Assembly: GCA_037146775.1 (NCBI GenBank)
Contig: JBAWWL010000002.1
Coordinates: 21,935-85,934, forward strand
Direction: 5' to 3'
Origin: Candidatus Omnitrophota bacterium
Lineage (GTDB): Bacteria; Omnitrophota; Gorgyraeia; Duberdicusellales; 4484-171
DNA: 64,000 nucleotides
In this document: positions 1 through 64,000 of the stretch, piece by piece
How the letters are laid out: every line of letters starts with the position of its first letter
How positions within the stretch are numbered: position 1 is the first letter of the stretch
The notes under the pieces: model-generated
Seen by the model: the letters and a program-made list of their open reading frames with translations, nothing else
Databases searched by the model: none
What the model was told of the DNA's origin: nothing
Position numbers and translations under genes: made by a program

Positions 1-48
1 CCGGTAGCGTAGGCGTGGTATTCGTTCGTATCAATCCGTGCATAAAAC

Positions 49-672
49 ATGATCGCAATCATTGATTATGGAATGGGGAATCTACATAGCGTAGAGAAGG
101 CGGGAGCTTTGTCGAAGCAGCGTCTTGAGATTACTGATTCCAGGGACGTTATTGGAAAAGCAGAAAAGATAATTTTTCCCGGTGTAGGGCATTTCGGTAA
201 AGCGGTAAAAGAGCTCAAAAAAAGAAAGCTTTTTGATATTTTGAAAGAGAAAATAAAAGAAGGTGTTCCTTTTTTAGGTATCTGTTTGGGGATGCAGTTG
301 CTTCTGGAAGAGAGCGAAGAAGCCAGGGGTATTGAGGGTTTGGCGGTGATAGCCGGTAAGGTCAAGAGGTTTGACGATACTGTTTTCCCCGTGCCGCATA
401 TGGGTTGGAACAGCGTTGCTTTGCGGGGCGCGCGCAACAAAACGCAAAACAAAACTATCTTTGCCAAAATAAAAAATGAGACTTTTTTTTATTTCGCACA
501 CTCGTATTATTGTCAGCCTCAAGATGCGGCAACTGTTTTGGCGGTAACTGATTACGGAGTTCCTTTTGCTTCGGCGCTTCATAAAGGTAATGTGTGGGCG
601 GTGCAATTTCATCCGGAAAAGAGTCAGGAATTTGGCTTAAAAGTATTTCATAATTTTCTTACATTATGTTGA
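49..672 (+). CDS. hisH: Imidazole glycerol phosphate synthase glutamine amidotransferase subunit HisH
   Basis: N-terminus MIAIIDYGMGNLHSV, class-I GATase motifs (GICLGMQLL, FHPEKS); overlaps hisA start. Confidence 0.9.
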   Translation: MIAIIDYGMGNLHSVEKAGALSKQRLEITDSRDVIGKAEKIIFPGVGHFGKAVKELKKRKLFDILKEKIKEGVPFLGICLGMQLLLEESEEARGIEGLAVIAGKVKRFDDTVFPVPHMGWNSVALRGARNKTQNKTIFAKIKNETFFYFAHSYYCQPQDAATVLAVTDYGVPFASALHKGNVWAVQFHPEKSQEFGLKVFHNFLTLC

Positions 673-1388
673 TTATTCCCGCTATTGATTTGTATCAAGG
701 TAACGTGGTGCGTCTTTTGAAAGGTAATCCCCGTGATTGCGTTGTGTATAGCGACAATCCTGTTGAGGTGGCCATTGGCTGGAAGAAACAGGGAGCAACG
801 TTATTGCATGTCGTGGATCTTTCTGCCGCCTTGGGCGACGGGGATAATATGTCCTTGATTGAAGCCATTATTACCCAGGCAAAAATAAAAATTGAAGTGG
901 GCGGAGGAATAAGAGATATCGAAAAAGCCAAAAGATTGATCGCGTTGGGAGTAGAGCGGATTATTATTGGCACCAAGGCGACTAAGAAAGGGTTTCTGGA
1001 GGAGCTTATCGCGGCCTTCGGTAGCTCAAAAATCGCAGCCAGCGTAGATATAGTGGATGGCGTGGTCGCTGTTGAAGGGTGGCAGCGGAAAACCTCGCAC
1101 CATTTTATCGAGTTCATTCATGAGCTCATGGCTAAGGGCGTGCGTTGGATGATTTATACGGACATTTCACGCGACGGGACCCTTGAAGGGGTAAATATAG
1201 AGCAGGCAAAGCAATTATCGATATTTAAGGAAATGAATATTATCCTTTCCGGAGGAGTTTCTGATGTCCATGATCTTGCCAGCATACAGGCACAATTGCC
1301 TTTTATGTGGGGAGTAATTTCAGGAAAAGCGCTCTATGAGGGAAAAATAGATTTTATCCGAGCGCAGACATTATTACAGCAAAAATAA
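666..1388 (+). CDS. hisA: ProFAR isomerase HisA
   Basis: MLIIPAIDLYQGNVVRL...; (beta/alpha)8 HisA signature segments (VGGGIRD, LSGGVS). Confidence 0.88.
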   Translation: MLIIPAIDLYQGNVVRLLKGNPRDCVVYSDNPVEVAIGWKKQGATLLHVVDLSAALGDGDNMSLIEAIITQAKIKIEVGGGIRDIEKAKRLIALGVERIIIGTKATKKGFLEELIAAFGSSKIAASVDIVDGVVAVEGWQRKTSHHFIEFIHELMAKGVRWMIYTDISRDGTLEGVNIEQAKQLSIFKEMNIILSGGVSDVHDLASIQAQLPFMWGVISGKALYEGKIDFIRAQTLLQQK

Positions 1389-1416
1389 GGGTTTTCGGGC
1401 ACATTCATAATAAATA

Positions 1417-1444
1417 TTGACAATTTACGGTAATATGGTATAAA
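1417..1444 (+). promoter_or_regulatory. Sigma70-like promoter TTGACA-16-TGgTATAAA upstream of rplM-rpsI
   Basis: TTGACA at 1417-1422, extended -10 TGGTATAAA ending 1444; ~110 nt leader before the rplM GTG start. Confidence 0.6.
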
Positions 1445-1554
1445 AATACGCCTATACCTCGAAATGCTCTTTTGCACCAAAAGGTTTTAGGGTTGCTAGT
1501 TATAAGGGATAGCAAAAATTATTGTTCCATACGTTTTAAAAAAGGTGTTGATCG

Positions 1555-1980
1555 GTGAAAAAAACTAAGTTTTTTAACAAGGTAGAATCAAAGTGGATCC
1601 TTATTGACGCCAAAGACAAAGTTCTTGGCAGACTTGCTGCGCAGGTAGCCAGGATATTACAAGGTAAAACCAAGGCTACTTATAGCCCAAATTTTTTATG
1701 CGGCGATCATGTAGTGATTATCAATGCCAGCCTCATCAGATGTACGGGCAACAAGAGAGAACAAAAACTATATGACCGCTATTCGGGATATCCTGGTGGT
1801 ATCCGGGCGATTAGCTTAAAAAATTTACAGGAAAAAAATCCTTCTCGCGTTATTTATTGTGCGATAAGGGGTATGTTACCGAAAACGATGCTTGCGAAGC
1901 GTATGATTCGCAGGCTCAAGATTTATCCGGGGGATAAACATGAGCAGGAAGCTCAACAACCAGTATTATTAGAGGTATAA
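1555..1980 (+). CDS. rplM: 50S ribosomal protein L13
   Basis: GTG start after AAGGTG RBS; WILIDAKDKVLGRLAAQVARILQGK is a canonical L13 N-terminus. Confidence 0.92.
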   Translation: MKKTKFFNKVESKWILIDAKDKVLGRLAAQVARILQGKTKATYSPNFLCGDHVVIINASLIRCTGNKREQKLYDRYSGYPGGIRAISLKNLQEKNPSRVIYCAIRGMLPKTMLAKRMIRRLKIYPGDKHEQEAQQPVLLEV

Positions 1981-1982
1981 CT

Positions 1983-2384
1983 ATGGAAGATGTGAAACAG
2001 ATACGTATGACCACCGGGCGCAGAAAAGAAGCGAGAGCCAGGGTAAAATTAATTCCCGAAGGCAAAGGGAAATTTGTCGTCAACGGAAGAGAGTTGGATA
2101 AATATTTTGCGACCATAGATCAAATTATGCAAGTTAAAAAACCTTTGGTGACGGCCGGCTTGGAAGGAAAATTTGATGTCGTTGCCAACGTTGTTGGCGG
2201 CGGTATCAATGGCCAGGCAGGTGCGATAAGTTTAGGGATTTCCAGGGCATTGCTTATATGGAATCCGGAATTACGAGTCACCTTACGAAAAGAAGATCTT
2301 CTTACCAGAGACCCCCGCTCGAAAGAAAGAAAGAAATACGGCCGAAAAGGCGCTCGCCGTAGGTTCCAGTGGACGAAACGTTAA
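1983..2384 (+). CDS. rpsI: 30S ribosomal protein S9
   Basis: GRRKEARARVKLIPEGKG...KKYGRKGARRRFQWTKR conserved S9 C-terminus; directly after rplM. Confidence 0.93.
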   Translation: MEDVKQIRMTTGRRKEARARVKLIPEGKGKFVVNGRELDKYFATIDQIMQVKKPLVTAGLEGKFDVVANVVGGGINGQAGAISLGISRALLIWNPELRVTLRKEDLLTRDPRSKERKKYGRKGARRRFQWTKR

Positions 2385-2502
2385 ATTTTGCAGTATCGTT
2401 GTATACGCAATACACTGGAAACACCTCCGCTTGTTTTAGCAGCTTAAAAATCTTGACAAATATACATAGTTGCGTTAACGTATTGTACTTTTAGGAGTTT
2501 TT

Positions 2503-3690
2503 ATGTTTAGTTCTATCGAAGAAATCCTCGAAGATATCCGTCAGGGTAAGCCGGTCATCGTTGTGGATGATGAAAGGCGCGAGAACGAAGGAGACATCGT
2601 TATTGCCGCGCAATCCGCCACGGCACAGGCCATTAATTTCATGATCACCGAAGGAAGGGGTCTGGTGTGCGTTCCATTAACCGGCAAAAGGATTAAAGAG
2701 CTGGAATTAGTACCCATGCACGTTCATAACAGCCAAGATGCTTTTAAGACGGCATGGAGAATCTCTGTAGATGCAGCTTCAGGCGTAACCACAGGAATAT
2801 CCGCTTTTGACCGGGCCAGAACAATTGAAGTTTTAATCAGCCCCCAAAGTACCAACCATGACCTTATTAAGCCCGGCCACATGTTTCCCTTGGAAGCAAA
2901 AGAGGGCGGAGTATTGGTAAGGGCGGGCCATACCGAGGCAGCTGTTGATTTGGCAAGGCTTGCGGGGTTATACCCGGCGGGCGTTATTTGTGAGATTATC
3001 AGAGAAGACGGTTCCATGGCACGGCTTCCGGATTTAATAACTTTTTCTAAAAAACATCAGCTCAAGATTTGCACTATTGCTTCATTGATTGAATATCGCA
3101 GAAAAAAAGAAAAATTGATTGCGTTGGTTGAAACCGTAAAACTGCCTACCGATTACGGCGATTTTACTTTATATCTTTACGAATCATGCATAGACGGCAG
3201 CGAACATATTGCTTTAGTGAGGGGAGAAATCAAGGATGAGCCGGTTATGGTGCGTGTGCATTCAGAATGTCTTACCGGCGATACATTTTTTTCCCGGCGC
3301 TGCGATTGCGGCCATCAATTGCGGCATGCTTTAGAAATTATTGCCAAAACCGGAGGAATCCTTCTTTATATGCGCCAGGAAGGCAGGGGAATAGGTTTAA
3401 AGAACAAAATGAAAGCATACAATCTACAGGAAAAGGGCGCGGATACTGTGGATGCGAATAAACTGTTGGGATTTGCTCCGGATTTGAGAGACTACGGTAT
3501 AGGGGCGCAGATATTGGCAGATTTAGGAGTAAAAAAAATACGGCTTTTGACTAATAATCCCAAAAAAATTATCGGACTGGAAGGGCATGGCTTAGAAATT
3601 GTTGAGAGAGTCACTCTCAAGATAGAATCTTGCTCCGATAACGAAAAGTATTTACAGGCAAAAAAGAACAAACTGGACCATATATTTTAA
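2503..3690 (+). CDS. ribBA: Bifunctional 3,4-dihydroxy-2-butanone-4-phosphate synthase / GTP cyclohydrolase II
   Basis: N-terminal DHBP synthase motifs ([16 protein letters not shown]) and C-terminal GTP cyclohydrolase II motifs (HSECLTGD...CDCG zinc site). Confidence 0.9.
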
Positions 3691-3826
3691 TAAAGTAGAG
3701 AGCGATCCCCTGGTGGGGATGCGGCGTGGGCAGTAATGTATGCTAAGATCCCACGTCGAAGATAGTCTCTCTGCTTTCTGTTGGTAGGTGAGATTTATTG
3801 CTCTACCAGAACCGAGGAGGGTACGC

Positions 3827-4285
3827 ATGAAGGAAATAGTCGGTACATACGCAGGCAAAGGCAAAAGGATCGCTATCGTTATTTCGCGTTTTAATGAGTT
3901 TGTCGGTAAAGAGCTGCTTGCCGGTTGTGTTGATACGCTTAAGAAATCAGCGGTGGAGGAAAAAGACATTACTGTTGTCTGGGCGCCGGGATCTTTTGAA
4001 ATACCTCAGATAATAGGTAAGCTCGACACGAAGAAATTTGATGCCGTAATAGCCTTGGGTGCCCTTATCCGGGGCGACACGCCTCATTTTGATTATATCG
4101 CGGCGGAAGTTTCAAAAGGGGTGGCCCGGCTTTCGCTTGATAAAAATATTCCAATGATTTTCGGCGTTATTACCACCGACACGTTAGAACAGGCGATCGA
4201 GCGCTCGGGTACAAAACAAGGCAACAAAGGTAGAGATGCGGCCTTGGCAGCCTTAGAAATGGCAACTCTTTATCAGCAAATATAA
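3827..4285 (+). CDS. ribH: 6,7-dimethyl-8-ribityllumazine synthase
   Basis: ATG at 3827 after GAGGAGGG RBS; the ORF-track start at 3788 is upstream read-through; GKGKRIAIVISRFNEFV is the lumazine synthase signature. Confidence 0.88.
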   Translation: MKEIVGTYAGKGKRIAIVISRFNEFVGKELLAGCVDTLKKSAVEEKDITVVWAPGSFEIPQIIGKLDTKKFDAVIALGALIRGDTPHFDYIAAEVSKGVARLSLDKNIPMIFGVITTDTLEQAIERSGTKQGNKGRDAALAALEMATLYQQI

Positions 4286-4360
4286 AAAATTAAAAATAAA
4301 AAATTGGGGTTTGCGGATATCCTTATATTAATTTTTTGATATTTAATATTTAATTTTTTA

Positions 4361-4801
4361 ATGAGGTTACGTTCAAAAGCGAGAGAGATAACCCTACATT
4401 TGCTTTATCAGATAGAAATGTCTAAGGGTGACTGTCATCAGGCCTACCAGGATTATCTTTCCAATTATCCTCAGAGACAAGAAGCTGCAGATTTTGCTCT
4501 CCTGTTGTTGGATGGCGTAACAAACAATATAAGCGGTATTGACGCGTTGATTAAAAAATATGTCAAGAACTGGGAGATTGATCGTATGGCGGTGATTGAT
4601 CGTAACATTTTGCGTCTTGCTTGCTTCGAGTTGATATTTTTGGAAGAAATTCCGCCGAAAGTATCCATCAACGAAGCGATAGAATTGGCAAAGCGTTTCG
4701 GCGATATCGATTCCCCGCGATTTGTAAATGGCATTCTCGACAAAATTTATAAAATGGAGAACAAAGACAAAAATGCCGTCCAGCCCCAAGAAGAAGTGTG
4801 A
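4361..4801 (+). CDS. nusB: Transcription antitermination factor NusB
   Basis: ribH-nusB adjacency; RMAVIDRNILRLACFELIF...EAIELAKRFG NusB core. Confidence 0.85.
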   Translation: MRLRSKAREITLHLLYQIEMSKGDCHQAYQDYLSNYPQRQEAADFALLLLDGVTNNISGIDALIKKYVKNWEIDRMAVIDRNILRLACFELIFLEEIPPKVSINEAIELAKRFGDIDSPRFVNGILDKIYKMENKDKNAVQPQEEV

Positions 4802-5624
4802 CCTTCATATCCATTCTACCTTTTCCGACAGCGATACTGATATCGAGCAAATTTTTCAGACAGCCCAATCAAAGAATCTATCCGCTATCGCCATTGCCGA
4901 CCATGATACTATCGATGGTTTGGCTTTGGCGGACGTCGCAAGCCAAAAATATAATATCGAACTTGTCAATGCGATCGAGATAAGCGCGCAAAAAGACGAT
5001 ACCGAAGTCCATGTGTTGGGATATTTCATTGATGCGGGAAGCCCGCAGCTGAAAGTTACTCTTGAGAGTATCCGTCAACTTAGAAAAAAACGTCTCATGG
5101 CAATGGTAGCGAAACTTCACGATCTCGGTTTCGCGGTTGGCGAAGAAGAGTTGTCTGCAAAAATAAAAGATGCCATTCCGACACGGCTGCATTTAGGTTT
5201 GTATTTAGTGGAGAAAAAGATTGTCAAATCTTTGCATGACGCTTTTGAAAAATACCTTTCTCCCGGTAAACCGGCTTATATTGCGCGCTTTAAGTATTCA
5301 ATTCCCGAAGCAATACAGTTAATCAAGTGTTACGGAGGCTTGGCGTTTTTGGCCCACCCGCACTTATTGCCAGCACAATCATGGATAGAGGAATTCGTTT
5401 CTTACGGGCTAGACGGTTTAGAGGTCGTATATCCGCGTTTTTCCGAAGCCAAGATCTCTCTTTATAAGAATATGGCCGAGCACTGGGGACTGTTGAAAAG
5501 CGGTGGTTCCGACGCTCACGGAAGCTATAAGAATTATACTGCGATAGGCTCGGTTACGGCTCCTTACGAGTGGGTGGAAGAAATGAAAAAGCGTCTCGCG
5601 CAACGCCCAAGAGGTACCGTATAG
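4773..5624 (+). CDS. PHP-domain phosphoesterase (TrpH/YciV family)
   Basis: CDLHIHSTFSDSDT...IAIADHDT PHP metal-binding motifs; start chosen at the internal ATG (MPSSPKKKCDLHIHS), overlapping the nusB end. Confidence 0.75.
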   Translation: MPSSPKKKCDLHIHSTFSDSDTDIEQIFQTAQSKNLSAIAIADHDTIDGLALADVASQKYNIELVNAIEISAQKDDTEVHVLGYFIDAGSPQLKVTLESIRQLRKKRLMAMVAKLHDLGFAVGEEELSAKIKDAIPTRLHLGLYLVEKKIVKSLHDAFEKYLSPGKPAYIARFKYSIPEAIQLIKCYGGLAFLAHPHLLPAQSWIEEFVSYGLDGLEVVYPRFSEAKISLYKNMAEHWGLLKSGGSDAHGSYKNYTAIGSVTAPYEWVEEMKKRLAQRPRGTV

Positions 5625-5659
5625 CCATAAAAAATCTGTCTGTGAAACCGATAGAAAAC

Positions 5660-6745
5660 ATGGATAAAGATATATATTTTTTGGAAAAAACGTTTGCATT
5701 GGCTAAGCGTGCGCAAGGATTTACTTCTCCTAATCCGTTGGTGGGTGCAGTTATCGTAAAAAACGGCGTTATTCTCGCCGAAGGTTATCATAAAAAGGCG
5801 GGGTTACCTCATGCGGAAATTGAAGCCTTGCGAAAGGCTTCATGCAATGTGGCGGGGGCGACTCTTTATGTTAATTTGGAGCCTTGTTGTCATTTCGGCC
5901 GAACACCGCCCTGTGTGGATGAAATTATCAGCCGCAAAATAAAAAGAGTAGTCATCGCGGTAAAAGATCCTAACCAAAAAGTAAACGGGAAAGCGATAGC
6001 AAAACTGAAACAAGCGGGTATCGCCGTGTGCGAGGTTACAGAGCTTCAAGAAAAAGCAATCAGGCTTAACGAGGTATTTTTCAAAAATATGTGTTCAAGA
6101 AAGCCATTTGTGGTTGTTAAGATCGCGCAAAGTTTAGATGGGAAAATAGCTACAAGCGAAGGAGTTTCGAAGTGGATTACCGGCCCAGCTGCGCGCGATT
6201 ACGGCAAAAGCTTACGTGACAGATATGATAGCGTTCTTGTTGGAATTAATACGGTAAGGCAGGATAACCCCAAGCTCAATGGTTTGAGAAAGATACCCTT
6301 TAAGGTAGTCATTGACCCCACGCTTGAGATCGACCCGCATTCTTATCTCCTGCGGCATGATCTCTCAAAGCTTATCATTTTTTCTTCAGCAAAAAGCAAG
6401 CATAGAGCGAAGAAGTTACCCCCGGCAGCGAAAGTATTTTTTCTTAAATCCCGCCGCGGCCGGTTCAATTTAGCGGAGATTTTAAACGTATTATATCGGT
6501 TGGGAATTATGTCGGTCTTTGTCGAGGGTGGCTCGCAAACCGTAGGAAGATTTTTTGACGCGAAGCTCGTTGATAAAATTTACTTTTTTATTGCCCCAAA
6601 GATTATCGGTGGGGACAGGAGTATTACTTCGGTAGGAGGGGATGGTTTTCGTCCCGGTAACTGGCCGCGTATAGTCGGCATGGAAATTAAACGTATTTCC
6701 GGCGATATCTGTGTTTCAGGATACCCTTGTTATGAAAGAAATTGA
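5660..6745 (+). CDS. ribD: Bifunctional riboflavin biosynthesis deaminase/reductase RibD
   Basis: Start at internal ATG (MDKDIYFLEK); CMP/dCMP-deaminase zinc motifs HAEIEALRKA...NLEPCCHFGRTPPC; C-terminal reductase domain. Confidence 0.88.
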   Translation: MDKDIYFLEKTFALAKRAQGFTSPNPLVGAVIVKNGVILAEGYHKKAGLPHAEIEALRKASCNVAGATLYVNLEPCCHFGRTPPCVDEIISRKIKRVVIAVKDPNQKVNGKAIAKLKQAGIAVCEVTELQEKAIRLNEVFFKNMCSRKPFVVVKIAQSLDGKIATSEGVSKWITGPAARDYGKSLRDRYDSVLVGINTVRQDNPKLNGLRKIPFKVVIDPTLEIDPHSYLLRHDLSKLIIFSSAKSKHRAKKLPPAAKVFFLKSRRGRFNLAEILNVLYRLGIMSVFVEGGSQTVGRFFDAKLVDKIYFFIAPKIIGGDRSITSVGGDGFRPGNWPRIVGMEIKRISGDICVSGYPCYERN

Positions 6746-7319
6746 TATATGCTCACTCATGCGTATGCGGCGTTCTGTCCGTCTTTTTGGGCAGAAAAAA
6801 ATTCCTTTCGGGATTATCAAAAAAGTCGTTAACGCTGCTCGCCTTGCGCCTTCGGCGGCGAACTTGCAATTCATTGAGTATCTTGTTATCTGCGAGAAAG
6901 AGCAAAGGGAGAAAATATTTCCTTGTCTGCGTTGGGCGGGGTATATCGCTCCAAAAAGGAATCCGTCTCAGGATAAGACGCCGACTGTATACATTATTAT
7001 TCTTATCGCTAAAGATAAAAGCAAAGAACCAAACCTAAGAGATATTGGCGCCGCAGCACAGAGCATGTTGTTGACTTTAACCTATCTTGGTGCGGCTGGC
7101 TGCTGGCTTCAGAATATCGATAAAGAATCTTTGCGGCGCAGTGTACGTATCCCGGACAGATATGATATAGATTCAATAATCGCCGCAGGCTATCCTGCGG
7201 AAACTCCGCATCTTGAGACCGATGCGCGCAATATCAGATACTGGCTTGATGCGAAAAACAGGCTTCATGTTCCCAAAAGGCCGCTGGGAGATATTTTCCA
7301 TTATAATTATATAAAATAA
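6732..7319 (+). CDS. Nitroreductase family protein
   Basis: MRRSVRLF...PSAANLQ nitroreductase N-terminal signature; overlaps ribD 3' end. Confidence 0.75.
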   Translation: MKEIDICSLMRMRRSVRLFGQKKIPFGIIKKVVNAARLAPSAANLQFIEYLVICEKEQREKIFPCLRWAGYIAPKRNPSQDKTPTVYIIILIAKDKSKEPNLRDIGAAAQSMLLTLTYLGAAGCWLQNIDKESLRRSVRIPDRYDIDSIIAAGYPAETPHLETDARNIRYWLDAKNRLHVPKRPLGDIFHYNYIK

Positions 7320-7472
7320 TTTTATGCACAGATTAGTATAGATACGCACTACAGAGGGGCCCAGAAAGGTTTTTCCCTTAGGGTTATTGCCTCGTGGGGC
7401 CTGGTTATTTAAAATATTGTTCCATGCTTAGGTATTCGGATTTCTGGTTTATTAAGTTGTTATCAGTGATAT

Positions 7473-8162
7473 ATGAAAACATTCGATGATCTTGTTAAAA
7501 CAGTGAAGATTCTGCGTTCCCCCAAGGGCTGTCCATGGGACAGGGAACAAACAATAGATAATTACAAAAAGTACCTTTTAGAGGAAACATATGAGTTGAT
7601 CGATGAAATCAACAGGAAAAAAACTGCAGCCGCAGAAGAAGAAATAGGCGATTTGTTTTTGATCTTAGTTATCCTGTCGGAAATGTTTAGGGAAAAAGGG
7701 CATTTTGACCTGCAAAGTATTTTACGCAAAATTAACCAAAAACTTATCACCCGCCATCCACATGTGTTCGGCTCAAAAAAGCTTAACACAAAAGAGGAGG
7801 TGCTTAGTTACTGGATTAAAACGAAGGCTAAAAAGAAGAAAAGGAAAACCATCAAAGACCGCCTGCCACGAGAAGCGCCCGCCTTGCTGTTGGCCGATAT
7901 CTTTTTTAAAGAGTATAGCCATATTTATCAAAATAAAAATCAATCGCAGATACAAAAAGCAAATACTCTCATCCGCAATATCAATAGTGCTATGAAAGAA
8001 ATCGGCCACGCTAAGAAAAAGACAGAAGTATTTTGTGAGGCGATGCTCCAATTATGCCAATTAGCCCACATGTATCATTTAGATACGGAAAATCTCTTAC
8101 GCGCTAAAATATTCAAAAAAGCATCTCGTATTACTTACGGTACCCTAAATACAAAAAAGTAG
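7473..8162 (+). CDS. mazG: Nucleoside triphosphate pyrophosphohydrolase MazG
   Basis: LRSPKGCPWDREQT, EExYELIDEI and RHPHVF MazG motifs. Confidence 0.85.
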   Translation: MKTFDDLVKTVKILRSPKGCPWDREQTIDNYKKYLLEETYELIDEINRKKTAAAEEEIGDLFLILVILSEMFREKGHFDLQSILRKINQKLITRHPHVFGSKKLNTKEEVLSYWIKTKAKKKKRKTIKDRLPREAPALLLADIFFKEYSHIYQNKNQSQIQKANTLIRNINSAMKEIGHAKKKTEVFCEAMLQLCQLAHMYHLDTENLLRAKIFKKASRITYGTLNTKK

Positions 8163-8194
8163 CTATTTCCTGCTTTTTTGACTATAATAATAAT

Positions 8195-8545
8195 ATGGAA
8201 AACAAAAGAAAGTTATTGCGATTGAGGGTGGGCGATTTCTTGGAGATACGTTCTCTTAACGAGGTAGCCAGGATATATAAAGCGAAGGCTCAAGATGTAA
8301 CCCCTATGGGCATATGCTTTTCTTCGGAAATGGAATGGAAGAAAGGGCAGGTGCTCTCGATTGACTATTTTGTCCCCGACGAATTCGACTCTGTAAAGTT
8401 AAAGATTGCCGTAGTCTGGTCAGAATTTATTAGCACGGAAGAAGGTTACTTCTGCGGAGGAGAAATTACTGAAGTGGAAAAAGAAAAACAAGACATATTT
8501 ACCAGCTATTATTTTCAGAAAATACAGAGTCAATCACACGAGTAA
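8195..8545 (+). CDS. PilZ-domain protein (putative c-di-GMP receptor)
   Basis: RKLLRLRV (RxxxR-like) and DVTPMGICFSS (DxSxxG-like) PilZ motifs. Confidence 0.55.
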   Translation: MENKRKLLRLRVGDFLEIRSLNEVARIYKAKAQDVTPMGICFSSEMEWKKGQVLSIDYFVPDEFDSVKLKIAVVWSEFISTEEGYFCGGEITEVEKEKQDIFTSYYFQKIQSQSHE

Positions 8546-8547
8546 CC

Positions 8548-9600
8548 ATGCCTGATGTTTTCTTCAAAAAGATAACCAACGACGAACTCCTCAAAAATCC
8601 ACACACTCTCTTAGGCGGTATAGAGAAACTTAAAGTTCTTGATACCCTCCAAAAGGGAGCGTTTGTCGCGTTAAAACTGCACTTGGGAGAGAAGGGAAAT
8701 AAGTCTTATATCAATCCTATCGCTCTTGGCCCCTTGGTGAAATTACTCAAAAAAACACAGGTCAGGCCGTTTTTGTTCGAGACTAATACTCTTTATAGAG
8801 GGGAACGGATGAATGCCATAGATCATATTATCTTGGCGCATAATCATGGTTTTGCAAAGCTTGATGTGCCGATTATTATCGGTGACGGCATAAGAGGCGG
8901 CGATTATATAGAGGTAAAAATAGATAAAAAGCACTTTGACGCATGTTTTATGGCCCAGGGGCTGAAAGACATTGATTGTCTGATTGTGCTTTCTCATTTA
9001 ACCGGACATATGCTTACTGGTTTTGGCGCAGCCATAAAGAATCTGGGCATGGGCTGTGCGTCGCGCAGAGGCAAACTCGCGCAGCATTGCGATGTAAGCC
9101 CGGAAATTATTGTTTCGCGCTGCATACGTTGCGGACGGTGTATGGAGAATTGTCCGGCCGCTGCTATTGAGCGTAACCAGGAGAATTATCGTATCGTTAA
9201 GGAGAAGTGTATCGGTTGCGCGCAATGCGTCAGCGTTTGTCCAAAAGGAGCGGTAAATATCATGTGGTCGGAAAGTTATGAAGCGATTGGCGAAAAGTTA
9301 GTTGAATACGCCTATGCCGCCACGCGAGAGAGAAAATGTGTCTATATTAACTTTTGTGTGTTTATTACTCAGGAATGCGATTGCATGAATAAAGAAGAAA
9401 AAGGTTTCGTAAAAGATATCGGATTGCTGTTTAGCCACGATCCGGTTGCCGTTGACAAGGCCAGCATAGATTTACTGCTTCAGCAGGAAAACCGTGATGC
9501 GTTAAGGGAAATTCACCCCAAAATAGATTATCTTCATCATCTGCGTTATGCGCATGAGATCGGTTTAGGTTCTTTAGAATACACGCTGATCGAAATTTAA
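8548..9600 (+). CDS. DUF362-family protein with two 4Fe-4S ferredoxin motifs
   Basis: CIRCGRCMENCP and CIGCAQCVSVCP ferredoxin motifs inside a DUF362-like fold; tightly follows the PilZ gene. Confidence 0.65.
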   Translation: MPDVFFKKITNDELLKNPHTLLGGIEKLKVLDTLQKGAFVALKLHLGEKGNKSYINPIALGPLVKLLKKTQVRPFLFETNTLYRGERMNAIDHIILAHNHGFAKLDVPIIIGDGIRGGDYIEVKIDKKHFDACFMAQGLKDIDCLIVLSHLTGHMLTGFGAAIKNLGMGCASRRGKLAQHCDVSPEIIVSRCIRCGRCMENCPAAAIERNQENYRIVKEKCIGCAQCVSVCPKGAVNIMWSESYEAIGEKLVEYAYAATRERKCVYINFCVFITQECDCMNKEEKGFVKDIGLLFSHDPVAVDKASIDLLLQQENRDALREIHPKIDYLHHLRYAHEIGLGSLEYTLIEI

Positions 9601-9707
9601 CATGAGATAGGTCGCAGTTTAAACTAAGGCGTGCCGCTTGTAGTTAAGGAGACAGCTTTTGTCCCGACGCTTGAGTCCGGTCAAATAACCAATCCAGTCA
9701 AGTAGCG

Positions 9708-12700
9708 ATGGAACACAATAATTCTAATCGTGCTCAATTTCCCGAGGTAGTGGTGGTGGAGGCTTCTGCCGGATCCGGCAAAACGTATGCCCTCGCCAAG
9801 CGCTACCTAGAGCTTCTCATCAACCCTTCTTTGCAGGCTAACCGTATCCTTCTACGTAATATTCTCGCCATCACCTTTACCAACAAGGCTACCGCAGAGA
9901 TGAAAGAAAGAATCTTGGAGTTTTTGAAACGTATCGCCTTAGATGCTTTTGAGGACAAGGAGCAGGAAAAAGAAATTATATGCGCTCTCGGGGTAGATAA
10001 GAAATTGGCCCGTACGCTCGCCAACGATATTATGGAAGAGCTTACCAACAATTACACTTTTTTCCAGGTGCAGACTATTGATAGTTTCATTAATGCTCTT
10101 CTTTTGGGCTGCGCGTTCAATATCGATCGCTCAGCGCGTTTTAAGATTAAGCAGGATTACACTCAATATCTGGCGTATTGCCTGGATGCTGTTATTGACC
10201 TGGCGGCGAGCGATACGCGTATTTTGAAACTTCTTGAAGAGTTCCTCGATCACTACCTCTTCGTGGAAAACAAAAATTCATGGTTTCCTAAAAAAGATAT
10301 TCTATCTTCCATCCAGTCTCTTTTTAAATTACGCAATAAATATGGAGGATCTTTATGCCATTATCAATATAAAAGCCAGGATATTATCAAACAGAAGACT
10401 ATTGTCTTTGATGCCATTCGTCAGCTGTCGCCGGATATCCCGGAAGATTTAAACGGTACCGTAAAAAAATCTATCGTCAGATTTATTGAAAAGGATAAAC
10501 ATGTTTTTGAACTTAAGAGCATCCCCGATAGTTTTAGGTACGCCGATGTCCCGATGAAAAAAGGCAAAATTTCTCCGCCCGCATTCCAACGGCAATGGGA
10601 AGCTATTCATCGGGCAATATGCGTTTTGGTAGAGCTTGATGCAAAGGCTGCCTATGGCCCCTACATCGGGCTTTTTGAAAAAATAGTACAGTGTTTTAAC
10701 GCAATCTGCAAATACGATGATATTTTATTTCTCGGCGAATTAAACTCAAAAGCCAGATTATTATTTTCGGAACAGGGTTTAACTATTGCGGAATTATATT
10801 ACCGCATGGCTACCCGTTTCAGCCACTACCTTATTGATGAATTTCAGGACACAAGTAAATTGCAATGGAAAAACTTGGAAGAAATGGTGAGGGAGGCTAT
10901 TTCAACCGGTGGCTCTTTATTCTATGTAGGCGATAAAAAACAGGCGATATACCGTTTTCGAGGGGGAGAAGCCGAGCTATTCGATGAAGTAAAGGAAGAA
11001 TTCCGTGATTATGTAAAGTTTCATAGCTTGAAGAAAAACTGGCGCAGCCATAAAGCTATTGTTGCCTTTAACAATGAAATATTTTCCAGAGAGAACCTCG
11101 AGCGGGCCGTAACGGCTATGGATATAGACGATGATGCCGGCTCGCGCGAAGAGTTGCTCAAACGTATGCAGAATGTATTTGCCGATGCTCATCAGGAGTG
11201 TAGTCCGGATAAACCATTCGGTTATGTGGCTATAGCGCGTATTGAGGAGAGTAACAAGGAAGAGCGTAACCAAATAGTGAAAGAGAAGATACTTGCGTTA
11301 CTTAAGAAATTACGCGAGCGCTTTTCTTACAAAGATATTGCTGTCCTCTGCCGCGATAACGACGAGGTGGAACTTGTTACTTCCTGGCTTCTGGAGGTGG
11401 GGGTACCGGTTGAATCTGAAAAAACGCTAAGCATAGAAGAAAATGCTTTAATACAGGAACTTGTCTCTTTTTTGAGGTTTCTCTATTCTCCCATAGATGA
11501 CCTTAGTTTTGCTTCCTTTATATTGGGCGATATTTTTGCGACCGCTACGGGAATCAACCGGCAGGATATGATCGATTTTGTGTTTCGGTTGCGCAGGCAA
11601 AGAGTGCATAATACCGATGCAAGTTTGTATAGAAAGTTACGCGAGGCCTATCCGCAAGTTTGGGAAACTTATATCGATGAATTCTTCAGGGGCGTTGGTT
11701 TTGTCTCGCCCTATGAGTTGGTAGTTAGTATTTATCAGCGCTATCGCGTTATGGCGCGATTTCAAGATCATCAGGCATTTTTTATGAAATTTTTAGAACT
11801 GTTAAAGCAGCAAGAAGATGAATGCGCTGGTTTAGGGGAAATGCTCGCTTACTTCGACAATGCGTCGAAAGAGGATTTATATATTAGTGTGGATGAAACC
11901 GATTCTGTGCATGTGCTTACGATCCATAAGTCGAAAGGCTTAGAATTTGGCGTGGTGGTGACGCCATTTTTGAGAATTGATATTGATGCTGAAACGGGAG
12001 AAATTCCCGGCTCGTATGTCACCCAGGAAGACAGTGGTTACGGTTTGGTGCGTATCACCAAAGAGCATAGAAAGTATTCAGAAAATTTGCGGCATATCTA
12101 TAAAGAAGCGTACATAAAAGCCTGCCTTGATGCTTTTAACAGTTTATATGTTGCGCTTACGCGGTCAAAATTCGAGCTGTATATTTTTATTCCCAAAAAA
12201 AGTAAAAATGCGCCCAATAAGGCACGTTGCTTGATACCGGAGGCGATTGTAGAATGTGGAGAAATGATTACCTATGATATCAAAAAAGGGAAAAGCCGTC
12301 CTACACCCATTATGCCGCCTTCCGATTATCGCGATTGGCTCCTGGGGATGCGGGATGAATTTGGCGATGTTCGTTCGTTAAAATATCGTGGCAAGATCCT
12401 CGAAGGCAATATCCTGCATTACGCGCTTTCCTGTATTGGAGATTTGTCTAAGCAGGACAGGCCGGCTGCGATACAAAAAGCTCTCGAAGATACAAAAACA
12501 CAATATCCGTTCATAAAAGATCCTGCTTTGCTTTCCCAGAAAATAACCCATCTTTTGGATAAGGAAGAAATGAGGCCCTTTTTTTACCTACCTTGTGTAA
12601 AGCTTTACAGAGAAAAAGAGATTGTTACCGCAAGCGGCGATACTAAGCGCATAGACCGTTTCATCGTAAAAGAAGATAAGGTGTGGATTGTTGATTATAA

Positions 12701-12842
12701 AAGTTCCCGCGACGGCTATCTAGAGCATCAAAAACAGTTGAAAGAATATATGGAGATTGTCAAAGCTATGTATCCTGCCAAAAGCGTCGAAGGATTTCTG
12801 GTGTATTTGGACGACACGAGTATTGAAGCGATATATGGATAG
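9708..12842 (+). CDS. AddA/RecB-like UvrD-family helicase with C-terminal PD-(D/E)XK nuclease
   Basis: Walker A ASAGSGKTYAL near N-terminus; C-terminal RecB-type nuclease motif (IDRFIV...VDYKSS); 1044 aa. Confidence 0.8.
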   Translation: MEHNNSNRAQFPEVVVVEASAGSGKTYALAKRYLELLINPSLQANRILLRNILAITFTNKATAEMKERILEFLKRIALDAFEDKEQEKEIICALGVDKKLARTLANDIMEELTNNYTFFQVQTIDSFINALLLGCAFNIDRSARFKIKQDYTQYLAYCLDAVIDLAASDTRILKLLEEFLDHYLFVENKNSWFPKKDILSSIQSLFKLRNKYGGSLCHYQYKSQDIIKQKTIVFDAIRQLSPDIPEDLNGTVKKSIVRFIEKDKHVFELKSIPDSFRYADVPMKKGKISPPAFQRQWEAIHRAICVLVELDAKAAYGPYIGLFEKIVQCFNAICKYDDILFLGELNSKARLLFSEQGLTIAELYYRMATRFSHYLIDEFQDTSKLQWKNLEEMVREAISTGGSLFYVGDKKQAIYRFRGGEAELFDEVKEEFRDYVKFHSLKKNWRSHKAIVAFNNEIFSRENLERAVTAMDIDDDAGSREELLKRMQNVFADAHQECSPDKPFGYVAIARIEESNKEERNQIVKEKILALLKKLRERFSYKDIAVLCRDNDEVELVTSWLLEVGVPVESEKTLSIEENALIQELVSFLRFLYSPIDDLSFASFILGDIFATATGINRQDMIDFVFRLRRQRVHNTDASLYRKLREAYPQVWETYIDEFFRGVGFVSPYELVVSIYQRYRVMARFQDHQAFFMKFLELLKQQEDECAGLGEMLAYFDNASKEDLYISVDETDSVHVLTIHKSKGLEFGVVVTPFLRIDIDAETGEIPGSYVTQEDSGYGLVRITKEHRKYSENLRHIYKEAYIKACLDAFNSLYVALTRSKFELYIFIPKKSKNAPNKARCLIPEAIVECGEMITYDIKKGKSRPTPIMPPSDYRDWLLGMRDEFGDVRSLKYRGKILEGNILHYALSCIGDLSKQDRPAAIQKALEDTKTQYPFIKDPALLSQKITHLLDKEEMRPFFYLPCVKLYREKEIVTASGDTKRIDRFIVKEDKVWIVDYKSSRDGYLEHQKQLKEYMEIVKAMYPAKSVEGFLVYLDDTSIEAIYG

Positions 12843-15654
12843 AATAATTACTTATCAGTTGGACGAACATTTCATTGAGAACTTGGCCCAGTTTCTTGTG
12901 AATAACTTTGCTCATCCAGAGAATGATTTCAGCCGAGTGGCCTGCGTGTTTGGGGGGAAGCGCCCGAACTTATTTTTGCGACGCCAGCTTGCCCGTATCA
13001 TCAAAAAGCCATTTTATCCGCCGCCGGTATTCTCAGCGGATGAATTCGTTACCTATATTATTTCGGGTAACCAGCCTATTCCCGCAAAAGACGAATTGGA
13101 CGCCTGTTATCTTATTTATCTTCTTGCGAAGAAAATTTCTCCGGATATTTTAAGAGGCAGAGAGACGTTCAGCGAATTTCTGCCTTGGGCGAGCGAAATT
13201 GTTTCATTTATTGAGCAGCTCGATTTGGAAGCCATCACGAGCGAATCTTTGCGGGTTATCCAAAGCAGCGCACATATAGGCTACGACGTTCCGGAAAACG
13301 TTAATAAACTACTGCAGCATATCATAAAGATAAGAGAAGCCTATCATTGTGCTTTGAAAGAGAAGGGCCAGCTTTCTCGAGGGCTTTTGTATGCGCGCGC
13401 CTGCGAAATAGTCCGCACAAAGTCTTTTGAAGAATTTAACGCGATTATTTTCTGTAATTTCTTTTATATGCACACTACCGAACAGTGCATTATAAAATCA
13501 ATATATGAAAGCGGTAAGGGGGTATGTATATTTCAAGGCAGCGAAGACTCCTGGTCGGTATTAAAAAATAACGCAAAACATTTGGGCGTGCCTATCAAAC
13601 CGCAAAAGGAAGTTGCATCAAAACCAGAACTTAGTATACGCGCCGGTTTTGATTTACATTCTCAGATTTGTTTTGTGCGTGAGACATTAAAGGAAATAAA
13701 AGATCATGGTAATACTGTTATCGTTGTGCCTCGGCCGGAAACCGTGGTGCCATTGCTTTTTGAGATATCGCCGTTTGCCAAAGACTTTAATGTTTCGATG
13801 GGGTACCCTCTGAAGCGAAGTTCGCTTTACGCGCTCTTCAAGGCTATTTTTCAAGCGCAAGAAACGAAAAAAGGCGATACCTATTATACGAGAGACTATT
13901 TAGAAGTATTACATCATCCATTGGTAAAAAATATACGTTTTTTCCAAGATCAAACCATTACCAGGGTTTTAGTCCATAAAGTCGAAGAGGTATTGACAGG
14001 AAAAATCAAAACCGCCTTAGGCGGAAGCCTTTTTATTTCGCTTGCCAGCATTGAAACAATAAATGATATTTGTTATCTTACCCGTGACACACTGCGTAAC
14101 ATGAATATTACGGTCAGTATCGACGAGTTGGCTGTAATAGTAAAAGAATTTCATAAATTATTTTTTTATTCTTGGGACACAATAGCAAATTTCGCAGATT
14201 TTTCCAGGATGCTTGGCAGTATTATCGATGTGCTTCTAGACAAAAGCATGATTGCTTCTTTTCCTTTTAACGTGAAAATTCTTGAAAAGTTTTTGAGCGT
14301 CAAAGAATCGTTTGAAACACTTTCGTTCGGTAATGAGCCGTTTGCTGCTTGTGATATGCGTGAGATATTCTTACGTAAACTCGATGGGGAGAAGATTTCT
14401 TTCGTTGGTTCGCCACTTAAGGGATTGCAAATTCTTGGTTTATTTGAAACACGCTCTTTACATTTCGAGAATGTCATCGTCATGGACGCAAATGAATCAA
14501 TACTGCCAAAACTAAAAATTTATGAGCCCCTCATCCCGCGCGAGGTAATGCTGAACTTAGGCTTGAATCGGCTGGAGAAAGAGGAAGAAATACAGCGGTA
14601 TCAATTTATGAGTCTGCTCGCCGGCGCAAAAAAAGCTTATGTTATTTATGAGGAGAATCAGATAAAGGAAAAAAGCAGGTTTATCGAAGAGCTGCTTTGG
14701 AGGAAACAAAAACAGCTTCAGACGCTTGATGTAGTAGAGGTGCCGAAAGCTGTTTTTAGTCTAGAGCTAAATCGGCAGGAGAAGGTAATTACGAAAAGCA
14801 GCGAGATGCTTGAGGCTTTGCGAAAAGACACGTATTCTGCCAGTCGGCTCAATGTGTATCTCGAATGTCCGTTACAGTTTTACTATAAATACGTACTCGG
14901 CCTTTCTGAGACGGAGGATCTGCTCGATGAGCCGGAAGCCAGAGATGTGGGAGATTTTATCCATGAACTTTTAGAGGTAGCCTTTAGGAAATTTGTCAAT
15001 AAAAAGCCTGTTATCGATAAAGAGTTTAAGGCTTTTTTTTGGAACACGTTTGAAGAAAAGTTTTCTTCAAATATAGAAAAACGTATGAAATCCGACGCTA
15101 TCCTTTTAAAAGGAATTATTAAAGACCGTCTTGGGAAGTTTTTGGAAGAGGAGGCGCGAAGCGACGCAAAAATGATCGTATGCCTTGAAGAAGAATTCAG
15201 GGGTGAACTAGAGTTTTGTTCGGGGGCGTGCAAATTCCTCATGAAAGTCGACAGGATTGATGAGTCAGCGCAAGGCACTCTTAATATCATTGATTATAAA
15301 ACCGGTAAGATTGACCGCGTTCCTAAGCGTCTTGAACAACTTGAGGTTATGGGGTTGAACAGAGAGTCGATCAAAGAAAATATTAAATCATTCCAGTTGC
15401 CGCTATATTACTGTTTTGTCCAGAAAAAATTTCCCGAGAAAGATATTAACGCGTATCTGTACAGTATCCGTAACCTCCAGCGGCACGCTTTTATCGCTCA
15501 GGAAGATTATGGTGACAGAGAGCATCTTATGGAGATTTGCCTGGGGGCGCTTGAGTACATCTATGAGGAGATTATCGACCCGCATATGCCTTTTAACGCG
15601 GATAAAGAAGAAAATCGTTGCCAGGGATGTGCGTTTTCAAGAATGTGCAAATAA
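12838..15654 (+). CDS. AddB-like nuclease subunit (PD-(D/E)XK nuclease with Fe-S cysteines)
   Basis: ATG at 12838 overlaps the addA stop (ATGGATAG); C-terminal nuclease motif (VDRIDES...IIDYKTGK) and terminal CQGCAFSRMC cysteines like the AddB Fe-S staple; degenerate N-terminal Walker A. Confidence 0.72.
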   Translation, partial: DRIITYQLDEHFIENLAQFLVNNFAHPENDFSRVACVFGGKRPNLFLRRQLARIIKKPFYPPPVFSADEFVTYIISGNQPIPAKDELDACYLIYLLAKKISPDILRGRETFSEFLPWASEIVSFIEQLDLEAITSESLRVIQSSAHIGYDVPENVNKLLQHIIKIREAYHCALKEKGQLSRGLLYARACEIVRTKSFEEFNAIIFCNFFYMHTTEQCIIKSIYESGKGVCIFQGSEDSWSVLKNNAKHLGVPIKPQKEVASKPELSIRAGFDLHSQICFVRETLKEIKDHGNTVIVVPRPETVVPLLFEISPFAKDFNVSMGYPLKRSSLYALFKAIFQAQETKKGDTYYTRDYLEVLHHPLVKNIRFFQDQTITRVLVHKVEEVLTGKIKTALGGSLFISLASIETINDICYLTRDTLRNMNITVSIDELAVIVKEFHKLFFYSWDTIANFADFSRMLGSIIDVLLDKSMIASFPFNVKILEKFLSVKESFETLSFGNEPFAACDMREIFLRKLDGEKISFVGSPLKGLQILGLFETRSLHFENVIVMDANESILPKLKIYEPLIPREVMLNLGLNRLEKEEEIQRYQFMSLLAGAKKAYVIYEENQIKEKSRFIEELLWRKQKQLQTLDVVEVPKAVFSLELNRQEKVITKSSEMLEALRKDTYSASRLNVYLECPLQFYYKYVLGLSETEDLLDEPEARDVGDFIHELLEVAFRKFVNKKPVIDKEFKAFFWNTFEEKFSSNIEKRMKSDAILLKGIIKDRLGKFLEEEARSDAKMIVCLEEEFRGELEFCSGACKFLMKVDRIDESAQGTLNIIDYKTGKIDRVPKRLEQLEVMGLNRESIKENIKSFQLPLYYCFVQKKFPEKDINAYLYSIRNLQRHAFIAQEDYGDREHLMEICLGALEYIYEEIIDPHMPFNADKEENRCQGCAFSRMCK

Positions 15655-15975
15655 CCCAGGAAGGAAATGCGTCATAGGAATGGAAGGGCCGATAATATAT
15701 TCAATAGGCTGCTAATCAAGGCCGGCCAGGAACTATCCGAAACAGTTATGGGCAAATTGGTAAGTTGCTCATTGTAACCGGTATGGGGGTGTTAAAAATA
15801 GGCTAAGTTGTCACCTGAAGGCCTGTTTTGATCGCAAAACTTTTCATTCCTAATTTCTTGCTTATAGTGTAAAATAAAATATAACGTGGTTTATGCGCGG
15901 TTTTGTACACGGATTGACTCGTGTTTCCGTGCTCGATTGTAATCAATAATATATTCCGACAAAAAGGAGAATGGT

Positions 15976-16371
15976 ATGGCCAGAAAAGAATTTATCGAAA
16001 AACGTAAGTATATCCGGCTCCATGTAGCCATGAAAGTTGTTGTTCTTTCTGCTGCAAAAAAAGGAGGGGTGCAACCGCAGATGCAAGCGCTTACCAAGGA
16101 TTTGAGCTTTGAGGGGATTTGTTTTGTGGCTGATAGAGCCATCGCCTGCGGTAAAAGTATTCAGTTGTGTATACGTACTACTTCTAAAAATAAGCCGCTT
16201 GTGTTGCGGGGTAAGGTTATGTGGTCGCGATGTTTGAAAAAAGTTTCCGGTAAAGAAAAGTTTGAAATCGGAGTGAAGCTTTTTACTTTCACCGCAGGAG
16301 ATGAGAATAAATTCATCGGATACATCTGTGAAAGGATGACACAATATTTCAGCCCATATCTTCATCTTTAA
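15976..16371 (+). CDS. PilZ-domain protein
   Basis: KRKYIRLHV and DLSFEGICFV PilZ motifs; preceded by a 320-nt non-coding leader. Confidence 0.55.
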   Translation: MARKEFIEKRKYIRLHVAMKVVVLSAAKKGGVQPQMQALTKDLSFEGICFVADRAIACGKSIQLCIRTTSKNKPLVLRGKVMWSRCLKKVSGKEKFEIGVKLFTFTAGDENKFIGYICERMTQYFSPYLHL

Positions 16372-16454
16372 GCTATCCCGGTGTCAAAAACCGTAGCTAA
16401 CGGCGCTCGCATAACAGGATAATTTTCCGTCTGTACATAGAAGCTAAACGTACT

Positions 16455-17261
16455 ATGAAAAAGACAAATACAATCGTCTTGCTTACTGACTTTGGCAAAG
16501 AAAATAATTTTGTTGGGGTGATGAAAGGGGTAATACTGGGGATTAATCCTTGTGTGCAGATGGTTGATCTTACTCATGGTGTTGGCGCTCATGCGCTTGA
16601 GGCGGCGGCATTTATCCTGTGGCAAAGTTTTTCTTATTTTCCCCACCAGACGGTATTTCTCGCGGTAGTTGACCCTGGCGTGGGCTCATTGAGAGCGCCG
16701 CTCGCCGTACAAACCAGGCATTACTTTTTTGTCGGTCCGGATAACGGGATCCTCAGTATGGCCGCTCAAGCTGATGGTATAAAAAAAATAGCGGTATTAC
16801 AGAACGGACGCTACTTTTTAAAGCATATTTCTTCTACTTTTCATGGCCGGGATATATTTGCGCCGGTAGCCGCTTACCTTTCGAGGGGGGTTCCTTTTTC
16901 TAAGATAGGAAAGCGCGTAAACAGTATCAAGGAAATACCTTTTCCTTTACCCGTTATTAAGGAGGATACCTTAGAAGGCAGCATCGTTTATGCTGATACA
17001 TTTGGTAACCTCATAACAAATATAAAAGAAGATGTCTTTAAGAAATTTTTACATGGCCGGACATTTGTTGCATATCTCAAAAATAAGACCATCAAAAAGA
17101 TATATTCATGCTATGCACATGCCCAGATGCGAGAGCCTTTTTTTATCGTGGGCAGTTCTTTATTCCTGGAAATTTCGCTTAAAGTTGCCAGCGCGAAAGA
17201 TTATTTTTCTCTTGGTTATATCGAACAACAAACAATAATAGTTAAAAGTAGAGCAGCTTAG
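16455..17261 (+). CDS. S-adenosyl-L-methionine hydroxide adenosyltransferase (DUF62, SAM hydrolase)
   Basis: LLTDFG...VVDPGVGS...DTFGN fluorinase/chlorinase-family motifs. Confidence 0.75.
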   Translation: MKKTNTIVLLTDFGKENNFVGVMKGVILGINPCVQMVDLTHGVGAHALEAAAFILWQSFSYFPHQTVFLAVVDPGVGSLRAPLAVQTRHYFFVGPDNGILSMAAQADGIKKIAVLQNGRYFLKHISSTFHGRDIFAPVAAYLSRGVPFSKIGKRVNSIKEIPFPLPVIKEDTLEGSIVYADTFGNLITNIKEDVFKKFLHGRTFVAYLKNKTIKKIYSCYAHAQMREPFFIVGSSLFLEISLKVASAKDYFSLGYIEQQTIIVKSRAA

Positions 17262-17265
17262 GTAT

Positions 17266-17991
17266 ATGTTTACTGTTACGGAAAAAATAGAATTAAAAGG
17301 CACCATTAAGGGTATCTATAAAACAATGGGCAGGGCCATAGCTGACTATGGCATGGTTTGCTCCGGCGACCGGGTTCTTGTGGGCGTATCCGGGGGGGTA
17401 GATAGTCTGTCGCTTTTGCAATTATTTAAAATGCGTCAAGAGCGTATTCCTATAGATTTTGAAATAGTTGCCTGTCTGGTAAATACAAATTTCATAAAAG
17501 TCAACCAAGAGGCGCTGGCTGATTACTGCCGTGCGCTGGAAATTGATTTCGTAGTCAAAGAATTGTCGCTTGATGCGGACGAAGTAAATTGTTTCTGGTG
17601 TTCATGGAACAGAAGAAAGATTCTTTTTGAAGTAGCCAGGGACCTTCGATGCAATAAAGTTGCCCTTGGCCATAACCTTGACGATATTGTTGAAACGACG
17701 CTGCTGAATTTATTTTTTTTAGGAGAAATCAGTTCGATGAAACCGAAAGTAGAGCTGTTTGAGGGCAAAGTAACTATTATCCGGCCTCTTTGTTATCTGG
17801 AGAAAACAAAAATTAAAGACTTTGCTTCGCGATTCTCCTTTCCGGTTACCCAGTATGAATGTGCATATGGAAAAGATTCAAGGCGTGCGGCAATGAGAGA
17901 GCTGATTGGACGCTTAGAGTCGGAATATCCTTTTGTGAAAAAAAATATTTTTGGCGCTTTAGGCAGGGTAAAAAAAGACTACCTTCTTTAG
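17266..17991 (+). CDS. PP-loop ATPase, TtcA-like tRNA thiolation protein
   Basis: SGGVDS PP-loop, CxxC motifs (CFWCSW); size and architecture of TtcA/Ncs6. Confidence 0.7.
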   Translation: MFTVTEKIELKGTIKGIYKTMGRAIADYGMVCSGDRVLVGVSGGVDSLSLLQLFKMRQERIPIDFEIVACLVNTNFIKVNQEALADYCRALEIDFVVKELSLDADEVNCFWCSWNRRKILFEVARDLRCNKVALGHNLDDIVETTLLNLFFLGEISSMKPKVELFEGKVTIIRPLCYLEKTKIKDFASRFSFPVTQYECAYGKDSRRAAMRELIGRLESEYPFVKKNIFGALGRVKKDYLL

Positions 17992-17995
17992 ATAT

Positions 17996-18634
17996 ATGCA
18001 AAAAACAGGCAACAAGCCCATGAACATTTTAATTACTGCCGGCCCGACCTGGGTCAAGATTGATGAGGTAAGAATATTAACCAGTATTTTTACCGGAAAA
18101 ACAGGAATGTATATAGCCAGGGCGTTCCATCAAAAAGGGCACCGCGTTACTCTTTTAGGTAATCTTCGCCGGGAGATGGATAGAGGAGTACGGGTTATCC
18201 CTTTTACTTATTTCGAAGACTTTAAGAAAAAAATATGCCGGGAGTTGATGCAGGGCCGTTACGATGTGATTATACACAGTGCCGCGGTGAGCGACTATAT
18301 CTTGCGTAAGCCATTTTCGGGGAAGATTCCTTCGGGTAAAATAGGTTTGGAGGTATCCCTAAAGCCAGCCGAAAAAATCATCAGATTGATTAGAAGATTG
18401 ACAAAAAAAGCCATTATTATCCAATTTAAACTCGAGATAAAACGAAAAGGGCTTTTAGATAAAGCGTACAAGAGCCTTGTGGAAAATAAAAGCGATTTTG
18501 TGGTCGCCAACGCCTTGGAAGATCTCAGGCGGGGTTATCAGGCTTTTATCTTAGATAAAAACAGGAAAATGATCCGCGTTTCTTCAAAGAAAATGCTTAC
18601 AAAAGCGCTAGTTTCGTTAATCAGCGAAAGGTAA
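17996..18634 (+). CDS. coaB: Phosphopantothenate--cysteine ligase (stand-alone CoaB)
   Basis: MNILITAGPTWVKID...GKTGMYIARAFHQKGHRV matches the DFP C-terminal (CoaB) domain; true start may be the internal ATG at 18020. Confidence 0.75.
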   Translation: MQKTGNKPMNILITAGPTWVKIDEVRILTSIFTGKTGMYIARAFHQKGHRVTLLGNLRREMDRGVRVIPFTYFEDFKKKICRELMQGRYDVIIHSAAVSDYILRKPFSGKIPSGKIGLEVSLKPAEKIIRLIRRLTKKAIIIQFKLEIKRKGLLDKAYKSLVENKSDFVVANALEDLRRGYQAFILDKNRKMIRVSSKKMLTKALVSLISER

Positions 18635-18654
18635 TGCTTGCGGTGCGAATACAA

Positions 18655-18683
18655 TTGACATTCATCGTGGAATGGCATAATAT
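18655..18683 (+). promoter_or_regulatory. Sigma70-like promoter TTGACA-17-TAATAT upstream of coaC
   Basis: Consensus -35 hexamer at 18655-18660, 17-nt spacer, TAATAT at 18678-18683. Confidence 0.55.
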
Positions 18684-18753
18684 GATACACAAAATACGTT
18701 CAGTGTGTATGCGAAAAGCAAGCTAGGCATGTGCTTGCTATAACAGGTATTAT

Positions 18754-19296
18754 ATGAAGAAAAACATTCTTTTAGGCGTATGCGGGGGCATTGCTTCCTA
18801 TAAAACGTGCGAGTTGGTTCGCCTGCTGGTGAAAAGCGGATTTTCTGTTAAGGTAATTATGACCGATGCGGCAATTAAATTTGTCTCGCCCCTAGTTTTT
18901 CAAAATCTTTCCGGTAATCCGGTTTACGTGGACATGTTTTCTTTGCTGAAAGACGAAAATATCCAGCATATTAATCTCGCGAAATGGGCACATTTGGTTG
19001 TCCTTGCGCCTTTGTCGGCTAATACACTTTCGAAAATAGCCAATGGTATTTGCGATAATTTACTTACTACCGTTATCTGTGCTTTGCCGCATAGTACGGA
19101 GGTAATTTTAGCTCCGGCCATGAATGAGCAGATGTGGAAAAATCCGATCATTGAGCAGCATGTAAAGAAATTACAGCGGTTAAAAAAATATAAGCTATTA
19201 CAGCCGCAGAAAGGAGAGCTTGCCTGTGGTGACTATGGCGAAGGCAGGATGCCGGAGCCTGAGGCAATATATAAGGTAATTAAGTCTTTGGCTTAA
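18754..19296 (+). CDS. coaC: Phosphopantothenoylcysteine decarboxylase (stand-alone CoaC flavoprotein)
   Basis: LGVCGGIASYKTCELVRLL flavoprotein N-terminus; PAMNEQMW motif. Confidence 0.8.
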   Translation: MKKNILLGVCGGIASYKTCELVRLLVKSGFSVKVIMTDAAIKFVSPLVFQNLSGNPVYVDMFSLLKDENIQHINLAKWAHLVVLAPLSANTLSKIANGICDNLLTTVICALPHSTEVILAPAMNEQMWKNPIIEQHVKKLQRLKKYKLLQPQKGELACGDYGEGRMPEPEAIYKVIKSLA

Positions 19297-19318
19297 ATTA
19301 CCTCTACCCAACTATCGT

Positions 19319-20251
19319 ATGCCTACCCCTATATTTTTCATAACACTTTTCACCTTTTTAGTGCTTATCGTCATTTTAGTGCTTCGTTTGACTAAGCAGC
19401 GGGAAGATACGCTTCTGCATCAGAAAATAGATTCGTTGCGTGAAGAGTTCACTAAGCATATGATCGCTGCGCAAGGCAATCTCCTGGAGAATAGCAGAGC
19501 GGTTTCGCAGGAACTGCATAAATTGTACGAAAAAGTCGGCAGCTTAGACAGAGAAAGCAGCGAAATTCTGATACTTACTAAATCATTCCACGATATTTTA
19601 AAGCCTACTAAAACCAGAGGTATTGTGGGCGAGGCAATACTGGATAATTTGATCAAAGATGTATTACCGCAAGACGTAATAGCATCGCAATACGCATTTA
19701 AAAACGGAAAAAAAATCGATTTTGCCATTAAAATGGCTTCAGGCATTATTCCTATAGATGCAAAGTTTTCCTTAGACACTTTCAGGAATTACCTTGACGC
19801 TACAGAAGGAGAGAAGGAGAGGCAAAAAAAAGTTTTTGTTGATAGCGTTAAGAAAAGAATAGATGAAACCGCAGCGTATATATTTACCGAAGAAGGAACG
19901 ACCGATTTTTCTTTGATGTATGTTCCTTCGGAGGCGGTTTATTACTTTATTATTGTGGAGACCGCACTTCTCGATTACGCGCAGAAAAAGAGAGTTTTTG
20001 TCGTTGGCCCCAACACTATCTATGTGTATCTGAAGACGATATGTATAGGATTCCAGGCGTTAAAGATCGAAGCCAAGGCCAAGGAGATTTATAATAGCGT
20101 GAGGCAACTGGATGAAGAAATACGAACGGTACTGCAGGAATATGTTGTTTTGGGTACGCACCTCAGGAATGCGTCTGTTAAGTATGATGAGGTAAGAAAA
20201 AAGATAGAAAGCGTTTCTGTGCGGGTTGGCTCTATAGGTAAGCAAGACTAA
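19319..20251 (+). CDS. rmuC: DNA recombination protein RmuC
   Basis: N-terminal TM helix, coiled-coil, C-terminal RmuC nuclease-like region (FTEEGTTDFSLMYVPSEAVYYF). Confidence 0.7.
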   Translation: MPTPIFFITLFTFLVLIVILVLRLTKQREDTLLHQKIDSLREEFTKHMIAAQGNLLENSRAVSQELHKLYEKVGSLDRESSEILILTKSFHDILKPTKTRGIVGEAILDNLIKDVLPQDVIASQYAFKNGKKIDFAIKMASGIIPIDAKFSLDTFRNYLDATEGEKERQKKVFVDSVKKRIDETAAYIFTEEGTTDFSLMYVPSEAVYYFIIVETALLDYAQKKRVFVVGPNTIYVYLKTICIGFQALKIEAKAKEIYNSVRQLDEEIRTVLQEYVVLGTHLRNASVKYDEVRKKIESVSVRVGSIGKQD

Positions 20252-20252
20252 T

Positions 20253-20573
20253 ATGAAAAAGAATTTTGTAGCACCCTTCCTTTCGTTTGTGCTTAACGGG
20301 GTGGGGCAAATTTACAACGGCGAAATTAAGAAGGGGATATTATTTTTCTTTATTTCTCTATTTTTTAGCGTCATGTTGGTGGCAGGAATTATCTTTTTGT
20401 GCAAGGCGGCTCTGTCGAGCTACGCCGGCAAAGCACAGTTTTCGCATATGGCCTGGGGTGTTATGCTCGTTACCGTGGCCGGGCTCCTGCTGTGTTTAAA
20501 CGGCCTCTGGAGTATCGTTGACGCGTACAAGGTGGCCAAAAGAAATGACTATAAAAGTAAAAGTCTTTCCTAA
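20253..20573 (+). CDS. Small two-TM membrane protein (unknown function)
   Basis: NGVGQIYNGEIKKG then two hydrophobic helices and a WSIVDAYK motif; family not identified. Confidence 0.4.
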   Translation: MKKNFVAPFLSFVLNGVGQIYNGEIKKGILFFFISLFFSVMLVAGIIFLCKAALSSYAGKAQFSHMAWGVMLVTVAGLLLCLNGLWSIVDAYKVAKRNDYKSKSLS

Positions 20574-20769
20574 AGCAAAAAAAGAACGCATCGAACAGGC
20601 AGGGGATATTTTAAAGGTTTATTTGAATGAACCGGCCCTGGCAGGCCGGGCCAATAAAAGGCTCATAGAGCTTCTGGCGGATCATTTTCATACCAAAAAA
20701 TATCATATTCATATACGTAAAGGCGAAAAAAACAGAGAAAAAGTAATAGATATCAGTGAAGTTAATTGA
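20545..20769 (+). CDS. DUF167 (YggU-family) protein
   Basis: MTIKVKVFPKAKKERIE...LKVYLNEPALAGRANKRLIELLADHF typical of DUF167; start at the internal ATG. Confidence 0.65.
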   Translation: MTIKVKVFPKAKKERIEQAGDILKVYLNEPALAGRANKRLIELLADHFHTKKYHIHIRKGEKNREKVIDISEVN

Positions 20770-21418
20770 AACCCGGCACTGTCATCTCCTCGATGGTTAT
20801 TTCGGCCCTGAAGTCGTTGCAGGGTTCACCAAGACGGGTCTTGCGGGGGTTCTCCCTGACGATTTGCGCACAGCACTTTCGTATTTACAAAACGACTTCC
20901 AGGTTGGTTATCTCAAACAAATCCACTCGTCACTTACGCATCGTATACATCAAGCGGGCATTTATGAGGGTGATGGGCTTTTTACGCATGAGCGCAATCT
21001 GGCAGTAGCGGTAAGGACCGCGGATTGTCTCCCTCTTATTTTTTATAGCCAGCTATTAGGCGTAATTGGAGTAGTGCATATGGGTTGGCGCGGAGCCGCA
21101 GAAGGGATCCTGTCGTCTTTGCCCTACGATGCCTCTTCTTTTAAAGTGATAGCCGGACCGGGATTGCGGCTTTGCTGTTATGAGGTAGGAGAGAGTTTCT
21201 TAAAACACACGCTTCTTGAGCCTTTCGTCGAACGGAGGAGTAATCGTTTTTATTTTGACCCGATAGCGTTCGCCAGGAGTAGCTTAATGGCGCGCGGTTT
21301 GCTGGAAAACAATTTTCACGATATGTCTACGTGCAGTATTTGCTCGGCCCAGGACCTGTTCTCCTACCGTAAAAACAAAACGTTCAATCGGCATCTTTCT
21401 TTTATCGTAAAACTCTAG
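20756..21418 (+). CDS. pgeF: Peptidoglycan editing factor PgeF / YfiH (DUF152 laccase-domain protein)
   Basis: ADCLPLIF...VVHMGWRGAAEGI conserved Cys/His motifs. Confidence 0.75.
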   Translation: MKLIETRHCHLLDGYFGPEVVAGFTKTGLAGVLPDDLRTALSYLQNDFQVGYLKQIHSSLTHRIHQAGIYEGDGLFTHERNLAVAVRTADCLPLIFYSQLLGVIGVVHMGWRGAAEGILSSLPYDASSFKVIAGPGLRLCCYEVGESFLKHTLLEPFVERRSNRFYFDPIAFARSSLMARGLLENNFHDMSTCSICSAQDLFSYRKNKTFNRHLSFIVKL

Positions 21419-21498
21419 CTTTTTGAGCAAAAAAAATATTCGCATCGCAAGATTTATGTGGTAAAATTATACTTCTTATAACACCGCTGGTTTTAAAT

Positions 21499-22602
21499 AT
21501 GGAATTAAAAACGACCCCTCTTTATCAGAAGCATATAGACAGCAAAGCTCGAATCGTTGATTTTACCGGCTGGGCTTTGCCGGTAGAATATGCGAGTGTT
21601 TTGAAGGAAACAAGAGCCGTACGTACCAGCTGCGGCCTTTTTGATGTTTCCCATATGGGAGAAATAAGGATAAAAGGCAAAGGAGCCCTTGCGTTCCTGC
21701 AATATCTCACCTCTAACGATATTTCCCGTACCACTCCAGGCCAACTTCAATACAATCTTTTCTTAAACGAAAACGCAGGCATTATTGACGATTTAATGGT
21801 ATATAACTGCGCAGATAGCTTTTTATGCGTTGTGAATGCTTCTAACTGCGCAAAAGTATATCAGTGGCTAGTGAAAAATAAAAGTAATGACGTGCAGATT
21901 GTCGATGAAAGCGAGACTACCGCCTTACTTTCGTTGCAAGGCCCTTTTGCGTCTTGCATCATCGAGAAGGTATTTGCGAAGTCAGCCGCCAATATCGGCT
22001 ATATGCATTTTATCGAATATTCATTTTTGGGAAAAAAAATAATTATTTCCCGCAGCGGTTATACCGGCGAGGATGGTTTTGAGATATATTGCAATAACCA
22101 GGACGCCGTTAGCCTTTGGGACAGTATGGTGGCCGAGGGAAGACAATACGGGCTTATGTTGTGCGGCTTGGGTGCGCGCGATATTTTACGGATAGAAGCA
22201 GGATATCCTTTATATGGGCACGAAATCAACGAGGATACGAACCCTTTGGAAGCATCGCTGGAATGGGCCGTAAAGCTAAAAAAAGAATTCATCAGTAAAG
22301 AAAAACTTTGTCGGATGGCTGAGGCCGGCCTCAGGGCCGGCCTGCGGCGAAAACGAATTGGTTTTGTGCTGCTTGATCGCGCTCTTCCTCGCCAAGGATA
22401 CCCTATATACCGTAATAGTACCGCTATCGGTGAGGTGACAAGCGGCGCCTATTCCCCTAATTTAAATGTTTTTATCGGCATGGGGTATGTAGAAAAAGAT
22501 TATAGTTCTCTCGGCACGCCTATAGCGATAAAAATACGGGATACGGTGTATAACGCGAAAGTTTCGTCTTTTACTTTTATTAAGTCGCATACGAAAAAAT
22601 AG
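21499..22602 (+). CDS. gcvT: Glycine cleavage system T protein (aminomethyltransferase)
   Basis: TPLYQKHIDSKARIVDFTGWALPVEY...LFDVSHMGEIRIKG canonical GcvT N-terminus. Confidence 0.9.
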   Translation: MELKTTPLYQKHIDSKARIVDFTGWALPVEYASVLKETRAVRTSCGLFDVSHMGEIRIKGKGALAFLQYLTSNDISRTTPGQLQYNLFLNENAGIIDDLMVYNCADSFLCVVNASNCAKVYQWLVKNKSNDVQIVDESETTALLSLQGPFASCIIEKVFAKSAANIGYMHFIEYSFLGKKIIISRSGYTGEDGFEIYCNNQDAVSLWDSMVAEGRQYGLMLCGLGARDILRIEAGYPLYGHEINEDTNPLEASLEWAVKLKKEFISKEKLCRMAEAGLRAGLRRKRIGFVLLDRALPRQGYPIYRNSTAIGEVTSGAYSPNLNVFIGMGYVEKDYSSLGTPIAIKIRDTVYNAKVSSFTFIKSHTKK

Positions 22603-22617
22603 CCAAAAGGAGGTAGC

Positions 22618-22998
22618 ATGAGCGTTTTAAAATTTACCAAGACGCATGAATGGGCAAAGATAGACGCGCAGACGGCAGTCGTGGGTATTACCGATTACGC
22701 TCAGAAATCGCTGGGCGATATTGTGTTTGTGGAGTTGCCGAAAGCCGGCAGCGTGATTTTGCAGGGTAAGCGATTCGGTACTATTGAATCAACCAAAGCA
22801 GCAAGCGAATTGTATGCTCCGTTGGGCGGTGAAGTGATTGAAATTAACAAAGAGCTGGTAAATAATCCGCAGTGGATCAACGAAAGTGCTTTTGAAAAAG
22901 GATGGATGTTTAAAGTAAAGCTGGCCGACGTTTCCCAGATAAACAGCCTTCTTGATGAAAATGCTTACGAAGAACTTGTCGCCAAAGAAGCGCATTAA
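22618..22998 (+). CDS. gcvH: Glycine cleavage system H protein
   Basis: KFTKTHEWAK...ESTKAASELYAP with the lipoyl-lysine motif (ESTKA). Confidence 0.9.
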   Translation: MSVLKFTKTHEWAKIDAQTAVVGITDYAQKSLGDIVFVELPKAGSVILQGKRFGTIESTKAASELYAPLGGEVIEINKELVNNPQWINESAFEKGWMFKVKLADVSQINSLLDENAYEELVAKEAH

Positions 22999-23065
22999 TT
23001 AAACGGTGCCCCGTTTTATAGAAGTGTGTGCAGTGACGAGTAAGAGCCAAACAGTAAGGTAACAC

Positions 23066-24412
23066 ATGCCCTACATTCTCAATACCGAGAAAGATATACA
23101 AGAAATGCTGGCAGCCATCGGTGTACATTCGATGGAGGATTTATATGCGCACCTGCCGCGGGAAATACTCATATCACAGCCGTTGCAGTTAGGAAGCGGA
23201 TTGAGCGAGCAAGAGGTTGATGAGTACACAAAGAAACTCGCTGAAAAAAATACGCCTATAGCCGGATTCAACTCTTTTTTGGGCGCCGGCTGTTACGAGC
23301 ATTATATTCCCGCAGCCTTGAACTATATTATTTCGCGGGCAGAATTTAATACCGCTTATACACCCTATCAGGCCGAGAGTTCCCAGGGCATATTGCAGGC
23401 CATCTACGAATATCAGAGTTATATCTGCCTTTTAACCGGCATGGATGCCTCTAATGCGTCGCTTTTTGATGGCGCTTCCAGCGTGGCCGAAAGCGTGCTG
23501 ATGGCGTTACGTATTAGCCAGAGAAAAAAAGTACTCATTGCTTCGACTGTCCATCCTGAATATAAAAAAACACTCCAGACCTATTTAAGCGGCCTCGATT
23601 TTATAACCACAGAGGTTGGTTGTGGTGAAGACGGCTTTGTTGATATGCAAGCATTGTGTGAGCTCTCAAGCGATGAAGTAGCTTGCATTGTATTACAAAG
23701 CCCTAATTTTTTCGGTCTTATCGAAAATAACGAACAGCTTTGTGCGGCGGCTCGCTCGAAAGGTGTCCTTTCCGTCCTGGTTACCAATCCTTCTGGCTTG
23801 AGCATTTTAAAAGAACCGCTTTCCCAGGGATTTGATATTGTTTGTGGTGACGGCCAAACGCTTGGCCAAGAAATGCATTTAGGCGGGCCGTCGTTCGGAT
23901 TTTTAGCCACCAAGAATTCGTTTTTGCGCCAAATGCCGGGCAGGATTGTTGGAAAGACGGTTGACACCAATGGCAGGCCCGCGTATTGTCTTACCTTGCA
24001 AGCCCGCGAACAACACATTAGAAGGGAAAAAGCAACCAGCAATATCTGCTCTAACCAGTCACTGAACGCTATTGCGGCGGCGGTTTATTTGTCGTTGATG
24101 GGCGAAGAGGGTATGCGTCAAGCAGGGCTTTACGCTTTAAATCTGACGCACTATCTATATGAGCAGATGAAAGAGATAAAAGAGATACGTTTTCCTTTTT
24201 CGTCCCGTTTTTATAATGAATTTGTGTGGCAGATACCGAACGCACAAAAAGTTATCGATAAACTGTATAAGAAAAATATCATCGCCGGATTTTATGTGGG
24301 GAATTTTTATCCTCAACTCAAAGATTGTGTGCTTAGCTGTTGTACGGAAAAGAAAACAAAAGAAGACATCGATAGCTTTGTGGCGGCCTTGCGAGAAACG
24401 GCGCTTGCGTGA
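23066..24412 (+). CDS. gcvPA: Glycine dehydrogenase (decarboxylating) subunit 1
   Basis: 448-aa N-terminal P-protein half; order T-H-PA-PB. Confidence 0.88.
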   Translation: MPYILNTEKDIQEMLAAIGVHSMEDLYAHLPREILISQPLQLGSGLSEQEVDEYTKKLAEKNTPIAGFNSFLGAGCYEHYIPAALNYIISRAEFNTAYTPYQAESSQGILQAIYEYQSYICLLTGMDASNASLFDGASSVAESVLMALRISQRKKVLIASTVHPEYKKTLQTYLSGLDFITTEVGCGEDGFVDMQALCELSSDEVACIVLQSPNFFGLIENNEQLCAAARSKGVLSVLVTNPSGLSILKEPLSQGFDIVCGDGQTLGQEMHLGGPSFGFLATKNSFLRQMPGRIVGKTVDTNGRPAYCLTLQAREQHIRREKATSNICSNQSLNAIAAAVYLSLMGEEGMRQAGLYALNLTHYLYEQMKEIKEIRFPFSSRFYNEFVWQIPNAQKVIDKLYKKNIIAGFYVGNFYPQLKDCVLSCCTEKKTKEDIDSFVAALRETALA

Positions 24413-24463
24413 GCGTAAGGCGCTCTTGGCAGGCCGGTCTCAAGGCGCAATATATAAAAAAAC

Positions 24464-25918
24464 ATGATGGAACGAAAAGTTATTTTTGAAAAAAGCAGTA
24501 GCGGCCGGAAGGCAAGTTATATTAAAAAGCCCGAGATTACATTACGCCAAGCCGAAGAAATATTACCAAAAGACTTGTTAAGAAAGGAAGTACCGCTTCC
24601 TTCTCTGGGAGAGCTTGAGGTAGTGAGGCACTATACTAATTTAGCCCGGCTTAATTTTTCCGTTGACACCAATTTCTATCCTCTTGGTTCTTGTACGATG
24701 AAATATAATCCAAAGATAAACGAGAAGATAGCCGGTTTAAGCGGTTTTACCAATATTCATCCCTACCAGAAGGAAGATTCTATCCAGGGGGCTCTCCAGC
24801 TTTTGCACCATCTCGAACAGATGTTGTGCGAAATTACCGGTATGAAGCGTTTTACTTTTCAGGCCTCAAGCGGCGCGCAGGGTGAATTAACCGGGATGCT
24901 CATGATCCGGAAATATCACCGCATAAAGCGCAATAAAAAAACCAAAGTGATCATTCCCGATTCATCCCACGGCACCAACCCCGCTACCAGCTCTATGTGC
25001 GGTTATGAAACGGTTGTCATCAAGAGTACTCCCCAGGGGTTGGTTGATATAGAGAAGTTATATAACGCAACCGACGATTCGGTGGCTGCTATTATGCTTA
25101 CTAACCCAAATACGCTTGGGCTCTTTGAAGAAAATATTTTAAAGATTGCCCAGATTATTCACGAGAAGGGAGGGTTGCTTTATTACGACGGCGCAAATTT
25201 TAATCCGCTTTTGGGTATTGCCAAACCCAGCCTGATGGGCTTCGACGTGATACATCTTAATTTGCATAAGACATTTTCTACTCCGCATGGCTGTGGCGGC
25301 CCCGGCGCAGGAGCGGTGGGCGTCAACGAAAAACTTTTAGATTTTTTACCTGTTCCTTTGGTTGATACGAAAAGAAACAAATTCTATTTTAATTACCGCG
25401 TCAAGCATTCGATCGGCCGGGTGCGAGGATTTTACGGCAATTTCAACGTGCTGGTGCGTGCATATGCGTATCTTTTACGTTTAGGTTCCCCCGGCGTCGT
25501 ACGTGTTGCTCAAAACGCAATTCTTAACGCCCGTTACTTAAGCTCAAAGCTGAAAAGCTATTATCAGCTGGCTTCCTTGAAGCCTTCGATGCATGAAGTC
25601 GTTTTTTCGTGCACAAAACAAAAAGAAAAAGGAATCTCGGCTTTAGACATCGCCAAAAGGATTATTGATTTCAATATGCATCCGCCGACGATGTATTTTC
25701 CTTTAATTGTCAGTGAGGCGCTTATGGTTGAGCCGACGGAAACCGAAAGCAAACAAACTATCGATTACTTTATCGAAACGATGATCGCTATCGATAAAGA
25801 AATTAAGGAAAATCCAGACATAATAAAGAATGCGCCCCATAACACCCCCGTAACCAGGGTTGATGAGGTGCGGGCAGCGCGGCAACTCGATATACGATGG
25901 AAAAAAAATGGAGATTGA
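24464..25918 (+). CDS. gcvPB: Glycine dehydrogenase (decarboxylating) subunit 2
   Basis: 484-aa C-terminal P-protein half with the PLP-lysine region (HLNLHKTFSTPHGCGGPGAG). Confidence 0.88.
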   Translation: MMERKVIFEKSSSGRKASYIKKPEITLRQAEEILPKDLLRKEVPLPSLGELEVVRHYTNLARLNFSVDTNFYPLGSCTMKYNPKINEKIAGLSGFTNIHPYQKEDSIQGALQLLHHLEQMLCEITGMKRFTFQASSGAQGELTGMLMIRKYHRIKRNKKTKVIIPDSSHGTNPATSSMCGYETVVIKSTPQGLVDIEKLYNATDDSVAAIMLTNPNTLGLFEENILKIAQIIHEKGGLLYYDGANFNPLLGIAKPSLMGFDVIHLNLHKTFSTPHGCGGPGAGAVGVNEKLLDFLPVPLVDTKRNKFYFNYRVKHSIGRVRGFYGNFNVLVRAYAYLLRLGSPGVVRVAQNAILNARYLSSKLKSYYQLASLKPSMHEVVFSCTKQKEKGISALDIAKRIIDFNMHPPTMYFPLIVSEALMVEPTETESKQTIDYFIETMIAIDKEIKENPDIIKNAPHNTPVTRVDEVRAARQLDIRWKKNGD

Positions 25919-26700
25919 TTGTCGATGGCGCATGTGACGGTTATTACAATATGGCCGTTGACGAATCGTTGCTTACCTGCTACCAATGCGCGCAGATCCC
26001 TACCTTACGCCTGTACGGATGGAACGCCCCTTTTGTTTCTTTAGGCTATAATCAGCACGTTGAACAGGTTCTGCGTTCGTATACACTTCCTTTTGTCCGC
26101 CGCATTACCGGTGGCTCAGGGATTCTGCATCACGATGAGCTTACTTATAGTATTGTGTGCGCTACAAGCGACATAGTCCTTCCTAAAAAAGTTAAAGAAT
26201 CATATGCGGCGCTTTGTTCGTTTCTGAAAACATTTTATGCCCGTCTGGGTCTTGATACCGTATTTGCCAAGGATATTATTTCTCAAGGGCTGGGCCGCCA
26301 TGAACACTTTTGTTTTTCCGCTTGCGAGCCATTTGACTTAATGGTGAAAGGGAAAAAAATAGGCGGCAACGCCCAACGTAGAAGTAAAGAGACGATTTTT
26401 CAACATGGCAGTATTCCCTTCTCGATCGATTTTAAATTAGTGCAGGAAATATTTATGCAGGTAGAAGATGTAAGTACCAAAACCACCTGTTTGAACGAGA
26501 TACGTAAAGAGGGGAATGATTTTCTCGCTCTGCGCGATATGTTGGCAGAAAGCTTTCGCAGCACTTTTGCAGTAGAGCTCTTCGAGGATATTTTATCGAA
26601 AGAGGAAAAAGCGACAGCGCAGTATTTGCTTGAAAATAAATATCGTAATAAAGAGTGGAATTACAGGCGAGCATATAATGAGAAAGCCGAAGTGGTTTGA
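25897..26700 (+). CDS. lplA: Lipoate-protein ligase / octanoyltransferase (LplA/LipM family)
   Basis: WRLIVDG...YNMAVDESLL...TLRLYGW BPL/LPL catalytic-domain motifs; overlaps the gcvPB end. Confidence 0.75.
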   Translation: MEKKWRLIVDGACDGYYNMAVDESLLTCYQCAQIPTLRLYGWNAPFVSLGYNQHVEQVLRSYTLPFVRRITGGSGILHHDELTYSIVCATSDIVLPKKVKESYAALCSFLKTFYARLGLDTVFAKDIISQGLGRHEHFCFSACEPFDLMVKGKKIGGNAQRRSKETIFQHGSIPFSIDFKLVQEIFMQVEDVSTKTTCLNEIRKEGNDFLALRDMLAESFRSTFAVELFEDILSKEEKATAQYLLENKYRNKEWNYRRAYNEKAEVV

Positions 26701-27529
26701 TAAAAAAATAGAATTATCGCTTTGTCACGCCACCAAGACAGCGCTGCGTGGCTTTAATTTGCATACGGTGTGCGAATCATCGCTTTGCCCAAACATTTCT
26801 GAATGTTTCAATGCTGGTAATGCGACATTCATGATTTTAGGTGACCGGTGTACGCGAAGTTGCGCGTTTTGTTCGGTAAGTAAAGAAAAGCCGTTGCCGA
26901 TAGACCGTTGTGAGCCGCAACGGATAGCCAAAGCGGTAGAGCAATTACAGCTTAGATATGTGGTGCTTACTTCGCCCACCAGAGATGATTTGGACGACGG
27001 CGGGTCGTCGATGTTTTGTGAGACAGCCAAAGAAATTAAGAATAGCAATCCTTCCCGTAAAGTAGAAATGTTGATTCCTGATTTTTTAGGCAGAAAAGAA
27101 GCGATAGCTAAAGTTGCTTCCTGTGGAGCAGAGGTTATTGCCCATAACGTTGAAACGGTCCCCTCCTTATATATAGAGGTAAGGGCGCAAGCTGACTTCG
27201 AGCGGTCATTACGGGTGCTAGCGTTATTAAAGGCAAGTAACGTTAATATCCTCACTAAATCAAGCCTAATGCTGGGCTTAGGCGAAAAAGAGGCCGAAAT
27301 TATTGAGGTATTCAAGAATTTACGCGCCGTACACTGCGATTTCTTGACATTAGGCCAGTATCTGGCACCTTCCTTGCGGCACTATCCGGTGAAAGAATAC
27401 ATTAATCCACAACAATTCTCGTATTTAGAAGAGAAAGCCTACTCATTAGGTTTTAAAAAGGTGCAAAGTTCACCCTATACCCGCTCTTCCTATTTAGCGC
27501 ATACTTTCTTGTCTTCCGGGAAAGTATAA
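26678..27529 (+). CDS. lipA: Lipoyl synthase
   Basis: CPNISECF auxiliary cluster motif and CTRSCAFC radical-SAM motif; start at the internal ATG (MRKPKWF). Confidence 0.88.
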   Translation: MRKPKWFDKKIELSLCHATKTALRGFNLHTVCESSLCPNISECFNAGNATFMILGDRCTRSCAFCSVSKEKPLPIDRCEPQRIAKAVEQLQLRYVVLTSPTRDDLDDGGSSMFCETAKEIKNSNPSRKVEMLIPDFLGRKEAIAKVASCGAEVIAHNVETVPSLYIEVRAQADFERSLRVLALLKASNVNILTKSSLMLGLGEKEAEIIEVFKNLRAVHCDFLTLGQYLAPSLRHYPVKEYINPQQFSYLEEKAYSLGFKKVQSSPYTRSSYLAHTFLSSGKV

Positions 27530-27828
27530 AATGCGTTGTAATAACAAGAACAGTTCTTTTCTTCCTCCCAAGCCAGCGCAAGGAAGTTCAAAATAGGGTA
27601 GAGTCTTCATTTTACCCTAGATATTTGTGAATTTTCTTGTTGTTTTACCTTAAATACATATATTCCATGATTGATTTAATGGTGATTAGCACTTAAGCTA
27701 TTTTTACTATCGCTTTTTTCCTGAAAAATGATCAATAGAATCATACGTTTTAATGACCACAACATATAGTAGTATATGCAAAACCATACAATATATAGAA
27801 TATTATGAAGAATTATGATAAATTATAC

Positions 27829-27857
27829 TTGACATAAAAATAGAATTATAATTTAAT
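27829..27857 (+). promoter_or_regulatory. Sigma70-like promoter TTGACA-17-TTTAAT in the AT-rich region upstream of the pilus operon
   Basis: Consensus -35 at 27829-27834; -10-like hexamer 17 nt downstream; 330-bp AT-rich intergenic region. Confidence 0.45.
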
Positions 27858-27861
27858 AGTA

Positions 27862-28065
27862 TTGTTATCAGATTATACTAAAATGAAAAGAAAAAGAATT
27901 CCTCGCTTAATGACGATTGAAGAGTTGGCCGAATATTTAGGTTTGCAGAAGCAGACTATCTATAACTGGCTGCATCATAAAAAAATTTCCGGATTGAAAA
28001 TCGGTAAAGTCTGGCGTTTTGATAGAAAATATATTGACGAGTGGCTTAAAAACGCGGTGAAATAA
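27862..28065 (+). CDS. Small helix-turn-helix DNA-binding protein (excisionase/MerR-type HTH_17)
   Basis: MTIEELAEYLGLQKQTIYNWL...KIGKVWRFDRKYIDEWL is a classic excisionase-family HTH; first gene of the pilus locus. Confidence 0.7.
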   Translation: MLSDYTKMKRKRIPRLMTIEELAEYLGLQKQTIYNWLHHKKISGLKIGKVWRFDRKYIDEWLKNAVK

Positions 28066-28068
28066 AGT

Positions 28069-29544
28069 ATGGCTAATAAGAAAATCGGTTTATACATTGG
28101 TTTAAATTCGGTCGGTGCGGCGGTAGTGGAAGGTAGGTCTATAACCGCTGTGGCGAAATTTGATTTAGCTTCATTGGAAGAAGAAGCGAGAGTGGAGAAT
28201 CTGAACGAGGATATCCGTTGGGAAGCGCTCATCAATAAAGTGTTGAGAGAGATCGGAGCCGAAGATAAAAATATTTACGTTTCTCTCGCCGACAAGGATT
28301 TTATTTTCCGTTCTCTCGAGATGCCCTCGATGAGCAAAAAGAATATCAGTTCGTCGCTCATCTATGAGATAGAGAAATATATTCCGTTTAAGATTGATGA
28401 GCTGATCTGGGCATTCGACTATACCAGTTATCCCAAAGAAAAGAAAATGAACGTTTCTTTTTTAGGTATACGCGAGTCGACCCTTTATAGAACGCAGGCG
28501 ATGCTGTCTCATCTGGGGCTCAATCCGATTATGATCGAACCTTCCGCTCTTTCGTTGGCAAAAATTCTGAAAGCAAGCAAGAAATACGCCAAAAATAAGC
28601 ATTTTGCTATTTTAGACATGACGGAAAACGAAAGTTATCTCACGCTTTTCTCTTTAGACCTGCCGGTTTTTAACCAGTATATCGTTGTTCCGAAAAAGGG
28701 AGGCGGGATTGACCTGGATAAGTTTCTTGAGTCGGTACGTTTCGCCTTCCAGTATTTTAAACGAGAATTCAGATCTTACGAGCTGGAACGATTTCTTATC
28801 TTAAGTAACTTTAAAGAGGACAGCTTAATTACCGCGCTCAGGGATGAATTGCAGACCGAGATAGAACTGACTTCGCCGTATGAGTTAACGCTGAAACCGA
28901 ACATTGAAGTAGAAAGCCTGAAAGCGTACGGTGTAGCCACCATAGATACTTCTTCATATAGATTTAAGCCCGTTTTAAAAAAGACCGAAGAACTTGTCGA
29001 GAAGAAAGCTGTTGTCAGCGACACCGGCATACGTCTGGGGCCGCTATTCGCTCTTATCGGGGTGGGTTTACTGGCTGCGCTTGGTATTTCGATAGTTATG
29101 GGTAATGAAATTTCCGGGCTCGATTATAAATTAAAGAAGGAAAATGAAACGATTCGTCGTCCTCCGGCGATTAAACAGCTTTCTTGGGAACAGATCGCAG
29201 ATTTAACTAAAAGTATTGAGAAAAGAACAGGCATATTGCAGGGGTTAAGCAAACATCCGAAGGCAATCAAGTTTTTAGAAAAAATAGCAAAGCAGAGGCC
29301 TAAGGGGCTGTGGTTTGAGCAGATGGATTTGAATTATCAGCGCGATAAATATGTCCTTGTCCTTAGCGGCTATATTTTTCTTGGCGATGCGTATAGCGAG
29401 CGGACAAGCATTGACAAGTTTATCAGCAGTTTGAAGGCCGAAGAATCTCTCCGGGCATGTTTTTCGAATATAGAAATGACGTTTTCGGACAAAAGAAAAC
29501 AGGGCGAATTTACTTTAACATTTTTTACCATAAAATTTGAATAA
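28069..29544 (+). CDS. pilMN: Type IV pilus assembly protein PilM fused to PilN
   Basis: Actin-like PilM N-terminus (KIGLYIGLNSVGAAVV), internal TM segment (LFALIGVGLLAALGISIVMG), then a ~170-aa PilN-like periplasmic part; 491 aa. Confidence 0.7.
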   Translation: MANKKIGLYIGLNSVGAAVVEGRSITAVAKFDLASLEEEARVENLNEDIRWEALINKVLREIGAEDKNIYVSLADKDFIFRSLEMPSMSKKNISSSLIYEIEKYIPFKIDELIWAFDYTSYPKEKKMNVSFLGIRESTLYRTQAMLSHLGLNPIMIEPSALSLAKILKASKKYAKNKHFAILDMTENESYLTLFSLDLPVFNQYIVVPKKGGGIDLDKFLESVRFAFQYFKREFRSYELERFLILSNFKEDSLITALRDELQTEIELTSPYELTLKPNIEVESLKAYGVATIDTSSYRFKPVLKKTEELVEKKAVVSDTGIRLGPLFALIGVGLLAALGISIVMGNEISGLDYKLKKENETIRRPPAIKQLSWEQIADLTKSIEKRTGILQGLSKHPKAIKFLEKIAKQRPKGLWFEQMDLNYQRDKYVLVLSGYIFLGDAYSERTSIDKFISSLKAEESLRACFSNIEMTFSDKRKQGEFTLTFFTIKFE

Positions 29545-30033
29545 ATGATGATAAACATTGGAAATTATAAAACCATACTTATCGCGATAATTATCGTTGC
29601 GATTTCTTTTTTTGCACTAAAAGGCATGATACATAATTATTCTGTTAAGATAGCCGAGCTCAATGAAAAGTTGGTGGAGCTCGATAAAGGAAAAGAATTG
29701 ATAGAGCGTTGGGAGACGATAAGCAGGCAGTATGAAATGGCGGCGAAGAATTTCTTTACGAAAGACCCCGCTATTTTTAAACAATTAGTGGAACGCCAGG
29801 CGCAACAAGTGGGAATAAATCTTGGAACACTTACTCCTACTAAAAAAGAAGAAAGTTTTTACTGGACGGCCGCAGTCAACCTTAAGTGTTATGCGAATTC
29901 ATACGATAATATCGTTGCGTTCGTCCGCGGGCTTGAGGAGAAAGGTGTTTTAGTGGATATACTGAAGATAAGAAGAGGCTCGGAGAATAGAAGAGAAGCC
30001 GAAATTTATTTAAAAACTTACGTGCTTAAATAA
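29545..30033 (+). CDS. pilO: Type IV pilus assembly protein PilO
   Basis: N-terminal TM helix plus coiled-coil, 162 aa, positioned between pilMN and pilP. Confidence 0.6.
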   Translation: MMINIGNYKTILIAIIIVAISFFALKGMIHNYSVKIAELNEKLVELDKGKELIERWETISRQYEMAAKNFFTKDPAIFKQLVERQAQQVGINLGTLTPTKKEESFYWTAAVNLKCYANSYDNIVAFVRGLEEKGVLVDILKIRRGSENRREAEIYLKTYVLK

Positions 30034-30040
30034 ACCTAAT

Positions 30041-30403
30041 ATGAAGAATCTTTTCTTAGTATTGGTATTGTTGGGATTGAGTATATCGCCGGTTTTTTCT
30101 GCCAAAGAAAAAACAGTAGTCGAAGATCCTTTTGAGCCATCATTACCGAAACAGGAAAAACCTGGGGATCTGAAGCCGGTCAAAGGTGCGGCTACCGCTC
30201 CCAACATAGCGATACAGGGCGTATTATGGAATTCGGACGTGCCGCAGGTTATTATTGACGGAGACGTCTATAAAGCCGGAGATAAACTTAAAACGGTAGA
30301 TGCAAAAATATATAAAATTGATAAGAACCGGGTCTTTATATTTTATGAGGGCAGATTGTATGACATGGGAGTAGCTAAAAAAACGAAAAGGGGGGCGCAA
30401 TGA
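30041..30403 (+). CDS. pilP: Type IV pilus assembly lipoprotein PilP
   Basis: Signal peptide, EDPFEP (PilP DPF motif), 120 aa, overlaps the pilQ start. Confidence 0.6.
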   Translation: MKNLFLVLVLLGLSISPVFSAKEKTVVEDPFEPSLPKQEKPGDLKPVKGAATAPNIAIQGVLWNSDVPQVIIDGDVYKAGDKLKTVDAKIYKIDKNRVFIFYEGRLYDMGVAKKTKRGAQ

Positions 30404-31944
30404 AAAGATTTCTTTTAATAACTTTTTTGCTTATAATGCCATTAAGTTTAAGCTTTTCCCAGGATAGTATTTACGGCGATTACCTTCTCTCCAGCGCGCA
30501 AAAAATTGTTTCTTTGGATCTGGAAGGCGCGAAGCTTGTAGATACTTTAAAACTGCTCAGTCAGCAAACCGGCATGAATTTTGTTTCCACGGAGGCCGTG
30601 AAAGAACGGACGCTGACCATGTATTTGGATAAAGTGCCTCTTAAGGAAGCGCTGGATATTATTTTCAAGGCGAATAATCTTACCTATGAGTATTATCCGG
30701 AAGGCAACATGTTTGTGGTCAAAGAAATGGGCAAGCCGACCATTGAGCTGAAAAGTAAAGTATACCGCCTCCAGTATGTGAGAATAAAGCCCACAAGAAT
30801 GCAGAAAGAAATAACTCAGGTATTTGAGAATCAAAACCAGGGTAGTGGTGGATCCGGCGGCCAGCAGGGTAGCTCCGGCGGCTCAAGCTCATCAGGCGGC
30901 GGCGAAGACTTAAAAGAGCAAGGTATTAAAAATGCCGTCAAGAAGCTGTTAACTGAATACGGAAAAATAGGCGAAGATCCGATCACGAACTCTTTAATCG
31001 TCGTTGACGTTCCTTCGCAGTTTCCGATTATCGACGAGGTGATAGCCAGCTTGGATATGCCTTCCCCTAGGGTGATGATCGAGGTGGAAATGCTCGATGT
31101 CTCCAAAGGGCTTATTGACCAAATGGGTTTTAAGTGGGGAAACGGCGATAATCAGGGGCTTTTTGTCAGCTATACCGGGCCTAAAAGGACTAGCGGGTTT
31201 CCTTTTGCGGAAAGTATGATAAAGGGTAAACTGGCGGATACTAATTATAATATGGATGGGTACAGTAAATCAATGAGTATGGGCACGCTTGATTTGAGTA
31301 ACTTCGGAGCGGTCATGCAATTCTTTATCAAGGATTCTTCGACCAAGGTAATTGCCCGGCCTAAGATTCTTACGCTTTCCAATGAAACTGCGGAAGTTAA
31401 TATTACCACAGATGAGGCTATTGGTGTCACGAGTACAACCGCTGGGCAGACGGGAGCGGTATCTCAGAACATAGAAAGAGCAGAGACAGGAACGAAGCTA
31501 CGGGTTACCCCCCAGATTAATGAGGGTACTGGTGAAGTTACCTTGTTCGTAGAAGTATTTACCACGGAGGCGATTGACAGTGAATTAAGTTTAAGTGGTG
31601 CGGGTATTTCGGGTAAAGTTAGAAATCCGGAAGAAAGAGGAACCCGGACCGTATTGCGCGTTAAAGATGGAGAGACTTTTCTTATTGGCGGGCTGATCAA
31701 GAAGAAAAATGCCAATGCAATGAGCAAGGTACCGTTTTTGGGAGATATTCCTTTGATGGGAAAACTGTTCCGATACAAAGATAATACAAGCAGTGATAGA
31801 GAATTGTTGGTATTTTTAACCCCGCGCATTATGAATGACAAGCCGTCATCGTTTGCCTCGGGCGGGCAGCTCTTACCTCGCGAACAGGATTTTTCTAAGC
31901 GGGAAACCGTTAACGTCGCTTTAGATCAGTTTTCGAGATATTAA
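30400..31944 (+). CDS. pilQ: Type IV pilus / type II secretion secretin (PilQ/GspD family)
   Basis: Signal peptide, N-domains, Gly/Ser-rich linker, C-terminal secretin motif (VPFLGDIPLMGKLFRYKD...LVFLTPRI). Confidence 0.85.
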   Translation: MKRFLLITFLLIMPLSLSFSQDSIYGDYLLSSAQKIVSLDLEGAKLVDTLKLLSQQTGMNFVSTEAVKERTLTMYLDKVPLKEALDIIFKANNLTYEYYPEGNMFVVKEMGKPTIELKSKVYRLQYVRIKPTRMQKEITQVFENQNQGSGGSGGQQGSSGGSSSSGGGEDLKEQGIKNAVKKLLTEYGKIGEDPITNSLIVVDVPSQFPIIDEVIASLDMPSPRVMIEVEMLDVSKGLIDQMGFKWGNGDNQGLFVSYTGPKRTSGFPFAESMIKGKLADTNYNMDGYSKSMSMGTLDLSNFGAVMQFFIKDSSTKVIARPKILTLSNETAEVNITTDEAIGVTSTTAGQTGAVSQNIERAETGTKLRVTPQINEGTGEVTLFVEVFTTEAIDSELSLSGAGISGKVRNPEERGTRTVLRVKDGETFLIGGLIKKKNANAMSKVPFLGDIPLMGKLFRYKDNTSSDRELLVFLTPRIMNDKPSSFASGGQLLPREQDFSKRETVNVALDQFSRY

Positions 31945-32149
31945 TCGTATTATCGATTTCATTGAACCGTTCCGATTGTTTTTTGACGCAAGGTTATCAT
32001 ATGTTTGTTGCGTAGGCGGCGTAACCATAAAACGTAACCCCGGCATGATCTCCCTATATAGTTGGCAATCAGGTTTGTAGTGTGTCGGGAGAGCTATGGT
32101 TGCAGGAATAAGTTAGAGGTGTTGACGATTAAAGAATAAGCAACATATT

Positions 32150-33856
32150 ATGCCTCGATATAAAAGATTAGGCGATATTTTAATCTCCGAAGGCGTTATT
32201 ACCAAAGAGCAGGTTGAAGAGGCTATTGTATTGCAGCAGAAAGAAGGTGGTAAGCTGGGAGAGTCTTTGCTCAAGCTCGGTTACGTGAGCGAAGAACAGA
32301 TAGTAATTGCCTTAAGTAAACAGCTATCCATTCCATATATTTCTTTAGCTTCAGGAAAACTAAAACCAGCTCCCGACCAGAATCTGGAAGATCTGGTTCC
32401 GTATGACTTCGCTATCAAGAATTTATTGTTGCCGCTTTCACGCAGCCTTAATTCTTTGACCGCCGTAATGTTTGATCCTCTAGATTTAATTCTCATCGAT
32501 AATATCAAGAAAATCACCGGCTGCGAAGTAAACATTGTTATTTCGACACGAACAGATATTTTGAAAGCTATTGAGATGTTTTACGGAAAAGACACGGTAT
32601 TGCGCGGTATGATGCAGTCTGCCGGCGAAGGTGAAACGGGGATCAAAGAGCTTTTTTCCGAAGAGACTGATTTAAGCCTCGATAAAGTTATCGCCCAGGC
32701 CGAGGAAGCGCCGGTTGTAAAATTAGTCGATCTCATTATCCGGCAGGCGATAGAAGACGGTGCCTCCGATATACACATAGAACCCCGGTATGATAAGTTA
32801 AGCTTGCGTTACCGTATCGACGGAACGCTTTACGAAATGCCTTCACCGTCCACATCTCTTTATTTGCCTATTATATCGAGAATAAAAATACTTTCTAAAA
32901 TGGATATTGCCGAGAAGCGCCTTCCCCAGGACGGCGGATTCATGGTTAAATCGACAGAAAGGCTTATTGACCTGCGTGTTTCTACTCTTCCTACCATTTA
33001 TGGAGAAAAAGTTGTTTTGCGTATTCTTGATAAATCCCGCATACCGCTTGATTTAACAAAACTTGGGTTTTTTCCCTCGGAATTAGAGAGAATACGTAAA
33101 GGTATCGCCTCCTCCTACGGCCTTATCTTACTTACCGGGCCTACCGGCAGCGGTAAGTCAACCACGCTCTATGCCGCTTTGACTGAGCTCAACTCTCCTA
33201 CTTTGAATATACTCACCGTTGAGGACCCGGTGGAATACCGTCTCGACGGTATTAATCAGGTTCAGGTGAAAGGAGAAATTGGCCTTACCTTCGCAAACGC
33301 CCTGCGTTGCTTTTTACGGCAGGACCCGGATATCATTTTGGTAGGCGAGGTAAGAGATTTGGAAACAGCGGAAATATGTATACGTTCGGCGTTAACCGGG
33401 CATTTGGTGCTTTCGACACTGCATACAAATGATGCGTGTTCGACGATTACGCGGTTGGTGGATTTAGGAATTCCTAACTATCTCGTCGCAAGTTCCACCC
33501 GATTGATCGTTACGCAGCGATTAGTGAGAAAACTGTGTCCTCATTGCAAAGAATCATATGAGGCTAAAAAAGAAGAGATTCCGTCCGCAGTCGTCATCTC
33601 TTCACCAATCCTTTATAAGGCGAAAGGATGCGAAAAGTGCAATTTTATCGGTTATAAAGGCAGAACGCTTATCAGCGAAGTGCTGCTTATTGACGAAGAG
33701 GTTAGAGAAGCTATCTATAAAGGCGGTAATGCCGTGAAAATCATGGAGATTGCCAGAAGGAAAGGGTCTTTCAATCTTTTAGAGAGCGGAATAAAAAGAA
33801 TTGAAGAAGGAATTACTTCACTAGAGGAAGTTCTTTCTGCGGCAACGGTATATTAG
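32150..33856 (+). CDS. pilB: Type IV pilus assembly ATPase PilB / GspE family
   Basis: N-terminal GSPII_E domain (RLGDILISEGVITKEQVEEAI), Walker A GPTGSGKSTT, tetracysteine motif CPHC...CEKC. Confidence 0.88.
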   Translation: MPRYKRLGDILISEGVITKEQVEEAIVLQQKEGGKLGESLLKLGYVSEEQIVIALSKQLSIPYISLASGKLKPAPDQNLEDLVPYDFAIKNLLLPLSRSLNSLTAVMFDPLDLILIDNIKKITGCEVNIVISTRTDILKAIEMFYGKDTVLRGMMQSAGEGETGIKELFSEETDLSLDKVIAQAEEAPVVKLVDLIIRQAIEDGASDIHIEPRYDKLSLRYRIDGTLYEMPSPSTSLYLPIISRIKILSKMDIAEKRLPQDGGFMVKSTERLIDLRVSTLPTIYGEKVVLRILDKSRIPLDLTKLGFFPSELERIRKGIASSYGLILLTGPTGSGKSTTLYAALTELNSPTLNILTVEDPVEYRLDGINQVQVKGEIGLTFANALRCFLRQDPDIILVGEVRDLETAEICIRSALTGHLVLSTLHTNDACSTITRLVDLGIPNYLVASSTRLIVTQRLVRKLCPHCKESYEAKKEEIPSAVVISSPILYKAKGCEKCNFIGYKGRTLISEVLLIDEEVREAIYKGGNAVKIMEIARRKGSFNLLESGIKRIEEGITSLEEVLSAATVY

Positions 33857-33932
33857 AAACAAGCAGCGGAATTTTGTTCGGGGGCGTTGGATTATTGCGT
33901 TGATTATAATACGAAAGTGCGTATAAAACGAT

Positions 33933-35171
33933 ATGCCGAAATATAATTATATCGCGAAAACAAAAGATGCCAAGACCATACGGGATGTGGAGACAGCGAT
34001 GTCGAAGGAAGAGATTATTTCCCGTTTGCGCGTCCGTGGCCTTTTCATTGTTTCCATTACTGAAGTTCGCGAGCAGCAAGAAGCATCCTTCCTGACGTTT
34101 TTTTCCAGCCGGAGGAAAGGGAAACGAAATTCCGTAAAACTATATGATTTAGCGTTTCTTGCTCGTAATCTTGCCACCACGCTTTCCAGCGGCGTAACCC
34201 TTCTGCATAGCCTCGAAGTTATTTCGGCTGAGACAGAAAGTGCACGTTTGAGCAAAGTGCTGAAAGAATGCGCCGACCATATCAAATCAGGCTTATCGTT
34301 TCGGGAAGCTATCGCAAAATACCCGGCATTTTTCTCGCCCTTGTGGAGAGCGGTTATTGAGGTTGGAGAATCTTCGGGTAATCTTCCCTTTGTGCTGGAT
34401 AAATTAGCCGACCATTTGGACATGAGAATGGACTTTGAACGAAGAATAAAAAGTGCACTTATTTACCCCGTTATCTTGATGATGGCTGCGTTGATTGCTG
34501 TCTTTATCTTCTTCAAATTCATTTTACCTAACTTTGCAACGATATTTAAAGATTTTGATATCAAGCTGCCCGCGCCAACGCAATTTCTTTTCGCGGTAAG
34601 CGAGTTCGTTAATAACAATTTTCTGTTAGTTGTGGGAGTTGCGGCGCTTTGTATCGTTGGTATGTATCTTTTTATTACGCGGCCGGAAACAAAAGAGGTC
34701 CGCGACCGTATCAGTTTTAAATTACCGCTTGTAGGGGAGATGTTTTTCCTTTTCTCGTTAGACCGTTTCACCTCTACTATGCATATTCTCCTGGAGAGCG
34801 GCCTTCCTTTGGTATACGCGCTGGAAATTTCCGCCAGAGGCATTGGAAACTCACAACTTGAAAAAAATGTGTTGTTTGTAAAGGATAGGGTTAAGGATGG
34901 AGCTGCGTTATCGCGGGAATTCAATAAACTCAATCTCTTTCCGGCCTTAATTTCTGAAATGGCAAAAATTGGTGAAGAAACAGGTAGTATGCCGGAGATT
35001 TTTAAAAAAATTTCCGCTCATTATAGTAAAGAATTATCCACGCGCATCGAGCGCCTAGTGGTTGCTTTTGAACCGATAATGATTCTGGTGATCGGAGTTG
35101 TCATTGGTGGTATTGTTATTTCTTTGTTTCTCCCGCTCTTTAAGATCTCTACTTTGGGAACAGGGGGGTGA
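33933..35171 (+). CDS. pilC: Type IV pilus inner-membrane platform protein PilC / GspF family
   Basis: Two GspF repeats, multiple TM helices, 412 aa. Confidence 0.85.
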   Translation: MPKYNYIAKTKDAKTIRDVETAMSKEEIISRLRVRGLFIVSITEVREQQEASFLTFFSSRRKGKRNSVKLYDLAFLARNLATTLSSGVTLLHSLEVISAETESARLSKVLKECADHIKSGLSFREAIAKYPAFFSPLWRAVIEVGESSGNLPFVLDKLADHLDMRMDFERRIKSALIYPVILMMAALIAVFIFFKFILPNFATIFKDFDIKLPAPTQFLFAVSEFVNNNFLLVVGVAALCIVGMYLFITRPETKEVRDRISFKLPLVGEMFFLFSLDRFTSTMHILLESGLPLVYALEISARGIGNSQLEKNVLFVKDRVKDGAALSREFNKLNLFPALISEMAKIGEETGSMPEIFKKISAHYSKELSTRIERLVVAFEPIMILVIGVVIGGIVISLFLPLFKISTLGTGG

Positions 35172-35180
35172 TGAAAAAAT

Positions 35181-35210
35181 TTGACAGAGTGCCTAAAAAT
35201 ATGGTATAAA
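35181..35210 (+). promoter_or_regulatory. Sigma70-like promoter TTGACA-18-TGgTATAAA upstream of the major pilin gene
   Basis: Consensus -35, extended -10 TGGTATAAA, then AGGAGG RBS before the pilin ATG. Confidence 0.55.
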
Positions 35211-35263
35211 TATGTAAGTTGGGTGTTTTTATGGTTCGTAACCGAAAAAGGAGGTGCAGTGTT

Positions 35264-35710
35264 ATGAGAAAGGGTTTTACACTTATGGAATTGATCGTGG
35301 TGGTTATCATTATAGGCATACTTGCCATGATCGGTTTACCGCAGTTTTTCAAAGTTGCCGAAAGAGGAAGAGCAGCAGAAGCCTTTACTGCTCTAGGTGC
35401 TTTAAGGAATGCGCAGTTACGTTATGCTGCTGAAAATTCCGAAGGCAAAACCTTGTCAGGTACTGATTTTACGCAATTAGACGTACAGTTGCCGGCAACC
35501 GGAAAATTTTTCACATATGAATTGTTTGAGACAATTCCGGCTACCCCAGGCAATGCAGGCGAAGTTATTGTGCAGTCAACCCGCAGTTCCGACACTGGTT
35601 TTGGTGCCTATGTGCTTTCTATCGCGGTTGATGGAACTATAGGGTGTTCCGGCGATAACAACGGTATGTGTGATATATTAACGCGTTCGGTGAAAACCAC
35701 AACACCATAA
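35264..35710 (+). CDS. pilA: Type IV major pilin (prepilin-type N-terminal cleavage/methylation domain)
   Basis: MRKG|FTLMELIVVVIIIGILA class III signal with G-1/E+5; C-terminal Cys pair (CSGDNNGMC); own promoter and strong RBS. Confidence 0.8.
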   Translation: MRKGFTLMELIVVVIIIGILAMIGLPQFFKVAERGRAAEAFTALGALRNAQLRYAAENSEGKTLSGTDFTQLDVQLPATGKFFTYELFETIPATPGNAGEVIVQSTRSSDTGFGAYVLSIAVDGTIGCSGDNNGMCDILTRSVKTTTP

Positions 35711-35730
35711 CCGAAAATTCTGATATTTAC

Positions 35731-35777
35731 TTGATCAGCCCGCTGTGCGTTTTGTAAAAAAGCTTGGCGGGCTGATC
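35731..35777 (+). terminator. Large inverted repeat immediately downstream of the pilin gene (possible attenuator/terminator)
   Basis: 12-bp perfect arms TGATCAGCCCGC / GCGGGCTGATCA around a 23-nt loop, followed by GGTTTTA. Confidence 0.4.
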
Positions 35778-35834
35778 AAGGTTTTACACTCCTCCCAAGT
35801 AAAAACGGGCCTTATTAACTGCTAAAAAACCATT

Positions 35835-36257
35835 ATGATGAAATATAAACAACAAAATGCAATGACTTTAATGGAAATCCTGATAGTGCTTATAATTGCC
35901 AGCATTCTTTCGACGGTAGGCGTTATAAGCTACCGGCGTAGTTTGGTGAATGCGTGGGAACGAGATGCTCGAGCGATGTTGAAATTAATAAAGAATGCGG
36001 AAGCGGTTTACATGTCCGAAATGAATACGTATATTGGCTGTAATGATAATGATGAATGCAGCGCTGATTTACGTTTACATTTACCTGCGGCCGGAGGGAT
36101 ATGGTCTTATTCGGTTAACTTGCGTGGTACCGAAAGTTTTTGTGCGCAGGCAATCCCTGCGGATGCATATGCTGACCTGCACACTATGTCTATTGTTGGC
36201 CACCGCTCTGACCCGGGCCAGGATATGGAAGAGCCAGTACATGCTGGTTGCAACTAA
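35835..36257 (+). CDS. Minor pilin / pseudopilin (prepilin-type N-terminal domain)
   Basis: QNA|MTLMEILIVLIIASIL class III signal with Ala at -1 and E+5. Confidence 0.65.
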   Translation: MMKYKQQNAMTLMEILIVLIIASILSTVGVISYRRSLVNAWERDARAMLKLIKNAEAVYMSEMNTYIGCNDNDECSADLRLHLPAAGGIWSYSVNLRGTESFCAQAIPADAYADLHTMSIVGHRSDPGQDMEEPVHAGCN

Positions 36258-36263
36258 AAATTT

Positions 36264-36638
36264 ATGCGGATGAAAACCAAGGCGTTTAGCTTGATGGAGG
36301 TTTTAGTCGGCTCCATTATTCTGGTGGCTGCTTTTGGTGGGATATCCGCTACTTTTATCAGCGCAAAACGTTATGTCGGCCGTGCGAATAGGCGGCTTGT
36401 CGCAACTAATTTAGTAAGAGACGTATTGAGTAATTTACATATTTCTGTTCGCGCAGATACGTGGGATACCGGTGATTTACGGATACACGAAGGTCCTGTT
36501 CCTTCCGTGAGCAATGTTCAGCTCGATAATTTTAATTACAATAACAACACATATGATGTTACGACGGCAGATTGTAGCGGTTCAACCTGTGATTACCGCC
36601 AAGTAAATGTTCAGATCAATTACCAGACCAATCCTTAA
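36264..36638 (+). CDS. Minor pilin / pseudopilin
   Basis: TKA|FSLMEVLVGSIIL class III-like signal with E+5. Confidence 0.6.
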   Translation: MRMKTKAFSLMEVLVGSIILVAAFGGISATFISAKRYVGRANRRLVATNLVRDVLSNLHISVRADTWDTGDLRIHEGPVPSVSNVQLDNFNYNNNTYDVTTADCSGSTCDYRQVNVQINYQTNP

Positions 36639-36649
36639 ATTTAAGTAGC

Positions 36650-37252
36650 ATGATGCGTAAAAAATCCCTTTCTTTAACGGAGTTGGCACTTGCAATAGCG
36701 CTTTTAGGGACTGTTATCCTCGGTGCTACTGCTTTTGATGTTGGCAGCCGGCATTTTTTGCAGTCCACCGAGAGAAAAGCCCAAGTAGTTAATGAGGCAA
36801 CTCTTATTCTTGATCATATTACAAAAAACGCGGTGCTTGGTATAGGTGATTTTGAACGCGCTGCTATGTGGCAGGGGCCCGTCGGTGGAGTAACTGGACT
36901 TTTAATTAAACAAGATGCCAATGGCAACGGACTTTATGATGGAAGCGATGATCCCGATCCTCCCACCAACGGCGATAGGGTGGTGGCATACAATCAAGAA
37001 GGCAGCAATATATATTTTTATCCGAATTATGGCGCTCAGCCGGGTTCTCGCGAAATTTTAAGCCGCAGAGGAGTTGCGGGAGGTTTCCAAGTCCTTAATG
37101 CAACTCAAAATCGTATCGGTATCCAAACTGATAACAGAGTTGGCCTTAGAATAGCTTTACGTTCTAATCCCGCCGGAGGCACCGAACCTTTTACTAATCC
37201 TCAGGTAACCATCCAAACTACTATTGAAGCCCCGGGATGGTCTTTGCAGTAA
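36650..37252 (+). CDS. Minor pilin / pseudopilin-like protein
   Basis: KKS|LSLTELALAIALLG class III-like signal with E+5; 200 aa. Confidence 0.5.
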   Translation: MMRKKSLSLTELALAIALLGTVILGATAFDVGSRHFLQSTERKAQVVNEATLILDHITKNAVLGIGDFERAAMWQGPVGGVTGLLIKQDANGNGLYDGSDDPDPPTNGDRVVAYNQEGSNIYFYPNYGAQPGSREILSRRGVAGGFQVLNATQNRIGIQTDNRVGLRIALRSNPAGGTEPFTNPQVTIQTTIEAPGWSLQ

Positions 37253-37532
37253 TCAATCTAATTTAAATTTTTATCTGTTTTTTGTGCAAGTTCTTCGAGG
37301 TGTCCCGTTCGAAGAATTCATGTCTGCATTTCTTGAGGGCGCAGAGGTGCATTGTAGCTGTAATCCTGTCTATCCAGGAAGTCTTGCTATAACCGTGGCA
37401 ATAGCGGTTATTCCGATACAGCTTTCTGTGGTGCAATCCCGGTAAAGATTATTTCCAGAGAAAAGATAGTTTATGTTTTGTTAATTGTATGAAACTGTTT
37501 TTCTGGTATAATTTCTACAAAGGATAAAAAAT

Positions 37533-38216
37533 ATGTATCGAATACTTATAAGCGCCGGCATTATACTCCAAGTTTGTTTATTGGCTGTGGCTGCTCCTTG
37601 TTATGGCACAAAAATGCCGCAGAAAAAAGAATTTTTTGGTGGACTTCAGAATCACATTGTTTTTAAACGATATCTTAAGGATAATTACGGAAAACTGCGC
37701 AGCCTGCAAAATTTTTATTTGCTTTCTTACGGTGTGTGTGACTGGCTTTCTATCGACTTGAAAGGCGGCGCTGGTTATATCAAGCAGCATCCGATAGGAA
37801 GCTCTGAGATCGATTATTCAACTGGGTTTGCCGGCGGATACGGTTTTCGCCTGCGGCTTTATGAGCAGCGCAAAGTGAAAATGGTTTTTGGTTTCCAACA
37901 CATCAGCGTCCATCCCAAGCGTACGTATGTGTCGGGAGTAAAGAATAAAGCGGTGCTGGATGATTGGCAGGTTTCTCTTTTGGCTTCATATGATTTTAAA
38001 TGTGTTACTCCCTATATTGGAACGCGTTGGTCGCGGGTTGATTATATCCACTGGGTTGATGATAACAGGAAACGCGAGATGTCGGATTTGACGAAATCAA
38101 CCGGTCTTATCTTTGGAGCGGATATTCCTTTGTATAAAGATCGATTTTGGGTGAACATAGAAGGACAATTTCTTGATAGCGACGCTTTTGCCTGTAGTTT
38201 AAACTACAAATTTTAA
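37533..38216 (+). CDS. Outer-membrane beta-barrel-like protein (unknown function)
   Basis: Signal peptide, alternating aromatic/hydrophobic pattern, C-terminal ...YKF; upstream TTGTAT-16-TGgTATAAT promoter (37473-37503). Confidence 0.45.
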   Translation: MYRILISAGIILQVCLLAVAAPCYGTKMPQKKEFFGGLQNHIVFKRYLKDNYGKLRSLQNFYLLSYGVCDWLSIDLKGGAGYIKQHPIGSSEIDYSTGFAGGYGFRLRLYEQRKVKMVFGFQHISVHPKRTYVSGVKNKAVLDDWQVSLLASYDFKCVTPYIGTRWSRVDYIHWVDDNRKREMSDLTKSTGLIFGADIPLYKDRFWVNIEGQFLDSDAFACSLNYKF

Positions 38217-38246
38217 CTTACCTTATCCTACACTAATTACCCACTA

Positions 38247-39716
38247 GTGATTGTAAAAAACAAAATAGAAGAATTTCAAAGTTACCTAGAAGATACCTCT
38301 AATCTAAAAGGTACAGCTTCTATTCTGTATTTGCCCCAGGAGCAAGGAGAAATAGCCCCTCTCCTCCAACAGTGCGCGGAGAAACATATTCCTTTTACGG
38401 TTTCCGCGGGAAGAACCGGCACAGCCGGCGGTTGCGTGCCGACTGACGGTGCGGTTATTTCTTTGGAAAATTTAAAAAAAATTATCGATATTAACGTCAA
38501 AGATTGCACGGTGCACGTACAGTCCGGCGTTAGTTTTGAAGAGTTGGAAAAAGAAACAAGAAAATACGGCCTTACCTTACGCGCGTCTCCTACTGAAGGG
38601 TTGGCGCATATTGCGGGGGCAGTTTCTACCGCCGCCAGCGGCGTGCGTGGCTTTGGTTACGGTTCGATTCGCGGGTATGTGCAGGAAATTGAGCTGGTTT
38701 TAACGAGCGGATCAGTGTTATGTATTAAACGCGCGGATATATACGCTCGGGACGGGTATTTTGACTTTTTATATAAAGGAAAACATTTTACTTTTAAGCT
38801 CCCGGGTTATTCAATGCCTCGCGTTAAATCTCAGGCAGGCTATTTTGTAAATGATGCCATGGATTTGATTGATTTATTTATCGGTAGCGAAGGAACGCTA
38901 GGCATTATTACCTCCTGCCGTTTACGTCTCCAGAAGCTACCCGAGCGTATTTTTGACGGGCTGATATTTTTTGATAAGGAAGAAGAGGCATTTCAGTTTG
39001 TCAATCTTGTGAAGAAATTAAAGGATGAAAAGTTGCTTGTGCCGGCTTCACTTGAGTTCTTTGACCGACATGCTCTGTCCTTTTTGCGGCCGGACTATTC
39101 TTTCATTCCGCAATCCGAAGCGGCAATTTATTTTGAACAAGAAGTAGAGAGGGGAGAGGATTTTGATTCTTTACTCGATCGCTGGGCGGTTCTGATAGGA
39201 AAAAGCGGTGCATTGTCCGAAGCGAGTATTTTGGCGGATACCCCCTTAGAGCGCGCAAGGGTTTTTTCTTTTCGTCACCGCCTTCCACAGGCTATCAATG
39301 AATTTCTGCGTGCGCATAAACAGGTCAAGACCGCAACCGATATAGCTGTTCCCTGGGAGCATTTTTCCGAAATGTACTCTTTTTATAAAGAGAAAGGATT
39401 GGAGTCCGGCCTTGATTATGTGAATTTCGGCCACATCGGCGAGTCTCATTTACATTTTAACTTTCTTCCTAAGGACGATATTCAAGGTGTGAAAGCGCGG
39501 ACATATCTTCAGCTTTTTTGTAAAAAAGCTGTTTCGCTGGGAGGAACGGTTTCGGCAGAACACGGTATCGGTAAAATAAAAAAACCATATCTAAATATCA
39601 TGTATACCGACCACCAACTTATCGAAATGGCACGTGTTAAGAAATATTTTGATCCGTCTTGGCTGCTTGGTCTGGACACGATTTTTTCTAAAGATATTTT
39701 AGGAAAACAGCCCTAA
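38247..39716 (+). CDS. FAD-binding oxidoreductase (GlcD/FAD-linked oxidase family)
   Basis: GTG start; PCMH-type FAD-binding N-terminal domain (PFTVSAGRTGTAGG), C-terminal FAD-oxidase domain. Confidence 0.7.
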   Translation: MIVKNKIEEFQSYLEDTSNLKGTASILYLPQEQGEIAPLLQQCAEKHIPFTVSAGRTGTAGGCVPTDGAVISLENLKKIIDINVKDCTVHVQSGVSFEELEKETRKYGLTLRASPTEGLAHIAGAVSTAASGVRGFGYGSIRGYVQEIELVLTSGSVLCIKRADIYARDGYFDFLYKGKHFTFKLPGYSMPRVKSQAGYFVNDAMDLIDLFIGSEGTLGIITSCRLRLQKLPERIFDGLIFFDKEEEAFQFVNLVKKLKDEKLLVPASLEFFDRHALSFLRPDYSFIPQSEAAIYFEQEVERGEDFDSLLDRWAVLIGKSGALSEASILADTPLERARVFSFRHRLPQAINEFLRAHKQVKTATDIAVPWEHFSEMYSFYKEKGLESGLDYVNFGHIGESHLHFNFLPKDDIQGVKARTYLQLFCKKAVSLGGTVSAEHGIGKIKKPYLNIMYTDHQLIEMARVKKYFDPSWLLGLDTIFSKDILGKQP

Positions 39717-40702
39717 GGTTTAGTTTGTGGGCTTGTAGCTATAGGAATACGGCAAAGTTTTTGTATGGCAGAGAATATTTCTAATTTTGTTTTTGCGTGA
39801 CAAGCCTGCTCCCGTAACGGTTTTGTTCCAGGGATACCCTTGGTATACCAATTAAAGAACTTGCGGAATAAAATCAATCCTGTTCGCTCGCCGTAAAAGT
39901 CTAAACATAATTGAAGGTGGATGTGCATTGTTTTTGTTCTTTCGTCCATGCCCGGCCCGTGATGCAGTGTGGTATGTCTAAAGTATGCTTTCATTTCTTC
40001 AAATATCCAAGGATTACCCAGGGCACCGCGGGCGATAACTACTGCGTCGCAACCTGTTTCTTCAAACATTTTTTTCACCGCTTCGCCTGAAAAGATATTT
40101 CCGCTCGCGATAACAGGAATGTGAAGCGCCTTCTTTACTTCTCCGATAGTTTTGTAGTCAATATCTCCGCTATATCCTTGTATTCTTGTCCGACCATGGA
40201 TAAAGAGTCCTTGGATGCCGGCATCTTGAGCATATTGAGCCACTTCTTTGGCATTCACGGATTGTTTATCCCATCCGGAGCGTATTTTAACGGTAATGGG
40301 AATGCTGGTGTTTTTTACCATTATTGCAAGTAATTCCTGCAGTTTTTTAGGCTGTTTAAGCAGACATGCTCCTTTTCCTTTAGAGACGACTTTTTTTGTA
40401 GGACAGGCAGCATTAAGATCAATGAGGTTAAACTCGTATTTTTGTAATATTTCCAATGCTTTAATGATGAATTCCGGGTCATTACCCAGAAGCTGAATGC
40501 CTAGCGGTTTGTCGGTTTCGTTTGTTGAAAGCTTGCGTTGTAGTTTTTTGCTCTTGTAATATAGGGAGTGTACGTCAATCATTTCCGTGAAAGCTAATTC
40601 GCAGCCAAACGAACGGTTTATGGTCCGGAAAGGCAAATCGCTTATTCCAGATAAGGGTGCGAGGATAAATGGTGAATTGAGGCTGAGGCTGCCTATCTGT
40701 AA
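39713..40702 (-). CDS. dus: tRNA-dihydrouridine synthase
   Basis: MLQIGSLSLNSPFILAPLSGISDLPFR Dus N-terminus; the ORF-track N-terminal 40 aa are upstream read-through. Confidence 0.8.
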   Translation of the reverse strand, partial: LQIGSLSLNSPFILAPLSGISDLPFRTINRSFGCELAFTEMIDVHSLYYKSKKLQRKLSTNETDKPLGIQLLGNDPEFIIKALEILQKYEFNLIDLNAACPTKKVVSKGKGACLLKQPKKLQELLAIMVKNTSIPITVKIRSGWDKQSVNAKEVAQYAQDAGIQGLFIHGRTRIQGYSGDIDYKTIGEVKKALHIPVIASGNIFSGEAVKKMFEETGCDAVVIARGALGNPWIFEEMKAYFRHTTLHHGPGMDERTKTMHIHLQLCLDFYGERTGLILFRKFFNWYTKGIPGTKPLREQACHAKTKLEIFSAIQKLCRIPIATSPQTKP

Positions 40703-40857
40703 CATATAACTATAACCATATAAAGTTTTTGTTACTTTCCAGACGAGAAAGCAGTGGGTTTGTGAATGTATAAAAATCACAAAAGACACACGAACGAATT
40801 CATATGATACCGGTAGAAACATTCTATTGCAAGATTTAATTTTTATCAGTATAATCT

Positions 40858-41400
40858 ATGTCTATGAAAGAAGAATTGCGTTTGTTATTGGAAAAAGAAG
40901 CTCTTTTTAAGGGCGAAGTGCGGCTTTCCTCCGGTAAAATAAGTAATTTTTACATAGATGTAAGAAGGGTAAGTTTAAGCTCTCAGGGTATTTATTTGAT
41001 TTCACACTTATTCTGGCAGCTTATAAAAGACGATCACATAGCCGCCATGGGCGGGCCGACCTTGGGGGCTGATCCTCTTGTCGCCGGTGTGTGTATGCTT
41101 GCGCACGAAAATAAGCGTTCACTCGGAGGGTTTCTTATTCGTAAAACTCCCAAAGAGCATGGAAGACAGCAATTGTTGGAAGGGAAAGAGCTTGCACCCG
41201 GCGCACGGGTAGTGGTAGTGGATGATGTGGCGACAAGCGGCGCTTCTTTAGTGAAAGCTGTCGAAATATTACAAAACGAACGGATACAGGTGGTAAAAAC
41301 GCTTGTGGTAGTCGATAGAGAAGAAGGAGCCGCGCAAAATCTAGCCAAACTTAACTGTCCGCTTGTTTCACTTTTTACTAAGAGCGATTTCTCCAAATAA
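40858..41400 (+). CDS. pyrE: Orotate phosphoribosyltransferase
   Basis: FKGEVRLSSGKISNFYID and VVVVDDVATSGAS PRPP-binding motif. Confidence 0.85.
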   Translation: MSMKEELRLLLEKEALFKGEVRLSSGKISNFYIDVRRVSLSSQGIYLISHLFWQLIKDDHIAAMGGPTLGADPLVAGVCMLAHENKRSLGGFLIRKTPKEHGRQQLLEGKELAPGARVVVVDDVATSGASLVKAVEILQNERIQVVKTLVVVDREEGAAQNLAKLNCPLVSLFTKSDFSK

Positions 41401-41405
41401 TTTGA

Positions 41406-42278
41406 ATGATTACACAGATGATACGCAGATTCGACCGATGGCAGAAGTCAGAGGTCAGAAGCCAGAGGTTAGAAGCCAGGGCTAATATTTCTGTCCTCTG
41501 TCATCTGTCGTCTGTTCTTTGTCCTCTGTTTTTTAGTCTATTTTTAGGCGGGTGTGTCACCACCGAATACAACGTCGGGACGCACAAAGAAGATATCATG
41601 TTCTATTCTACCGAAAAAGAGGTGGCAATGGGGCAGAATATCCACAAAGAAGTTGTAAAACAATTCAAGCTATCGGGGAACCCCAGTGACATCGAACGGA
41701 TAAATACCATCGGTAATAAAATAGCCGGAGTTTGTGACCGTAAAGAAATACATTATTATTTCTATGTTGTTGGCGCTAATGATAAAGGCGAGGGAGATGA
41801 AAAAAATGCCTTTAGCGTTCCCGGAGGCTACATTTATGTTTTTAAAGCTTTGCTTGATGATTTAACCGATGACGAGCTCGCCTTTGTTCTTGCTCACGAA
41901 ATCGGCCATGTGGTATCGAGGCATGTCGTCAAGAAACTGCAGGCAGCAATGGGTTATGATCTTATTTTGATTGCTTCGGCGGGCGCGGCCCGCGATCCAG
42001 CCTTTACTCAAGGGCTTTCATATGCGCTTGCCCAAATTATGGCAGCATATTCAAGGGAGGACGAGTATAATGCCGATGAGTTGGCGATAAAATATACTCA
42101 AACCTGTCAATACGATTCTAAGTCAGGCATAGAGGTGTTGGAAAAGCTTTACAAGGAAAACAAAAAAGTTATTCGGCCGCTTTCTTACTTTAGAACTCAC
42201 CCTTACACCGCTCAACGAATTGCCCACATGAGAGAAACCCTGCATCTTCCCTTGACCGCCGCCGACTATATCAACTAA
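41406..42278 (+). CDS. M48-family zinc metallopeptidase, probable lipoprotein (start codon uncertain)
   Basis: HEIGHVVSRH HExxH motif; LFLGGC lipobox; the N-terminal ~45 codons are encoded by the two heptamer repeat arrays. Confidence 0.65.
   Translation: MITQMIRRFDRWQKSEVRSQRLEARANISVLCHLSSVLCPLFFSLFLGGCVTTEYNVGTHKEDIMFYSTEKEVAMGQNIHKEVVKQFKLSGNPSDIERINTIGNKIAGVCDRKEIHYYFYVVGANDKGEGDEKNAFSVPGGYIYVFKALLDDLTDDELAFVLAHEIGHVVSRHVVKKLQAAMGYDLILIASAGAARDPAFTQGLSYALAQIMAAYSREDEYNADELAIKYTQTCQYDSKSGIEVLEKLYKENKKVIRPLSYFRTHPYTAQRIAHMRETLHLPLTAADYIN
41442..41531. repeat. Two mirrored heptanucleotide tandem arrays: (CAGARGY)x6 - AATATT - (TCTGTYN)x6
   Basis: Purine-rich array 41442-41483, central palindrome AATATT 41484-41489, pyrimidine-rich array 41490-41531; counted directly. 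Confidence 0.8.
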
Positions 42279-42355
42279 TGGCGGATTAAATAATTCAGAT
42301 AGTAACGAATTAAAGGATTAATGTATTGATGCTAATTTTTGTAATATAGCCGCGT

Positions 42356-43309
42356 CTAAGGCATGAAAGATTTTAGTATCATCAAGAAGGATAAGTTAAA
42401 GGTGTTGTGTATAATGTGTAGTGTGATGGGGGCGGAAATATGCTGTGTTTTTTCGTATACATAACAGAGTACGATACTGAGAAAAAGTAACGGAAGTATG
42501 TCTTGCGGTGTTCTGTGCAACATGGAAAAAATAACCGATGAAAGGATAGCGGAAAGCCAAAAACCATATCGTTTTCTGGCGCATTTATAGATAATAGCTC
42601 GAAAAAATAATTCTTCAGCCACCGGCCCAAACAGAATTACCTGTAAAACAATAAGAGCAATAATTTTAGTATTTTTAAAAGCAAGGAAAAGTCCGATAAC
42701 AGGATTTTGGACTATTTTCATGCCGCTTTTCTCGGTAAGAAAGGTATTGAATAGAAGTAGCCCCGTGATAAGCGGCAATATGGTTATATAGACTTTAACC
42801 AGATAGTCGAAATCATTTTTGGCTATGGAGAAGTCTAAGAATTTCCCGGGGAGAAAGCAGCGTATTATGCCTATGATGCCTAATTCTAGGGCCAGGTTAA
42901 GCGTGAGAGCCAATTCAAGCCTGTTTATATTCAGTTGGAAGATAGCCGCACTTATCTCTATTACGTAAGTGCAAAAAACAAATAAAGTGACCAAGAAAAT
43001 AAGCTTTCCGGTTGTTTCTTGATCAAGCGGAAACGATTTCTGTATTGTTTCGAATTGTAGGGATGCTTTTTTCCGAAACAGCTTGATGGAGTATAATATT
43101 AAATGAACAGTTCCCGTCAGTAGCAGAAATATAAACAGAGTAACGAAAAAAACGAATGTTTGAGTATGCGGGTTATTAGTCAGTCTTTGTTTATCAAAGG
43201 TAGGCTCGTAAGCGTTTTTCGTGGAAAATTTCGAAGGAATAGAGTTTTGTAACAGCACTATAGCGATGATGCAGACGAGAGTTAATAGAATATATTTATT
43301 TTTTTTCAC
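42356..43309 (-). CDS. CPBP-family intramembrane metalloprotease (CAAX protease/Abi family)
   Basis: EELFFRAIIY...FSMLH motifs in a multi-TM protein. Confidence 0.7.
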   Translation of the reverse strand: MKKNKYILLTLVCIIAIVLLQNSIPSKFSTKNAYEPTFDKQRLTNNPHTQTFVFFVTLFIFLLLTGTVHLILYSIKLFRKKASLQFETIQKSFPLDQETTGKLIFLVTLFVFCTYVIEISAAIFQLNINRLELALTLNLALELGIIGIIRCFLPGKFLDFSIAKNDFDYLVKVYITILPLITGLLLFNTFLTEKSGMKIVQNPVIGLFLAFKNTKIIALIVLQVILFGPVAEELFFRAIIYKCARKRYGFWLSAILSSVIFSMLHRTPQDILPLLFLSIVLCYVYEKTQHISAPITLHIIHNTFNLSFLMILKSFMP

Positions 43310-43441
43310 TATTTTTTATTGTTTCTGTTCAGCAACTAATGGAATATTCCATTAGTTATGTTTCTGTAGTGATATCCTGCTCGTAGTCTTCCTGTCTCGT
43401 AATTTTTAGGGCGCCGTATGTTTTTGATAAAGTAAAGAAAA

Positions 43442-43529
43442 CGGAGGAGAGAGGATTTGAACCTCTGAGGGACACAAGGCCCCCACTGGTTTTCGAGACC
43501 AGCGCATTCAACCACTCTGCCACTCCTCC
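43442..43529 (-). tRNA. tRNA-Ser (anticodon CGA)
   Basis: Manual fold: acceptor GGAGGAG/CTCCTCC, 3-bp D stem, anticodon loop CUCGAAA, long variable arm, T-loop TTCAAAT; 88 nt. Confidence 0.85.
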
Positions 43530-43632
43530 AGGTGAAATTTTACGCAAAACGTAAAAGCCCAACGGTTTTTCCGCCAAAATTTGTTCTACAAATTTTGGCG
43601 AGACCTCGCCTAAATAATTATTAATACGGCGG

Positions 43633-43670
43633 GCGAGACCAGCGCATTCAACCACTCTGCCACTCCTCCA
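43633..43670. repeat. 38-bp exact direct copy of the 5' half of tRNA-Ser (acceptor through anticodon stem)
   Basis: CGAGACCAGCGCATTCAACCACTCTGCCACTCCTCCA identical to 43493-43530. Confidence 0.85.
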
Positions 43671-44140
43671 AGAGCCAGCGTACTTACGCATGGCCGAACA
43701 ATATCGTTGAGTTAATGTAGCTAAGGAAGTTTTACCACCTACCAACTGTTCAGGTCCCTGGCTCTTCATAGGGACTCTGTCTCTTTTGATGAAAAGCTGC
43801 AAGAATACCTAAGATGTAATTCACGCTTTGCTGTCACCCTGGAGTTATCTCAGGGAGGACAGATTATCTTACCAAGAATTCTCAAACAAGCAAAAATACG
43901 CAAGGGTGGGGGTTTCCGCCCTGGGCGCCTGCCCGCCGTGTATAACTTCACAATAACGGTAATAGGTTAAGGCTACGGTTACGATGCCCGTTTCGTTCTT
44001 CGGTTACGTCATTCGTCTTTATTTTTATATATACTTAAGCCGTTACCGCTAGACGTCACCGATACGGGCACCCTTACCCTTGCCGTTATCGAAATACTGA
44101 AGAACTACACTGCCCGGCGAGGCAGGGATTTGCCTTAATT

Positions 44141-44387
44141 AAAAGTGCGCGGGGGGGGACTTGAAACAAATCTCGCCGGAGGCGAGCTTCTTAGTATTTG
44201 TTCCAAGACCACTCTCGCATAAAATAAACTATAGTTGGCGCGCAAAACTTTTAGAACAAGCAAAAGTGCGCGGGGGGGGACTTGAAACAAATCTCGCCGG
44301 AGGCGAGCTTCTTAGTATTTGTTCCAAGACCACTCTCGCATAAAATAAACTATAGTTGGCGCGCAAAACTTTTAGAACAAGCAAAAG
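44141..44387. repeat. Two 121-bp tandem units plus a partial third copy, each beginning with the last 25 nt of tRNA-Leu (T-loop through discriminator + CTTTT)
   Basis: AAAAGTGCGCGGGGGGGGACTTGAA at 44141, 44262 and 44383 (the last is the tRNA itself); the intervening 96 bp are identical and contain the hairpin CTCGCCGGAGGCGAG. Confidence 0.9.
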
Positions 44388-44469
44388 TGCGCGGGGGGGG
44401 ACTTGAACCCCCATGGAATTACCCATACGCTTCTGAGACGTATGCGTCTGCCAATTTCGCCACCCGCGC
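44388..44469 (-). tRNA. tRNA-Leu (anticodon CAG)
   Basis: Manual fold: acceptor GCGCGGG/CCCGCGC, 3-bp D stem, anticodon loop CUCAGAA, 13-nt variable arm, T-arm GGGGG-TTCAAGT-CCCCC; 82 nt. Confidence 0.8.
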
Positions 44470-44759
44470 ATTTTTCAAAGGATATGGCACAGTCCTCAAG
44501 AGTTGCCCCCATGCGCTTTTGAGGCGCATGCGTATGTCAACCCCGTCAACTTCCGCACAAAGTTATTACGTGTTTATTAATCCGCATTAACTAAGTATTG
44601 CCACGAAGTATTCCAATTATATCAAATAATTTGCTTGTCAGGAAAGATTTTTCTGCGCAAGTACCCTAAAGGTCAATAAACTATAGAAATTTAATAGGGC
44701 TGGCGGAGCAGCTATTTTATATCTTTCTCAACGAGATATCCTATGTTATAATTTTTTAC

Positions 44760-45707
44760 ATGATGGTTGTTGCGCTTGCGATTATTAAATCGACGAGTAT
44801 TGCTTTACTCGGATATTATTTGTATAAGAAAGATTATATTAATACAAAAGTCCTTGATTTCTTAATCTTTTTTGTAATAAATTTTGCCGTACCTTGCCTG
44901 GCATTCGCCCATCTTGTAGAAAACCTTAAAGTCAATACCCAGCCTTCCTTGGGGGTGTTTCTTTTGCTCAGCATTATTATATTTGTTATCAGTTTTCTTG
45001 TTGGGTTGCTTTTTTCATTTAGGAAGAGCCACGAATTTAAAAGAGAATTTATCAGTCTGGTAAGTTTTCAAAATAGCGGTTATCTGCCGATGAATATCGC
45101 ATTATTTCTTTTTCCCCCGGTATTGCGGGAAACATTTCTGGTGTATATTTTCCTCTATATTTTGGGATTCGATATCATTATGTGGTCGATAGGCAGTTTT
45201 TTTATTTTCAAGAAGAAAGAGGATGAATTTAAGATAAAATCAATTCTTACCCCGCCGATTATAAGCATAGCGCTGGCTCTTGTTTTAGTATATACCGGCG
45301 GCGCACGATTCCTGCCTGACATATTTATCGGGCCGGTTAAAATGGTAGGCGAAACGAGTTTTGTGCTTTCTATGATTATCGTAGGCTGCTGGCTTGCCCG
45401 CGTCGAGCTCAACGGATTATATAAAAAACTACTGATTATTTTGGAAGCAAGTTTTGCCAAGCTCGTTATATTGCCGTCTCTATTTTTGTTTATAGTTGTG
45501 AAGCTGGATGTAACCCCTCTTTTGGGATTGTTTATTATTTTACAGGCGGCAATGCCTTCGGCAGTAAGCTTGCCTATAGTAGTGAATTTACGTAATGCTG
45601 ACAGTGAATTCGTTTCACAGGGAGTGCTGGTTACGCATCTTATCAGCATTATAACCGTTCCTTTGTGGTTGGGATTATATGTAAGGCTGACGCATTTTTC
45701 TTTTTGA
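44760..45707 (+). CDS. AEC-family (auxin efflux carrier-like) membrane transporter
   Basis: ~10 TM helices, 315 aa, typical AEC/malate permease N-terminus. Confidence 0.65.
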   Translation: MMVVALAIIKSTSIALLGYYLYKKDYINTKVLDFLIFFVINFAVPCLAFAHLVENLKVNTQPSLGVFLLLSIIIFVISFLVGLLFSFRKSHEFKREFISLVSFQNSGYLPMNIALFLFPPVLRETFLVYIFLYILGFDIIMWSIGSFFIFKKKEDEFKIKSILTPPIISIALALVLVYTGGARFLPDIFIGPVKMVGETSFVLSMIIVGCWLARVELNGLYKKLLIILEASFAKLVILPSLFLFIVVKLDVTPLLGLFIILQAAMPSAVSLPIVVNLRNADSEFVSQGVLVTHLISIITVPLWLGLYVRLTHFSF

Positions 45708-45738
45708 AATAATTTGAGAGCGCGGGCATCGTTATATT

Positions 45739-46200
45739 ATGAAAATAATCGCCACTAACAGAAAAGCCATTCGTGATTACACTTTGCTGGAAACCTATGA
45801 AGCGGGGATAGAGCTGAAGGGAACCGAAGTCAAATCTCTTCGTGTCCGAGGTTGTTCTGTCGAGGAAGCTTTTGGCAGGGTAGAGGGTAGCGAAATCTTT
45901 CTGTATAACATGCATATCCCTGAATATGAGAAAAGCTCTTATTTCAGGGCGGAGCCGAAACGAACCAGAAAATTGCTGTTACATAAGAAAGAAATCAAGC
46001 GGTTGATCGGGCTCATCAGCCAAAAAGGTTTTACCATCATTCCCTTAAAAATGTATTTCAACGATAAGGGATTTGCCAAGGTAGAGATCGCTCTGGCTAA
46101 GGGTAGAGTTTTGTATGATAAGCGCCGCAAAATCAAAGAAGCGTTAACGGAAAGAGAGACGCGCAGAATTTTGAAGGGATTTAATAACCGCGGCAGGTAA
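45739..46200 (+). CDS. smpB: SsrA-binding protein SmpB
   Basis: NRKAIRDYTLLETYEAGIELKGTEVKSLR canonical SmpB N-terminus and basic C-terminal tail. Confidence 0.9.
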   Translation: MKIIATNRKAIRDYTLLETYEAGIELKGTEVKSLRVRGCSVEEAFGRVEGSEIFLYNMHIPEYEKSSYFRAEPKRTRKLLLHKKEIKRLIGLISQKGFTIIPLKMYFNDKGFAKVEIALAKGRVLYDKRRKIKEALTERETRRILKGFNNRGR

Positions 46201-46329
46201 TATTGTTTGTAAGTGGCGTAGCGACCGGTGCGCTCAAAATTGCATAGTGTTTTATTGGCCCGGTGATATAATTGTTTGCGAAAGACATCTTATTGTGATG
46301 GTATGCGTGATGTGAGCGGAGAATAAGTT

Positions 46330-47103
46330 ATGAATGACATACTGCGCGTAGGAATAGATGCCGCGCAAGAAGCGGGCAAATTGTTGTTAAAGAATTTCGG
46401 TAAAGTAACTCATATCGAACAAAAAGGCGATCGCGATTTTGCCACCAATCTCGATAAAGAGGCAGAACGCCTGATCGTAGAGAGGATTAAAACGAAATTC
46501 CCCGCTCACGGTATTTTTGCCGAAGAGGGGGGAAGCAGCGGCTTAAACAGAGAGTATCTGTGGATAATCGATCCTCTTGACGGGACACATAATTTTATTC
46601 ATAACATAGATATTTTTGGCGTCTCCATAGGCGTGGTGCGTAAAGGAGCATTTGTTGCGGGTGTTATTTATATGCCCAAAGACAATGAATTGTATGTGGC
46701 TGAAAAAGGGGGCGGGAGTTATAAGAATGGCAAGAGAATTTCTGTTTCGTCTACAGAAAACCTCAAAGAATGTTCGATCTCGTTTGATTCCAGTATCCGT
46801 TATTCGCCCAAAATAATGCTCAAAGTTTTGGGCAGATTAGCCAAAAACGTATTTAATATACGCATGTTTGGTTCTTCCGCCCGGGTGTTGTCATACCTTG
46901 CCGAAGGAAAACTTGATTTTGCGGTAGAGTTTTACGATCGCCCTTGGGATTTTGCTGCCGGTGCATGTATTATCGAAGAAGCAGGTGGAAGAATCACGAC
47001 GTTAAAGGGGAGAAAACTTACCTATAAAACAATCGGTTATATTGCTTCTAACAGTGTCTCTCATAACAAAGCGCAGGCAATAGTTCGAAATTATATTGGT
47101 TGA
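46330..47103 (+). CDS. suhB: Inositol monophosphatase family protein (SuhB-like)
   Basis: WIIDPLDGTHNF and metal-binding motifs of the IMPase fold. Confidence 0.8.
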   Translation: MNDILRVGIDAAQEAGKLLLKNFGKVTHIEQKGDRDFATNLDKEAERLIVERIKTKFPAHGIFAEEGGSSGLNREYLWIIDPLDGTHNFIHNIDIFGVSIGVVRKGAFVAGVIYMPKDNELYVAEKGGGSYKNGKRISVSSTENLKECSISFDSSIRYSPKIMLKVLGRLAKNVFNIRMFGSSARVLSYLAEGKLDFAVEFYDRPWDFAAGACIIEEAGGRITTLKGRKLTYKTIGYIASNSVSHNKAQAIVRNYIG

Positions 47104-47135
47104 TTTTTCCAAAATATTGAGGACAATATATACAT

Positions 47136-47888
47136 ATGAGAAAATATACTAATATAGTTTTATTGTTGGCAGGTGCTGTTTTGTTTGTGGGTATTGCCAG
47201 TAATTTCTGTTTTGCACAAACAGAAAATGCCGACACCGGTATGACGGCGCAGCCTTCGGTAGGCGCTCCTATACAAAAATGGCTGCAAAAAAAAGGTTTA
47301 AGCCCCAACGTTTTTTTTCGCGATGATTATAGCTTTTTGGACGGAGACTTTGAATTGGCCGGAGAAATAACAACAGATATTATGTCCGGAGATTTTTCCA
47401 TTGATGATCCCGAGATTCTCAAACAGGCGAAAGAGAATATCGAGAACGGTAATACGTTATTTTTTCCATGGGATAGCAAAGGAATAGCGAAGGTGGTTAC
47501 CGTAGAAGGAAATGCTATGGCAGAAGTAAAAACAGGCACGGACGGCATCGCTGCTATCAGCCAAGATATCGGCTTCAAGAACGTAAAGGCAGAGTTCACC
47601 TTCGATGTGTACCCGGTAGAGGTAAACGATGCGGATATCTTGGATGTCTTTTTGGCTGATTTTGGAATGAAAACAGACGGGGTGCCTTCTCGCGTGGCGG
47701 TTGCGAAATATAAATTATCTGAGTTGTCGTCGCCGGAGCATATTGTCATAGACTTTTCGAAAAATAAAGAAGTAAAAGATTTCTTGGAAAAAGATATAGA
47801 ACAGCGGTTTAATATCATTTGTCAAATTACCGCCAGGCGGGATGAGCCGGCTACGGTACGTTTTGATAATTTTAAGATGTCGTATTGA
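47136..47888 (+). CDS. Secreted hypothetical protein
   Basis: Signal peptide (LLLAGAVLFVGIASNFCFAQT); no recognisable domain. Confidence 0.5.
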   Translation: MRKYTNIVLLLAGAVLFVGIASNFCFAQTENADTGMTAQPSVGAPIQKWLQKKGLSPNVFFRDDYSFLDGDFELAGEITTDIMSGDFSIDDPEILKQAKENIENGNTLFFPWDSKGIAKVVTVEGNAMAEVKTGTDGIAAISQDIGFKNVKAEFTFDVYPVEVNDADILDVFLADFGMKTDGVPSRVAVAKYKLSELSSPEHIVIDFSKNKEVKDFLEKDIEQRFNIICQITARRDEPATVRFDNFKMSY

Positions 47889-47998
47889 TAGATGCCCGCA
47901 TAATGGTTGTTTTGTCTCGGGTTGACGAAAGCGTGTTAAATGCGGTATAATATAAGAGTGGTTTCGGTAATAGGCTAGATAATCAAAAAGGAGGTCGT

Positions 47999-48391
47999 AT
48001 GAGAACATACCTTTTAATTCTATTCAGTATTTTGGCAGTGTCATTTTGTGGAGTCGTTTTTGCCCAAGGAGCCGACGAAAATATTACCATAACCACTTTT
48101 TATCCATCACCGAAAGGTATTTTCAAAACTATGGAAATATTGAATGGGAACAGCCGTATCCAGATGAATAATGCTGACGGTTTTCCTAATATTGATTTTA
48201 ATAATAATGCTACTGAGACACCATATGACTACCGTATTTATCTGATAGATGACAACTATTTTGGTATCAGAGGCGGCGCCTCCCGGACAGGAAGCGCGCC
48301 AACCTATGACATTAATTCCGGTGTTCGTTTCACCGATAGAGCCGGCAACCCCAACAGAATTGAAGTAGGCGAAATCTGGATTTGCTACTAG
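47999..48391 (+). CDS. Small secreted hypothetical protein
   Basis: Signal peptide; strong upstream promoter TTGACG-18-TATAAT (47914-47943) and AAAGGAGG RBS. Confidence 0.5.
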   Translation: MRTYLLILFSILAVSFCGVVFAQGADENITITTFYPSPKGIFKTMEILNGNSRIQMNNADGFPNIDFNNNATETPYDYRIYLIDDNYFGIRGGASRTGSAPTYDINSGVRFTDRAGNPNRIEVGEIWICY

Positions 48392-48499
48392 CGGAGGTTT
48401 GACATCACGCACAAGGCTTTCAAGACAACCAATGAAGCAGCGATAGTAACGGTTGATACTGACCTATATTCCCTTCCCACCATATACGCCGCCAGTTAT

Positions 48500-48811
48500 G
48501 TGTTCTTGGATAAGGCATATATCTATTTGGACAAAGATGCTCACAGCCGAGTAGCAGTGTGGATATACCCCAAAGATAAAAGCTGCGATATCGGGCAACT
48601 TGGCATGGAGTTTTCCAACGAGTTGCTTAACTACGCCCACTATTTTACCAGCTTAAAAGCGAATGCCGGAATTATGAAGGCTTTACTGCAGCGTGCACTT
48701 TTTTCAGCCGCCCCCTCTTTAGTGAATGAGATGGGAAAACAGGAAGTCGAAAGCGTTATCGACGAGCTTGAGCAGGAAGAAAAGAAACGCATACCCAAAA
48801 AAAGTAAGTAA
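48500..48811 (+). CDS. Hypothetical protein (first gene of the radical-SAM operon; GTG start)
   Basis: 103-aa ORF whose TAA stop overlaps the next start (TAATG). Confidence 0.4.
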   Translation: MFLDKAYIYLDKDAHSRVAVWIYPKDKSCDIGQLGMEFSNELLNYAHYFTSLKANAGIMKALLQRALFSAAPSLVNEMGKQEVESVIDELEQEEKKRIPKKSK

Positions 48812-49032
48812 TGCACCATTTTTTGTGTACACAGGGCAGCAAACAACTGGTAAGATTGCATAAAACGCTTTATCGAAAAGAAATTTTACAGCGCGCAAAA
48901 GAATTAGAGCCCGGTACGGTTGGCGCTGTGCAGTCAGACGGACAGTATTACCTGGTAGAGTTATCCGTGGACACCGAAGAAGACTATTTTTCATTTTTAA
49001 ATTATTTGATTTACCTGGGCAGGCACCATTAA
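48811..49032 (+). CDS. Small hypothetical protein, possible PqqD-like recognition element (speculative)
   Basis: 73 aa; translationally coupled to the 48500 ORF; 15 nt before the radical-SAM gene. Confidence 0.4.
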   Translation: MHHFLCTQGSKQLVRLHKTLYRKEILQRAKELEPGTVGAVQSDGQYYLVELSVDTEEDYFSFLNYLIYLGRHH

Positions 49033-49047
49033 CGGAAGCAGAACCAG

Positions 49048-50481
49048 ATGGAAAAAACAATATCATCAAATCTGAGAGCAAAGATACGGAAAGATAAAAA
49101 TTTTACCATAATTCCTTTTAACCGGCGGCCCATTAAAGAAAGTTATTTGGTTTCTAACGTACTTGGCGGATGGGATTTCCTTAACGAGGAAGAATTCCGG
49201 GCATTTAATTCCTTCAACCTCGATAGAGACAGTTCTCTTTTTACGCGCCTTCATGAAAGGGGTTTGGTGGCTGACGAACGCAACATAGAAAGCCTCATAG
49301 AAGGTTATCGGACGCTCAACGCACATCTTTTTAGCGACACATCTTTGCATATTGCGGTAGTCACTACGCGCTGCAACCTGCAATGCACTTATTGCCAATC
49401 GAAATCGCCGCAGCGCAAAGATATGGATATCGAAGTCGCTGCGCGTGTTTTGAAATATCTCTTTGAGGTGCGCACTACTGCCGTAACCCTGGAATTACAG
49501 GGAGGCGAACCGCTGCTCAATTGGGAAACGGTTAAGTTTCTGGTAGAGCATGCCCGCAAATTTAATAAAAGCAAAAATTTACAGCTGGCACTGGTAAGCA
49601 ACTGTGTCCTTTTGGATGAAGTAAAAATGAAATTCTTAGCTGATTTTAATGTATCCTTGTGCTGTTCGCTGGACGGCCCCCGTCAGCTTCATGACGCATA
49701 TCGCCGGTTTCCTAACGGGGAAGGCAGCTATACACAGGCCGTTAAAAATATAAAGTTCTTCGAGGAAAAGTTTGGCAGAAAAGTTGGGCTTTTGCCAACC
49801 ATTACCAAACATTCTTTCGGCTATTTTAAGGAAATAGTTGATGAACACCTGCGTTGGAAGCAACCCGACATAGCTTTACGGCCGGTAAATCAAATAGGCG
49901 GCGCTTGCACCTATTGGCCGGCTTTGGGGTATTCTGCCGAAGAGTTTATCGTATTTTACAAAAATTCTATGGATTACATCCTGGAGTTGAACAAAAAAGG
50001 TATTTTTATACGCGAGAGGATGGCTGCTTTTATGCTTAAGAAAATTCTTTCTCGCGAAGACCCCGGCTTTGTCGAGCTGATGAATCCCTGTGGAGCGGGC
50101 AGGGGGCAAATAGTTTATATGCCGGATGGTAGTTGTTATCCTTGCGATGAAGCCAGGATGGTGGAGGATGAATTGTTTTGTTTGGGTAATATCCTCAAAG
50201 AAGACTACGATATACTGATGCGCAAGGATAATCTTCTCCATCTTTTGGAATCTTCAGTCATGAACCTGTGGGATTATAATTCTGCATTTTTTCCCTGGAC
50301 AGGAACGTGTCCGGTGGTAAACTATTATACACAGAAGAATTTTGTTCCTAAAATCGCCTGTTCACCGTTACATAAGGTTTATAATTTTCAGTTTCAGTAC
50401 ATTTTTGAAAAGATGCTGGAGGATAAAGATAACATGAATATATTTAAAAGATGGGTTAAAAAGGAGGTAGACCATGCCTAA
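49048..50481 (+). CDS. Radical SAM / SPASM-domain protein (peptide-modifying maturase-like)
   Basis: CNLQCTYC (CxxxCxxC) at ~residue 113 after a ~100-aa N-terminal extension; C-terminal SPASM cysteines (CGAGRGQIVYMPDGSCYPCDE...CLGN...CPVV). Confidence 0.8.
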   Translation: MEKTISSNLRAKIRKDKNFTIIPFNRRPIKESYLVSNVLGGWDFLNEEEFRAFNSFNLDRDSSLFTRLHERGLVADERNIESLIEGYRTLNAHLFSDTSLHIAVVTTRCNLQCTYCQSKSPQRKDMDIEVAARVLKYLFEVRTTAVTLELQGGEPLLNWETVKFLVEHARKFNKSKNLQLALVSNCVLLDEVKMKFLADFNVSLCCSLDGPRQLHDAYRRFPNGEGSYTQAVKNIKFFEEKFGRKVGLLPTITKHSFGYFKEIVDEHLRWKQPDIALRPVNQIGGACTYWPALGYSAEEFIVFYKNSMDYILELNKKGIFIRERMAAFMLKKILSREDPGFVELMNPCGAGRGQIVYMPDGSCYPCDEARMVEDELFCLGNILKEDYDILMRKDNLLHLLESSVMNLWDYNSAFFPWTGTCPVVNYYTQKNFVPKIACSPLHKVYNFQFQYIFEKMLEDKDNMNIFKRWVKKEVDHA

Positions 50482-50899
50482 GGAAGATAATAAGAAATTT
50501 CAACTGGTCAAGAAAACCATCAAAGATTTTATTCGCGATGAGGATGGGTTTGTTACGAAAGACAATATTTTAAAAATTGGCTTAGGTACTGTTTCTTCCG
50601 TAGGCTTGTTAAGCGCGGTATCAGCCGCATATGCCGCCCACATTTCTCTTACTCCCTGTACCTTGGTGGTAAAAACAACTTTTACCTATCATCTGAATGA
50701 GCTGGGTTATCAGGCTGGCGCTGACGGTTTGCCTGTCGACGTCGATACAGGCGTCACGCGCACTTGTTACCGGGTAAAACATTTCAATAATCCTCACGAG
50801 CATTTTAATCATGTGAATCGGAAGGTGTCTGGCTCGGGCACGGGTTGTTTAAGCGGCAAAGGCTGCGCTTCTTTTGGCTACGCCGAATGCGGATCATAA
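50474..50899 (+). CDS. Hypothetical protein with hydrophobic segment and Cys/Gly-rich C-terminal tail (candidate modified peptide)
   Basis: Overlaps the radical-SAM gene stop by 8 nt; C-terminus ...VSGSGTGCLSGKGCASFGYAECGS; 5 Cys. Confidence 0.45.
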   Translation: MPKEDNKKFQLVKKTIKDFIRDEDGFVTKDNILKIGLGTVSSVGLLSAVSAAYAAHISLTPCTLVVKTTFTYHLNELGYQAGADGLPVDVDTGVTRTCYRVKHFNNPHEHFNHVNRKVSGSGTGCLSGKGCASFGYAECGS

Positions 50900-50909
50900 C
50901 CTTATTCGC

Positions 50910-51683
50910 ATGATTAAAGTAAAAAGTTATATCATAGGGGCGTTTTTGGTTATAGTGTCTCTTTCTGCGTTTGCAGAAGATAAACCCACCATGACGCCTC
51001 TTTATGGCAGTGATATTTCTGATAAAGAGCTGGAACAGAAAATACAATTCAGTAAAGATGTGCTTAAGGGTAGTGGCTATCTAGAAACGTTTCAGCTCTA
51101 TCGCGCCATACGCGACGAAAACGTCTCTTTGTGTCCCAACGATGAATGTAAGCGCCTGGCTTCCAATATTATTCTCCTGCGTTACGGCGGCGAGAATAGA
51201 TGTAAAGATATAAAAAACAACACGTTACAGGAACTATGCGTGGCCGTCAATGCTTCCCGCTGCGAAGAACTTAAGGATTGGCGTAAAGGTTTCTGTGAAG
51301 CTACGCTTAAAAATAATCCCGATGCTCTGGTACAGTCTTCCAATAACCCGGAATTAAGTAAAATAGTCGATTTACCGTTTCTGTTTAACAAAGACACTGT
51401 TTCGGTCGGGCTGGGAATCTATTACGGGTATAAGCACTATAGCTCCCTTGCGTGCGAGCGGTATTTGAAAGACACAAAACTTCCTTTACGCTGGAAGCTG
51501 TCTTGCAAGCTGATTTTTTCTCAGGATTTTGAAAAAGATAAGGATGAGCTGCTTACCGATTTATCCCTTTTTGTTCTCTCTCGTATCGAGACAAAACCTG
51601 CTTTATGCAATCGAGTCAAGAACAATTTTGTTAAAGATGCTTGCCTTAATGCTAACGTGAAGGATTTGAGTGAAGTGTGGTAG
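50910..51683 (+). CDS. Secreted cysteine-rich hypothetical protein
   Basis: Signal peptide from the internal ATG (MIKVKSYIIGAFLVIVSLSAFA); ~12 Cys in the mature part. Confidence 0.5.
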   Translation: MIKVKSYIIGAFLVIVSLSAFAEDKPTMTPLYGSDISDKELEQKIQFSKDVLKGSGYLETFQLYRAIRDENVSLCPNDECKRLASNIILLRYGGENRCKDIKNNTLQELCVAVNASRCEELKDWRKGFCEATLKNNPDALVQSSNNPELSKIVDLPFLFNKDTVSVGLGIYYGYKHYSSLACERYLKDTKLPLRWKLSCKLIFSQDFEKDKDELLTDLSLFVLSRIETKPALCNRVKNNFVKDACLNANVKDLSEVW

Positions 51684-51722
51684 GGTTGTGCCTATCTCGA
51701 GCTTACCGTTAACCTGCCGTTT

Positions 51723-52586
51723 TTAGTATCCACCGATTATCTTCAGTATCCACCAAAGAATATTCGTATTGCTCAAATATGCTCCGATAAACATAAAAGG
51801 CGAGAAGGGGATACGCATGGGATGCTCTTCTTTTATGCTTATCACAATTCTGAGTATATAAAAGATTGCCGTGTAGATTAATGTGTTGCTGAGATATTGT
51901 AAGATGATGGGGGCAGAGAAGAATTGAGGCACGAACAAATAATGTAATAATAGCCCGGCCACAAACACTATTCCTATAACAATTTTGTTACGTTTGAGGG
52001 TGTTGATAAACCTGTAAGCTAAGGAGTAGGCGATGCCGAGAACGATAAAATTTAAAAAGACATTATCTTTCAGGGGAAAGAGCTTTACTAAAGGCTGCAC
52101 TACCCAGGATATTCCCAGTATGATCAGAAAAAGATTTATGAAATAAAAGAACGTATATACCGAGACGACTTGCTTGATAATTTTATTTTTGTTGGCTATA
52201 ATACTGTGCAATGACAGCGGTAGCAGAACGATAAAGCTGAGTAAAAACGAGTTGATAAATAAGCTGAAACAGGAAAACGGCAGTATCGGTTTATATATAT
52301 TGACAGGCAAAAGCAGGGAGTAGGTAAAGAATAGTTTTGCATCTCCGGCTTGCCACAGCCTGGCGCCGTACAGTATAAAACCTATACCTAATCCTATCAG
52401 GGGGTTGGCAACTAATGCAAGCGACAGGCGCAGTGTGCCCGTAAAGATTCCTATAAGATAGAGTAGTATGGCTAAAAGCGAGATAATACCCAAATGAATA
52501 TTTTTAATTTTCTTCTCGCGTATATCCGTAATAACGCTCAAAATCCCGGTAATGAGAATAAGTATATAGAAATAACCATTCATCAA
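51723..52586 (-). CDS. A24-family prepilin peptidase (TadV/CpaA-like, no methyltransferase domain)
   Basis: Catalytic Asp motifs ITDIREKKIKN and WQAGDAKLF in a multi-TM protein of 287 aa. Confidence 0.65.
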   Translation of the reverse strand: MMNGYFYILILITGILSVITDIREKKIKNIHLGIISLLAILLYLIGIFTGTLRLSLALVANPLIGLGIGFILYGARLWQAGDAKLFFTYSLLLPVNIYKPILPFSCFSLFINSFLLSFIVLLPLSLHSIIANKNKIIKQVVSVYTFFYFINLFLIILGISWVVQPLVKLFPLKDNVFLNFIVLGIAYSLAYRFINTLKRNKIVIGIVFVAGLLLHYLFVPQFFSAPIILQYLSNTLIYTAIFYILRIVISIKEEHPMRIPFSPFMFIGAYLSNTNILWWILKIIGGY

Positions 52587-52665
52587 GTTGCATTATAGCA
52601 TAGATATATATACCAGAGGAGTGGTTTTGTTTTTATAACTAAGAATAGTTAAAGCGCATAATGTC

Positions 52666-53673
52666 ATGCAGCATAACCAAGATTTTAAAGTAACAAAATG
52701 CCTTAAGAGTGAAATCTCTGATGTTGCCGCTTTTTTGAAATTAATGGAAACTTCTGGAGCGAGTTTTTTACCCCAAAATGAGCAGTATCTTTTAAATAAA
52801 TATCGTAGCTATGAAAAAAATGACCGCCATTTAAGCTTATTTCTGCTTAAAAATAGTCAAGGCATTATAAAAGGCGTGAGCGGATACGTGCCTTTTAAGG
52901 GCCTTTTCCGAGGCAAGCCTTTAAATGGTTTTGTCGGGACCGATGCGATTATTTCACCCGAGGAGCGTAAAAAAATTCCTACCTTGGCAATGGTGCTGGC
53001 ACATAGTTATGAGCAGCTTGTTCGCCGGGACCGGCTCCTGCCTTTGGTCTGTCCAGCGGACAAAACTGTTTCCGAGTATTTTAAAAAAGTACGATGGGGA
53101 GAATTTTCTCACGCCTACAAGTTTTTTCATCCTCTCGCGGCGCAATTTTCACCTGTTCTCAAGAAAGGTGGTATAGAAATCAGGAAAATAGATATATTCG
53201 AAAAGGATATCGATGTATTTTTTAAACGGATAGCGCCGCAGCATGATTTTTTGCTGCATGCTGACAGAAATTTTTTGAATTGGAAATATTTTAAAAACCC
53301 ATATGGCCGCTACGTGGTATTGGCGGCTTATCAGGATAAAGACGTGGTGGGCTATTTTGTGGCGGAAAAGATTGAGAACGATATTTGCGTTGTGGATATT
53401 ACGGTAAATTTAGAATATCCACGGGTTATTCTGTTGCTTTTATTCGGTTCTCTCGATTATTTCGAAAAAAATATGGTTACGAGGATTGTGTGTTGTCTTA
53501 GTCATGGCCGCTATATGGAGATATTAAGAAAAGTAGGTTTCTTGAACTGCTGGGACACGGAATTTCTTTTTTTTAAGGTAGGGCTTCTTTTCAGCAGTAT
53601 TTCTCAGGACGATTTTTATTCCACAAACAAAAAGTGTTATCATCTGAATGGTTTTGCGCAACATCTATATTGA
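52666..53673 (+). CDS. Hypothetical protein, possibly GNAT-fold/FemAB-like acyltransferase (Acetyltransf_6-like)
   Basis: 335 aa; weak resemblance only; heads a cluster with KS-like, ACP and KS genes. Confidence 0.3.
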   Translation: MQHNQDFKVTKCLKSEISDVAAFLKLMETSGASFLPQNEQYLLNKYRSYEKNDRHLSLFLLKNSQGIIKGVSGYVPFKGLFRGKPLNGFVGTDAIISPEERKKIPTLAMVLAHSYEQLVRRDRLLPLVCPADKTVSEYFKKVRWGEFSHAYKFFHPLAAQFSPVLKKGGIEIRKIDIFEKDIDVFFKRIAPQHDFLLHADRNFLNWKYFKNPYGRYVVLAAYQDKDVVGYFVAEKIENDICVVDITVNLEYPRVILLLLFGSLDYFEKNMVTRIVCCLSHGRYMEILRKVGFLNCWDTEFLFFKVGLLFSSISQDDFYSTNKKCYHLNGFAQHLY

Positions 53674-53682
53674 GGCCGGGCA

Positions 53683-54555
53683 ATGGGTGAAGTTATTAGC
53701 GGTATACACATAAATAGAGATCCGGACACGCTGGAACTTGAAGGGGTCCGCCGTTCGGTAGCGGCTGCCTTAAAAGAAAGCGGTACCGTAATTACCAAGG
53801 ATAATTGTTACCGTGTGGGGATTTTCCTCGGTACCACATTCAGCAATTTCAAAATAAGGAATATAAACGCTGAAACATATTTTGCTAAAGGCGTGCGTGC
53901 GGTAAATCCCGCTGATTTCCCAAAGGGTTTGATTTCTTATCTGGCGGGTAACATTTCCATTGCTTTCAATATTCGCGGCGCAAACAGTACTATTTCAAGC
54001 GGCAGAGCGTCCGGTATAGATGCGTTACTGGAGGCTATGTATTTTTTGCGCCGAGATAAAAACAATAGTGCGGTAGTTGTGGAATTCAAAGAAACGCTTG
54101 ATAAAAAATCAGTATACCCCATACTGGCCAATGTTTCTTTGGTGATACGTAACTGTTCTTCCGCGAGCCAAAAAAAAGATAATGTCGAGGTGTGTGGGCT
54201 GGGGTATGCTTTTGAGAGAGCAGGTGCCACTTGCGGCCTCATACATGCGGTAGAGGAAGCGCTCGCGTTCAGCCCTGTTGACCGCAAAGATCTTAGCGGT
54301 ATTTTTTTTAGCGGTATGTCTATGCGCCAAAAGCAAACAGTACAGCGGCAACTAAACGAGCGTTTCGGATATTCCGGCAAGCATATTGAGGCTGTTTCTC
54401 TTGCCGACGCAACCGGATTGTTCGGTATTGGCGATATGATAATAAGAAAACGTTCCGTATTGTGCAGAAAGAAAATGTCTGTTACAATGTTTCTTAATTT
54501 AGGCGAAAATACTAACAGTAGCTGTGTGATGCTTAAAATAAACGGTCGAAGCTGA
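53683..54555 (+). CDS. Beta-ketoacyl synthase-like protein lacking the active-site cysteine (CLF-like)
   Basis: Thiolase-fold segments (GIFLGTTFSNF; NIRGANSTISSGRASGIDALLEA); position of the KS Cys occupied by Ser/Gly; 290 aa. Confidence 0.5.
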   Translation: MGEVISGIHINRDPDTLELEGVRRSVAAALKESGTVITKDNCYRVGIFLGTTFSNFKIRNINAETYFAKGVRAVNPADFPKGLISYLAGNISIAFNIRGANSTISSGRASGIDALLEAMYFLRRDKNNSAVVVEFKETLDKKSVYPILANVSLVIRNCSSASQKKDNVEVCGLGYAFERAGATCGLIHAVEEALAFSPVDRKDLSGIFFSGMSMRQKQTVQRQLNERFGYSGKHIEAVSLADATGLFGIGDMIIRKRSVLCRKKMSVTMFLNLGENTNSSCVMLKINGRS

Positions 54556-54582
54556 CACAAGAGGGCGGAGGAGAGGCATATT

Positions 54583-54894
54583 ATGAAAAAGAAAACCATC
54601 AAAGGAAAGAGCAAGAAGCAGCAGAAAGCTAAAACAGTATTGAGCGAAGAACAAATACGCCAGCAGTTGTTGGAAATTATAAGCAATTTAGGCAAGATTT
54701 CCAAGGAAATAATTGAGAAATCAAATAAAGAAAATTTTTCTCAGTTGGGATTAGATTCCTTTGCTCTGGTAGAAATAGTTTTTTCCATCGAAAACACATT
54801 TGATATCGATATCCCGCAAGACAGTCTTACCAGCCTTCGCACTTTCGATGATGTGCTGCATTTGGTAACTGATTTAGTGAAAAAACGTGGCTGA
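54583..54894 (+). CDS. Acyl carrier protein
   Basis: LGLDSFALVEIV phosphopantetheine-attachment Ser motif; strong GGAGGAGAGG RBS. Confidence 0.7.
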   Translation: MKKKTIKGKSKKQQKAKTVLSEEQIRQQLLEIISNLGKISKEIIEKSNKENFSQLGLDSFALVEIVFSIENTFDIDIPQDSLTSLRTFDDVLHLVTDLVKKRG

Positions 54895-56056
54895 GCGCGT
54901 AGTTATTACCGGTTTAGGTGTTGTATCTTCGCTTGGGTTCGGCCTTGATGAATTCTGGTCAGGACTAACCAGCGGTACCTCGGGTATCAGCGAAGTTACC
55001 TCTTTTAAAGCCACACACTTAGAACGGCACCGCGGAGGTGAAATAAAAGATTTTGATCCTTCGCGGCTTTTTCCTCTCGCAGCCATCCATAAACTTCCCC
55101 GTACACATCAATTTGCTCTTGTCGCGGCATATCAGGCTTTGCAAGACTCCGGAGTGAGTAAAACAAAAAATGTAGGCATGGTATTTGGCAGTATAGTCGC
55201 TGGGTCGGAATTTATTGACGGTTGCTGCAAGGATATTAATCAATACCCGGTATACATGGCGGCATCTAATATATGCACTTTATTAGGTTTAAGCGCATCG
55301 GCTTTTACGTTGTCGGGTGCTTGTGCTGCCGGAAATTACGCCATAAGTTTGGCATATGAGCGTATTAAAGAGGGCAGAGAGGCTGTTATCCTGGCCGGAT
55401 CGGCAGATTATTTTTCACCCGGAACTTTTATAGGGCTTTATCGGGTATTTTCTCTTGCTCCGCTATGCTGTCAGCCGTTTGATAAAAACCGTAGGGGCCT
55501 CATACCTGCTGAAGGCGCGGGTATGTTGGTTTTGGAAAGCCTTTCATCTGCGAAAAAAAGAAAGGCGCACATCTATGCTGAGGTTCTCGGATATGGCCTG
55601 AGTGCCGACGCTCATCACGCGCTTATACCTTCCGGCGACGGGGTTTTCCATTGCATGAAAAACGCGCTCGACCAGACAAAATTAGCGTTAAGCGATATTG
55701 ATTATATTAACGCGCATGGCACCGGTACCGTGCCTAACGATCGTACCGAATGCGCTGCGATAAAGAAATTGTTCGGGCAAAAGCGTTCCCGTAAAATACC
55801 CGTCAGCTCGATCAAGTCTGTGTTGGGTCATACGATGGCTGCGGCTTCCGCTATCGAGGCTATTGCCTGCTGCTTAACGCTCAAAACCGGCGTTATTGCA
55901 CCGACCATAAACTATGAAACGCCAGACCCGGAATGCGATATTGACTGTGTGCCGAATAAAGCACGTCGACAAAAGGTAAGGGTGGTGTTGAATAATGCGT
56001 TTGGTTTTGGGGGGATGAATTGTTCGGTGGCATTAGCTCGTAACGCCTCTTTGTGA
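54887..56056 (+). CDS. Beta-ketoacyl-ACP synthase (FabF/KAS II-like)
   Basis: Active-site Cys (SGACAAG), His motifs (NAHGTGT, GHTMAAAS); overlaps the ACP stop. Confidence 0.8.
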   Translation: MAERVVITGLGVVSSLGFGLDEFWSGLTSGTSGISEVTSFKATHLERHRGGEIKDFDPSRLFPLAAIHKLPRTHQFALVAAYQALQDSGVSKTKNVGMVFGSIVAGSEFIDGCCKDINQYPVYMAASNICTLLGLSASAFTLSGACAAGNYAISLAYERIKEGREAVILAGSADYFSPGTFIGLYRVFSLAPLCCQPFDKNRRGLIPAEGAGMLVLESLSSAKKRKAHIYAEVLGYGLSADAHHALIPSGDGVFHCMKNALDQTKLALSDIDYINAHGTGTVPNDRTECAAIKKLFGQKRSRKIPVSSIKSVLGHTMAAASAIEAIACCLTLKTGVIAPTINYETPDPECDIDCVPNKARRQKVRVVLNNAFGFGGMNCSVALARNASL

Positions 56057-56114
56057 GGAAAAGCGATAGAATTAATATTGACAGAAAAAAAATATATGTT
56101 ATGATTAAATAATC

Positions 56115-56609
56115 ATGTGGCTTAGCGCTATATTTATCAGTATCGCAATTTTATCCCGGCTTATTCCTCATGTGCCTAATTTTTCTCCTCTGGTAGGCGT
56201 GGCGCTTTTTGCCGGTGTCTACTGGAACAAGAAAAACGGTTTTCTCCTGCCCTTGGCAATGTACATTATCTCCGATCTTATTATTGGCCTGCACAATACT
56301 GTACTTTTTACCTGGTCGTCGATAGTAATTATTTATGCCTTGGGGGTATATCTACGCAAACATAAGAGCGTTACAACAACCGTTGCCTATACCTTCATCT
56401 CTGCGGTTATTTTCTTTATTATCAGCAATTTTGGCGTATGGCTCATGGGTTGGTATCCACGCACCATGGCCGGATTAGTTCAGTGCTTTTATCTCGCTCT
56501 TCCCTTCTTCAGAATGTCTCTCTTGGCCGATTTCGTGTACGTAGCTGTACTATTTGGTGCCTACGAGTTTTTCCTTGCCAAACACGTTCTCGCAAGAGAA
56601 TCTCTCTAA
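56115..56609 (+). CDS. Small polytopic membrane protein (unknown function)
   Basis: 164 aa, 5 predicted TM helices. Confidence 0.4.
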   Translation: MWLSAIFISIAILSRLIPHVPNFSPLVGVALFAGVYWNKKNGFLLPLAMYIISDLIIGLHNTVLFTWSSIVIIYALGVYLRKHKSVTTTVAYTFISAVIFFIISNFGVWLMGWYPRTMAGLVQCFYLALPFFRMSLLADFVYVAVLFGAYEFFLAKHVLARESL

Positions 56610-56845
56610 AACCTCCCTTTACAGTCCCTAAAAACTATGTATAATAAACTCAATTACATAGATATACTATGTTCTCTGATATGTTGTCGGTGCTGACAAA
56701 ACCAACAATGCGCAAGATTTGTTGTGTTTTTTGTAGGATGCACAGGGGTTAGGAGTTTGAGTTTAATCATTACAGATGTTTCTGGGTGAGTGTGGAAAAA
56801 TATCTTTACGTCTGTGTGTACAAGAGAGCGATAGTTTGTAGTATT

Positions 56846-56921
56846 CGGGAGCTAGCCTAACCCGGTTCAAGGCGCTTGGTTTGGGACCAAGAGATTGGCG
56901 GTTCAAATCCGCCGCTCCCGA
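56846..56921 (+). tRNA. tRNA-Pro (anticodon TGG)
   Basis: Manual fold: acceptor CGGGAGC/GCTCCCG, U8A9, anticodon loop UUUGGGA, T-loop TTCAAAT; 76 nt. Confidence 0.8.
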
Positions 56922-57042
56922 CTTATAATAGAAAAATTTTGCGAGGCGTTTTCTTAGCCGGAGAGATGCTCAAGATAATATTGTTTATCAAAGAACAAAG
57001 CATGTCCCGTGGAAAAAACAAGCATAAATGAGGAGGTGGGGT

Positions 57043-57507
57043 ATGTTTCTTAGGAGTATGTTATTAGTTTGGTTTTCTACATTTTTTATATCAAGCGCGA
57101 TATTTGCCGAAGGTTTGGCCTCTAAGGAAGCGATAAATTATTATAACGAGGGTGTAAAAGCTCAGCAAAACGGCGATTTCGATGCCGCGGTAAAAGGATA
57201 TCAGATGGCTGCCTTATTAAGTGCTCGTTATCATAAATTTATCATAAACAATAAAGGAGCCATGTACGCGCAGATGGGCGATATACAAAAAGCTGAAGCA
57301 GCTTTCAGGGAAGCATTAACTCTTGATCCAGATTATCAGCCGGCAAAAATGAATTTAGGTCTTATTTATGATGCAAAAGGCGACCGGCTGAAAGCTTTAG
57401 AATGGTGGTATGAGGCTTTTGAAGTTGAAAAGCGAAAACCAAAAACATTTCTTATCGAGGCTCCGCAGCAAGTAGAGGTAGAGGAGTCTGTTTCGCCTAG
57501 CTATTAG
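57043..57507 (+). CDS. Secreted tetratricopeptide-repeat protein
   Basis: ATG at 57043 after AGGAGG; signal peptide; TPR motifs (AINYYNEGVKAQQNGDFDAAVKGYQ...). Confidence 0.65.
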   Translation: MFLRSMLLVWFSTFFISSAIFAEGLASKEAINYYNEGVKAQQNGDFDAAVKGYQMAALLSARYHKFIINNKGAMYAQMGDIQKAEAAFREALTLDPDYQPAKMNLGLIYDAKGDRLKALEWWYEAFEVEKRKPKTFLIEAPQQVEVEESVSPSY

Positions 57508-57782
57508 TCACTCGTTAGTATTAGCCTGCGCCCATAGTTTTCCGATAGCGTTTAATGTATCGGGAAGCGATTGAATATGCAATAGATTAGAAGTAATTTG
57601 ATATTTTGCGCCCGTAGCTTAATGAGCACATCATTTTTTCAAGCACGAAGTACGCAGTAAAAATGATAATGCGAATTAACCCCGCAGCGCTTCTTGTAAA
57701 TTTTCTGTGAAAATTTATGAGATATTTTAGGCGCAAGGGGTATGTGGTGTGATGATTGTGTTTCCCGTTCTTTAGAAAATTT

Positions 57783-57856
57783 GCGCCCGTAGCTCAATTG
57801 GATAGAGCAACTGCCTTCTAAGCAGTAGGTTGCGTGTTCAATTCACGCCGGGCGCG
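57783..57856 (+). tRNA. tRNA-Arg (anticodon TCT)
   Basis: Manual fold: acceptor GCGCCCG/CGGGCGC, D-arm GCTC-AATTGGATA-GAGC, anticodon loop CUUCUAA, T-loop TTCAATT; 74 nt. Confidence 0.85.
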
Positions 57857-57938
57857 TATAATTATTAGTGTTCGCTTGATATACTATTTTACGCCATAAA
57901 ATTCTTGATGTAGCACACAAAGAGGAGAGCAATATTCT

Positions 57939-59300
57939 ATGAGCCAAACGGACGGGAAAATCCTTCGTGATAAGAAATGGAGAGGCATCCTTGTTATTCT
58001 AGCTGTACTGGTGGTGTTGGTTGTGATGCTCCATGTCGGCCTCTTTATTTTTCTTAACCGCAATGGCAAAAACATTCTTATCCAGGCGGTAAAGAATAAT
58101 TTTGGTGTCGTATCGGAAGTAGAAAGCGTTTCTTTTCGTTTCCCCTTCACGGTAGTCGTGAATAATTTTAAATGCGGAGATTTATCGTTCGTTAAGGCGG
58201 ATGTTTCTTTAGGGGTATTCAACCCTTTTACTCATTATATCAATTTGCATAAGGTTTATGTGGATCGTCTTCGTTTAGGAATTAAGGTAGAAAAAGACAA
58301 GATACGTATTGAGCCGCTTTTAACCGAAAAACTTCATCCGGAGCAAACAGAAGAAAAGAATACGCAAGCATTGCCAATTGATAAGGCTGAGAAAATAAAA
58401 AAGCAAAACGTTTCTTTTCGTATCGGAAGATTCTACCTCAAAAATGCTTCGGTGGAAGTCACCGATGCCACCAAAGATGTGCCGATACATTTTATATTGC
58501 GCGATGTTAACCTCCAGGTTAAACGTTTTGTCTATCCAGAATTGGAGAAGTTTTATGCAACTTTTAATGCATCTTTAACGAAAGAAGGGCTTCTTCTCGA
58601 TAATTTAGTGGCTGTGCACGGATGGATAGATTACGCGCATCGGAATATGGATGTAAAGTTTGAGGTGAATAAGCTTGCTTATTCGGTTATTGCCCGGTAT
58701 CTTCCGCCCTTTTGGTATCCCGAAAACTTAGGCATTAAAGAGGGGTTTTTTTCTCTTGATGCAAGCTTTAAATCCGTAAAGAACGATTTGGTTGTCGATG
58801 GTGTTTTGTCCTTAGACCAGGTTGATTTTAATGAAATTCCGGAGAAAAAAACAAATTCCGATTTTTTACGTACCATTATCGCGCTTCTGAAAGGAAATAG
58901 CGAAAAAGCAACGCTTCCTATCCGGCTAAAAGCGAAAATGGATTCCTTTAAGCTTGATTTTTCCAGTTTGCAATCGGAATTTCAGAACAAAGTTAAGCTG
59001 GATGTGGGTACTATTATTTTTAAGGTGTTAGATAAAACAGCAAATAAAACAAAAGAAAAACCAGCCGAAGGTACTGGCACTATCGAAAAGATTACCGAAG
59101 AGGTAACAGTTCCAGTCAAAGATGCTGCTCCGGCAGCGAATTCCTCCAGCGAGGCCGTAAAACAGGCAGAGAATAAGATCGATAATGTTACTAAGCCCAC
59201 TGAAGAAAAGCAGGCGACAAGTGCTACTGAAGCCAAAACTAATAACCCGGTAGAGGAGAAGGCACGAGACCAAGGCAGTGCTGTTGTTCAGCCGCAATAA
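57939..59300 (+). CDS. Membrane-anchored hypothetical protein (AsmA-like/DUF748-like), low-complexity C-terminus
   Basis: N-terminal TM helix, 453 aa, Glu/Lys/Thr-rich C-terminal tail. Confidence 0.4.
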   Translation: MSQTDGKILRDKKWRGILVILAVLVVLVVMLHVGLFIFLNRNGKNILIQAVKNNFGVVSEVESVSFRFPFTVVVNNFKCGDLSFVKADVSLGVFNPFTHYINLHKVYVDRLRLGIKVEKDKIRIEPLLTEKLHPEQTEEKNTQALPIDKAEKIKKQNVSFRIGRFYLKNASVEVTDATKDVPIHFILRDVNLQVKRFVYPELEKFYATFNASLTKEGLLLDNLVAVHGWIDYAHRNMDVKFEVNKLAYSVIARYLPPFWYPENLGIKEGFFSLDASFKSVKNDLVVDGVLSLDQVDFNEIPEKKTNSDFLRTIIALLKGNSEKATLPIRLKAKMDSFKLDFSSLQSEFQNKVKLDVGTIIFKVLDKTANKTKEKPAEGTGTIEKITEEVTVPVKDAAPAANSSSEAVKQAENKIDNVTKPTEEKQATSATEAKTNNPVEEKARDQGSAVVQPQ

Positions 59301-59345
59301 TAGTTTCATGATGTTGCGTTTTGAGGATATAACCGGATTCAATAC

Positions 59346-59585
59346 ATGTGGCATGTTTATATCGTCAAAGGTAGTGAAGGCTGTTTATATACCGGAATAG
59401 CTAACAACTTAGAAAACAGAATTAAGCAGTACAATCGTGGCTGTGGTTGTAAGTTTACAAAACCTAGAATTCCTGTTACATTAGTATATTGCAAGTGGCG
59501 GTCTTCAAGGGGGCGCGCTTTAACCCGTGAAGCCGCGATTAAGCGTCTCACTAGAAACGAAAAGCTAGAGCTTATTGGCAAATAA
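59346..59585 (+). CDS. GIY-YIG nuclease family protein (UPF0213-like)
   Basis: YIVKGSEGCLYTGIANNLENRIKQYNRG...ALTREAAIKRL matches the GIY-YIG core. Confidence 0.75.
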   Translation: MWHVYIVKGSEGCLYTGIANNLENRIKQYNRGCGCKFTKPRIPVTLVYCKWRSSRGRALTREAAIKRLTRNEKLELIGK

Positions 59586-59690
59586 TCCTGAGCGTAAGCG
59601 AAGGATTTAATATGTAGATAGGCATCTCGGATACATATCCTCGATGCCTAAAAAAATTAAGAAATATTTCTATATACTGACATTTTTTTC

Positions 59691-59768
59691 GGTGGGCGTA
59701 GCTCAGTTGGCTAGAGCCCTTGACTGTGGCTCAAGGTGTCGCGGGTTCAAATCCCGTCGCCTACCCCA
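59691..59768 (+). tRNA. tRNA-His (anticodon GTG) with encoded G-1 and CCA
   Basis: Manual fold: G-1 at 59691, acceptor GTGGGCG/CGCCTAC, anticodon loop CUGUGGC, T-loop TTCAAAT, discriminator C, CCA encoded. Confidence 0.8.
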
Positions 59769-59861
59769 GTAATTTCTCCGCCTGAAAAATCTTTAAGGTA
59801 ATTATTTTGAGCGGATTATTGATTTTATAAGTTCTTCACTAATTACGAGAAGGATAAAATT

Positions 59862-60182
59862 TTGAAGAACATAAAATTGAACAGCCTATTATTAAGTTAC
59901 ATTATATTTTATACATCTATCGTATATAAGGCATTCATAATTTTAACAACAACAACTTTTCGTATAAGTCCGGCCATATGTTCTCCTGTTTTTTGGTTTT
60001 TCTTAGTTTCTCAGATTTTGATTGGAGCTATTATCGCAGCTATTCTTGCCATCATTTTCTATTTAATTTATCGGTTAATAAAAAAGGAAAATTTAACAAA
60101 AAATAAAGTCTTGATAATCTTACTTGTAGCTATTTCGGTGTATTTATTTATAACAAAAAAAACATTTCTGTGGATTAGTTAG
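59862..60182 (+). CDS. Small hypothetical membrane protein in an AT-rich region downstream of tRNA-His
   Basis: 106 aa, two hydrophobic helices, very AT-rich codons. Confidence 0.3.
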   Translation: MKNIKLNSLLLSYIIFYTSIVYKAFIILTTTTFRISPAICSPVFWFFLVSQILIGAIIAAILAIIFYLIYRLIKKENLTKNKVLIILLVAISVYLFITKKTFLWIS

Positions 60183-60459
60183 AAATAGCAACGGACCATA
60201 AGGTTATTCAGTCAATAGCTCCAATAATCAGCGAGCCTGCCTGCTGAAGCTTTAGCGTAGGCAGGGAATTACCTCTCTAAAACCCAAATATCTTGCCATA
60301 ACACCATATTGCCTATATAATTTTTCTATATAAATAGGGAGAGGTTTCCCCTCGGCTCATATTAGAGGGACCCCAATTACTCTTTCTACGGATGGCAAGC
60401 TCTACCATATTTGGGGCTACCAATTAAGCTACAAACTCTTGATAGATAAAGGAGGTGGC

Positions 60460-60945
60460 ATGTATAACCCTATACATAGTGAGCGCATCGATTTTAGAAG
60501 TGTCCCAATAATCAAGGAGGAGGCGACGACTTCGAGCGGAACCTTTTCCGATAAGGTCACCCGCGTAACGCATTTTAACATGGCTGATGTTCGCCAGCAT
60601 ACGGCCGTGATTAATCCGCTCTACCGTTTCTTCCATCCGCGTGTATTTGGCTATTCACTTCTCTTAGGAGTTTTAATCTCTATATTCGCCATCCCTCTAG
60701 TGCTTGTTTTTTGTACGTTGGTATTTGGGGAAACCTTCGCTAGTAAGCATGAGGATCTTTTATCTCGGATGGGATTTTTATTGGCACTTTCCCTTTCCTA
60801 CTTGATAGCAATAAGCATAAACCGAGATATCTTTCTTGAGAGATATGCCACGAAAGAACGCGGCACTCCAGGCAAGAAATTACGCTGCGTAAAGGAAAAA
60901 GATTGGCTATCTTTTGTGAGTAATGTAACCAGATTTCCGTTATAA
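60460..60945 (+). CDS. Hypothetical membrane protein
   Basis: ATG at 60460 after AAAGGAGG RBS; two central TM helices. Confidence 0.4.
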   Translation: MYNPIHSERIDFRSVPIIKEEATTSSGTFSDKVTRVTHFNMADVRQHTAVINPLYRFFHPRVFGYSLLLGVLISIFAIPLVLVFCTLVFGETFASKHEDLLSRMGFLLALSLSYLIAISINRDIFLERYATKERGTPGKKLRCVKEKDWLSFVSNVTRFPL

Positions 60946-61089
60946 TTTATAATAATTCACCAAGGGTCGTAGCCAGTCTGTTAAAGTAAAGAGGTCTCAC
61001 TTATTGAACAGGGGAAGGGCCCTATTTTTATAAAAAGGTTATAAAAAGAGACTCCTTATATTATGTGCTGGTAAAGAAAGGGAAGTAAA

Positions 61090-61776
61090 ATGAGTATATT
61101 CAACAGATTTCTATTAGGTCTTGTCCTGGTGCTAACGTTAACTAGCCAGACATTATATGCCCAGCAAGGTGACGCTGACACAAAGAAACTCGCCGAGATC
61201 CGAGCTAAGGCCGAGAAAGGCGATGCCAAAGCCCAGTGGGAATTGGGTAAAGCATTCTCTAACGGCGAGTTTGGGCTGGAGAAGGATTGGCAGGAAGCGG
61301 TGAAGTGGATTCGTAAGGCCGCCGAACAGAATGACGCCGTTGCTCAAGATAGTCTGGGTTTTTGCTACAGATATGGCCAAGGCGTGGCGCAGGATACGGT
61401 GGAAGCGGTAAAGTGGTTTCGTAAGGCCGCCGAACAGAATGACGCTATGTCTCAATTCAACCTAGGTTGCTGTTATTACTATGGCACTGGTGTGGCGAAG
61501 GATGATGTGGAGGCGGTAAAGTGGTTTCGTAAGGCCGCCGAACAGAATTCTGCCCTAGCTCAAAGTAATCTGGGTGAATGCTACTTCAGGGGCATAGGTG
61601 TGGCGAAGGATATGAAGGAGGCCTACAGGTGGTTCTTGTTGGCCGCGGCACAAGGTGATGAAGATGCAAAGGGCCGCGTGAGGCATCTTGAAAAGAAACT
61701 GAAAAAGGATCAAATTGCAGAAGTAAAGAAACAAGTGGCTGAATGGACCGAACAGCACAAGAAAGCCACTAACTAA
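61090..61776 (+). CDS. Secreted Sel1-repeat (TPR-like) protein
   Basis: Signal peptide; four ~36-aa Sel1 repeats (EAVKWFRKAAEQNDA...LG.CY..G.GVA.D); 108-bp nucleotide repeats nearly identical. Confidence 0.75.
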   Translation: MSIFNRFLLGLVLVLTLTSQTLYAQQGDADTKKLAEIRAKAEKGDAKAQWELGKAFSNGEFGLEKDWQEAVKWIRKAAEQNDAVAQDSLGFCYRYGQGVAQDTVEAVKWFRKAAEQNDAMSQFNLGCCYYYGTGVAKDDVEAVKWFRKAAEQNSALAQSNLGECYFRGIGVAKDMKEAYRWFLLAAAQGDEDAKGRVRHLEKKLKKDQIAEVKKQVAEWTEQHKKATN

Positions 61777-61841
61777 AAGGAGTTGCCATGAAATTATCTT
61801 TACCAAGTTCTGAACCGCACCGCCTAACAAAATTCAGAGAA

Positions 61842-62954
61842 ATGATTGCTATGGGTTCCTTTTGCGTTTTATTAATATTGGGGATGTCTGGTTGTGCGAC
61901 ATTGTCGATTGACCCTATTACGGGGTTTACTCCGAATGAACAAGAAGGGGTCGTTTTTGGCCAGATGCAGCTTATGACCGATGGTAACCTTATTCGCTAC
62001 TATGGCGATATAGGTCTTTTAGGTATAAATTCTCCTCAGAGTATACTTACTTACATCTGCGCTTACTCTGATCCGAAATCGGTCAAATACGGACTGCCCC
62101 TAGGGGAACGAGCTTTCAAAACTCTGATAGCCGACGAAGGTTATTTTTCAGCCAAATTACCGGTGGGCAGATATTACATTAAAATGTTTGTATATTGTGT
62201 ACCTATAACGTGGCATTTTCCTCAAGGTTGGAGCACCTATGTGCCAGGTCCTGGTTTCAAGCAGCACGATCCAAAAGTTATCATTTTTGATGTTTTACCA
62301 AACAAGGCTACCTATATCGGAACATACATCCACCGATCAGACAGCGACAATGATCCGAAAAATACTACGGGGAGGATCCTTAAGTTGAGGGTCGTCGATG
62401 AATACGACAAATGCAAGGCCGTTTTTTTGGCTAAGTATCCGCAGGTGGGACAATCAGCTGTTTCAAGAATTGCCACGTTCATACCTTATGAGAACCAGAA
62501 GCAGAAGGCCAAGGACGTGAATTCTGCGGACCAAACGAAGAGGGCTCAGGCTAGTAAGGCCGCAATGGACGAGTTCAGCTCGGTGGCCAGCGCGGCCTCA
62601 ATCACGGCCGCCAATATCACCGCCGATCTTCGCGAAGCCGGGAATAAAACAACGAATAACGCGCCGGTATCGCCGGAGGCAAAAATGCGCGAAGTTCTGC
62701 GCGGTTACAAGATTGGCGTGACCACCTACAAGAAGTGTATGAGTGACGTAACGGCGGGGTCATGGGAAATGAATTTTGGTGGTATGGGAATGGAAGTGTT
62801 ATCGGGGAGAGTTACTCTGAGCATGGCCGTTGGCATCGGTGGACGCGACGTATGCGAGTTGGTATTCGAGGGCGATAATCCGCAACAAACTGGAACAGGA
62901 AAGACGCCCAACTTCGACAAATTCTTTTTGAAAGAGATTACATTCAAGCCATAA
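61842..62954 (+). CDS. Hypothetical lipoprotein
   Basis: Lipobox LGMSGC after the internal ATG (MIAMGSF...); the ORF-track start at 61788 is probably read-through. Confidence 0.5.
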   Translation: MIAMGSFCVLLILGMSGCATLSIDPITGFTPNEQEGVVFGQMQLMTDGNLIRYYGDIGLLGINSPQSILTYICAYSDPKSVKYGLPLGERAFKTLIADEGYFSAKLPVGRYYIKMFVYCVPITWHFPQGWSTYVPGPGFKQHDPKVIIFDVLPNKATYIGTYIHRSDSDNDPKNTTGRILKLRVVDEYDKCKAVFLAKYPQVGQSAVSRIATFIPYENQKQKAKDVNSADQTKRAQASKAAMDEFSSVASAASITAANITADLREAGNKTTNNAPVSPEAKMREVLRGYKIGVTTYKKCMSDVTAGSWEMNFGGMGMEVLSGRVTLSMAVGIGGRDVCELVFEGDNPQQTGTGKTPNFDKFFLKEITFKP

Positions 62955-63049
62955 GGGTTCTATAGATCGCGTCATAGGGATTTTTTGTATCGCAGCGGGG
63001 TTGTTCTTTTCTTGTTGTCGAGATATATTGCGCAATAAAAGGAGATGAA

Positions 63050-64000
63050 ATGTCGAGTCTTCTATGTAAACTCGGATTGCACGCGTGGGGAAAGTGTTCA
63101 GACCAACCAGGAAGGCACGACACTAAGCAGTGTGGCAGTGGTTGTTCTTGTAGCTGTATTCGAGAAGGCTGTGGGGCAACTCGCCATAAGTGGGGGCAGG
63201 GGTTTAGGCGCTGCGAATGCCTTCGCTTTCCTTGCCAGGCACGTAACCATATGTGGAATGGTTGTCAGTGTATCAACCCCGGGTGTGGCGGAAAACGCGA
63301 CGCGCAGCACGTCTGGGATGGATGCAAGTGTGTAACCTGTGGTAAAGAACGAGACGAAGGCCACAAATGGGATGGGTGCAAATGCTCAACTTGCGGTAAG
63401 GAGCGGGATGAAAGTCACCAATGGAAAGATTGCAAGTGCTCGATATGCAGGAAGACCCGCGAGCAAGAACACAACTGGGATGGATGTAGATGCGCAGTGT
63501 GTTTCAAGATACGTAATCAAGAGCATTCGTGGACTAATGGAAGATGCTCAAGGTGCGGGAAGTTCAACTTCTCGTCGCTTGAAGAGGCCCTTCCTTTTAT
63601 GAAGCAATACGAGAGCATGGAAATCTTCAAGAGGCCAGGGCTGATCTCTGCCATTACTGACCTCCACGCCTCCTGCGATGAAAATGCGAAGCGGCTGGTT
63701 ATCCAGGGGCTGCTTGACATCTTGCGCGTTCTTCCGTCACCGCCACTTGACGACGCCACCTTTTCGACCATCTGTGCTGCAATTGCAGCATTCGGATGCA
63801 TCGGCGATGATTCCTCAGAGGTTCTAGATTGTCTCGATTCGTTTGTCACACGAGATCCTAACTATCGTGCTATCGAGATTCTTGGTGAGCTCGCGGAAAA
63901 GTCAGATGCCGCATTGTCGCGACTCCTAGCTTGGCATCGCCGCGTTGATAAGGCACAGGTGGCTGGATACTCACTGATAAATATTAGACGTGAATCGATG
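63050..64000 (+). CDS. Cysteine-rich tandem-repeat protein (seven ~18-aa H-x-W-x-G-C-x-C-x2-C units) with helical C-terminal region; runs off the window end
   Basis: Frame-2 ORF from ATG 63050 (RBS AAAGGAG 5 nt upstream), open to position 64000 with no stop; absent from the ORF track because it has no stop in the window. Confidence 0.65.
   Translation, partial: MSSLLCKLGLHAWGKCSDQPGRHDTKQCGSGCSCSCIREGCGATRHKWGQGFRRCECLRFPCQARNHMWNGCQCINPGCGGKRDAQHVWDGCKCVTCGKERDEGHKWDGCKCSTCGKERDESHQWKDCKCSICRKTREQEHNWDGCRCAVCFKIRNQEHSWTNGRCSRCGKFNFSSLEEALPFMKQYESMEIFKRPGLISAITDLHASCDENAKRLVIQGLLDILRVLPSPPLDDATFSTICAAIAAFGCIGDDSSEVLDCLDSFVTRDPNYRAIEILGELAEKSDAALSRLLAWHRRVDKAQVAGYSLINIRRESM

Follow-up and report, generated by a model that had tools for sequence, protein, structure and literature searches.

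The M48 family metalloprotease gene in the window (the whole stretch of 64,000 nucleotides that was analysed) carries two mirrored arrays of heptanucleotides near its start. The question raised by this locus is what such arrays do within a coding region. The gene is located at 41406-42278 on the + strand and encodes a LoiP/BepA-like lipoprotein of 290 aa (Pfam Peptidase_M48, E 4.7e-31), whose NCBIfam matches to BepA and LoiP are under the curated cut-offs. All homologues of this product with a source name (n=1619 homologues in total) are from Candidatus Omnitrophota/Omnitrophica. A phosphoribosyltransferase family gene (pyrE-like, hereafter pyrE; Pfam Pribosyltran, E 4.6e-11) is found upstream in the ORF list at 40858-41400 on the + strand. 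Its stop codon and the M48 start codon are 5 nt apart, and a promoter-like site is present at 40827-40855. The pyrE-M48 gene order is also exhibited by the orthologous loci L001, L002, L083, and L085 and by most closer ones.

The sequence-only reading had described six purine-rich heptamers, the centre AATATT, and six pyrimidine-rich heptamers at 41442-41531, and this layout is read directly from the sequence. The purine-rich array (41442-41483, + strand) consists of the units CAGAAGT, CAGAGGT, CAGAAGC, CAGAGGT, TAGAAGC, and CAGGGCT and encodes QKSEVRSQRLEARA. The exact CAGARGY pattern is exhibited by four of the six units, the fifth and sixth being degenerate. The centre (41484-41489, + strand) encodes Asn-Ile and forms the loop between both arrays. 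The pyrimidine-rich array (41490-41531, + strand) consists of the units TCTGTCC, TCTGTCA, TCTGTCG, TCTGTTC, TTTGTCC, and TCTGTTT, five of which fit TCTGTYN, and encodes SVLCHLSSVLCPLF. Both arrays are within codons 13-42 of the M48 ORF and both were recovered by Tandem Repeats Finder with a period of 7 (5.4 and 5.7 copies; 70% and 78% matches). No neighbouring units are identical, with Hamming distances of 1-5 between adjacent units. The two-unit patterns match at 9 and 11 places in the window, where 2.4 and 2.2 would be expected by shuffling, and all matches with 0-1 mismatch are at the M48 array locus. A second copy of the mirrored array was not found within the 64-kb window by repeat and pattern searches. 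The partial complementarity of both arms that had been claimed is also present, as the best register pairs 26 Watson-Crick and three G-U positions out of 39, and the repeat search identified an inverted repeat of 27 nt (78%) across the arms. Another period-7 pair in the window, which is AT-rich (4285-4358), folds no better than shuffles.

The translation that had been given for the arrays is correct, where the ORF at 41406-42278 reads MITQMIRRFDRWQKSEVRSQRLEARANISVLCHLSSVLCPLFFSLFLGGC... from its start codon. The start codon and the conserved leader MITQMIRRFDRW occupy 41406-41441 on the + strand, with a second ATG at 41418 and older CAGAT-type motifs inside. By translation, the h-region ends and the lipobox L-G-G-C follows within 41532-41555 on the + strand, with the Cys codon at 41553-41555. 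By a rule-based reading, the product exhibits a lipoprotein signal peptide (Sec/SPase II) that consists of the n-region MITQMIRRFDRWQKSEVRSQRLEARAN with a net charge of about +4, the h-region ISVLCHLSSVLCPLFFSLF, and the lipobox. The purine array encodes part of the n-region, which is unusually long (27 residues), and the pyrimidine array encodes the h-region. G49 and C50 hardly vary across the 37 aligned orthologues. IRRFDRW was also considered as a twin-arginine (Tat) motif, which was rejected since RR is not kept in orthologues.

The same reading frame is kept among the orthologues. The array-bearing M48 loci have a single open frame from an upstream start codon to the lipobox Cys, with the exception of L053 where the arrays are upstream of the start codon. 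The frame is open in all eight mirrored cases, for which the chance is about 3e-4 at the rate at which the generic mirrored arrays described below are open (37% per strand and frame). The leader MITQIxxRLxRL is kept in orthologues of 60-87% identity and its codons vary synonymously among them (ACA/ACG, AGA/CGA, and TTA/TTG). By direct reading, in-frame ATG, GTG or TTG codons are absent between 41421 and the Cys codon. Since the frame is kept across orthologues, the leader peptide is conserved with synonymous changes, and there is no canonical start downstream, the arrays are most likely translated as the export signal of the M48 protease. This agrees with the earlier proposal that they code for the n- and h-regions.

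The best explanation for this locus, and in our judgement a probable one, is that mirrored arrays have been co-opted as coding sequence for the signal peptide through lineage-specific expansion of an older motif. Degenerate mirrored heptanucleotide arrays would thereby have become the bulk of the M48 lipoprotein signal peptide. A 7-nt unit that is read in three reading frames gives a peptide repeat of 7 residues. The purine arm (CAGARGY) would provide the polar and positively charged n-region, and its pyrimidine mirror (TCTGTYN) would provide the hydrophobic h-region that continues into the lipobox LGGC. Going by the standard lipoprotein pathway, the array-coded part would be cut off by signal peptidase II, so that the array sequence would be tolerated at this position. 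A palindromic simple repeat would thus have been turned into coding sequence, with one arm as the charged part and its mirror image as the hydrophobic part of a signal peptide. This suggests an easy route for export signals to arise and to rapidly change length.

The arrays are labile among close relatives. The orthologue in L083 (82% identical protein) has 3+3 units compared with 6+6 units in the window, where the flanks are identical. The orthologue in L084 (87% identical) has a plain signal peptide of 14 residues without arrays, and the one in L085 has nested arrays in a presequence of 72 residues. The relatives with 3+3 units, no arrays or nested arrays are all in frame. The motif [AG]ATATT is found at the position of the centre in seven of nine close orthologues, and some 20 more orthologues have Y-type heptamer arrays in the h-region. 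Signal peptides are highly divergent even inside clusters of 90% identity. These arrays are probably a lineage-specific expansion of the older palindromic motif CAGAT...AATATT...ATCTG at the start of the M48 gene in an Omnitrophota clade, with units presumably gained and lost through replication slippage. It is plausible that a single old array has been inherited by common descent. The identical flanks and the whole-unit differences between the window and L083 point to stepwise growth rather than insertion.

At this site, other lineages have units that are unrelated (ATCTGCT, AATTCCA, TTATCCT, and others).

Period-7 arrays are also the commonest tandem repeats in 1.18 Mb of Omnitrophota loci, where 107 arrays (at least 3 copies) were identified compared with 4 in shuffles. 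A period-7 array is present in the signal-peptide region of 23 of the 81 M48 loci and of only 2 of the 343 other signal-peptide-like ORFs (odds ratio 68, p 4e-16). This dominance of heptanucleotide arrays among Omnitrophota tandem repeats, together with their concentration at the signal peptide of one gene, appears to be little described. Among long simple repeats, heptanucleotides have been reported to dominate in many bacteria, often just upstream of start codons (PMC4679880). The period-7 dominance in Omnitrophota loci is similar to that of intergenic heptamer direct repeats such as TAACTGA of Beggiatoaceae and the cyanobacterial STRR. However, repeats of the TAACTGA/STRR type are direct, have no mirrored partner, and are mostly untranslated, unlike the M48 arrays.

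Enrichment at one specific gene is the usual signature of a contingency locus, and units in the 5' coding region with a length that is not divisible by three also agree with one. The sequence-only reading had proposed phase variation, where slipped-strand gain or loss of a single heptamer would shift the frame. Under this reading, the M48 gene would be switched off and on as in neuO or opa. Its premise that a single-unit change would shift the frame holds in simulation. If either arm gains or loses one or two units, or if any of the compensating combinations that were tried is made, a stop arises at codon 20-52 and the protein is truncated; the frame stays open only with a change of three units per arm. 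Because only such changes keep the frame, only three-unit (21 nt) changes per arm are expected to survive. The copy number of the arrays also varies between lineages, as phase switching would have it. However, the switch itself finds no support. The tract is not homogeneous, given the degenerate and nowhere identical adjacent units and the match values of 70-78%. The same allele is found in two assemblies at the DNA level and in a third at the protein level. Out-of-frame arrays were found at none of the roughly 25 orthologous loci that bear them, and a five-unit array is fixed at one position in five MAGs of one subclade. The only case with alignable unit boundaries (window against L083) differs by exactly three units per arm. 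The M48 product also looks more like an envelope protease with a housekeeping role than like a surface antigen. JGI metagenome contigs were searched for alleles of this lineage that differ in unit number, and the flank-anchored pattern with variable gaps gave 0 matches, which is uninformative as the lineage is absent there. As judged from these sequences, there is no sign that the arrays act as an on/off switch, and we regard phase variation at this locus as decidedly unlikely.

The neuO and opa systems differ from the M48 arrays in several respects. The neuO gene of the E. coli K1/CUS-3 prophage carries the heptanucleotide 5'-AAGACTC-3' and gives a full-length protein only at multiples of three units (PMC13001214). 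In both neuO (PMC13001214) and the M48 gene, a tandem 7-nt unit in the 5' coding region passes through all three frames and codes for a heptad peptide. The neuO repeats are perfect and occur in 3-53 copies, and 65.6% of genomes are OFF (PMC13001214), whereas the M48 units are degenerate, are arranged in two mirrored arrays, and have no OFF allele among about 25 loci. The neuO repeats encode part of the mature enzyme, whereas the M48 arrays encode a signal peptide. The opa genes of Neisseria have CTCTT repeats in the stretch that codes for the hydrophobic leader of their exported product (PMC3960869). Both the opa repeats and the pyrimidine arm are pyrimidine-rich, have units whose length is not a multiple of three, and code for a hydrophobic leader. 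In contrast to the M48 arrays, the opa repeat is a pentamer in a perfect tract without a mirrored purine arm, and its measured switching is about 1e-3 per generation.

The long imperfect hairpin that had been suggested near the mRNA 5' region is predicted by RNA folding. RNAfold gives -51.9 kcal/mol for the sense transcript at 41414-41529 on the + strand (z -3.95; none of 200 shuffles reached this stability) and -39.3 kcal/mol (z -4.33) for the core at 41433-41516. The predicted hairpin starts 6 nt past the first AUG and takes in the second AUG. A Shine-Dalgarno-like sequence is absent ahead of the M48 AUG by direct reading, and the pyrE stop codon is 5 nt upstream. The hairpin would probably make M48 translation depend on ribosomes coming from pyrE, although its strength is not conserved. 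These features are consistent with a reading where the hairpin is the selected feature, acting as a cis-regulatory RNA for M48 translation (pyrE coupling or initiation throttling) or as a stabiliser of the pyrE-M48 transcript, and where the coding of the signal peptide is secondary. A structure with z < -3 is predicted at the hairpin site in 8 of 84 orthologous loci compared with 0 of 84 control windows. The paired arms of L014 and L085 consist of quite different units and have retained complementarity, and the generic mirrored arrays are tightly packed between cistrons. The predicted strength (z about -4) could reflect selection in its own right. Against this, L083, the nearest relative with arrays, gives a weak hairpin (-24.4 kcal/mol, z -1.2) and L084 gives none, and about 20 orthologues have the pyrimidine array without a partner. 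A search of the window with Rfam 15 gave only tRNAs at the gathering threshold, and only chance miRNA-hairpin matches (E 6-8) were found in 41300-41650. A consensus scan of the + strand at 40700-42500 gave no terminator-like site, which argues against an intrinsic terminator or attenuator; the T run at 41529-41534 sits 13 nt past the core stem. The z-scores are also similar on both strands, which gives no sign of selection specific to the RNA strand. Selection on the predicted hairpin as the primary feature is considered unlikely.

Two related ideas were rejected. The folding energies favour the sense strand, which was considered as a sign of selection at the RNA level, but the asymmetry is compositional since the z-scores are alike on both strands. 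The U-U mismatch in each unit was considered to be forced by avoidance of TGA in the pyrimidine arm, but stop-free full complements exist (e.g., CAGAGGA/TCCTCTG).

Mirrored arrays with the same core are found well beyond the M48 gene. The pattern (CAGANNN)x3-loop-(NNNTCTG)x3 was identified in at least 120 metagenome stretches, of which the 80 listed loci were examined, and in 42 viral stretches. These generic arrays have a GC content of 33-72% and are mostly intergenic, in every gene orientation, with viral contigs included. They form multi-copy palindromic families that are genome-specific. Their arm lengths are weakly correlated (Spearman 0.26), so symmetric growth of the arms is no rule. 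The window element has at least three CAGA-core heptamers followed by at least three TCTG-core heptamers within about 40 nt (6+6 units with a 6-nt centre). By architecture, it is a member of this widespread and mostly intergenic class, and its position inside a coding sequence, as a single copy in 64 kb, is unusual. As the window arms are not precise inverted copies of one another, the case for a common origin with the generic class is confined to the architecture and the CAGA core. Such mirrored CAGA/TCTG arrays, frequent between genes of many uncultured bacteria and in viral contigs, appear to be little described.

The closest reported counterparts of this class are the paired sites of five tandem heptanucleotides (class 3, consensus MTYCTGA) of Geobacter metallireducens, which were described in 2009 as putative sites of a global regulator, with IHF/HU binding proposed (PMC2700814). 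In the Geobacter sites (PMC2700814) as in the M48 element, about five tandem heptamers have a partner array on the other strand, and the arrays from metagenomes and viral contigs share this type. The Geobacter unit can be derived from the window purine unit by taking the complement and permuting it cyclically (CAGAAGT/ACTTCTG). The pyrimidine unit of the window differs, being TCTGTCN rather than TCTGACY. The Geobacter sites are intergenic and multi-copy, whereas the window copy is single, inside a gene, and open in the frame of that gene. The proposal made for Geobacter (PMC2700814) would extend to the M48 locus if the arrays were bound by a DNA- or RNA-binding protein with specificity for CAGA/TCTG at a spacing of 7 nt. 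This core is the conserved portion of the units in the window and in the closest orthologues, and it is common to a large cross-phylum class that has multi-copy families within single genomes. However, no candidate binding protein emerged, the window holds a sole copy in 64 kb, the units at this site in other lineages (ATCTGCT and those listed with it above) are unrelated, and a 7-bp spacing is out of step with the DNA helical repeat. A binding array is therefore given very little probability.

The generic mirrored arrays resemble REP/BIME, which are short hairpin-forming sequences that are found between cistrons in all gene orientations and as genome-specific families. REPs are not made of tandem heptamers and have a known dedicated transposase (RAYT). 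The M48 arrays would have a similar background if a mobile REP/MITE-like palindromic element had been inserted at the 5' end of the gene. The genome-specific, multi-copy behaviour of the generic arrays agrees with this, and so do the unrelated array families at one site across lineages and the pair in L085 that is nested inside another. However, the window and L083 have identical flanks and differ by whole units within the arms, direct reading of the locus shows neither a target-site duplication nor terminal repeats, and a second copy was not found in the window. Insertion of a mobile element appears highly improbable.

A broader reading would be that the M48 arrays are a conserved gene-specific tuning device in Omnitrophota. 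Array length, altered by steps of three units with rare single-unit OFF states, would combine with the predicted hairpin of the mirrored arms to determine the amount of the envelope protease that is translated and exported, and translation would be tied to pyrE. The CAGA/TCTG class as a whole would then be a functional cis-element across phyla. This reading is considered unlikely.

Two minor observations concern the arrays as coding sequence. The pyrimidine-only subclade exhibits a weak signal of concerted evolution, with a unit similarity of 0.77 within an array compared with 0.71 between loci, which is not taken to indicate active slippage. The array-coded presequences also explain the disagreement of gene callers on M48 starts, where the products are 225-318 aa.

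The two arrays are contained in an open reading frame at 41406-42278 (plus strand) that matches Peptidase_M48 (E 4.7e-31) and whose ATG is located 5 nt downstream of the stop codon of a pyrE-like gene. The encoded protein is similar to BepA and LoiP, yet it falls under the curated cut-offs of both. The mirrored arrangement of six heptamers on each side of AATATT was confirmed by direct reading of the window sequence. The purine-rich array (41442-41483, plus strand) consists of the units CAGAAGT, CAGAGGT, CAGAAGC, CAGAGGT, TAGAAGC, and CAGGGCT. The centre AATATT (41484-41489, plus strand) is followed by the pyrimidine-rich array (41490-41531, plus strand) that consists of the units TCTGTCC, TCTGTCA, TCTGTCG, TCTGTTC, TTTGTCC, and TCTGTTT. 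Both arrays were called by Tandem Repeats Finder with a period of 7 (5.4 and 5.7 copies with 70% and 78% matches), and its only further period-7 calls across the 64 kb form an AT-rich pair (4285-4358). Two-unit patterns are enriched in the window, with 9 and 11 matches where 2.4 and 2.2 are expected, and every exact two-unit match within the window is found in the M48 array locus.

The orthologue set consists of 80 Omnitrophota MAG loci and three loci that were added by exact protein look-up. In the clade where M48 follows pyrE, the M48 gene opens with ATGATT immediately 3' of pyrE and encodes the conserved leader MITQIxxRLxRL-NIS-(I/V)C(H/Y)L. Synonymous codon changes (ACA/ACG, AGA/CGA, and TTA/TTG) leave the Arg and Leu positions of this leader intact, a pattern indicative of selection at the peptide level. 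After codon 5 and before the lipobox Cys, the window ORF has no in-frame ATG, GTG, or TTG, and the basic residues that are able to make the n-region occur solely within or upstream of the purine arm. In every array-bearing M48 locus except L053, whose arrays precede the start codon, a single open frame leads from a start 5' of the arrays across them and on to the Cys. Among generic arrays of similar architecture, any one strand and frame is open in only 37%, so the finding that all eight mirrored M48 cases are open has a probability of ~3e-4. Read through three frames, a heptamer gives a peptide repeat of seven residues. The purine arm is translated as QKSEVRS/QRLEARA and the pyrimidine arm as SVLCHLS/SVLCPLF, followed by FSLF-LGGC, of which the lipobox Gly-Cys is nearly invariant among orthologues. 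In many orthologues, different heptad peptides are likewise three-frame readouts, namely ICYLLSA from (ATCTGCT)n, LSFILYP from (TTATCCT)n, FLVFGFW from (TTTTTGG)n, and WNLEFGI from (TGGAATT)n. Judged from these reading frames, the arrays are most likely translated, and the kept frame and conserved leader uphold the earlier proposal that they encode the n-region and h-region of a signal peptide. The best explanation is a slippage-derived mirrored array that, once translated, would act as the predicted n- and h-regions of the M48 lipoprotein signal peptide.

Nine database entries of M48 homologues (P0019, P0022-P0024, P0028, P0040, P0046, P0132, and P0134) begin at an internal Met. Such entries, for example those of L004 and L007, read MFYSTEKE... 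and are 225-227 aa long. The DNA of L004 (P0023) and L007 (P0134) has an upstream open frame with a signal peptide and a lipobox. It appears that gene callers skip the repeat-coded M48 N-terminus. In distant orthologues with 42-47% identity (L061, L062, L064, L065, L067-L071, and L073-L082), a Maf-like gene ~600 nt 5' of the lipobox Cys runs in frame into M48 with no stop between them. The resulting ORF has ~450 codons with an internal M48 signal peptide (e.g., MLKKIGVNVFSVSCCLFVFLLSGC), and it is either a fusion protein or a case of an internal start.

The commonest tandem-repeat period in 1.18 Mb of Omnitrophota loci is 7, with 107 arrays of at least three copies against four in shuffled sequence, followed by period 8 (n = 31) and period 6 (n = 23). 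The 260-nt zone upstream of the M48 Cys codon makes up 1.9% of this sequence and holds 29 of the 107 arrays. Arrays in the signal-peptide region were found in 23 of 81 M48 genes against two of 343 other signal-peptide-like ORFs of the same loci, one of which probably has its array in the 5' untranslated region (odds ratio 68, p 4e-16). By this sequence comparison, the M48 start is a site prone to such arrays across an Omnitrophota clade. The remaining period-7 arrays are mostly intergenic, often as purine/pyrimidine pairs, and are placed just 5' of start codons or 3' of RNA genes. Literature searches found no paper linking Omnitrophota to heptanucleotide repeats.

Heptamer arrays of the ACGAACG/ACGCACG type are located in L053 (6382-6466) and L050 (6982-7012) directly 5' of the start of one orthologous gene, a FAD-binding oxidase, and may represent a further array site tied to one gene. 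Tandem Repeats Finder called no array at its window counterpart (38247-39716). Purine/pyrimidine heptamer pairs (AAGGAAA ... CTTTAAC) in L027 (5900-5987) and L013 (5612-5642) directly follow the apparent 3' end of one non-coding RNA gene shared by the two MAGs (...CCACCACGAGGGCA).

The arrays change between lineages. The orthologue L083, with a protein 82% identical, has three plus three units in the same flanks as the six plus six of the window. L084 (87% identical) is without arrays, and its signal peptide is a plain one (MQKALLCFLWLLGGC). In L085 (68%), an inner GAAGGGx/CCTTTCx pair is nested within the loop of an outer CAGAxxx/TCTGTCA pair, and both pairs are wholly in frame, giving a presequence of 72 residues. 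A third array, (GGTCTKY)x5, is present in L003 and L007. Within 90%-identity clusters, the mature M48 protein is near constant and the signal peptide is widely divergent. By contrast, the subclade of L023, L024, L026, L027, and L035 has five units at a fixed position in 5/5 MAGs, with units only slightly more similar within an array (0.77) than at the same position across MAGs (0.71). A G+C-rich stretch of ~35 nt (e.g., CCCTTCGACACGGCCTTCGGCCAGGCTCAGGAC) interrupts the pyrimidine array in P0011, L004, and L008 (60-100 nt 5' of the Cys codon in the two loci), encodes ...RHGLRPGSGLP... in the signal-peptide region, and is missing from other members of the same 90% cluster.

A phase-variable locus, in which slippage of a single unit switches the M48 gene, was also proposed from the sequence. 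The claim that gain or loss of a unit shifts the frame was borne out by simulation of the window ORF, where any one- or two-unit change in either arm leads to a stop at codon 20-52; the architecture therefore permits frameshift switching, and the repeats are enriched at one gene as in contingency loci. The coding-repeat logic is also similar to that of neuO and opa. However, the units are degenerate without any adjacent identical pair, one allele is shared by the available assemblies, and no out-of-frame allele occurs among ~25 array-bearing loci. The arrays of MAG GCA_964613555.1 and of the Logan assembly of SRR12676968 are identical at the DNA level, and the array-coded part of the NCBI protein of a third contig is identical to that of the window. 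Metagenome contigs searched for alleles of the window lineage gave no match, as the lineage is absent from them, and this outcome does not bear on unit-number variation. The heptanucleotide switch of neuO is OFF in 65.6% of 64 genomes, with a copy number of 3-53 (PMC13001214). Compensating changes across the two arms still closed the gene in simulation because of out-of-frame stops in the fifth purine unit and the centre, and the gene stayed open only when each arm changed by three units. This is consistent with the difference between L083 and the window, which is the sole lineage difference for which individual units can be aligned. The window array locus departs from phase-variable loci on two of three testable criteria, and we consider such a switch improbable.

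The partial complementarity of the arms was also verified, as of the 39 positions in the best register, 26 form Watson-Crick and three form G-U pairs, and a shift by 7 nt gives a second register that almost equals it. The long imperfect hairpin anticipated in the mRNA 5' region is predicted by RNA folding of 41430-41545 (sense -39.3 kcal/mol, z -4.33; antisense -28.5 kcal/mol, z -2.83). With the leader included, the hairpin spans 41414-41529 (-51.9 kcal/mol, z -3.95), begins 6 nt past the first AUG, and contains the second AUG. No Shine-Dalgarno-like sequence is visible before the M48 AUG and the pyrE stop is 5 nt upstream, which suggests that M48 translation is coupled to pyrE. The hairpin would limit independent M48 initiation and, as modelled, may modulate M48 translation. 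Strong structure (z < -3) was predicted at the M48 site in 8/84 loci against 0/84 control windows, including loci with unrelated yet complementary units (L014 and the inner pair of L085). The predicted hairpin is recurrent and not a conserved requirement, because it is weak in L083 (-24.4 kcal/mol, z -1.2), absent in L084, and ~20 orthologues have a pyrimidine array without a purine partner. No Rfam family match was found at the hairpin and no terminator at the locus.

By its architecture, the window feature is a member of a widespread class of mirrored heptamer arrays. The generic pattern (CAGANNN)x3 - 6 to 36 nt - (NNNTCTG)x3 matched at least 120 metagenome-contig stretches and, separately, 42 stretches on viral contigs. 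Among the matches listed, the GC of 80 metagenome loci is 33-72%, which indicates that many taxa are involved, and their median unit number and loop length are 5+5 and 7.5 nt. The listed arrays are tightly intergenic in every gene orientation (25 same-strand, 8 convergent, and 6 divergent), 17 are within heuristically called ORFs, and only one of the listed metagenome loci has a weak M48-like match nearby. Some contigs hold at least four copies of one genome-specific unit, e.g., (CAGAATG)4...(CATTCTG)3, which resembles REP-family behaviour. The G. metallireducens genome has eight pairs of five-tandem-heptanucleotide sites with the consensus MTYCTGA, proposed to bind an unknown global regulator (PMC2700814); this unit is the complement of the window purine unit in a shifted register. 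Among long simple repeats, heptanucleotides are reported to be the most abundant in many bacteria, and in Beggiatoaceae TAACTGA repeats are located 5' of start codons (PMC4679880).

The IMG/VR contigs L234 (5418-10001) and L243 (139-13876) each have four nearly identical copies of (CAGAATG)4-loop-(CATTCTG)3 within 16-21 kb, a genome-specific multi-copy family that is REP-like but built from heptamers. The array-bearing contigs L092 (602-883), L134 (146-308), and L166 (1049-1160) have purine arms of ~40, 19, and 12 units paired with short pyrimidine arms of 4-5 units, so the arms of generic arrays can expand independently.

Other repeats were also observed in the window. A 121-nt unit is present in 2.2 copies with 100% identity at 44141-44407, with tRNA-Leu at 44387-44469 (minus strand), and each unit opens with a ~24-nt copy of the tRNA-Leu(CAG) 3' end (GTGCGCGGGGGGGGACTTGAA). 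These repeats could be stacked attachment-site remnants of a tRNA-integrating element or an assembly artefact. Imperfect tandem repeats of 108 nt (61293-61612, 3 copies, 74% matches) and 54 nt (63314-63424, 2.1 copies, 75% matches) may be protein repeat modules, since both periods are multiples of three.

Follow-up and report, generated by a model that had tools for sequence, protein, structure and literature searches.

An expanded, probably mosaic spacer between a tRNA-Leu and a tRNA-Ser gene at a putative integration hotspot in Omnitrophota

In a 64-kb stretch of Candidatus Omnitrophota DNA, referred to below as the window, a tRNA-Ser and a tRNA-Leu gene enclose a tract that contains a partial copy of the tRNA-Ser gene and a cluster of short repeated words. 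A preliminary description made from the sequence took this tract for the decayed attachment or control region of a mobile element and the words for integrase arm-type sites or replication iterons. What, then, is this DNA, and does any part of it act as a unit? We consider it probable, with some reserve, that the tract belongs to an expanded spacer within a co-oriented tRNA-Leu(CAG)→tRNA-Ser(CGA) pair, and that this spacer is a mosaic of non-coding relics, not one functional unit.

The spacer, its tRNA-end repeats and its variable content

The following features were identified (window coordinates; strand; description):

43441-43530, minus: tRNA-Ser(CGA), functional (ARAGORN; Rfam tRNA, 61 bits)
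43538-43556, minus: AT-rich hairpin C (TTTTACG-TTTTG-CGTAAAA), just upstream of tRNA-Ser
43563-43570, minus: AAAAACCG, where the broken anticodon loop and stem of the truncated tRNA-Ser resume (by comparison with loci L027 and L005)
43571-43632, minus: double-hairpin element, 62 nt, CCGCC-(A)-GGCGAG GT CTCGCC-(B)-GGCGG
43634-43669, minus: truncated tRNA-Ser(CGA), nt 1-36, ending inside the anticodon, 100% identical to 43494-43529 (the orphan)
43671-43896, no strand assigned: 226-bp segment, no homologue found, with short hairpins, e.g., a terminator-like one at 43753-43776
43873-43935, minus: weak, diverged copy of the tRNA-Leu 3′ end and downstream flank (27/37 identity to 44243-44279)
43949-44093, no strand assigned: imperfect palindrome of ~145 nt with an AT-rich centre, containing all five motifs and both ACGTCA sequences (folds, arm pairs)
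44110-44125, minus: terminator-like hairpin CTGCCTCGCCGGGCAG, followed by a T-rich tail
44141-44382, minus: two exact 121-bp tandem units (121 bp × 2.2, 100% identity) with a terminator-like hairpin
44387-44469, minus: tRNA-Leu(CAG), functional (ARAGORN, Rfam tRNA)
44492-44556, minus: truncated tRNA-Leu-like pseudogene (alignment; BLAST to the L004 tRNA-Leu)

The gene-free spacer between the two tRNA genes measures 856 bp (43531-44386). A gene-free tract of about 600 bp had been reported; its lack of genes holds true, whereas its 610 bp are only part of the spacer. In the distant relative L001, tRNA-Leu and tRNA-Ser are separated by 66 bp. The longest open reading frame (ORF) inside the tract has 42 amino acids, in agreement with the earlier statement that no credible ORF is present, and a 148-amino-acid ORF without a Pfam match (43356-43802, minus strand), which runs through tRNA-Ser on the same strand, is flagged as a spurious gene call. 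Chromosomal housekeeping genes flank the tract (Dus, M48 peptidase, SmpB, inositol monophosphatase), and in Pfam searches of the flanking genes no integrase, recombinase, other mobile-element gene, or rep gene was seen. Proteins homologous to the transporter encoded nearby carry the name Candidatus Omnitrophota. The GC content of positions 43001-45000 is 0.42, compared to 0.36-0.51 across the window; the composition of the tract is thus not atypical. An Rfam scan (E ≤ 1) returned solely the two tRNAs and a weak sX4 match over tRNA-Ser, and only the tRNA model passed its gathering threshold, so that a known RNA accounting for the tract, which the preliminary description had named as a result that would refute it, was not found. 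A tmRNA or other known RNA near smpB was likewise considered and dropped, as ARAGORN and Rfam found none.

Besides the two functional genes, two stretches show clear tRNA homology but are truncated, form no cloverleaf, and received no call from ARAGORN or Rfam: the orphan (43634-43669) and the tRNA pseudogene at 44492-44556. The latter lies 22 nt upstream of the functional tRNA-Leu, has an acceptor of the GCGGAAG type and a CAA-like anticodon loop, can be aligned to the tRNA-Leu genes of L004 and L032 up to the T-arm, and lacks the T-arm and the 3′ end.

Downstream of tRNA-Leu, each of the two 121-bp units has two parts. A tRNA-Leu trailer of ~97 nt, which includes a terminator-like hairpin (CTCGCC-TCC-GGCGAG) with a T-run, comes first, and the 21 terminal nt of tRNA-Leu are then repeated together with 4 flanking nt. 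The tRNA-Leu 3′ end, 44383-44407, thus recurs exactly at 44141-44165 and 44262-44286 (25 nt each). The locus therefore carries direct repeats of a tRNA 3′ part, as attL/attR scars do, and tandem units that each contain the 3′-terminal ~20 nt of the tRNA, as do tRNA-linked tandem repeats of the tyrT/rtT type. These units lie just outside the coordinates covered by the preliminary description. A single unit is 93% conserved in L030, and L032 possesses its own exact array of 133 bp × 2.3 after tRNA-Leu. The tRNA-Leu-end repeats follow the tRNA sequence of the respective genome: 25 nt three times in the window, 14 nt twice and 122 bp apart in L030, and 44 nt three times and 133 bp apart in L032. 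The metagenome-assembled NCBI contig CAZTHQ010000035.1 is 100% identical to the window except for one 121-bp unit. The short tandem units after tRNA-Leu hence vary between assemblies of the same population, a difference that could be an assembly artefact. We also considered that the 121- and 133-bp units are decayed copies of whole tRNA-Leu genes and rejected this idea, as the alignment beyond the shared last 24 nt was no better than with shuffled sequences (75, 73, and 206 of 300 shuffles scored at least as high as the real ones).

The content of the slot between tRNA-Leu and tRNA-Ser differs between related genomes. It holds a 2.8-kb MmeI-like restriction-modification gene in L005 and a spermine-synthase-like gene of ~520 amino acids in L027 and L030; a large serine recombinase gene directly follows tRNA-Leu in L007, L009, and L010, and there is no gene in the slot of L032 and of the window. 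The relatives were mostly obtained by exact-protein look-ups; a scan of genome contigs contributed one relative, with 59% identity. In the IMG/VR viral contigs L034 and L035, a tyrosine integrase gene (Pfam PF00589, E values 1e-20 to 1e-22) is located directly beside a 3′ fragment of tRNA-Leu(CAG) of ~50 nt, whose last 21 nt are identical to the window tRNA-Leu; neither contig contains the intact tRNA. No integrase or recombinase gene was found beside the tRNA genes of the window; one serine recombinase and two tyrosine integrases, used as tblastn queries, had no match anywhere in it.

These observations support part of the earlier proposal, a decayed attachment region, insofar as they reveal a hotspot with tRNA-end copies, variable cargo, and viral integrases at the matching tRNA-Leu; arm sites and iterons are the part that was not supported, as set out below. 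In the mosaic explanation, the spacer would be a hotspot of recombination and integration in this Omnitrophota clade. On the minus strand it reads, from 5′ to 3′, tRNA-Leu pseudogene, tRNA-Leu, two 121-bp copies, ~470 bp of other DNA, the interrupted orphan, the AT-rich hairpin, and tRNA-Ser. Integrases presumably created the tRNA-Leu-end repeats of the window, and the number of 121-bp copies may rise or fall when these repeats recombine unequally or slip, while gene conversion may have homogenised the orphan with the functional tRNA-Ser. Arguing against this explanation are the finding of no mobile-element gene by tblastn of the window with the three recombinases and by Pfam searches of the flanking genes, the lack of a detectable tRNA-Leu repeat flanking the restriction-modification gene of L005, the ordinary base composition of the tract, and the weakness of the fourth tRNA-Leu-end copy (~43897-43935), which would bound a 243-bp segment (27/37 identity; E = 0.08 in BLAST within the window). 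Integrative elements classically target tRNA genes, and orphan hairpins, tandem tRNA-end repeats, and partial tRNA copies are ordinary litter at such sites; in this respect the locus is a scar of a known kind. For Omnitrophota, a poorly known phylum, it points out a tRNA-Leu/tRNA-Ser hotspot at which islands are gained and lost.

The 470 bp and its palindrome

The ~470 bp at 43671-44140 had no counterpart in the sampled relatives or in phage and plasmid records (blastn, 11-nt word size), and a phage or plasmid origin, which we had considered, was dropped on this result. A pseudogene derived from the cargo of the relatives was also rejected: in tblastn with restriction-modification, spermine-synthase-like, recombinase, and small island proteins, nothing scored below E = 0.5. 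Within the mosaic explanation, this DNA most likely represents the remains of an insertion that lost its genes.

The motif cluster that drew attention to this part is real. All five described sites exist (43957, 43976, 44001, 44040, and 44083), as do the two ACGTCA motifs (44006-44011 and 44053-44058). What had been described as one motif in both orientations, CGGTTAC/GTAACGG, is in fact two words, because the reverse complement of CGGTTAC is GTAACCG. Word 1, CGGTTACG, occurs in two direct copies 25 bp apart, whereas word 2, GCCGTTAYCG, occurs in two direct copies 43 bp apart and in one true inverse copy, TAACGGTAA. The frequency check suggested by the preliminary description showed an excess over expectation: five same-strand matches to C[CG]GT[AT]A[CT] fall within 146 bp, a number reached in none of 300 first-order Markov simulations, with a pattern chosen after seeing the data. 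Five is the maximum of the window, three being the highest count elsewhere, and the word family is about 2-fold over-represented throughout the window (106 observed versus 54 expected).

For the most part, the words make up the arms of a single imperfect palindrome. A long hairpin was predicted for both strands, with -84 kcal/mol for 256 nt (z = -2.4) and z-scores of -1.6 and -2.4 for the 161-nt core; an outer GC-rich stem, CCCTGCCTCGCCG/CGGCGGGCAGG, closes the structure, and an AT-rich stretch of ~25 bp is present at 44015-44038. In the mosaic explanation, the CGGTTAC-type words would accordingly be palindrome arms plus two short direct repeats. A more specific possibility, to which we give clearly less weight, is that the cluster is a by-product of a single imperfect palindrome of ~145-200 nt at 43897-44140, be it a MITE-like insertion, a hairpin-forming transcript, or an unrecognised small RNA, in which case the short words would have no sequence-specific role. 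The closed long hairpin on both strands and the arm pairs and direct pairs found within 43949-44093 argue for it. The z-scores, on the other hand, are modest, the 64-kb window contains no second copy that would indicate a multicopy MITE, and there is neither an Rfam match nor a set of homologues for covariation.

The reading of the words as integrase arm-type sites requires copies of one ~10-bp consensus on both arms, a core, and a cognate integrase. We found two words of 8-10 bp with two direct copies each and one inverse copy, and identified no core; the three recombinases used as queries had no homologue in the window, and we saw no rep gene beside the tract. Furthermore, the 470 bp has no counterpart among the relatives, phages, and plasmids searched, and the words are largely palindrome arms. 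One version of this reading, in which nothing but the attP arms of an element survives in the 243-bp segment 43897-44140, as a CIME-like remnant, is unlikely in our view despite several points in its favor. An exact tRNA-Leu-end copy immediately precedes the segment and the weak, diverged one closes it, and the segment matches in size the attP of phage lambda, which spans ~240 bp. Repeated words flank an AT-rich centre, their clustering is statistically unusual, and the viral contigs show that integrases targeting this tRNA-Leu exist. Against these points stand the mere two direct copies of each word, the finding of no integrase gene in the window, the dissimilarity of the attP flanks of L034 and L035 beyond the tRNA part, and the absence of the segment from the relatives, phage, and plasmid records searched; palindrome arms explain the words equally well. 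Scans of viral contigs for the word pairs CGGTTACG...CGGTTACG and GCCGTTACCG...GCCGTTAYCG each returned at least about 100 stretches and were too unspecific to be of use.

Iterons are typically 17-22 bp long and occur in three or more direct copies with regular, helical spacing, near a rep gene and an AT-rich region. Only the AT-rich stretch at 44015-44038 is present here, and the short direct repeats do adjoin it, as would be expected at the origin of a plasmid- or phage-like replicon. With words of 8-10 bp in two copies each, spaced by 25 and 43 bp, no adjacent rep gene, a chromosomal housekeeping context (Dus, M48 peptidase, SmpB, inositol monophosphatase), and no similarity to plasmids or phages found, this reading is close to refuted.

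The truncated tRNA-Ser and the double-hairpin element

The tRNA-Ser copy, described earlier as an exact 38-bp repeat, is an exact repeat of 37 bp (43494-43530 and 43634-43670), because base 43493 is T and base 43633 is G. It comprises nt 1-36 of tRNA-Ser, the last of which is the second anticodon base, as well as the base that precedes nt 1, and lies 103 bp upstream of the tRNA-Ser gene. As a 5′-half copy upstream of the intact gene it differs from the products of classical integration, in which the 3′ part of the tRNA is duplicated.

Homologous orphans are present in L005, L030, and, in part, L032. The junction GGTCTCG/CCCGCC... is common to the window, L005, and L030 and is degraded in L032. 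L027 has neither the orphan nor the double-hairpin element; it carries an uninterrupted tRNA-Ser (GGTCTCGAAAACCGG), and the L030 orphan matches nt 2-37 of that gene at every position (36/36, 100%). Where the intact L027 gene reads GCCGGTCTCG/AAAACCGG, L005 reads ...GGTCTCG, the insert, and then AAAACCGG. The duplicated tRNA-Ser half of the preliminary description is thus confirmed as a copy; it is not a recent att duplication but an old truncated copy that three related genomes carry as well. This fragment (nt 1-36) is interrupted in the anticodon by the 62-nt double hairpin, after which the loop resumes (AAAACCG). The window orphan is identical to the functional tRNA-Ser of its own genome, the L030 orphan only 86% to its own gene, and the exact 37-bp identity in the window is best explained by gene conversion. 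An idea suggested by the window and L005, namely that the acceptor strand of the orphan covaries with that of the functional tRNA, was refuted by L030 (orphan GGAGAGG, gene GGAGGAG).

Between genomes, the orphan is 86-100% identical, and orphan and double hairpin together are 72-85% identical, values above those of the neighboring protein genes (55-72% at the nucleotide level). Functional tRNA-Ser genes show as little as 65-68% identity: the window gene is 96.6% identical to that of L030 but only 65-68% to those of L005 and L032. At D-stem pair 11-24, the orphans of the window and L005 have G-C, and the L030 orphan and the intact L027 gene have A-U.

In the double hairpin, hairpin B (43572-43600) is a perfect stem of 13 bp, the core spans 43597-43610, and hairpin A is degenerate in the window copy. 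An exact 21-mer of the element occurs in 13 metagenome loci, with one copy in the 64-kb window and one or two copies per retrieved locus (~280 kb of retrieved DNA), these counts referring to the window and the retrieved loci and not to whole genomes. In the 13 loci, the element is located directly 3′ of tRNA-Ser genes (GCU, GGA, or CGA) or between co-directional genes; in one Thermodesulfobacteriota-like locus it lies between tRNA-Ser(GGA) and the SRP RNA. Neither the core nor the lower stem of hairpin B varies among the compared copies; for the core, this invariance is partly built in because the loci were retrieved with the exact 21-mer. Hairpin B is kept with different stems: in the L030 orphan the 13-bp stem is entirely different in sequence, and the top pairs show swaps of G-C and A-U and of C-G and U-A. 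For hairpin A we relied on folds of the individual sequences and dropped a count from the MAFFT alignment with its inconsistent gap placement; each of the four copies linked to an orphan has a degenerate hairpin A (4-9 bp versus 10-16 bp elsewhere). The double hairpins are not followed by a U-run and are thus not canonical intrinsic terminators. No Rfam family explains the element, and no paper on the 14-nt core turned up in the literature. Between the element and tRNA-Ser, hairpin C is replaced in L005 by a hairpin of different sequence at the same position, and the sequence TAAAAT, 7 nt before the mature 5′ end of tRNA-Ser, may serve as a -10 box of a promoter, to judge from its sequence.

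Could this part be selected? The orphan, the double hairpin, and hairpin C (43538-43669) could together be a functional cis-element that precedes tRNA-Ser, and not debris, a reading that we take seriously while leaning against it; it is compatible with the mosaic explanation for the remaining tract. The element could act as an insulator or terminator against upstream read-through, as a platform for RNase processing, or as protein-binding DNA at the dyad GGCGAG-GT-CTCGCC. In its favor are the high identity of the orphan amid less similar genes, the invariant core and lower stem of hairpin B, the retention of this hairpin with differing stem sequences and top-pair swaps, the A-U versus G-C pair in the D-stem of the orphan, and the recurrence of the element beside tRNA-Ser or between co-directional genes in 13 metagenome loci, one of them Thermodesulfobacteriota-like. 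In addition, the hairpin of the sX4 model formed from the CGCC 3′ end of tRNA-Ser aligns to hairpin B, although below threshold. These arguments are countered by the degeneration of hairpin A in all four orphan-linked copies, the absence of orphan and element from L027, the hairpins without a U-run, the part of the core invariance that stems from retrieval, and the incongruence between functional tRNA-Ser types and transporter similarity. Moreover, gene conversion, which is evident in the window, together with lateral exchange could maintain similarity without function.

Somewhat more doubtful still is the broader proposal that orphan and double hairpin constitute a previously undescribed module linked to tRNA-Ser, either a selected signal or a miniature mobile element, that is common to Omnitrophota and at least one Thermodesulfobacteriota-like lineage. 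As a structured RNA or DNA signal, such a module might direct termination, processing, or regulation of the tRNA-Ser transcript; alternatively, it could be a miniature mobile element that targets tRNA-Ser and was caught inserted in the anticodon loop. Judged by sequence conservation, the 121-bp unit (93% to L030) and the orphan module, which exceeds the protein genes, are not predicted by pure debris and point to selection or lateral exchange. The orphan with its double hairpin is thus the unexpected part of the mosaic spacer, as neither conservation above that of protein genes nor occurrence in a second phylum is expected of junk; if functional or mobile, the module would be a new tRNA-linked structured element.

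Comparison with known systems

Like the tRNA sites of tyrosine integrases, the locus has the stretch from the T-loop to the 3′ end of tRNA-Leu repeated downstream of the intact gene, and differing cargo at one slot, and viral contigs pair an integrase with the matching tRNA-Leu 3′ fragment. It differs from such sites in that no integrase or other element gene was found in the window, in that just 97 nt, 93% conserved in L030, separate the exact repeats, and in that the tRNA-Ser fragment and the upstream tRNA-Leu fragment are 5′ parts upstream of intact genes, which are not classical integration products because those duplicate the 3′ part.

The tandem units resemble the distal repeats of E. 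coli tyrT and the rtT RNA (RF00391), where 178-bp units, each with the last 19 nt of the tRNA, occur about three times after tRNA-Tyr. Here, too, exact tandem units (121 bp in the window, 133 bp in L032) directly follow the tRNA, each unit contains its last ~20 nt, and assemblies differ in the number of copies. Differences lie in the tRNA, in the phylum, and in the lack of any sequence or Rfam match to rtT.

The Xanthomonas small RNA model sX4 (RF02223) joins a 3′ extension to a part resembling tRNA-Ser(CGA). Its hairpin is formed by the CGCC 3′ end of tRNA-Ser and a downstream GGCG, and hairpin B of L015 aligns to it. The scores of 20-36 bits (20 for the window tRNA-Ser), compared to a gathering threshold of 70, derive mostly from the tRNA part, and the window element differs in being located inside a truncated tRNA-Ser and in the opposite orientation.

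With REP/BIME, REPIN, and MITE sequences, finally, the double hairpin shares its short length, its paired hairpins, its intergenic position in either orientation, and stems kept by compensatory change. Unlike these, it is present in a single copy in the 64-kb window and in one or two copies per locus in ~280 kb, was seen without a RAYT or transposase partner, and is mostly tied to tRNA-Ser genes.

The gene-free spacer and its motif cluster

The preliminary description had outlined a gene-free tract at 43530-44140. The absence of genes was confirmed, and this tract proved to be the lower part of an 856-bp spacer (43531-44386) separating two tRNA genes:

43441-43530, minus strand: tRNA-Ser(CGA) (ARAGORN and Rfam)
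44387-44469, minus strand: tRNA-Leu(CAG) (ARAGORN and Rfam)
44492-44556, minus strand: truncated tRNA-Leu-like pseudogene upstream of the functional tRNA-Leu

The genes around the tract (Dus, phosphoribosyltransferase, M48 peptidase, Rce1-like protease, AEC-family transporter, SmpB, and inositol monophosphatase) are all housekeeping genes. The reported lack of any ORF of credible length was borne out by an ORF scan and Pfam. A 148-aa ORF (43356-43802, minus strand), at which the NCBI assembly annotates a 137-aa gene, overlaps on the same strand both tRNA-Ser and a truncated copy of it (the orphan), and had no match in a Pfam search; this call over tRNA-Ser is almost certainly spurious. Between tRNA-Ser and the Rce1-like gene lies a perfect 12+12-bp palindrome (AACTAATGGAAT/ATTCCATTAGTT, 43334-43357), which is terminator-like on the plus strand. 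smpB is present at 45739-46200, yet ARAGORN and Rfam detected no tmRNA gene in the whole 64-kb window.

For the 470 bp at 43671-44140 no similarity was found in the retrieved relatives, to the island proteins of relatives, among phage or plasmid records, or elsewhere in the window, and Rfam gave no match, leaving no known RNA to explain this stretch. Our reading is remnant DNA specific to this lineage. At ~43873-43935 there is a weak fourth copy (27/37 identity) of the tRNA-Leu end plus flank, which would delimit a 243-bp segment holding an imperfect palindrome (43949-44093) with an AT-rich centre.

Five motif sites, described as CGGTTAC/GTAACGG in both orientations, and two ACGTCA copies had been likened to integrase arm sites or replication iterons. 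All seven were found in the sequence. As the reverse complement of CGGTTAC is GTAACCG, the sites do not represent a single motif but two distinct words: CGGTTACG, with two direct copies at a spacing of 25 bp, and GCCGTTAYCG, with two direct copies at a spacing of 43 bp and one true inverse copy, TAACGGTAA. The motif frequency is above expectation: the pattern C[CG]GT[AT]A[CT], set after seeing the data, has five same-strand sites in 146 bp and at most three in the rest of the window, and 0 of 300 first-order Markov simulations reached five. Apart from the cluster, this heptamer family is ~2-fold enriched window-wide (106 observed versus 54 expected from shuffles). Both words and the ACGTCA pair are for the most part arms of the palindrome (pairs I1, I3, and I6), whose predicted folding beats shuffles only moderately (161 nt: z = −1.6 and −2.4; 256 nt with an outer GC-rich stem: z = −2.4). 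Neither the arm-site nor the iteron reading is supported, and the words do not qualify as iterons.

Repeats after tRNA-Leu and variable content of the slot

The stretch 44141-44382 consists of two exact 121-bp units, each composed as follows:

Part 1: trailer, ~97 nt
Part 2: terminator-like hairpin CTCGCC-TCC-GGCGAG, then ATTTGTTTC
Part 3: copy of the final 21 nt of tRNA-Leu plus 4 flanking nt

Contig CAZTHQ010000035.1 (NCBI assembly GCA_964613555.1) is 100% identical to the window but has one unit instead of two; L003, a Logan contig from this population, breaks at 44378. Either the number of units truly varies, or the repeat was collapsed during assembly. The relative L030 has a single unit of this type, 93% identical, which closes with 14 nt repeated from the T-arm of the L030 tRNA-Leu. 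L032, a different Omnitrophota species with 61% transporter identity, carries after tRNA-Leu its own exact 133-bp array (2.3 copies, 7152-7461), whose units each carry a 44-nt repeat from the L032 tRNA end, made up of the tRNA's last ~20 nt with 23 nt of flank; it resembles the window units in architecture and differs in sequence. As the repeats in all three genomes are built on their own tRNA-Leu ends, the trailer-repeat architecture recurs, with a sequence that follows the tRNA of the genome in question and a variable number of copies. When tested, a derivation of the 121- and 133-bp units from decayed whole tRNA-Leu copies was unsupported.

The pseudogene at 44492-44556 has the acceptor type of the functional gene in three other retrieved contigs (L004, L032, and L009). 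A similar truncated fragment lies upstream of the functional tRNA-Leu in the relative L027 (~7390-7458, minus strand). Neither was detected by ARAGORN or Rfam; the anticodon loop of the window copy is CAA-like, that of the L027 copy UAA-like.

Homologues of the neighbouring AEC-family transporter are named Candidatus Omnitrophota. In a distant relative (L001, 59% aa), tRNA-Leu(CAG) and tRNA-Ser(CGA) are separated by a 66-bp spacer with one hairpin. In relatives with 61-65% transporter identity, the content of this slot differs:

L005: MmeI-like type IIG restriction-modification gene, 2.8 kb
L027 and L030: spermine-synthase-like gene, ~520 aa
L032: no gene across 423 bp
L007, L009, and L010 (one population): large serine recombinase, 528 aa, directly after tRNA-Leu

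Between this recombinase gene and tRNA-Leu, the opposite strand of L009 2077-2241 and L007 1395-1559 encodes recombinase residues 445-499 with 100% identity and is an inverted duplication of the 3′ end of the gene.

In two IMG/VR viral contigs (L034, 1587-2654; L035, 273-1265) a tyrosine integrase (PF00589) abuts a fragment of ~50 nt from the 3′ part of tRNA-Leu(CAG); an intact tRNA is absent, and the final 21 nt of the fragment are identical to the window tRNA-Leu. This layout is that expected of attP, making both candidate attP sites, and indicates that elements using this tRNA-Leu exist. The L035 integrase ORF reads through the fragment. None of these recombinases, from the viral contigs or the relatives' slot, is present in the window.

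The interrupted tRNA-Ser copy and the double-hairpin element

The exact repeat of the tRNA-Ser 5′ half, previously given as 38 bp long and ~100 bp upstream of the intact gene, measures 37 bp (43494-43530 = 43634-43670; the 38th base is T at 43493 versus G at 43633) and lies 103 bp upstream. On the tRNA strand it comprises nt 1-36 plus one upstream base and stops past the second anticodon base. L005 and L030 also have the orphan with its junction GGTCTCG/CCCGCC..., ~100 bp upstream of their tRNA-Ser, and L032 has a degraded version. Past the junction follows an element of 62 nt (43571-43632 in the window), CCGCC-[hairpin A]-GGCGAG GT CTCGCC-[hairpin B]-GGCGG, and downstream of it AAAACCG(G/T), the remainder of the anticodon loop and stem of tRNA-Ser. 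L027 has an uninterrupted tRNA-Ser gene (..GCCGGTCTCGAAAACCGG..), of which nt 2-37 match the L030 orphan at 36/36 positions. This gene and the resumed AAAACCG(G/T) mark the orphan as an old tRNA-Ser(CGA) copy with an interrupted anticodon and without its 3′ part. Since orphan and functional tRNA-Ser are identical in the window but 86% identical in L030, the 37-bp identity is best explained by gene conversion in the window lineage. An apparent covariation of the orphan acceptor strand with the functional tRNA-Ser was refuted by L030.

A search with the exact 21-mer GGCGAGGTCTCGCCAAAATTT yielded 13 metagenome loci (L013-L025). Nine of them have a tRNA-Ser(GCU or GGA) gene with the element immediately 3′ and in opposite orientation, the tRNA CGCCA end being the base of hairpin B; the other four have it between protein genes. 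A second L030 copy (5510-5583) immediately follows the functional tRNA-Ser. The core GGCGAG(G/A)TCTCGCC is invariant in these loci, L030, and the window, mostly directly 3′ of tRNA-Ser, and copy number is low (1 in the window, 1-2 per locus). Hairpin B is present in 11/11 sequence types (9-16 bp, some compensatory changes); hairpin A is well formed in 7/11 and degenerate in orphan-linked copies. Locus L020 is Omnitrophota; in L015 and L024 the element lies between tRNA-Ser(GGA) and SRP RNA, and DnaX clusters at 90% identity with a Thermodesulfobacteriota protein. An ARAGORN 'tmRNA' across two tRNA-Ser genes in L017 (192-510) seems to be a false positive.

Conservation and probable origin of the tract

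Nucleotide identity between genomes
Transporter gene: 64-72%
Rce1-like gene: 55-67%
Functional tRNA-Ser: 65-97%
Orphan: 86-100%
Orphan plus double-hairpin element: 72-85%
121-bp unit, window versus L030: 93%

Debris would not predict such levels for the orphan, the element, and the 121-bp unit. The functional tRNA-Ser(CGA) genes form two types (window and L030, 97%; L005 and L032, 97%; 65-68% across types) that disagree with transporter similarity, and in L027 the final 30-31 nt are 100% identical to the L005/L032 type, whereas the 5′ half is of the orphan type, suggesting that the tRNA-Ser gene was replaced or recombined. Identities above those of protein genes, together with this disagreement, point to either selection or lateral exchange of the RNA-gene segments.

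The initial observation was thus partly confirmed: comparative evidence supports in part the general idea that mobile DNA left a decayed attachment or control region at tRNA genes, though not its arm-site and iteron specifics. On balance, we lean towards a recombination/integration hotspot in which tRNA-gene debris and remnants form a mosaic. Of the whole tract, only the conserved truncated tRNA-Ser with its double-hairpin module has real novelty potential. No Rfam family matched the element above threshold and a literature search gave no match to its core; the nearest model, matched below threshold, is Rfam sX4, a tRNA-Ser(CGA)-like RNA with a hairpin on the tRNA CGCC end. E. coli tyrT carries 178-bp repeats, which are paralleled by the units after tRNA-Leu in the window, L030, and L032.

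Follow-up and report, generated by a model that had tools for sequence, protein, structure and literature searches.

Hairpin-bearing 121-bp repeats beside a tRNA-Leu(CAG) gene of Candidatus Omnitrophota and a dispersed family of related units at tRNA gene ends

The window analysed in this study, the whole stretch of 64,000 nucleotides from a Candidatus Omnitrophota bacterium (GCA_037146775.1, JBAWWL010000002.1:21935-85934), contains a tRNA-Leu(CAG) gene whose 3' end is present three times at a regular spacing. This raises the question of how the two additional copies, and the DNA between them, came to lie beside the gene. A sequence-only reading of the locus offered two answers: scars or stutter products of repeated site-specific integration and excision at the tRNA gene, or a miniature element with an att-like core that has been amplified in tandem. 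Here, the repeat is described together with its relatives in other genomes, and the explanations for its origin are weighed.

The repeat and the tRNA genes of the window

The 25-mer AAAAGTGCGCGGGGGGGGACTTGAA occurs exactly three times in the 64 kb, at 44141, 44262 and 44383, and was matched in none of 100 shuffles. TRF describes a perfect tandem repeat at 44141-44407 with a period of 121, 2.2 copies, 100% matches and no indels. Each 121-bp unit consists of 96 bp, referred to here as the S element, and a 25-nt copy of the tRNA end. The repeat search found both 96-bp spacers to be identical to each other, and the copy at 44383 continues into a complete tRNA-Leu(CAG), which was placed on the minus strand by ARAGORN and Infernal. 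The sequence-only reading had described the three copies, their exact period, the identical spacers and the one complete gene correctly. The 25-mer covers the T-loop (TTCAAGT), the 3' strand of the T-stem, the 3' strand of the acceptor stem, the discriminator A and a 5-nt trailer (CTTTT); the gene does not encode CCA. Read in the sense of the tRNA, the order is tRNA followed by two blocks of spacer and 3'-end copy. The features of the locus and of related positions in the window are as follows.

44388-44469, minus strand: intact tRNA-Leu(CAG) (ARAGORN; Infernal tRNA model, 54.6 bits; ARAGORN/Infernal start at 44387/8)
44383-44407: proximal copy of the 25-nt direct repeat, i.e. the last 20 nt of tRNA-Leu(CAG) and the 5-nt trailer
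44262-44382, plus strand: unit 2, tRNA-proximal (TRF; repeat search; nhmmer, 89 bits against the family profile), with the 25-nt tRNA 3'-end copy in antisense (44262-44286) and the 96-bp S element (44287-44382)
44141-44261, plus strand: unit 1, distal, 100% identical to unit 2 (TRF, repeat search, profile match), with the 25-nt tRNA 3'-end copy (44141-44165) and the 96-bp S element (44166-44261)
44160-44207, plus strand: composite hairpin of unit 1 (RNAfold; hand parse with pairing check; architecture-only scan)
44281-44328, plus strand: composite hairpin of unit 2 (hand parse; architecture-only scan)
44208-44261, plus strand: right, tRNA-proximal part of the S element (alignments, substitution counts)
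44485-44557, minus strand: decayed 5' part of a second tRNA-Leu with anticodon arm CAA, directly upstream of the live tRNA-Leu(CAG)
43885-43916, minus strand: decayed 3' part (T-arm, acceptor strand) of the split tRNA-Leu(CAA) (repeat search, ARAGORN join)
43634-43670, minus strand: 37-nt copy of the 5' half of tRNA-Ser(CGA) (repeat search, 100%; scan)
57606-57623, plus strand: copy of the tRNA-Arg(TCT) 5' end (TTGCGCCCGTAGCT.AAT; scan)

The GC hairpin CTCGCC-GGA-GGCGAG pointed out in the sequence-only reading is real and receives a terminator-like score on both strands, but it forms just the inner section of a larger hairpin. In unit 1, this composite hairpin starts with the flank CTTG (44160-63), which belongs to the tRNA T-loop, followed by an A and the outer stem AACAAAT (44165-71). 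The inner stem and its loop occupy 44172-86 and are followed by the 9-nt bulge CTTCTTAGT, the returning strand of the outer stem, ATTTGTT (44196-202), a C and, as the pairing partner of the flank, the 'guide' CAAG (44204-07). Four ORFs of 51-102 aa overlapping the repeat were dismissed as coding because they are repeat-derived, overlap the tRNA and are uncalled in the public assembly.

The live tRNA-Leu(CAG) lies inside a split, dead tRNA-Leu, an arrangement also found at locus L072. The 3' fragment at 43885-43916 is 73% similar to the 25-mer and the start of the spacer, and when the split halves were joined, ARAGORN called tRNA-Leu(CAA) at 4 of 2,750 join points. Two other tRNA genes of the window have duplicated 5' ends. 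The first 37 nt of tRNA-Ser(CGA) (43441-43530), from the 5' end to the anticodon loop, are repeated 140 nt upstream; the 103-bp spacer (43531-43633) is hairpin-rich, and a homologous spacer/core lies upstream of tRNA-Ser in L074. A false gene is called across this tRNA-Ser. The copy of the 5' end of tRNA-Arg(TCT) (57782-57857) lies 175 nt upstream of the gene and is followed by a hairpin. The architecture of the S element is absent from the tRNA-Ser and tRNA-Arg spacers of the window, and the scan detected no end duplication at its tRNA-Pro and tRNA-His genes. Neither these 5'-end duplications nor the strand of the tRNA nor the larger, tRNA-pairing hairpin had been part of the sequence-only reading.

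A family of hairpin-bearing units at tRNA gene ends

The 96-bp spacer is a member of a dispersed family of about 16 members at nine loci, nearly all from Candidatus Omnitrophota, a small sample that was traced starting from the window's own sequence. Members were recovered with a degenerate hairpin-core pattern, with an architecture-only scan and from syntenic loci fetched via homologues of the AEC transporter. The units reside at the 3' or 5' end of tRNA-Leu(CAG), tRNA-Leu(TAG), tRNA-Pro(CGG) and tRNA-Pro(TGG). Across these tRNAs, the S elements are 96-120 bp in length, and the duplicated tRNA segment comprises the terminal 13-45 bases (13, 17, 19, 21, 25, 37 and 44 nt). With its end duplicated, the tRNA is always left whole. 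The sequence-only reading took the absence of any other occurrence or variation of the unit as the mark of simple local slippage; related units do occur elsewhere.

At tRNA-Leu(CAG), members were found in the window and at L045, L060, L074 and L076. In L045, a similar hairpin is located upstream of the orthologous gene and is flanked by a 17-nt repeat of the tRNA 5' end. L060, the closest relative (86% AEC identity), has one 5' unit and L076 one 3' unit, while L074 features two identical 133-bp 3' units together with three diverged 5' units. The degenerate pattern, built over the hairpins of the window and L045, yielded three metagenome loci with units at tRNA-Pro(CGG) (L057, L059) and tRNA-Leu(TAG) (L058). 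In all three, an antisense hairpin directly downstream of the gene follows a copy of that tRNA's own 3' end. Three 5' units stand in front of the decayed tRNA-Leu of L072. The array at tRNA-Pro(TGG) of L061 contains three different units, separated by four perfect copies of TGGTCGGGGCGAGTGGATTT, three of which are extended by a final G. L024 (Elusimicrobia) has a copy of the 3' end of tRNA-Leu(GAG) with an identical T-loop junction and a different spacer.

The architecture-only scan covered 543 kb, including the E. coli locus L070, and required neither a tRNA nor a guide. It returned 13 family hits, all of them at most about 450 nt from a live or decayed tRNA gene and with a guide pairing of 4/4, and two further, unrelated hits with a guide pairing of 1-2/4. 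Only the two units described above matched both the profile and the scan within the window, each with 4/4 guide pairing.

Twelve members were parsed by hand from the displaced tRNA fragment to the intact gene. The fragment ends in NTTG (3' types) or GCGG (5' types) and is followed by one unpaired base, an outer stem of 6-7 bp and an inner GC stem of 6-8 bp, closed by the loops GGA, GCA, GAA, AAA, GCGA, GATA or TGAAA. A T-rich bulge of 9-16 nt, confined to the 3' side, separates the inner stem from the second strand of the outer stem; a C and 4 nt complementary to the last 4 nt of the fragment complete the structure. The junction is constant: it lies at TTG/AAC in antisense (GTT/CAA in sense) in the T-loop of the 3' types, and at GGCGG/AATTGG, after position 13, in the 5' types. 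At its base (TTG.AAC over GTT.CAA), the hairpin closely reproduces the T-loop duplex.

Among the parsed members, six distinct outer stems and eight distinct inner stems were counted, in which pairing is kept apart from one mismatch in the outer stem of L060 and the end positions of 8-nt inner stems. The pairs of flank and guide are CTTG:CAAG at Leu(CAG), TTTG:CAAA at both Pro species, GTTG:CAAC at Leu(TAG) and GCGG:CCGC in the 5' types. In every pair the two segments are complementary and change with the tRNA species concerned, which means that the guide tracks its tRNA. Both stems and the 4-nt guide covary. The MAFFT alignment of the 12 hairpins was inconsistent with the structure in the inner stem, and covariation was therefore counted on the hand parse rather than with a covariance model. 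In two close pairs, the hairpin differed at 2 of 90 positions, compared to 14 of 111 in the rest of S (Fisher p = 0.008), and is thus the constrained part of the element. The right part of S (44208-44261) is less conserved across the family, with 86% identity to its L076 counterpart (51/59 aligned positions).

Insertion, copy number and possible mechanism

Units are missing from the orthologous tRNA-Leu(CAG), the gene next to those for the AEC transporter and SmpB, in L061, L063-65 and L072; L076 has one there, the window two, and L074 two of a different sequence type. The contigs of L066-68 and L071 end 2-95 nt past the tRNA and were unscorable for units. The genomes compared are roughly equidistant from that of the window (61-65% AEC identity). 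Comparison across related genomes, as advised in the sequence-only reading, reveals a unit number of zero, one or two at the same gene.

The S elements of the window and L076 are identical at 90 of 99 positions (91%) and the tRNAs at 78 of 82, compared to 65% nucleotide identity of the AEC gene and flanking intergenic DNA that is unalignable beyond the displaced fragment. The similarity begins exactly at GGGGGACTTGAA. Conservation of S is far above that of its neighbourhood, which we read as a signal of horizontal transfer. Arrays of identical units are present in the window and L074, and heterogeneous arrays with perfectly conserved repeats in L061, in L072 and on the 5' side of L074. Different units between perfect repeats point to independent insertions. 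Divergence of a tandem duplication would hardly produce them, as three copies of a 13-nt block would seldom all survive 25% divergence unchanged. The displaced fragment is decayed in L059 (three changes) and shortened in L076; such decay where an insertion looks older is expected of a relic. On these comparisons, the unit belongs to a structurally conserved, horizontally distributed family targeting tRNA gene ends and is more than a local stutter.

As in classical att sites of tRNA genes, the duplicated segment begins in a loop and extends to the end of the gene, which bears out the likeness to an integrase att segment noted in the sequence-only reading. Repeats of this extent are the rule for tRNA-integrating elements, among which 3' fragments, a minority of 5' fragments and tandems have been described (Islander, PMC4383910). 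The same tRNA end is used in the classical way elsewhere: in two viral contigs, the 3' 48 nt of a tRNA-Leu, with the identical 20-mer at their end, lie behind a tyrosine integrase gene, and 7 of 52 matches in a genome scan with this 20-mer are fragments outside tRNA genes. A large serine recombinase gene (L063-65) or a restriction-modification gene (L061) lies beside the orthologous tRNA. No integrase, transposase, recombinase or Cas1 was detected among the annotated ORFs and called genes of the 64-kb window, in line with the sequence-only reading as regards integrases, and no recombinase, transposase or Cas1 gene adjoins any family member examined. The unit shows no similarity to the flanks of the viral attP sites, blastn against phage and plasmid records returned nothing, and the exact junction 23-mer had no match in metagenome contigs. 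A search for the hairpin core in viral contigs gave one match (L069), an unrelated, terminator-like phage hairpin that has neither outer stem nor tRNA. Rfam (42000-46500, E<=1) matched only two tRNAs and, weakly and below threshold, sX4 over tRNA-Ser (20.4 bits, E=0.33).

Two other lines were set aside. Promoter-like sites facing the tRNA in the 5'-type spacers of L045 and L060 were no more frequent than in shuffles and are therefore not used as evidence. Similarity of flanks was considered as a guide to the native trailer: ATTTAAGGCAATT of L012 resembles the window sequence after the last repeat, whereas the trailers of L045 and L060 are similar to the start of S. Being short, AT-rich and contradictory in direction, these matches are uninformative on the side of the native trailer.

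The number of units requires separate consideration, as all evidence comes from metagenome assemblies, in which tandem units shorter than the assembler k-mer are not reliably countable. Contig CAZTHQ010000035.1 of assembly GCA_964613555.1 corresponds to 40639-49707 of the window and matches it without a difference over 8,948 bp, save that it has exactly one 121-bp unit instead of two. Identical sequence is also present in Logan SRR12676968. The variation in copy number between assemblies for which the sequence-only reading advised a search thus exists (one unit versus two), either as a genuine polymorphism in one population or as collapse or expansion by an assembler. It is possible, although we doubt it, that the true genome carries one unit or some other number and that the extra copy arose from traversal of a cycle in the de Bruijn graph. 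The difference of exactly one unit in an otherwise 100% identical assembly is compatible with such an artefact, as are the contigs of other assemblies that often end at these tRNA loci. The 121-bp unit is, in addition, shorter than common large k-mers such as k141, and the graph would therefore be unable to resolve counts of two or more units. However, the junction from S through the repeat to the next S assembles only when it is present in reads, and the independent genome L074 has a like structure of a different unit (2.3 copies, 100% identity). An artefact would moreover bear on the unit number only, since the single-unit structure already includes the element and its repeat. Nothing special is required for the step from one unit to two; a second insertion or unequal exchange suffices.

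We consider it moderately probable that the 121-bp unit is a copy of a small, non-autonomous mobile module that targets tRNA loops. The module would consist of the 96-bp S element plus a copy of that part of the tRNA gene which lies between the insertion point and the end of the gene. It would enter a tRNA gene at a loop, here the T-loop at the GTT/CAA boundary of the sense strand, so that the gene is regenerated on one side and the displaced end fragment on the other side forms the direct repeat. The long hairpin at the module end adjoining the displaced fragment would have a base made of the last 4 nt of the fragment and the internal 4-nt segment. As the flank pairs with the internal 4 nt, folding, or the formation of a cruciform, would restore the target loop in duplex form, and a recombinase whose gene lies elsewhere in the genome may act on this folded site. 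By analogy with integron attC and CTXphi attP, the likeliest candidate would be a tyrosine recombinase. The second unit may derive from a second insertion into the regenerated site, or from unequal crossing-over or slippage between the 25-bp and then the 121-bp repeats. Site-specific recombination in trans is favoured because a repeat from loop to end is the signature of tRNA-integrating elements. That the module carries its own copy of the tRNA end, instead of duplicating that of the target, is what we infer, and the variable repeat length of 13-44 nt fits this assumption. One hairpin type at four tRNAs is awkward if each module carries its cognate tRNA end.

This last observation is explained more easily by transposition with a long target-site duplication, which we regard as unlikely overall. 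A transposase or Cas1-like integrase would make staggered cuts, one within the tRNA loop and one immediately beyond the end of the gene, only S of about 96 bp would be inserted, gap repair would duplicate 13-45 bp, and repeated insertions would grow CRISPR-like arrays. One hairpin type at Leu(CAG), Leu(TAG), Pro(CGG) and Pro(TGG), each flanked by its own end, is what such a process would leave, and following a new T-loop needs a guide change of only 1 nt. A precedent is the A. boonei casposase, which produces a 15-bp duplication over the 3' end of tRNA-Pro and needs a segment of the TpsiC-loop (PMC5137440). Yet the repeat length of S units varies (13-44 nt), which speaks against a transposase with a fixed stagger; repeat search and inspection of the ends revealed no terminal inverted repeats, and the window contains neither a cas1 nor a transposase gene. 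The tRNA-adjacent part of S also differs between tRNAs, as if it travelled with a tRNA-specific segment.

A host origin appears improbable. S would then be a non-mobile, rttR-like module, i.e. a conserved tRNA trailer, bidirectional terminator and/or processed small RNA; slippage or unequal crossing-over would have duplicated it locally along with the tRNA end, and selection would have retained it. The hairpin resembles an intrinsic terminator on both strands, so a host function is possible; it is more conserved than the rest of S, units are identical in the window and in L074, and a precedent exists in E. coli tyrT/tyrV (178 bp x 3.1), where the region is annotated as the sRNA RttR and tpr. 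A resident module is, however, hard to reconcile with presence and absence at the orthologous tRNA among equidistant relatives, with different S sequences in the single array of L061, with 91% identity between genomes whose flanks are unalignable and with decay of the displaced tRNA fragment in L059 and L076. At 5' ends the orientation is opposite, and a terminator there would separate the tRNA from its promoter; Rfam contains no match for S. Slippage, the 'stutter' of the sequence-only reading, can turn one unit into two but does not account for the origin of the first. Its other proposal, scars of integration and excision, is in our view very improbable; integrase-bearing islands or prophages at tRNA-Leu would have been nearly wholly deleted, with the spacers as remains of attL/attR arms. 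The tRNA-Leu end is a real target, as illustrated by the two viral contigs, by the 20-mer fragments outside tRNA genes and by the serine recombinase and restriction-modification genes beside the orthologous tRNA. Scars fit poorly because independent units are all 96-120 bp in length and share a covarying hairpin with a guide, as complete units rather than remnants of random deletion, and the unit resembles neither the viral attP flanks nor any phage or plasmid record. The miniature element with an att-like core, also proposed in that reading, is close to the evidence.

Relation to known systems and implications

The closest formal analogue is the 178-bp repeat of E. coli tyrT/tyrV. In both cases, a tRNA is followed by head-to-tail units, each of which ends in a copy of the tRNA's own 3' end with the boundary in the T-loop. 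In E. coli (NC_000913, checked), 3.1 copies of the unit each contain the last 19 nt of tRNA-Tyr, AATCCTTCCCCCACCACCA. That repeat is restricted to a single locus, with 95% identity between units, and lacks the architecture of outer stem, inner stem, bulge and guide, as the scan found no match at L070. The Omnitrophota units, by contrast, make up a dispersed family that includes versions at 5' ends and arrays in which the units differ. The tyrT unit is not known from other tRNAs.

With islands and prophages at tRNA genes, the units share the regenerated gene and the displaced cognate fragment in direct orientation, extending from a loop (T or anticodon) to the gene end (PMC4383910). The 25-nt copies at 44141 and 44262, with their T-loop junction, have the form of an Islander fragment. 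However, islands span kilobases and encode their own integrase, whereas S is 96-120 bp in length and gene-free, with no integrase found in the 64 kb. CIMEs are integrase-less elements that keep attL and attR and can form arrays by integration into a flanking att site (PMC5704250). An S unit is likewise flanked by att-like repeats and has no genes for integration or transfer. CIMEs derive from ICEs or IMEs by decay, extend over kilobases and have arbitrary contents, while S elements are uniform, tiny and structurally conserved, and so resemble a designed minimal unit rather than decay products. Descent from a recognisable ICE or IME is not supported by the searches of phage and plasmid records and viral attP contigs.

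Integron attC and CTXphi attP(+) are folded single-strand sites with a structure-conserved imperfect hairpin and extrahelical bases on one side (PMC4792948). S may be compared to them in that the paired base of its hairpin would rebuild a duplex site and in that short units form arrays. AAC...GTT is present at the stem base in six of the eight parsed members of the 3' type plus L045, the exceptions being L061_Pro3_1 and L074_Leu3 with the stems ATGTAAT and ATGTGCT. The one-sided bulge is likewise present, but the box spacing is unlike that of attC, with no R/L box spacing. Compared to integrons, the window contains no intI, attI or cassette ORFs, the units have no plausible ORF, and the target is a tRNA loop.

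IS200/IS605 elements and their miniature derivatives are small and hairpin-bearing and recognise the flanking target through base pairing with a short internal guide near the hairpin foot. They cause no duplication, have a hairpin at both ends and carry their guides 5' of the hairpin. S, by contrast, has its guide 3' of the hairpin and is invariably accompanied by a long direct repeat. Casposons integrate at the 3' end of tRNA genes with an unusually long duplication of 15 bp and require a TpsiC-loop segment (PMC5137440). Their terminal inverted repeats, fixed duplication length, cas1 and polB were not seen for S, and a casposon derivative was rejected on account of the missing inverted repeats, the lack of a fixed duplication of 14-15 bp and the absence of Cas1 from the window. 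A MITE or DDE-type transposon was rejected as well; no inverted repeat joins the unit ends, and the repeats range from 13 to 44 nt. A CRISPR array is not indicated either: its spacers would be unique, whereas the two here have one and the same 96-bp sequence, the repeated segment derives from a tRNA, and the window contains no cas genes.

The literature searched contained no description of such elements, which is weak evidence of absence. We tentatively suggest, with more doubt than conviction, that S elements represent an undescribed minimal class of mobile DNA. These would be hairpin cassettes of about 100 nt that home to the T-, D- and perhaps anticodon loops of tRNA genes, rebuild the target duplex via a short, evolvable guide and stack at tRNA ends, somewhat like integron or CRISPR arrays, and larger versions could carry a whole replacement tRNA gene. 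Such cargo is suggested because the live tRNA-Leu(CAG) lies inside the split, dead tRNA-Leu of the window and of L072.

In practical terms, S elements fragment assemblies at tRNA loci and generate false 'genes', and island finders that require an integrase would miss or discard them. Should they be mobile, few known units that integrate site-specifically would be as small, and they would be a natural case of target choice by a few base pairs between element and target, which would be relevant to the biology of mobile elements as well as to the design of programmable insertion. For the Omnitrophota, S elements suggest that tRNA genes turn over via insertion and replacement, beyond point mutation alone.

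The split tRNA-Leu around the live gene

The two halves of a second, decayed tRNA-Leu flank the live tRNA-Leu(CAG) together with its array. Once the halves are joined, ARAGORN calls them as a tRNA-Leu(CAA).

44485-44557 and 43885-43916, minus strand: the two halves of the decayed tRNA-Leu

A like arrangement of a split tRNA-Leu, with an insert of only ~150 bp, was found at L072 (2195-2480), a locus with the orthologous tRNA-Leu(CAG) neighbourhood. The position of the live gene and array inside the split gene, together with the case at L072, suggests that an older tRNA gene received the insertion of a cassette containing a whole tRNA gene.

From the last repeat to the dead tRNA 3' half, 224 bp (43917-44140) are non-coding. 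This stretch features many GGTAAC/GTTACC/TAACGG motifs, which form an imperfect palindrome about the AT-rich centre TTTATTTTTATATATAC. Short CCTGCC...GGCAGG palindromes were also observed near tRNA genes of several Omnitrophota loci and may constitute a separate REP-like repeat. One of them breaks the displaced tRNA fragment at the tRNA-Leu(TAG) locus L058.

Window 44110-44125: CCTGCC...GGCAGG palindrome
L058 647-666: CCTGCC...GGCAGG palindrome
L061 and L048, upstream of tRNA-Leu: CCTGCC...GGCAGG palindromes

Copied 5' ends and other repeats in the window

The 5' half of tRNA-Ser(CGA) is copied perfectly over 37 nt, 140 nt upstream (43531-43670, minus strand). The intervening spacer is 103 bp in length and holds GGCGAG-GT-CTCGCC as well as a perfect hairpin of 13 bp (CGCCAAAATTTGT/ACAAATTTTGGCG). 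The spacer's core was found again upstream of tRNA-Ser at L074, another locus with the orthologous neighbourhood; the tRNA copy at L074 has decayed and is shorter than that of the window. A gene called in the public assembly across this region is almost certainly a spurious open reading frame made by the repeat.

43356-43802, minus strand: called gene of 137 aa, spanning tRNA-Ser and its 5' copy

The 5' end of tRNA-Arg(TCT) (TTGCGCCCGTAGCT.AAT) likewise has a second copy 175 nt upstream (57606-57781), which is followed by the AT-rich hairpin ATCATTTTT...AAAAATGAT. Two imperfect tandem repeats probably encode protein repeats inside open reading frames without a Pfam match.

61293-61612: imperfect tandem repeat, 108 bp x 3.0 (74%)
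63314-63424: imperfect tandem repeat, 54 bp x 2.1 (75%)

Foreign DNA, assembly breaks and a possible case outside Omnitrophota

The orthologous tRNA-Leu(CAG) is a general hotspot at which foreign DNA lies on the 3' side. In one species (L063-L065) this side carries a gene for a 528-aa large serine recombinase (L063 457-2043), in another an MmeI-type restriction-modification gene (L061 1-2624). In the viral contigs L003 (1597-2654) and L004 (273-1265), the 3' 48 nt of a tRNA-Leu, running from the anticodon-loop side to the 3' end, begin no more than ~50 nt after a tyrosine integrase gene. This arrangement is a classical attP for the tRNA-Leu class. Contigs of other assemblies (L060, L066-L068, L071, L075, L081) repeatedly stop inside tRNA genes of this neighbourhood or within a few tens of bases of them, which fits with assemblies being broken by repeats or strain variation at these loci.

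In the Elusimicrobia locus L024 (4200-4420), ~70 nt comprising the 3' end and trailer of tRNA-Leu(GAG) are copied 165 nt downstream, with the junction again located after ACTTG in the T-loop. The spacer is GC-rich, contains GGTTCACGGC...GCCGTGAACC and has no sequence relation to the Omnitrophota spacers. The duplication of tRNA ends may reach outside Omnitrophota.
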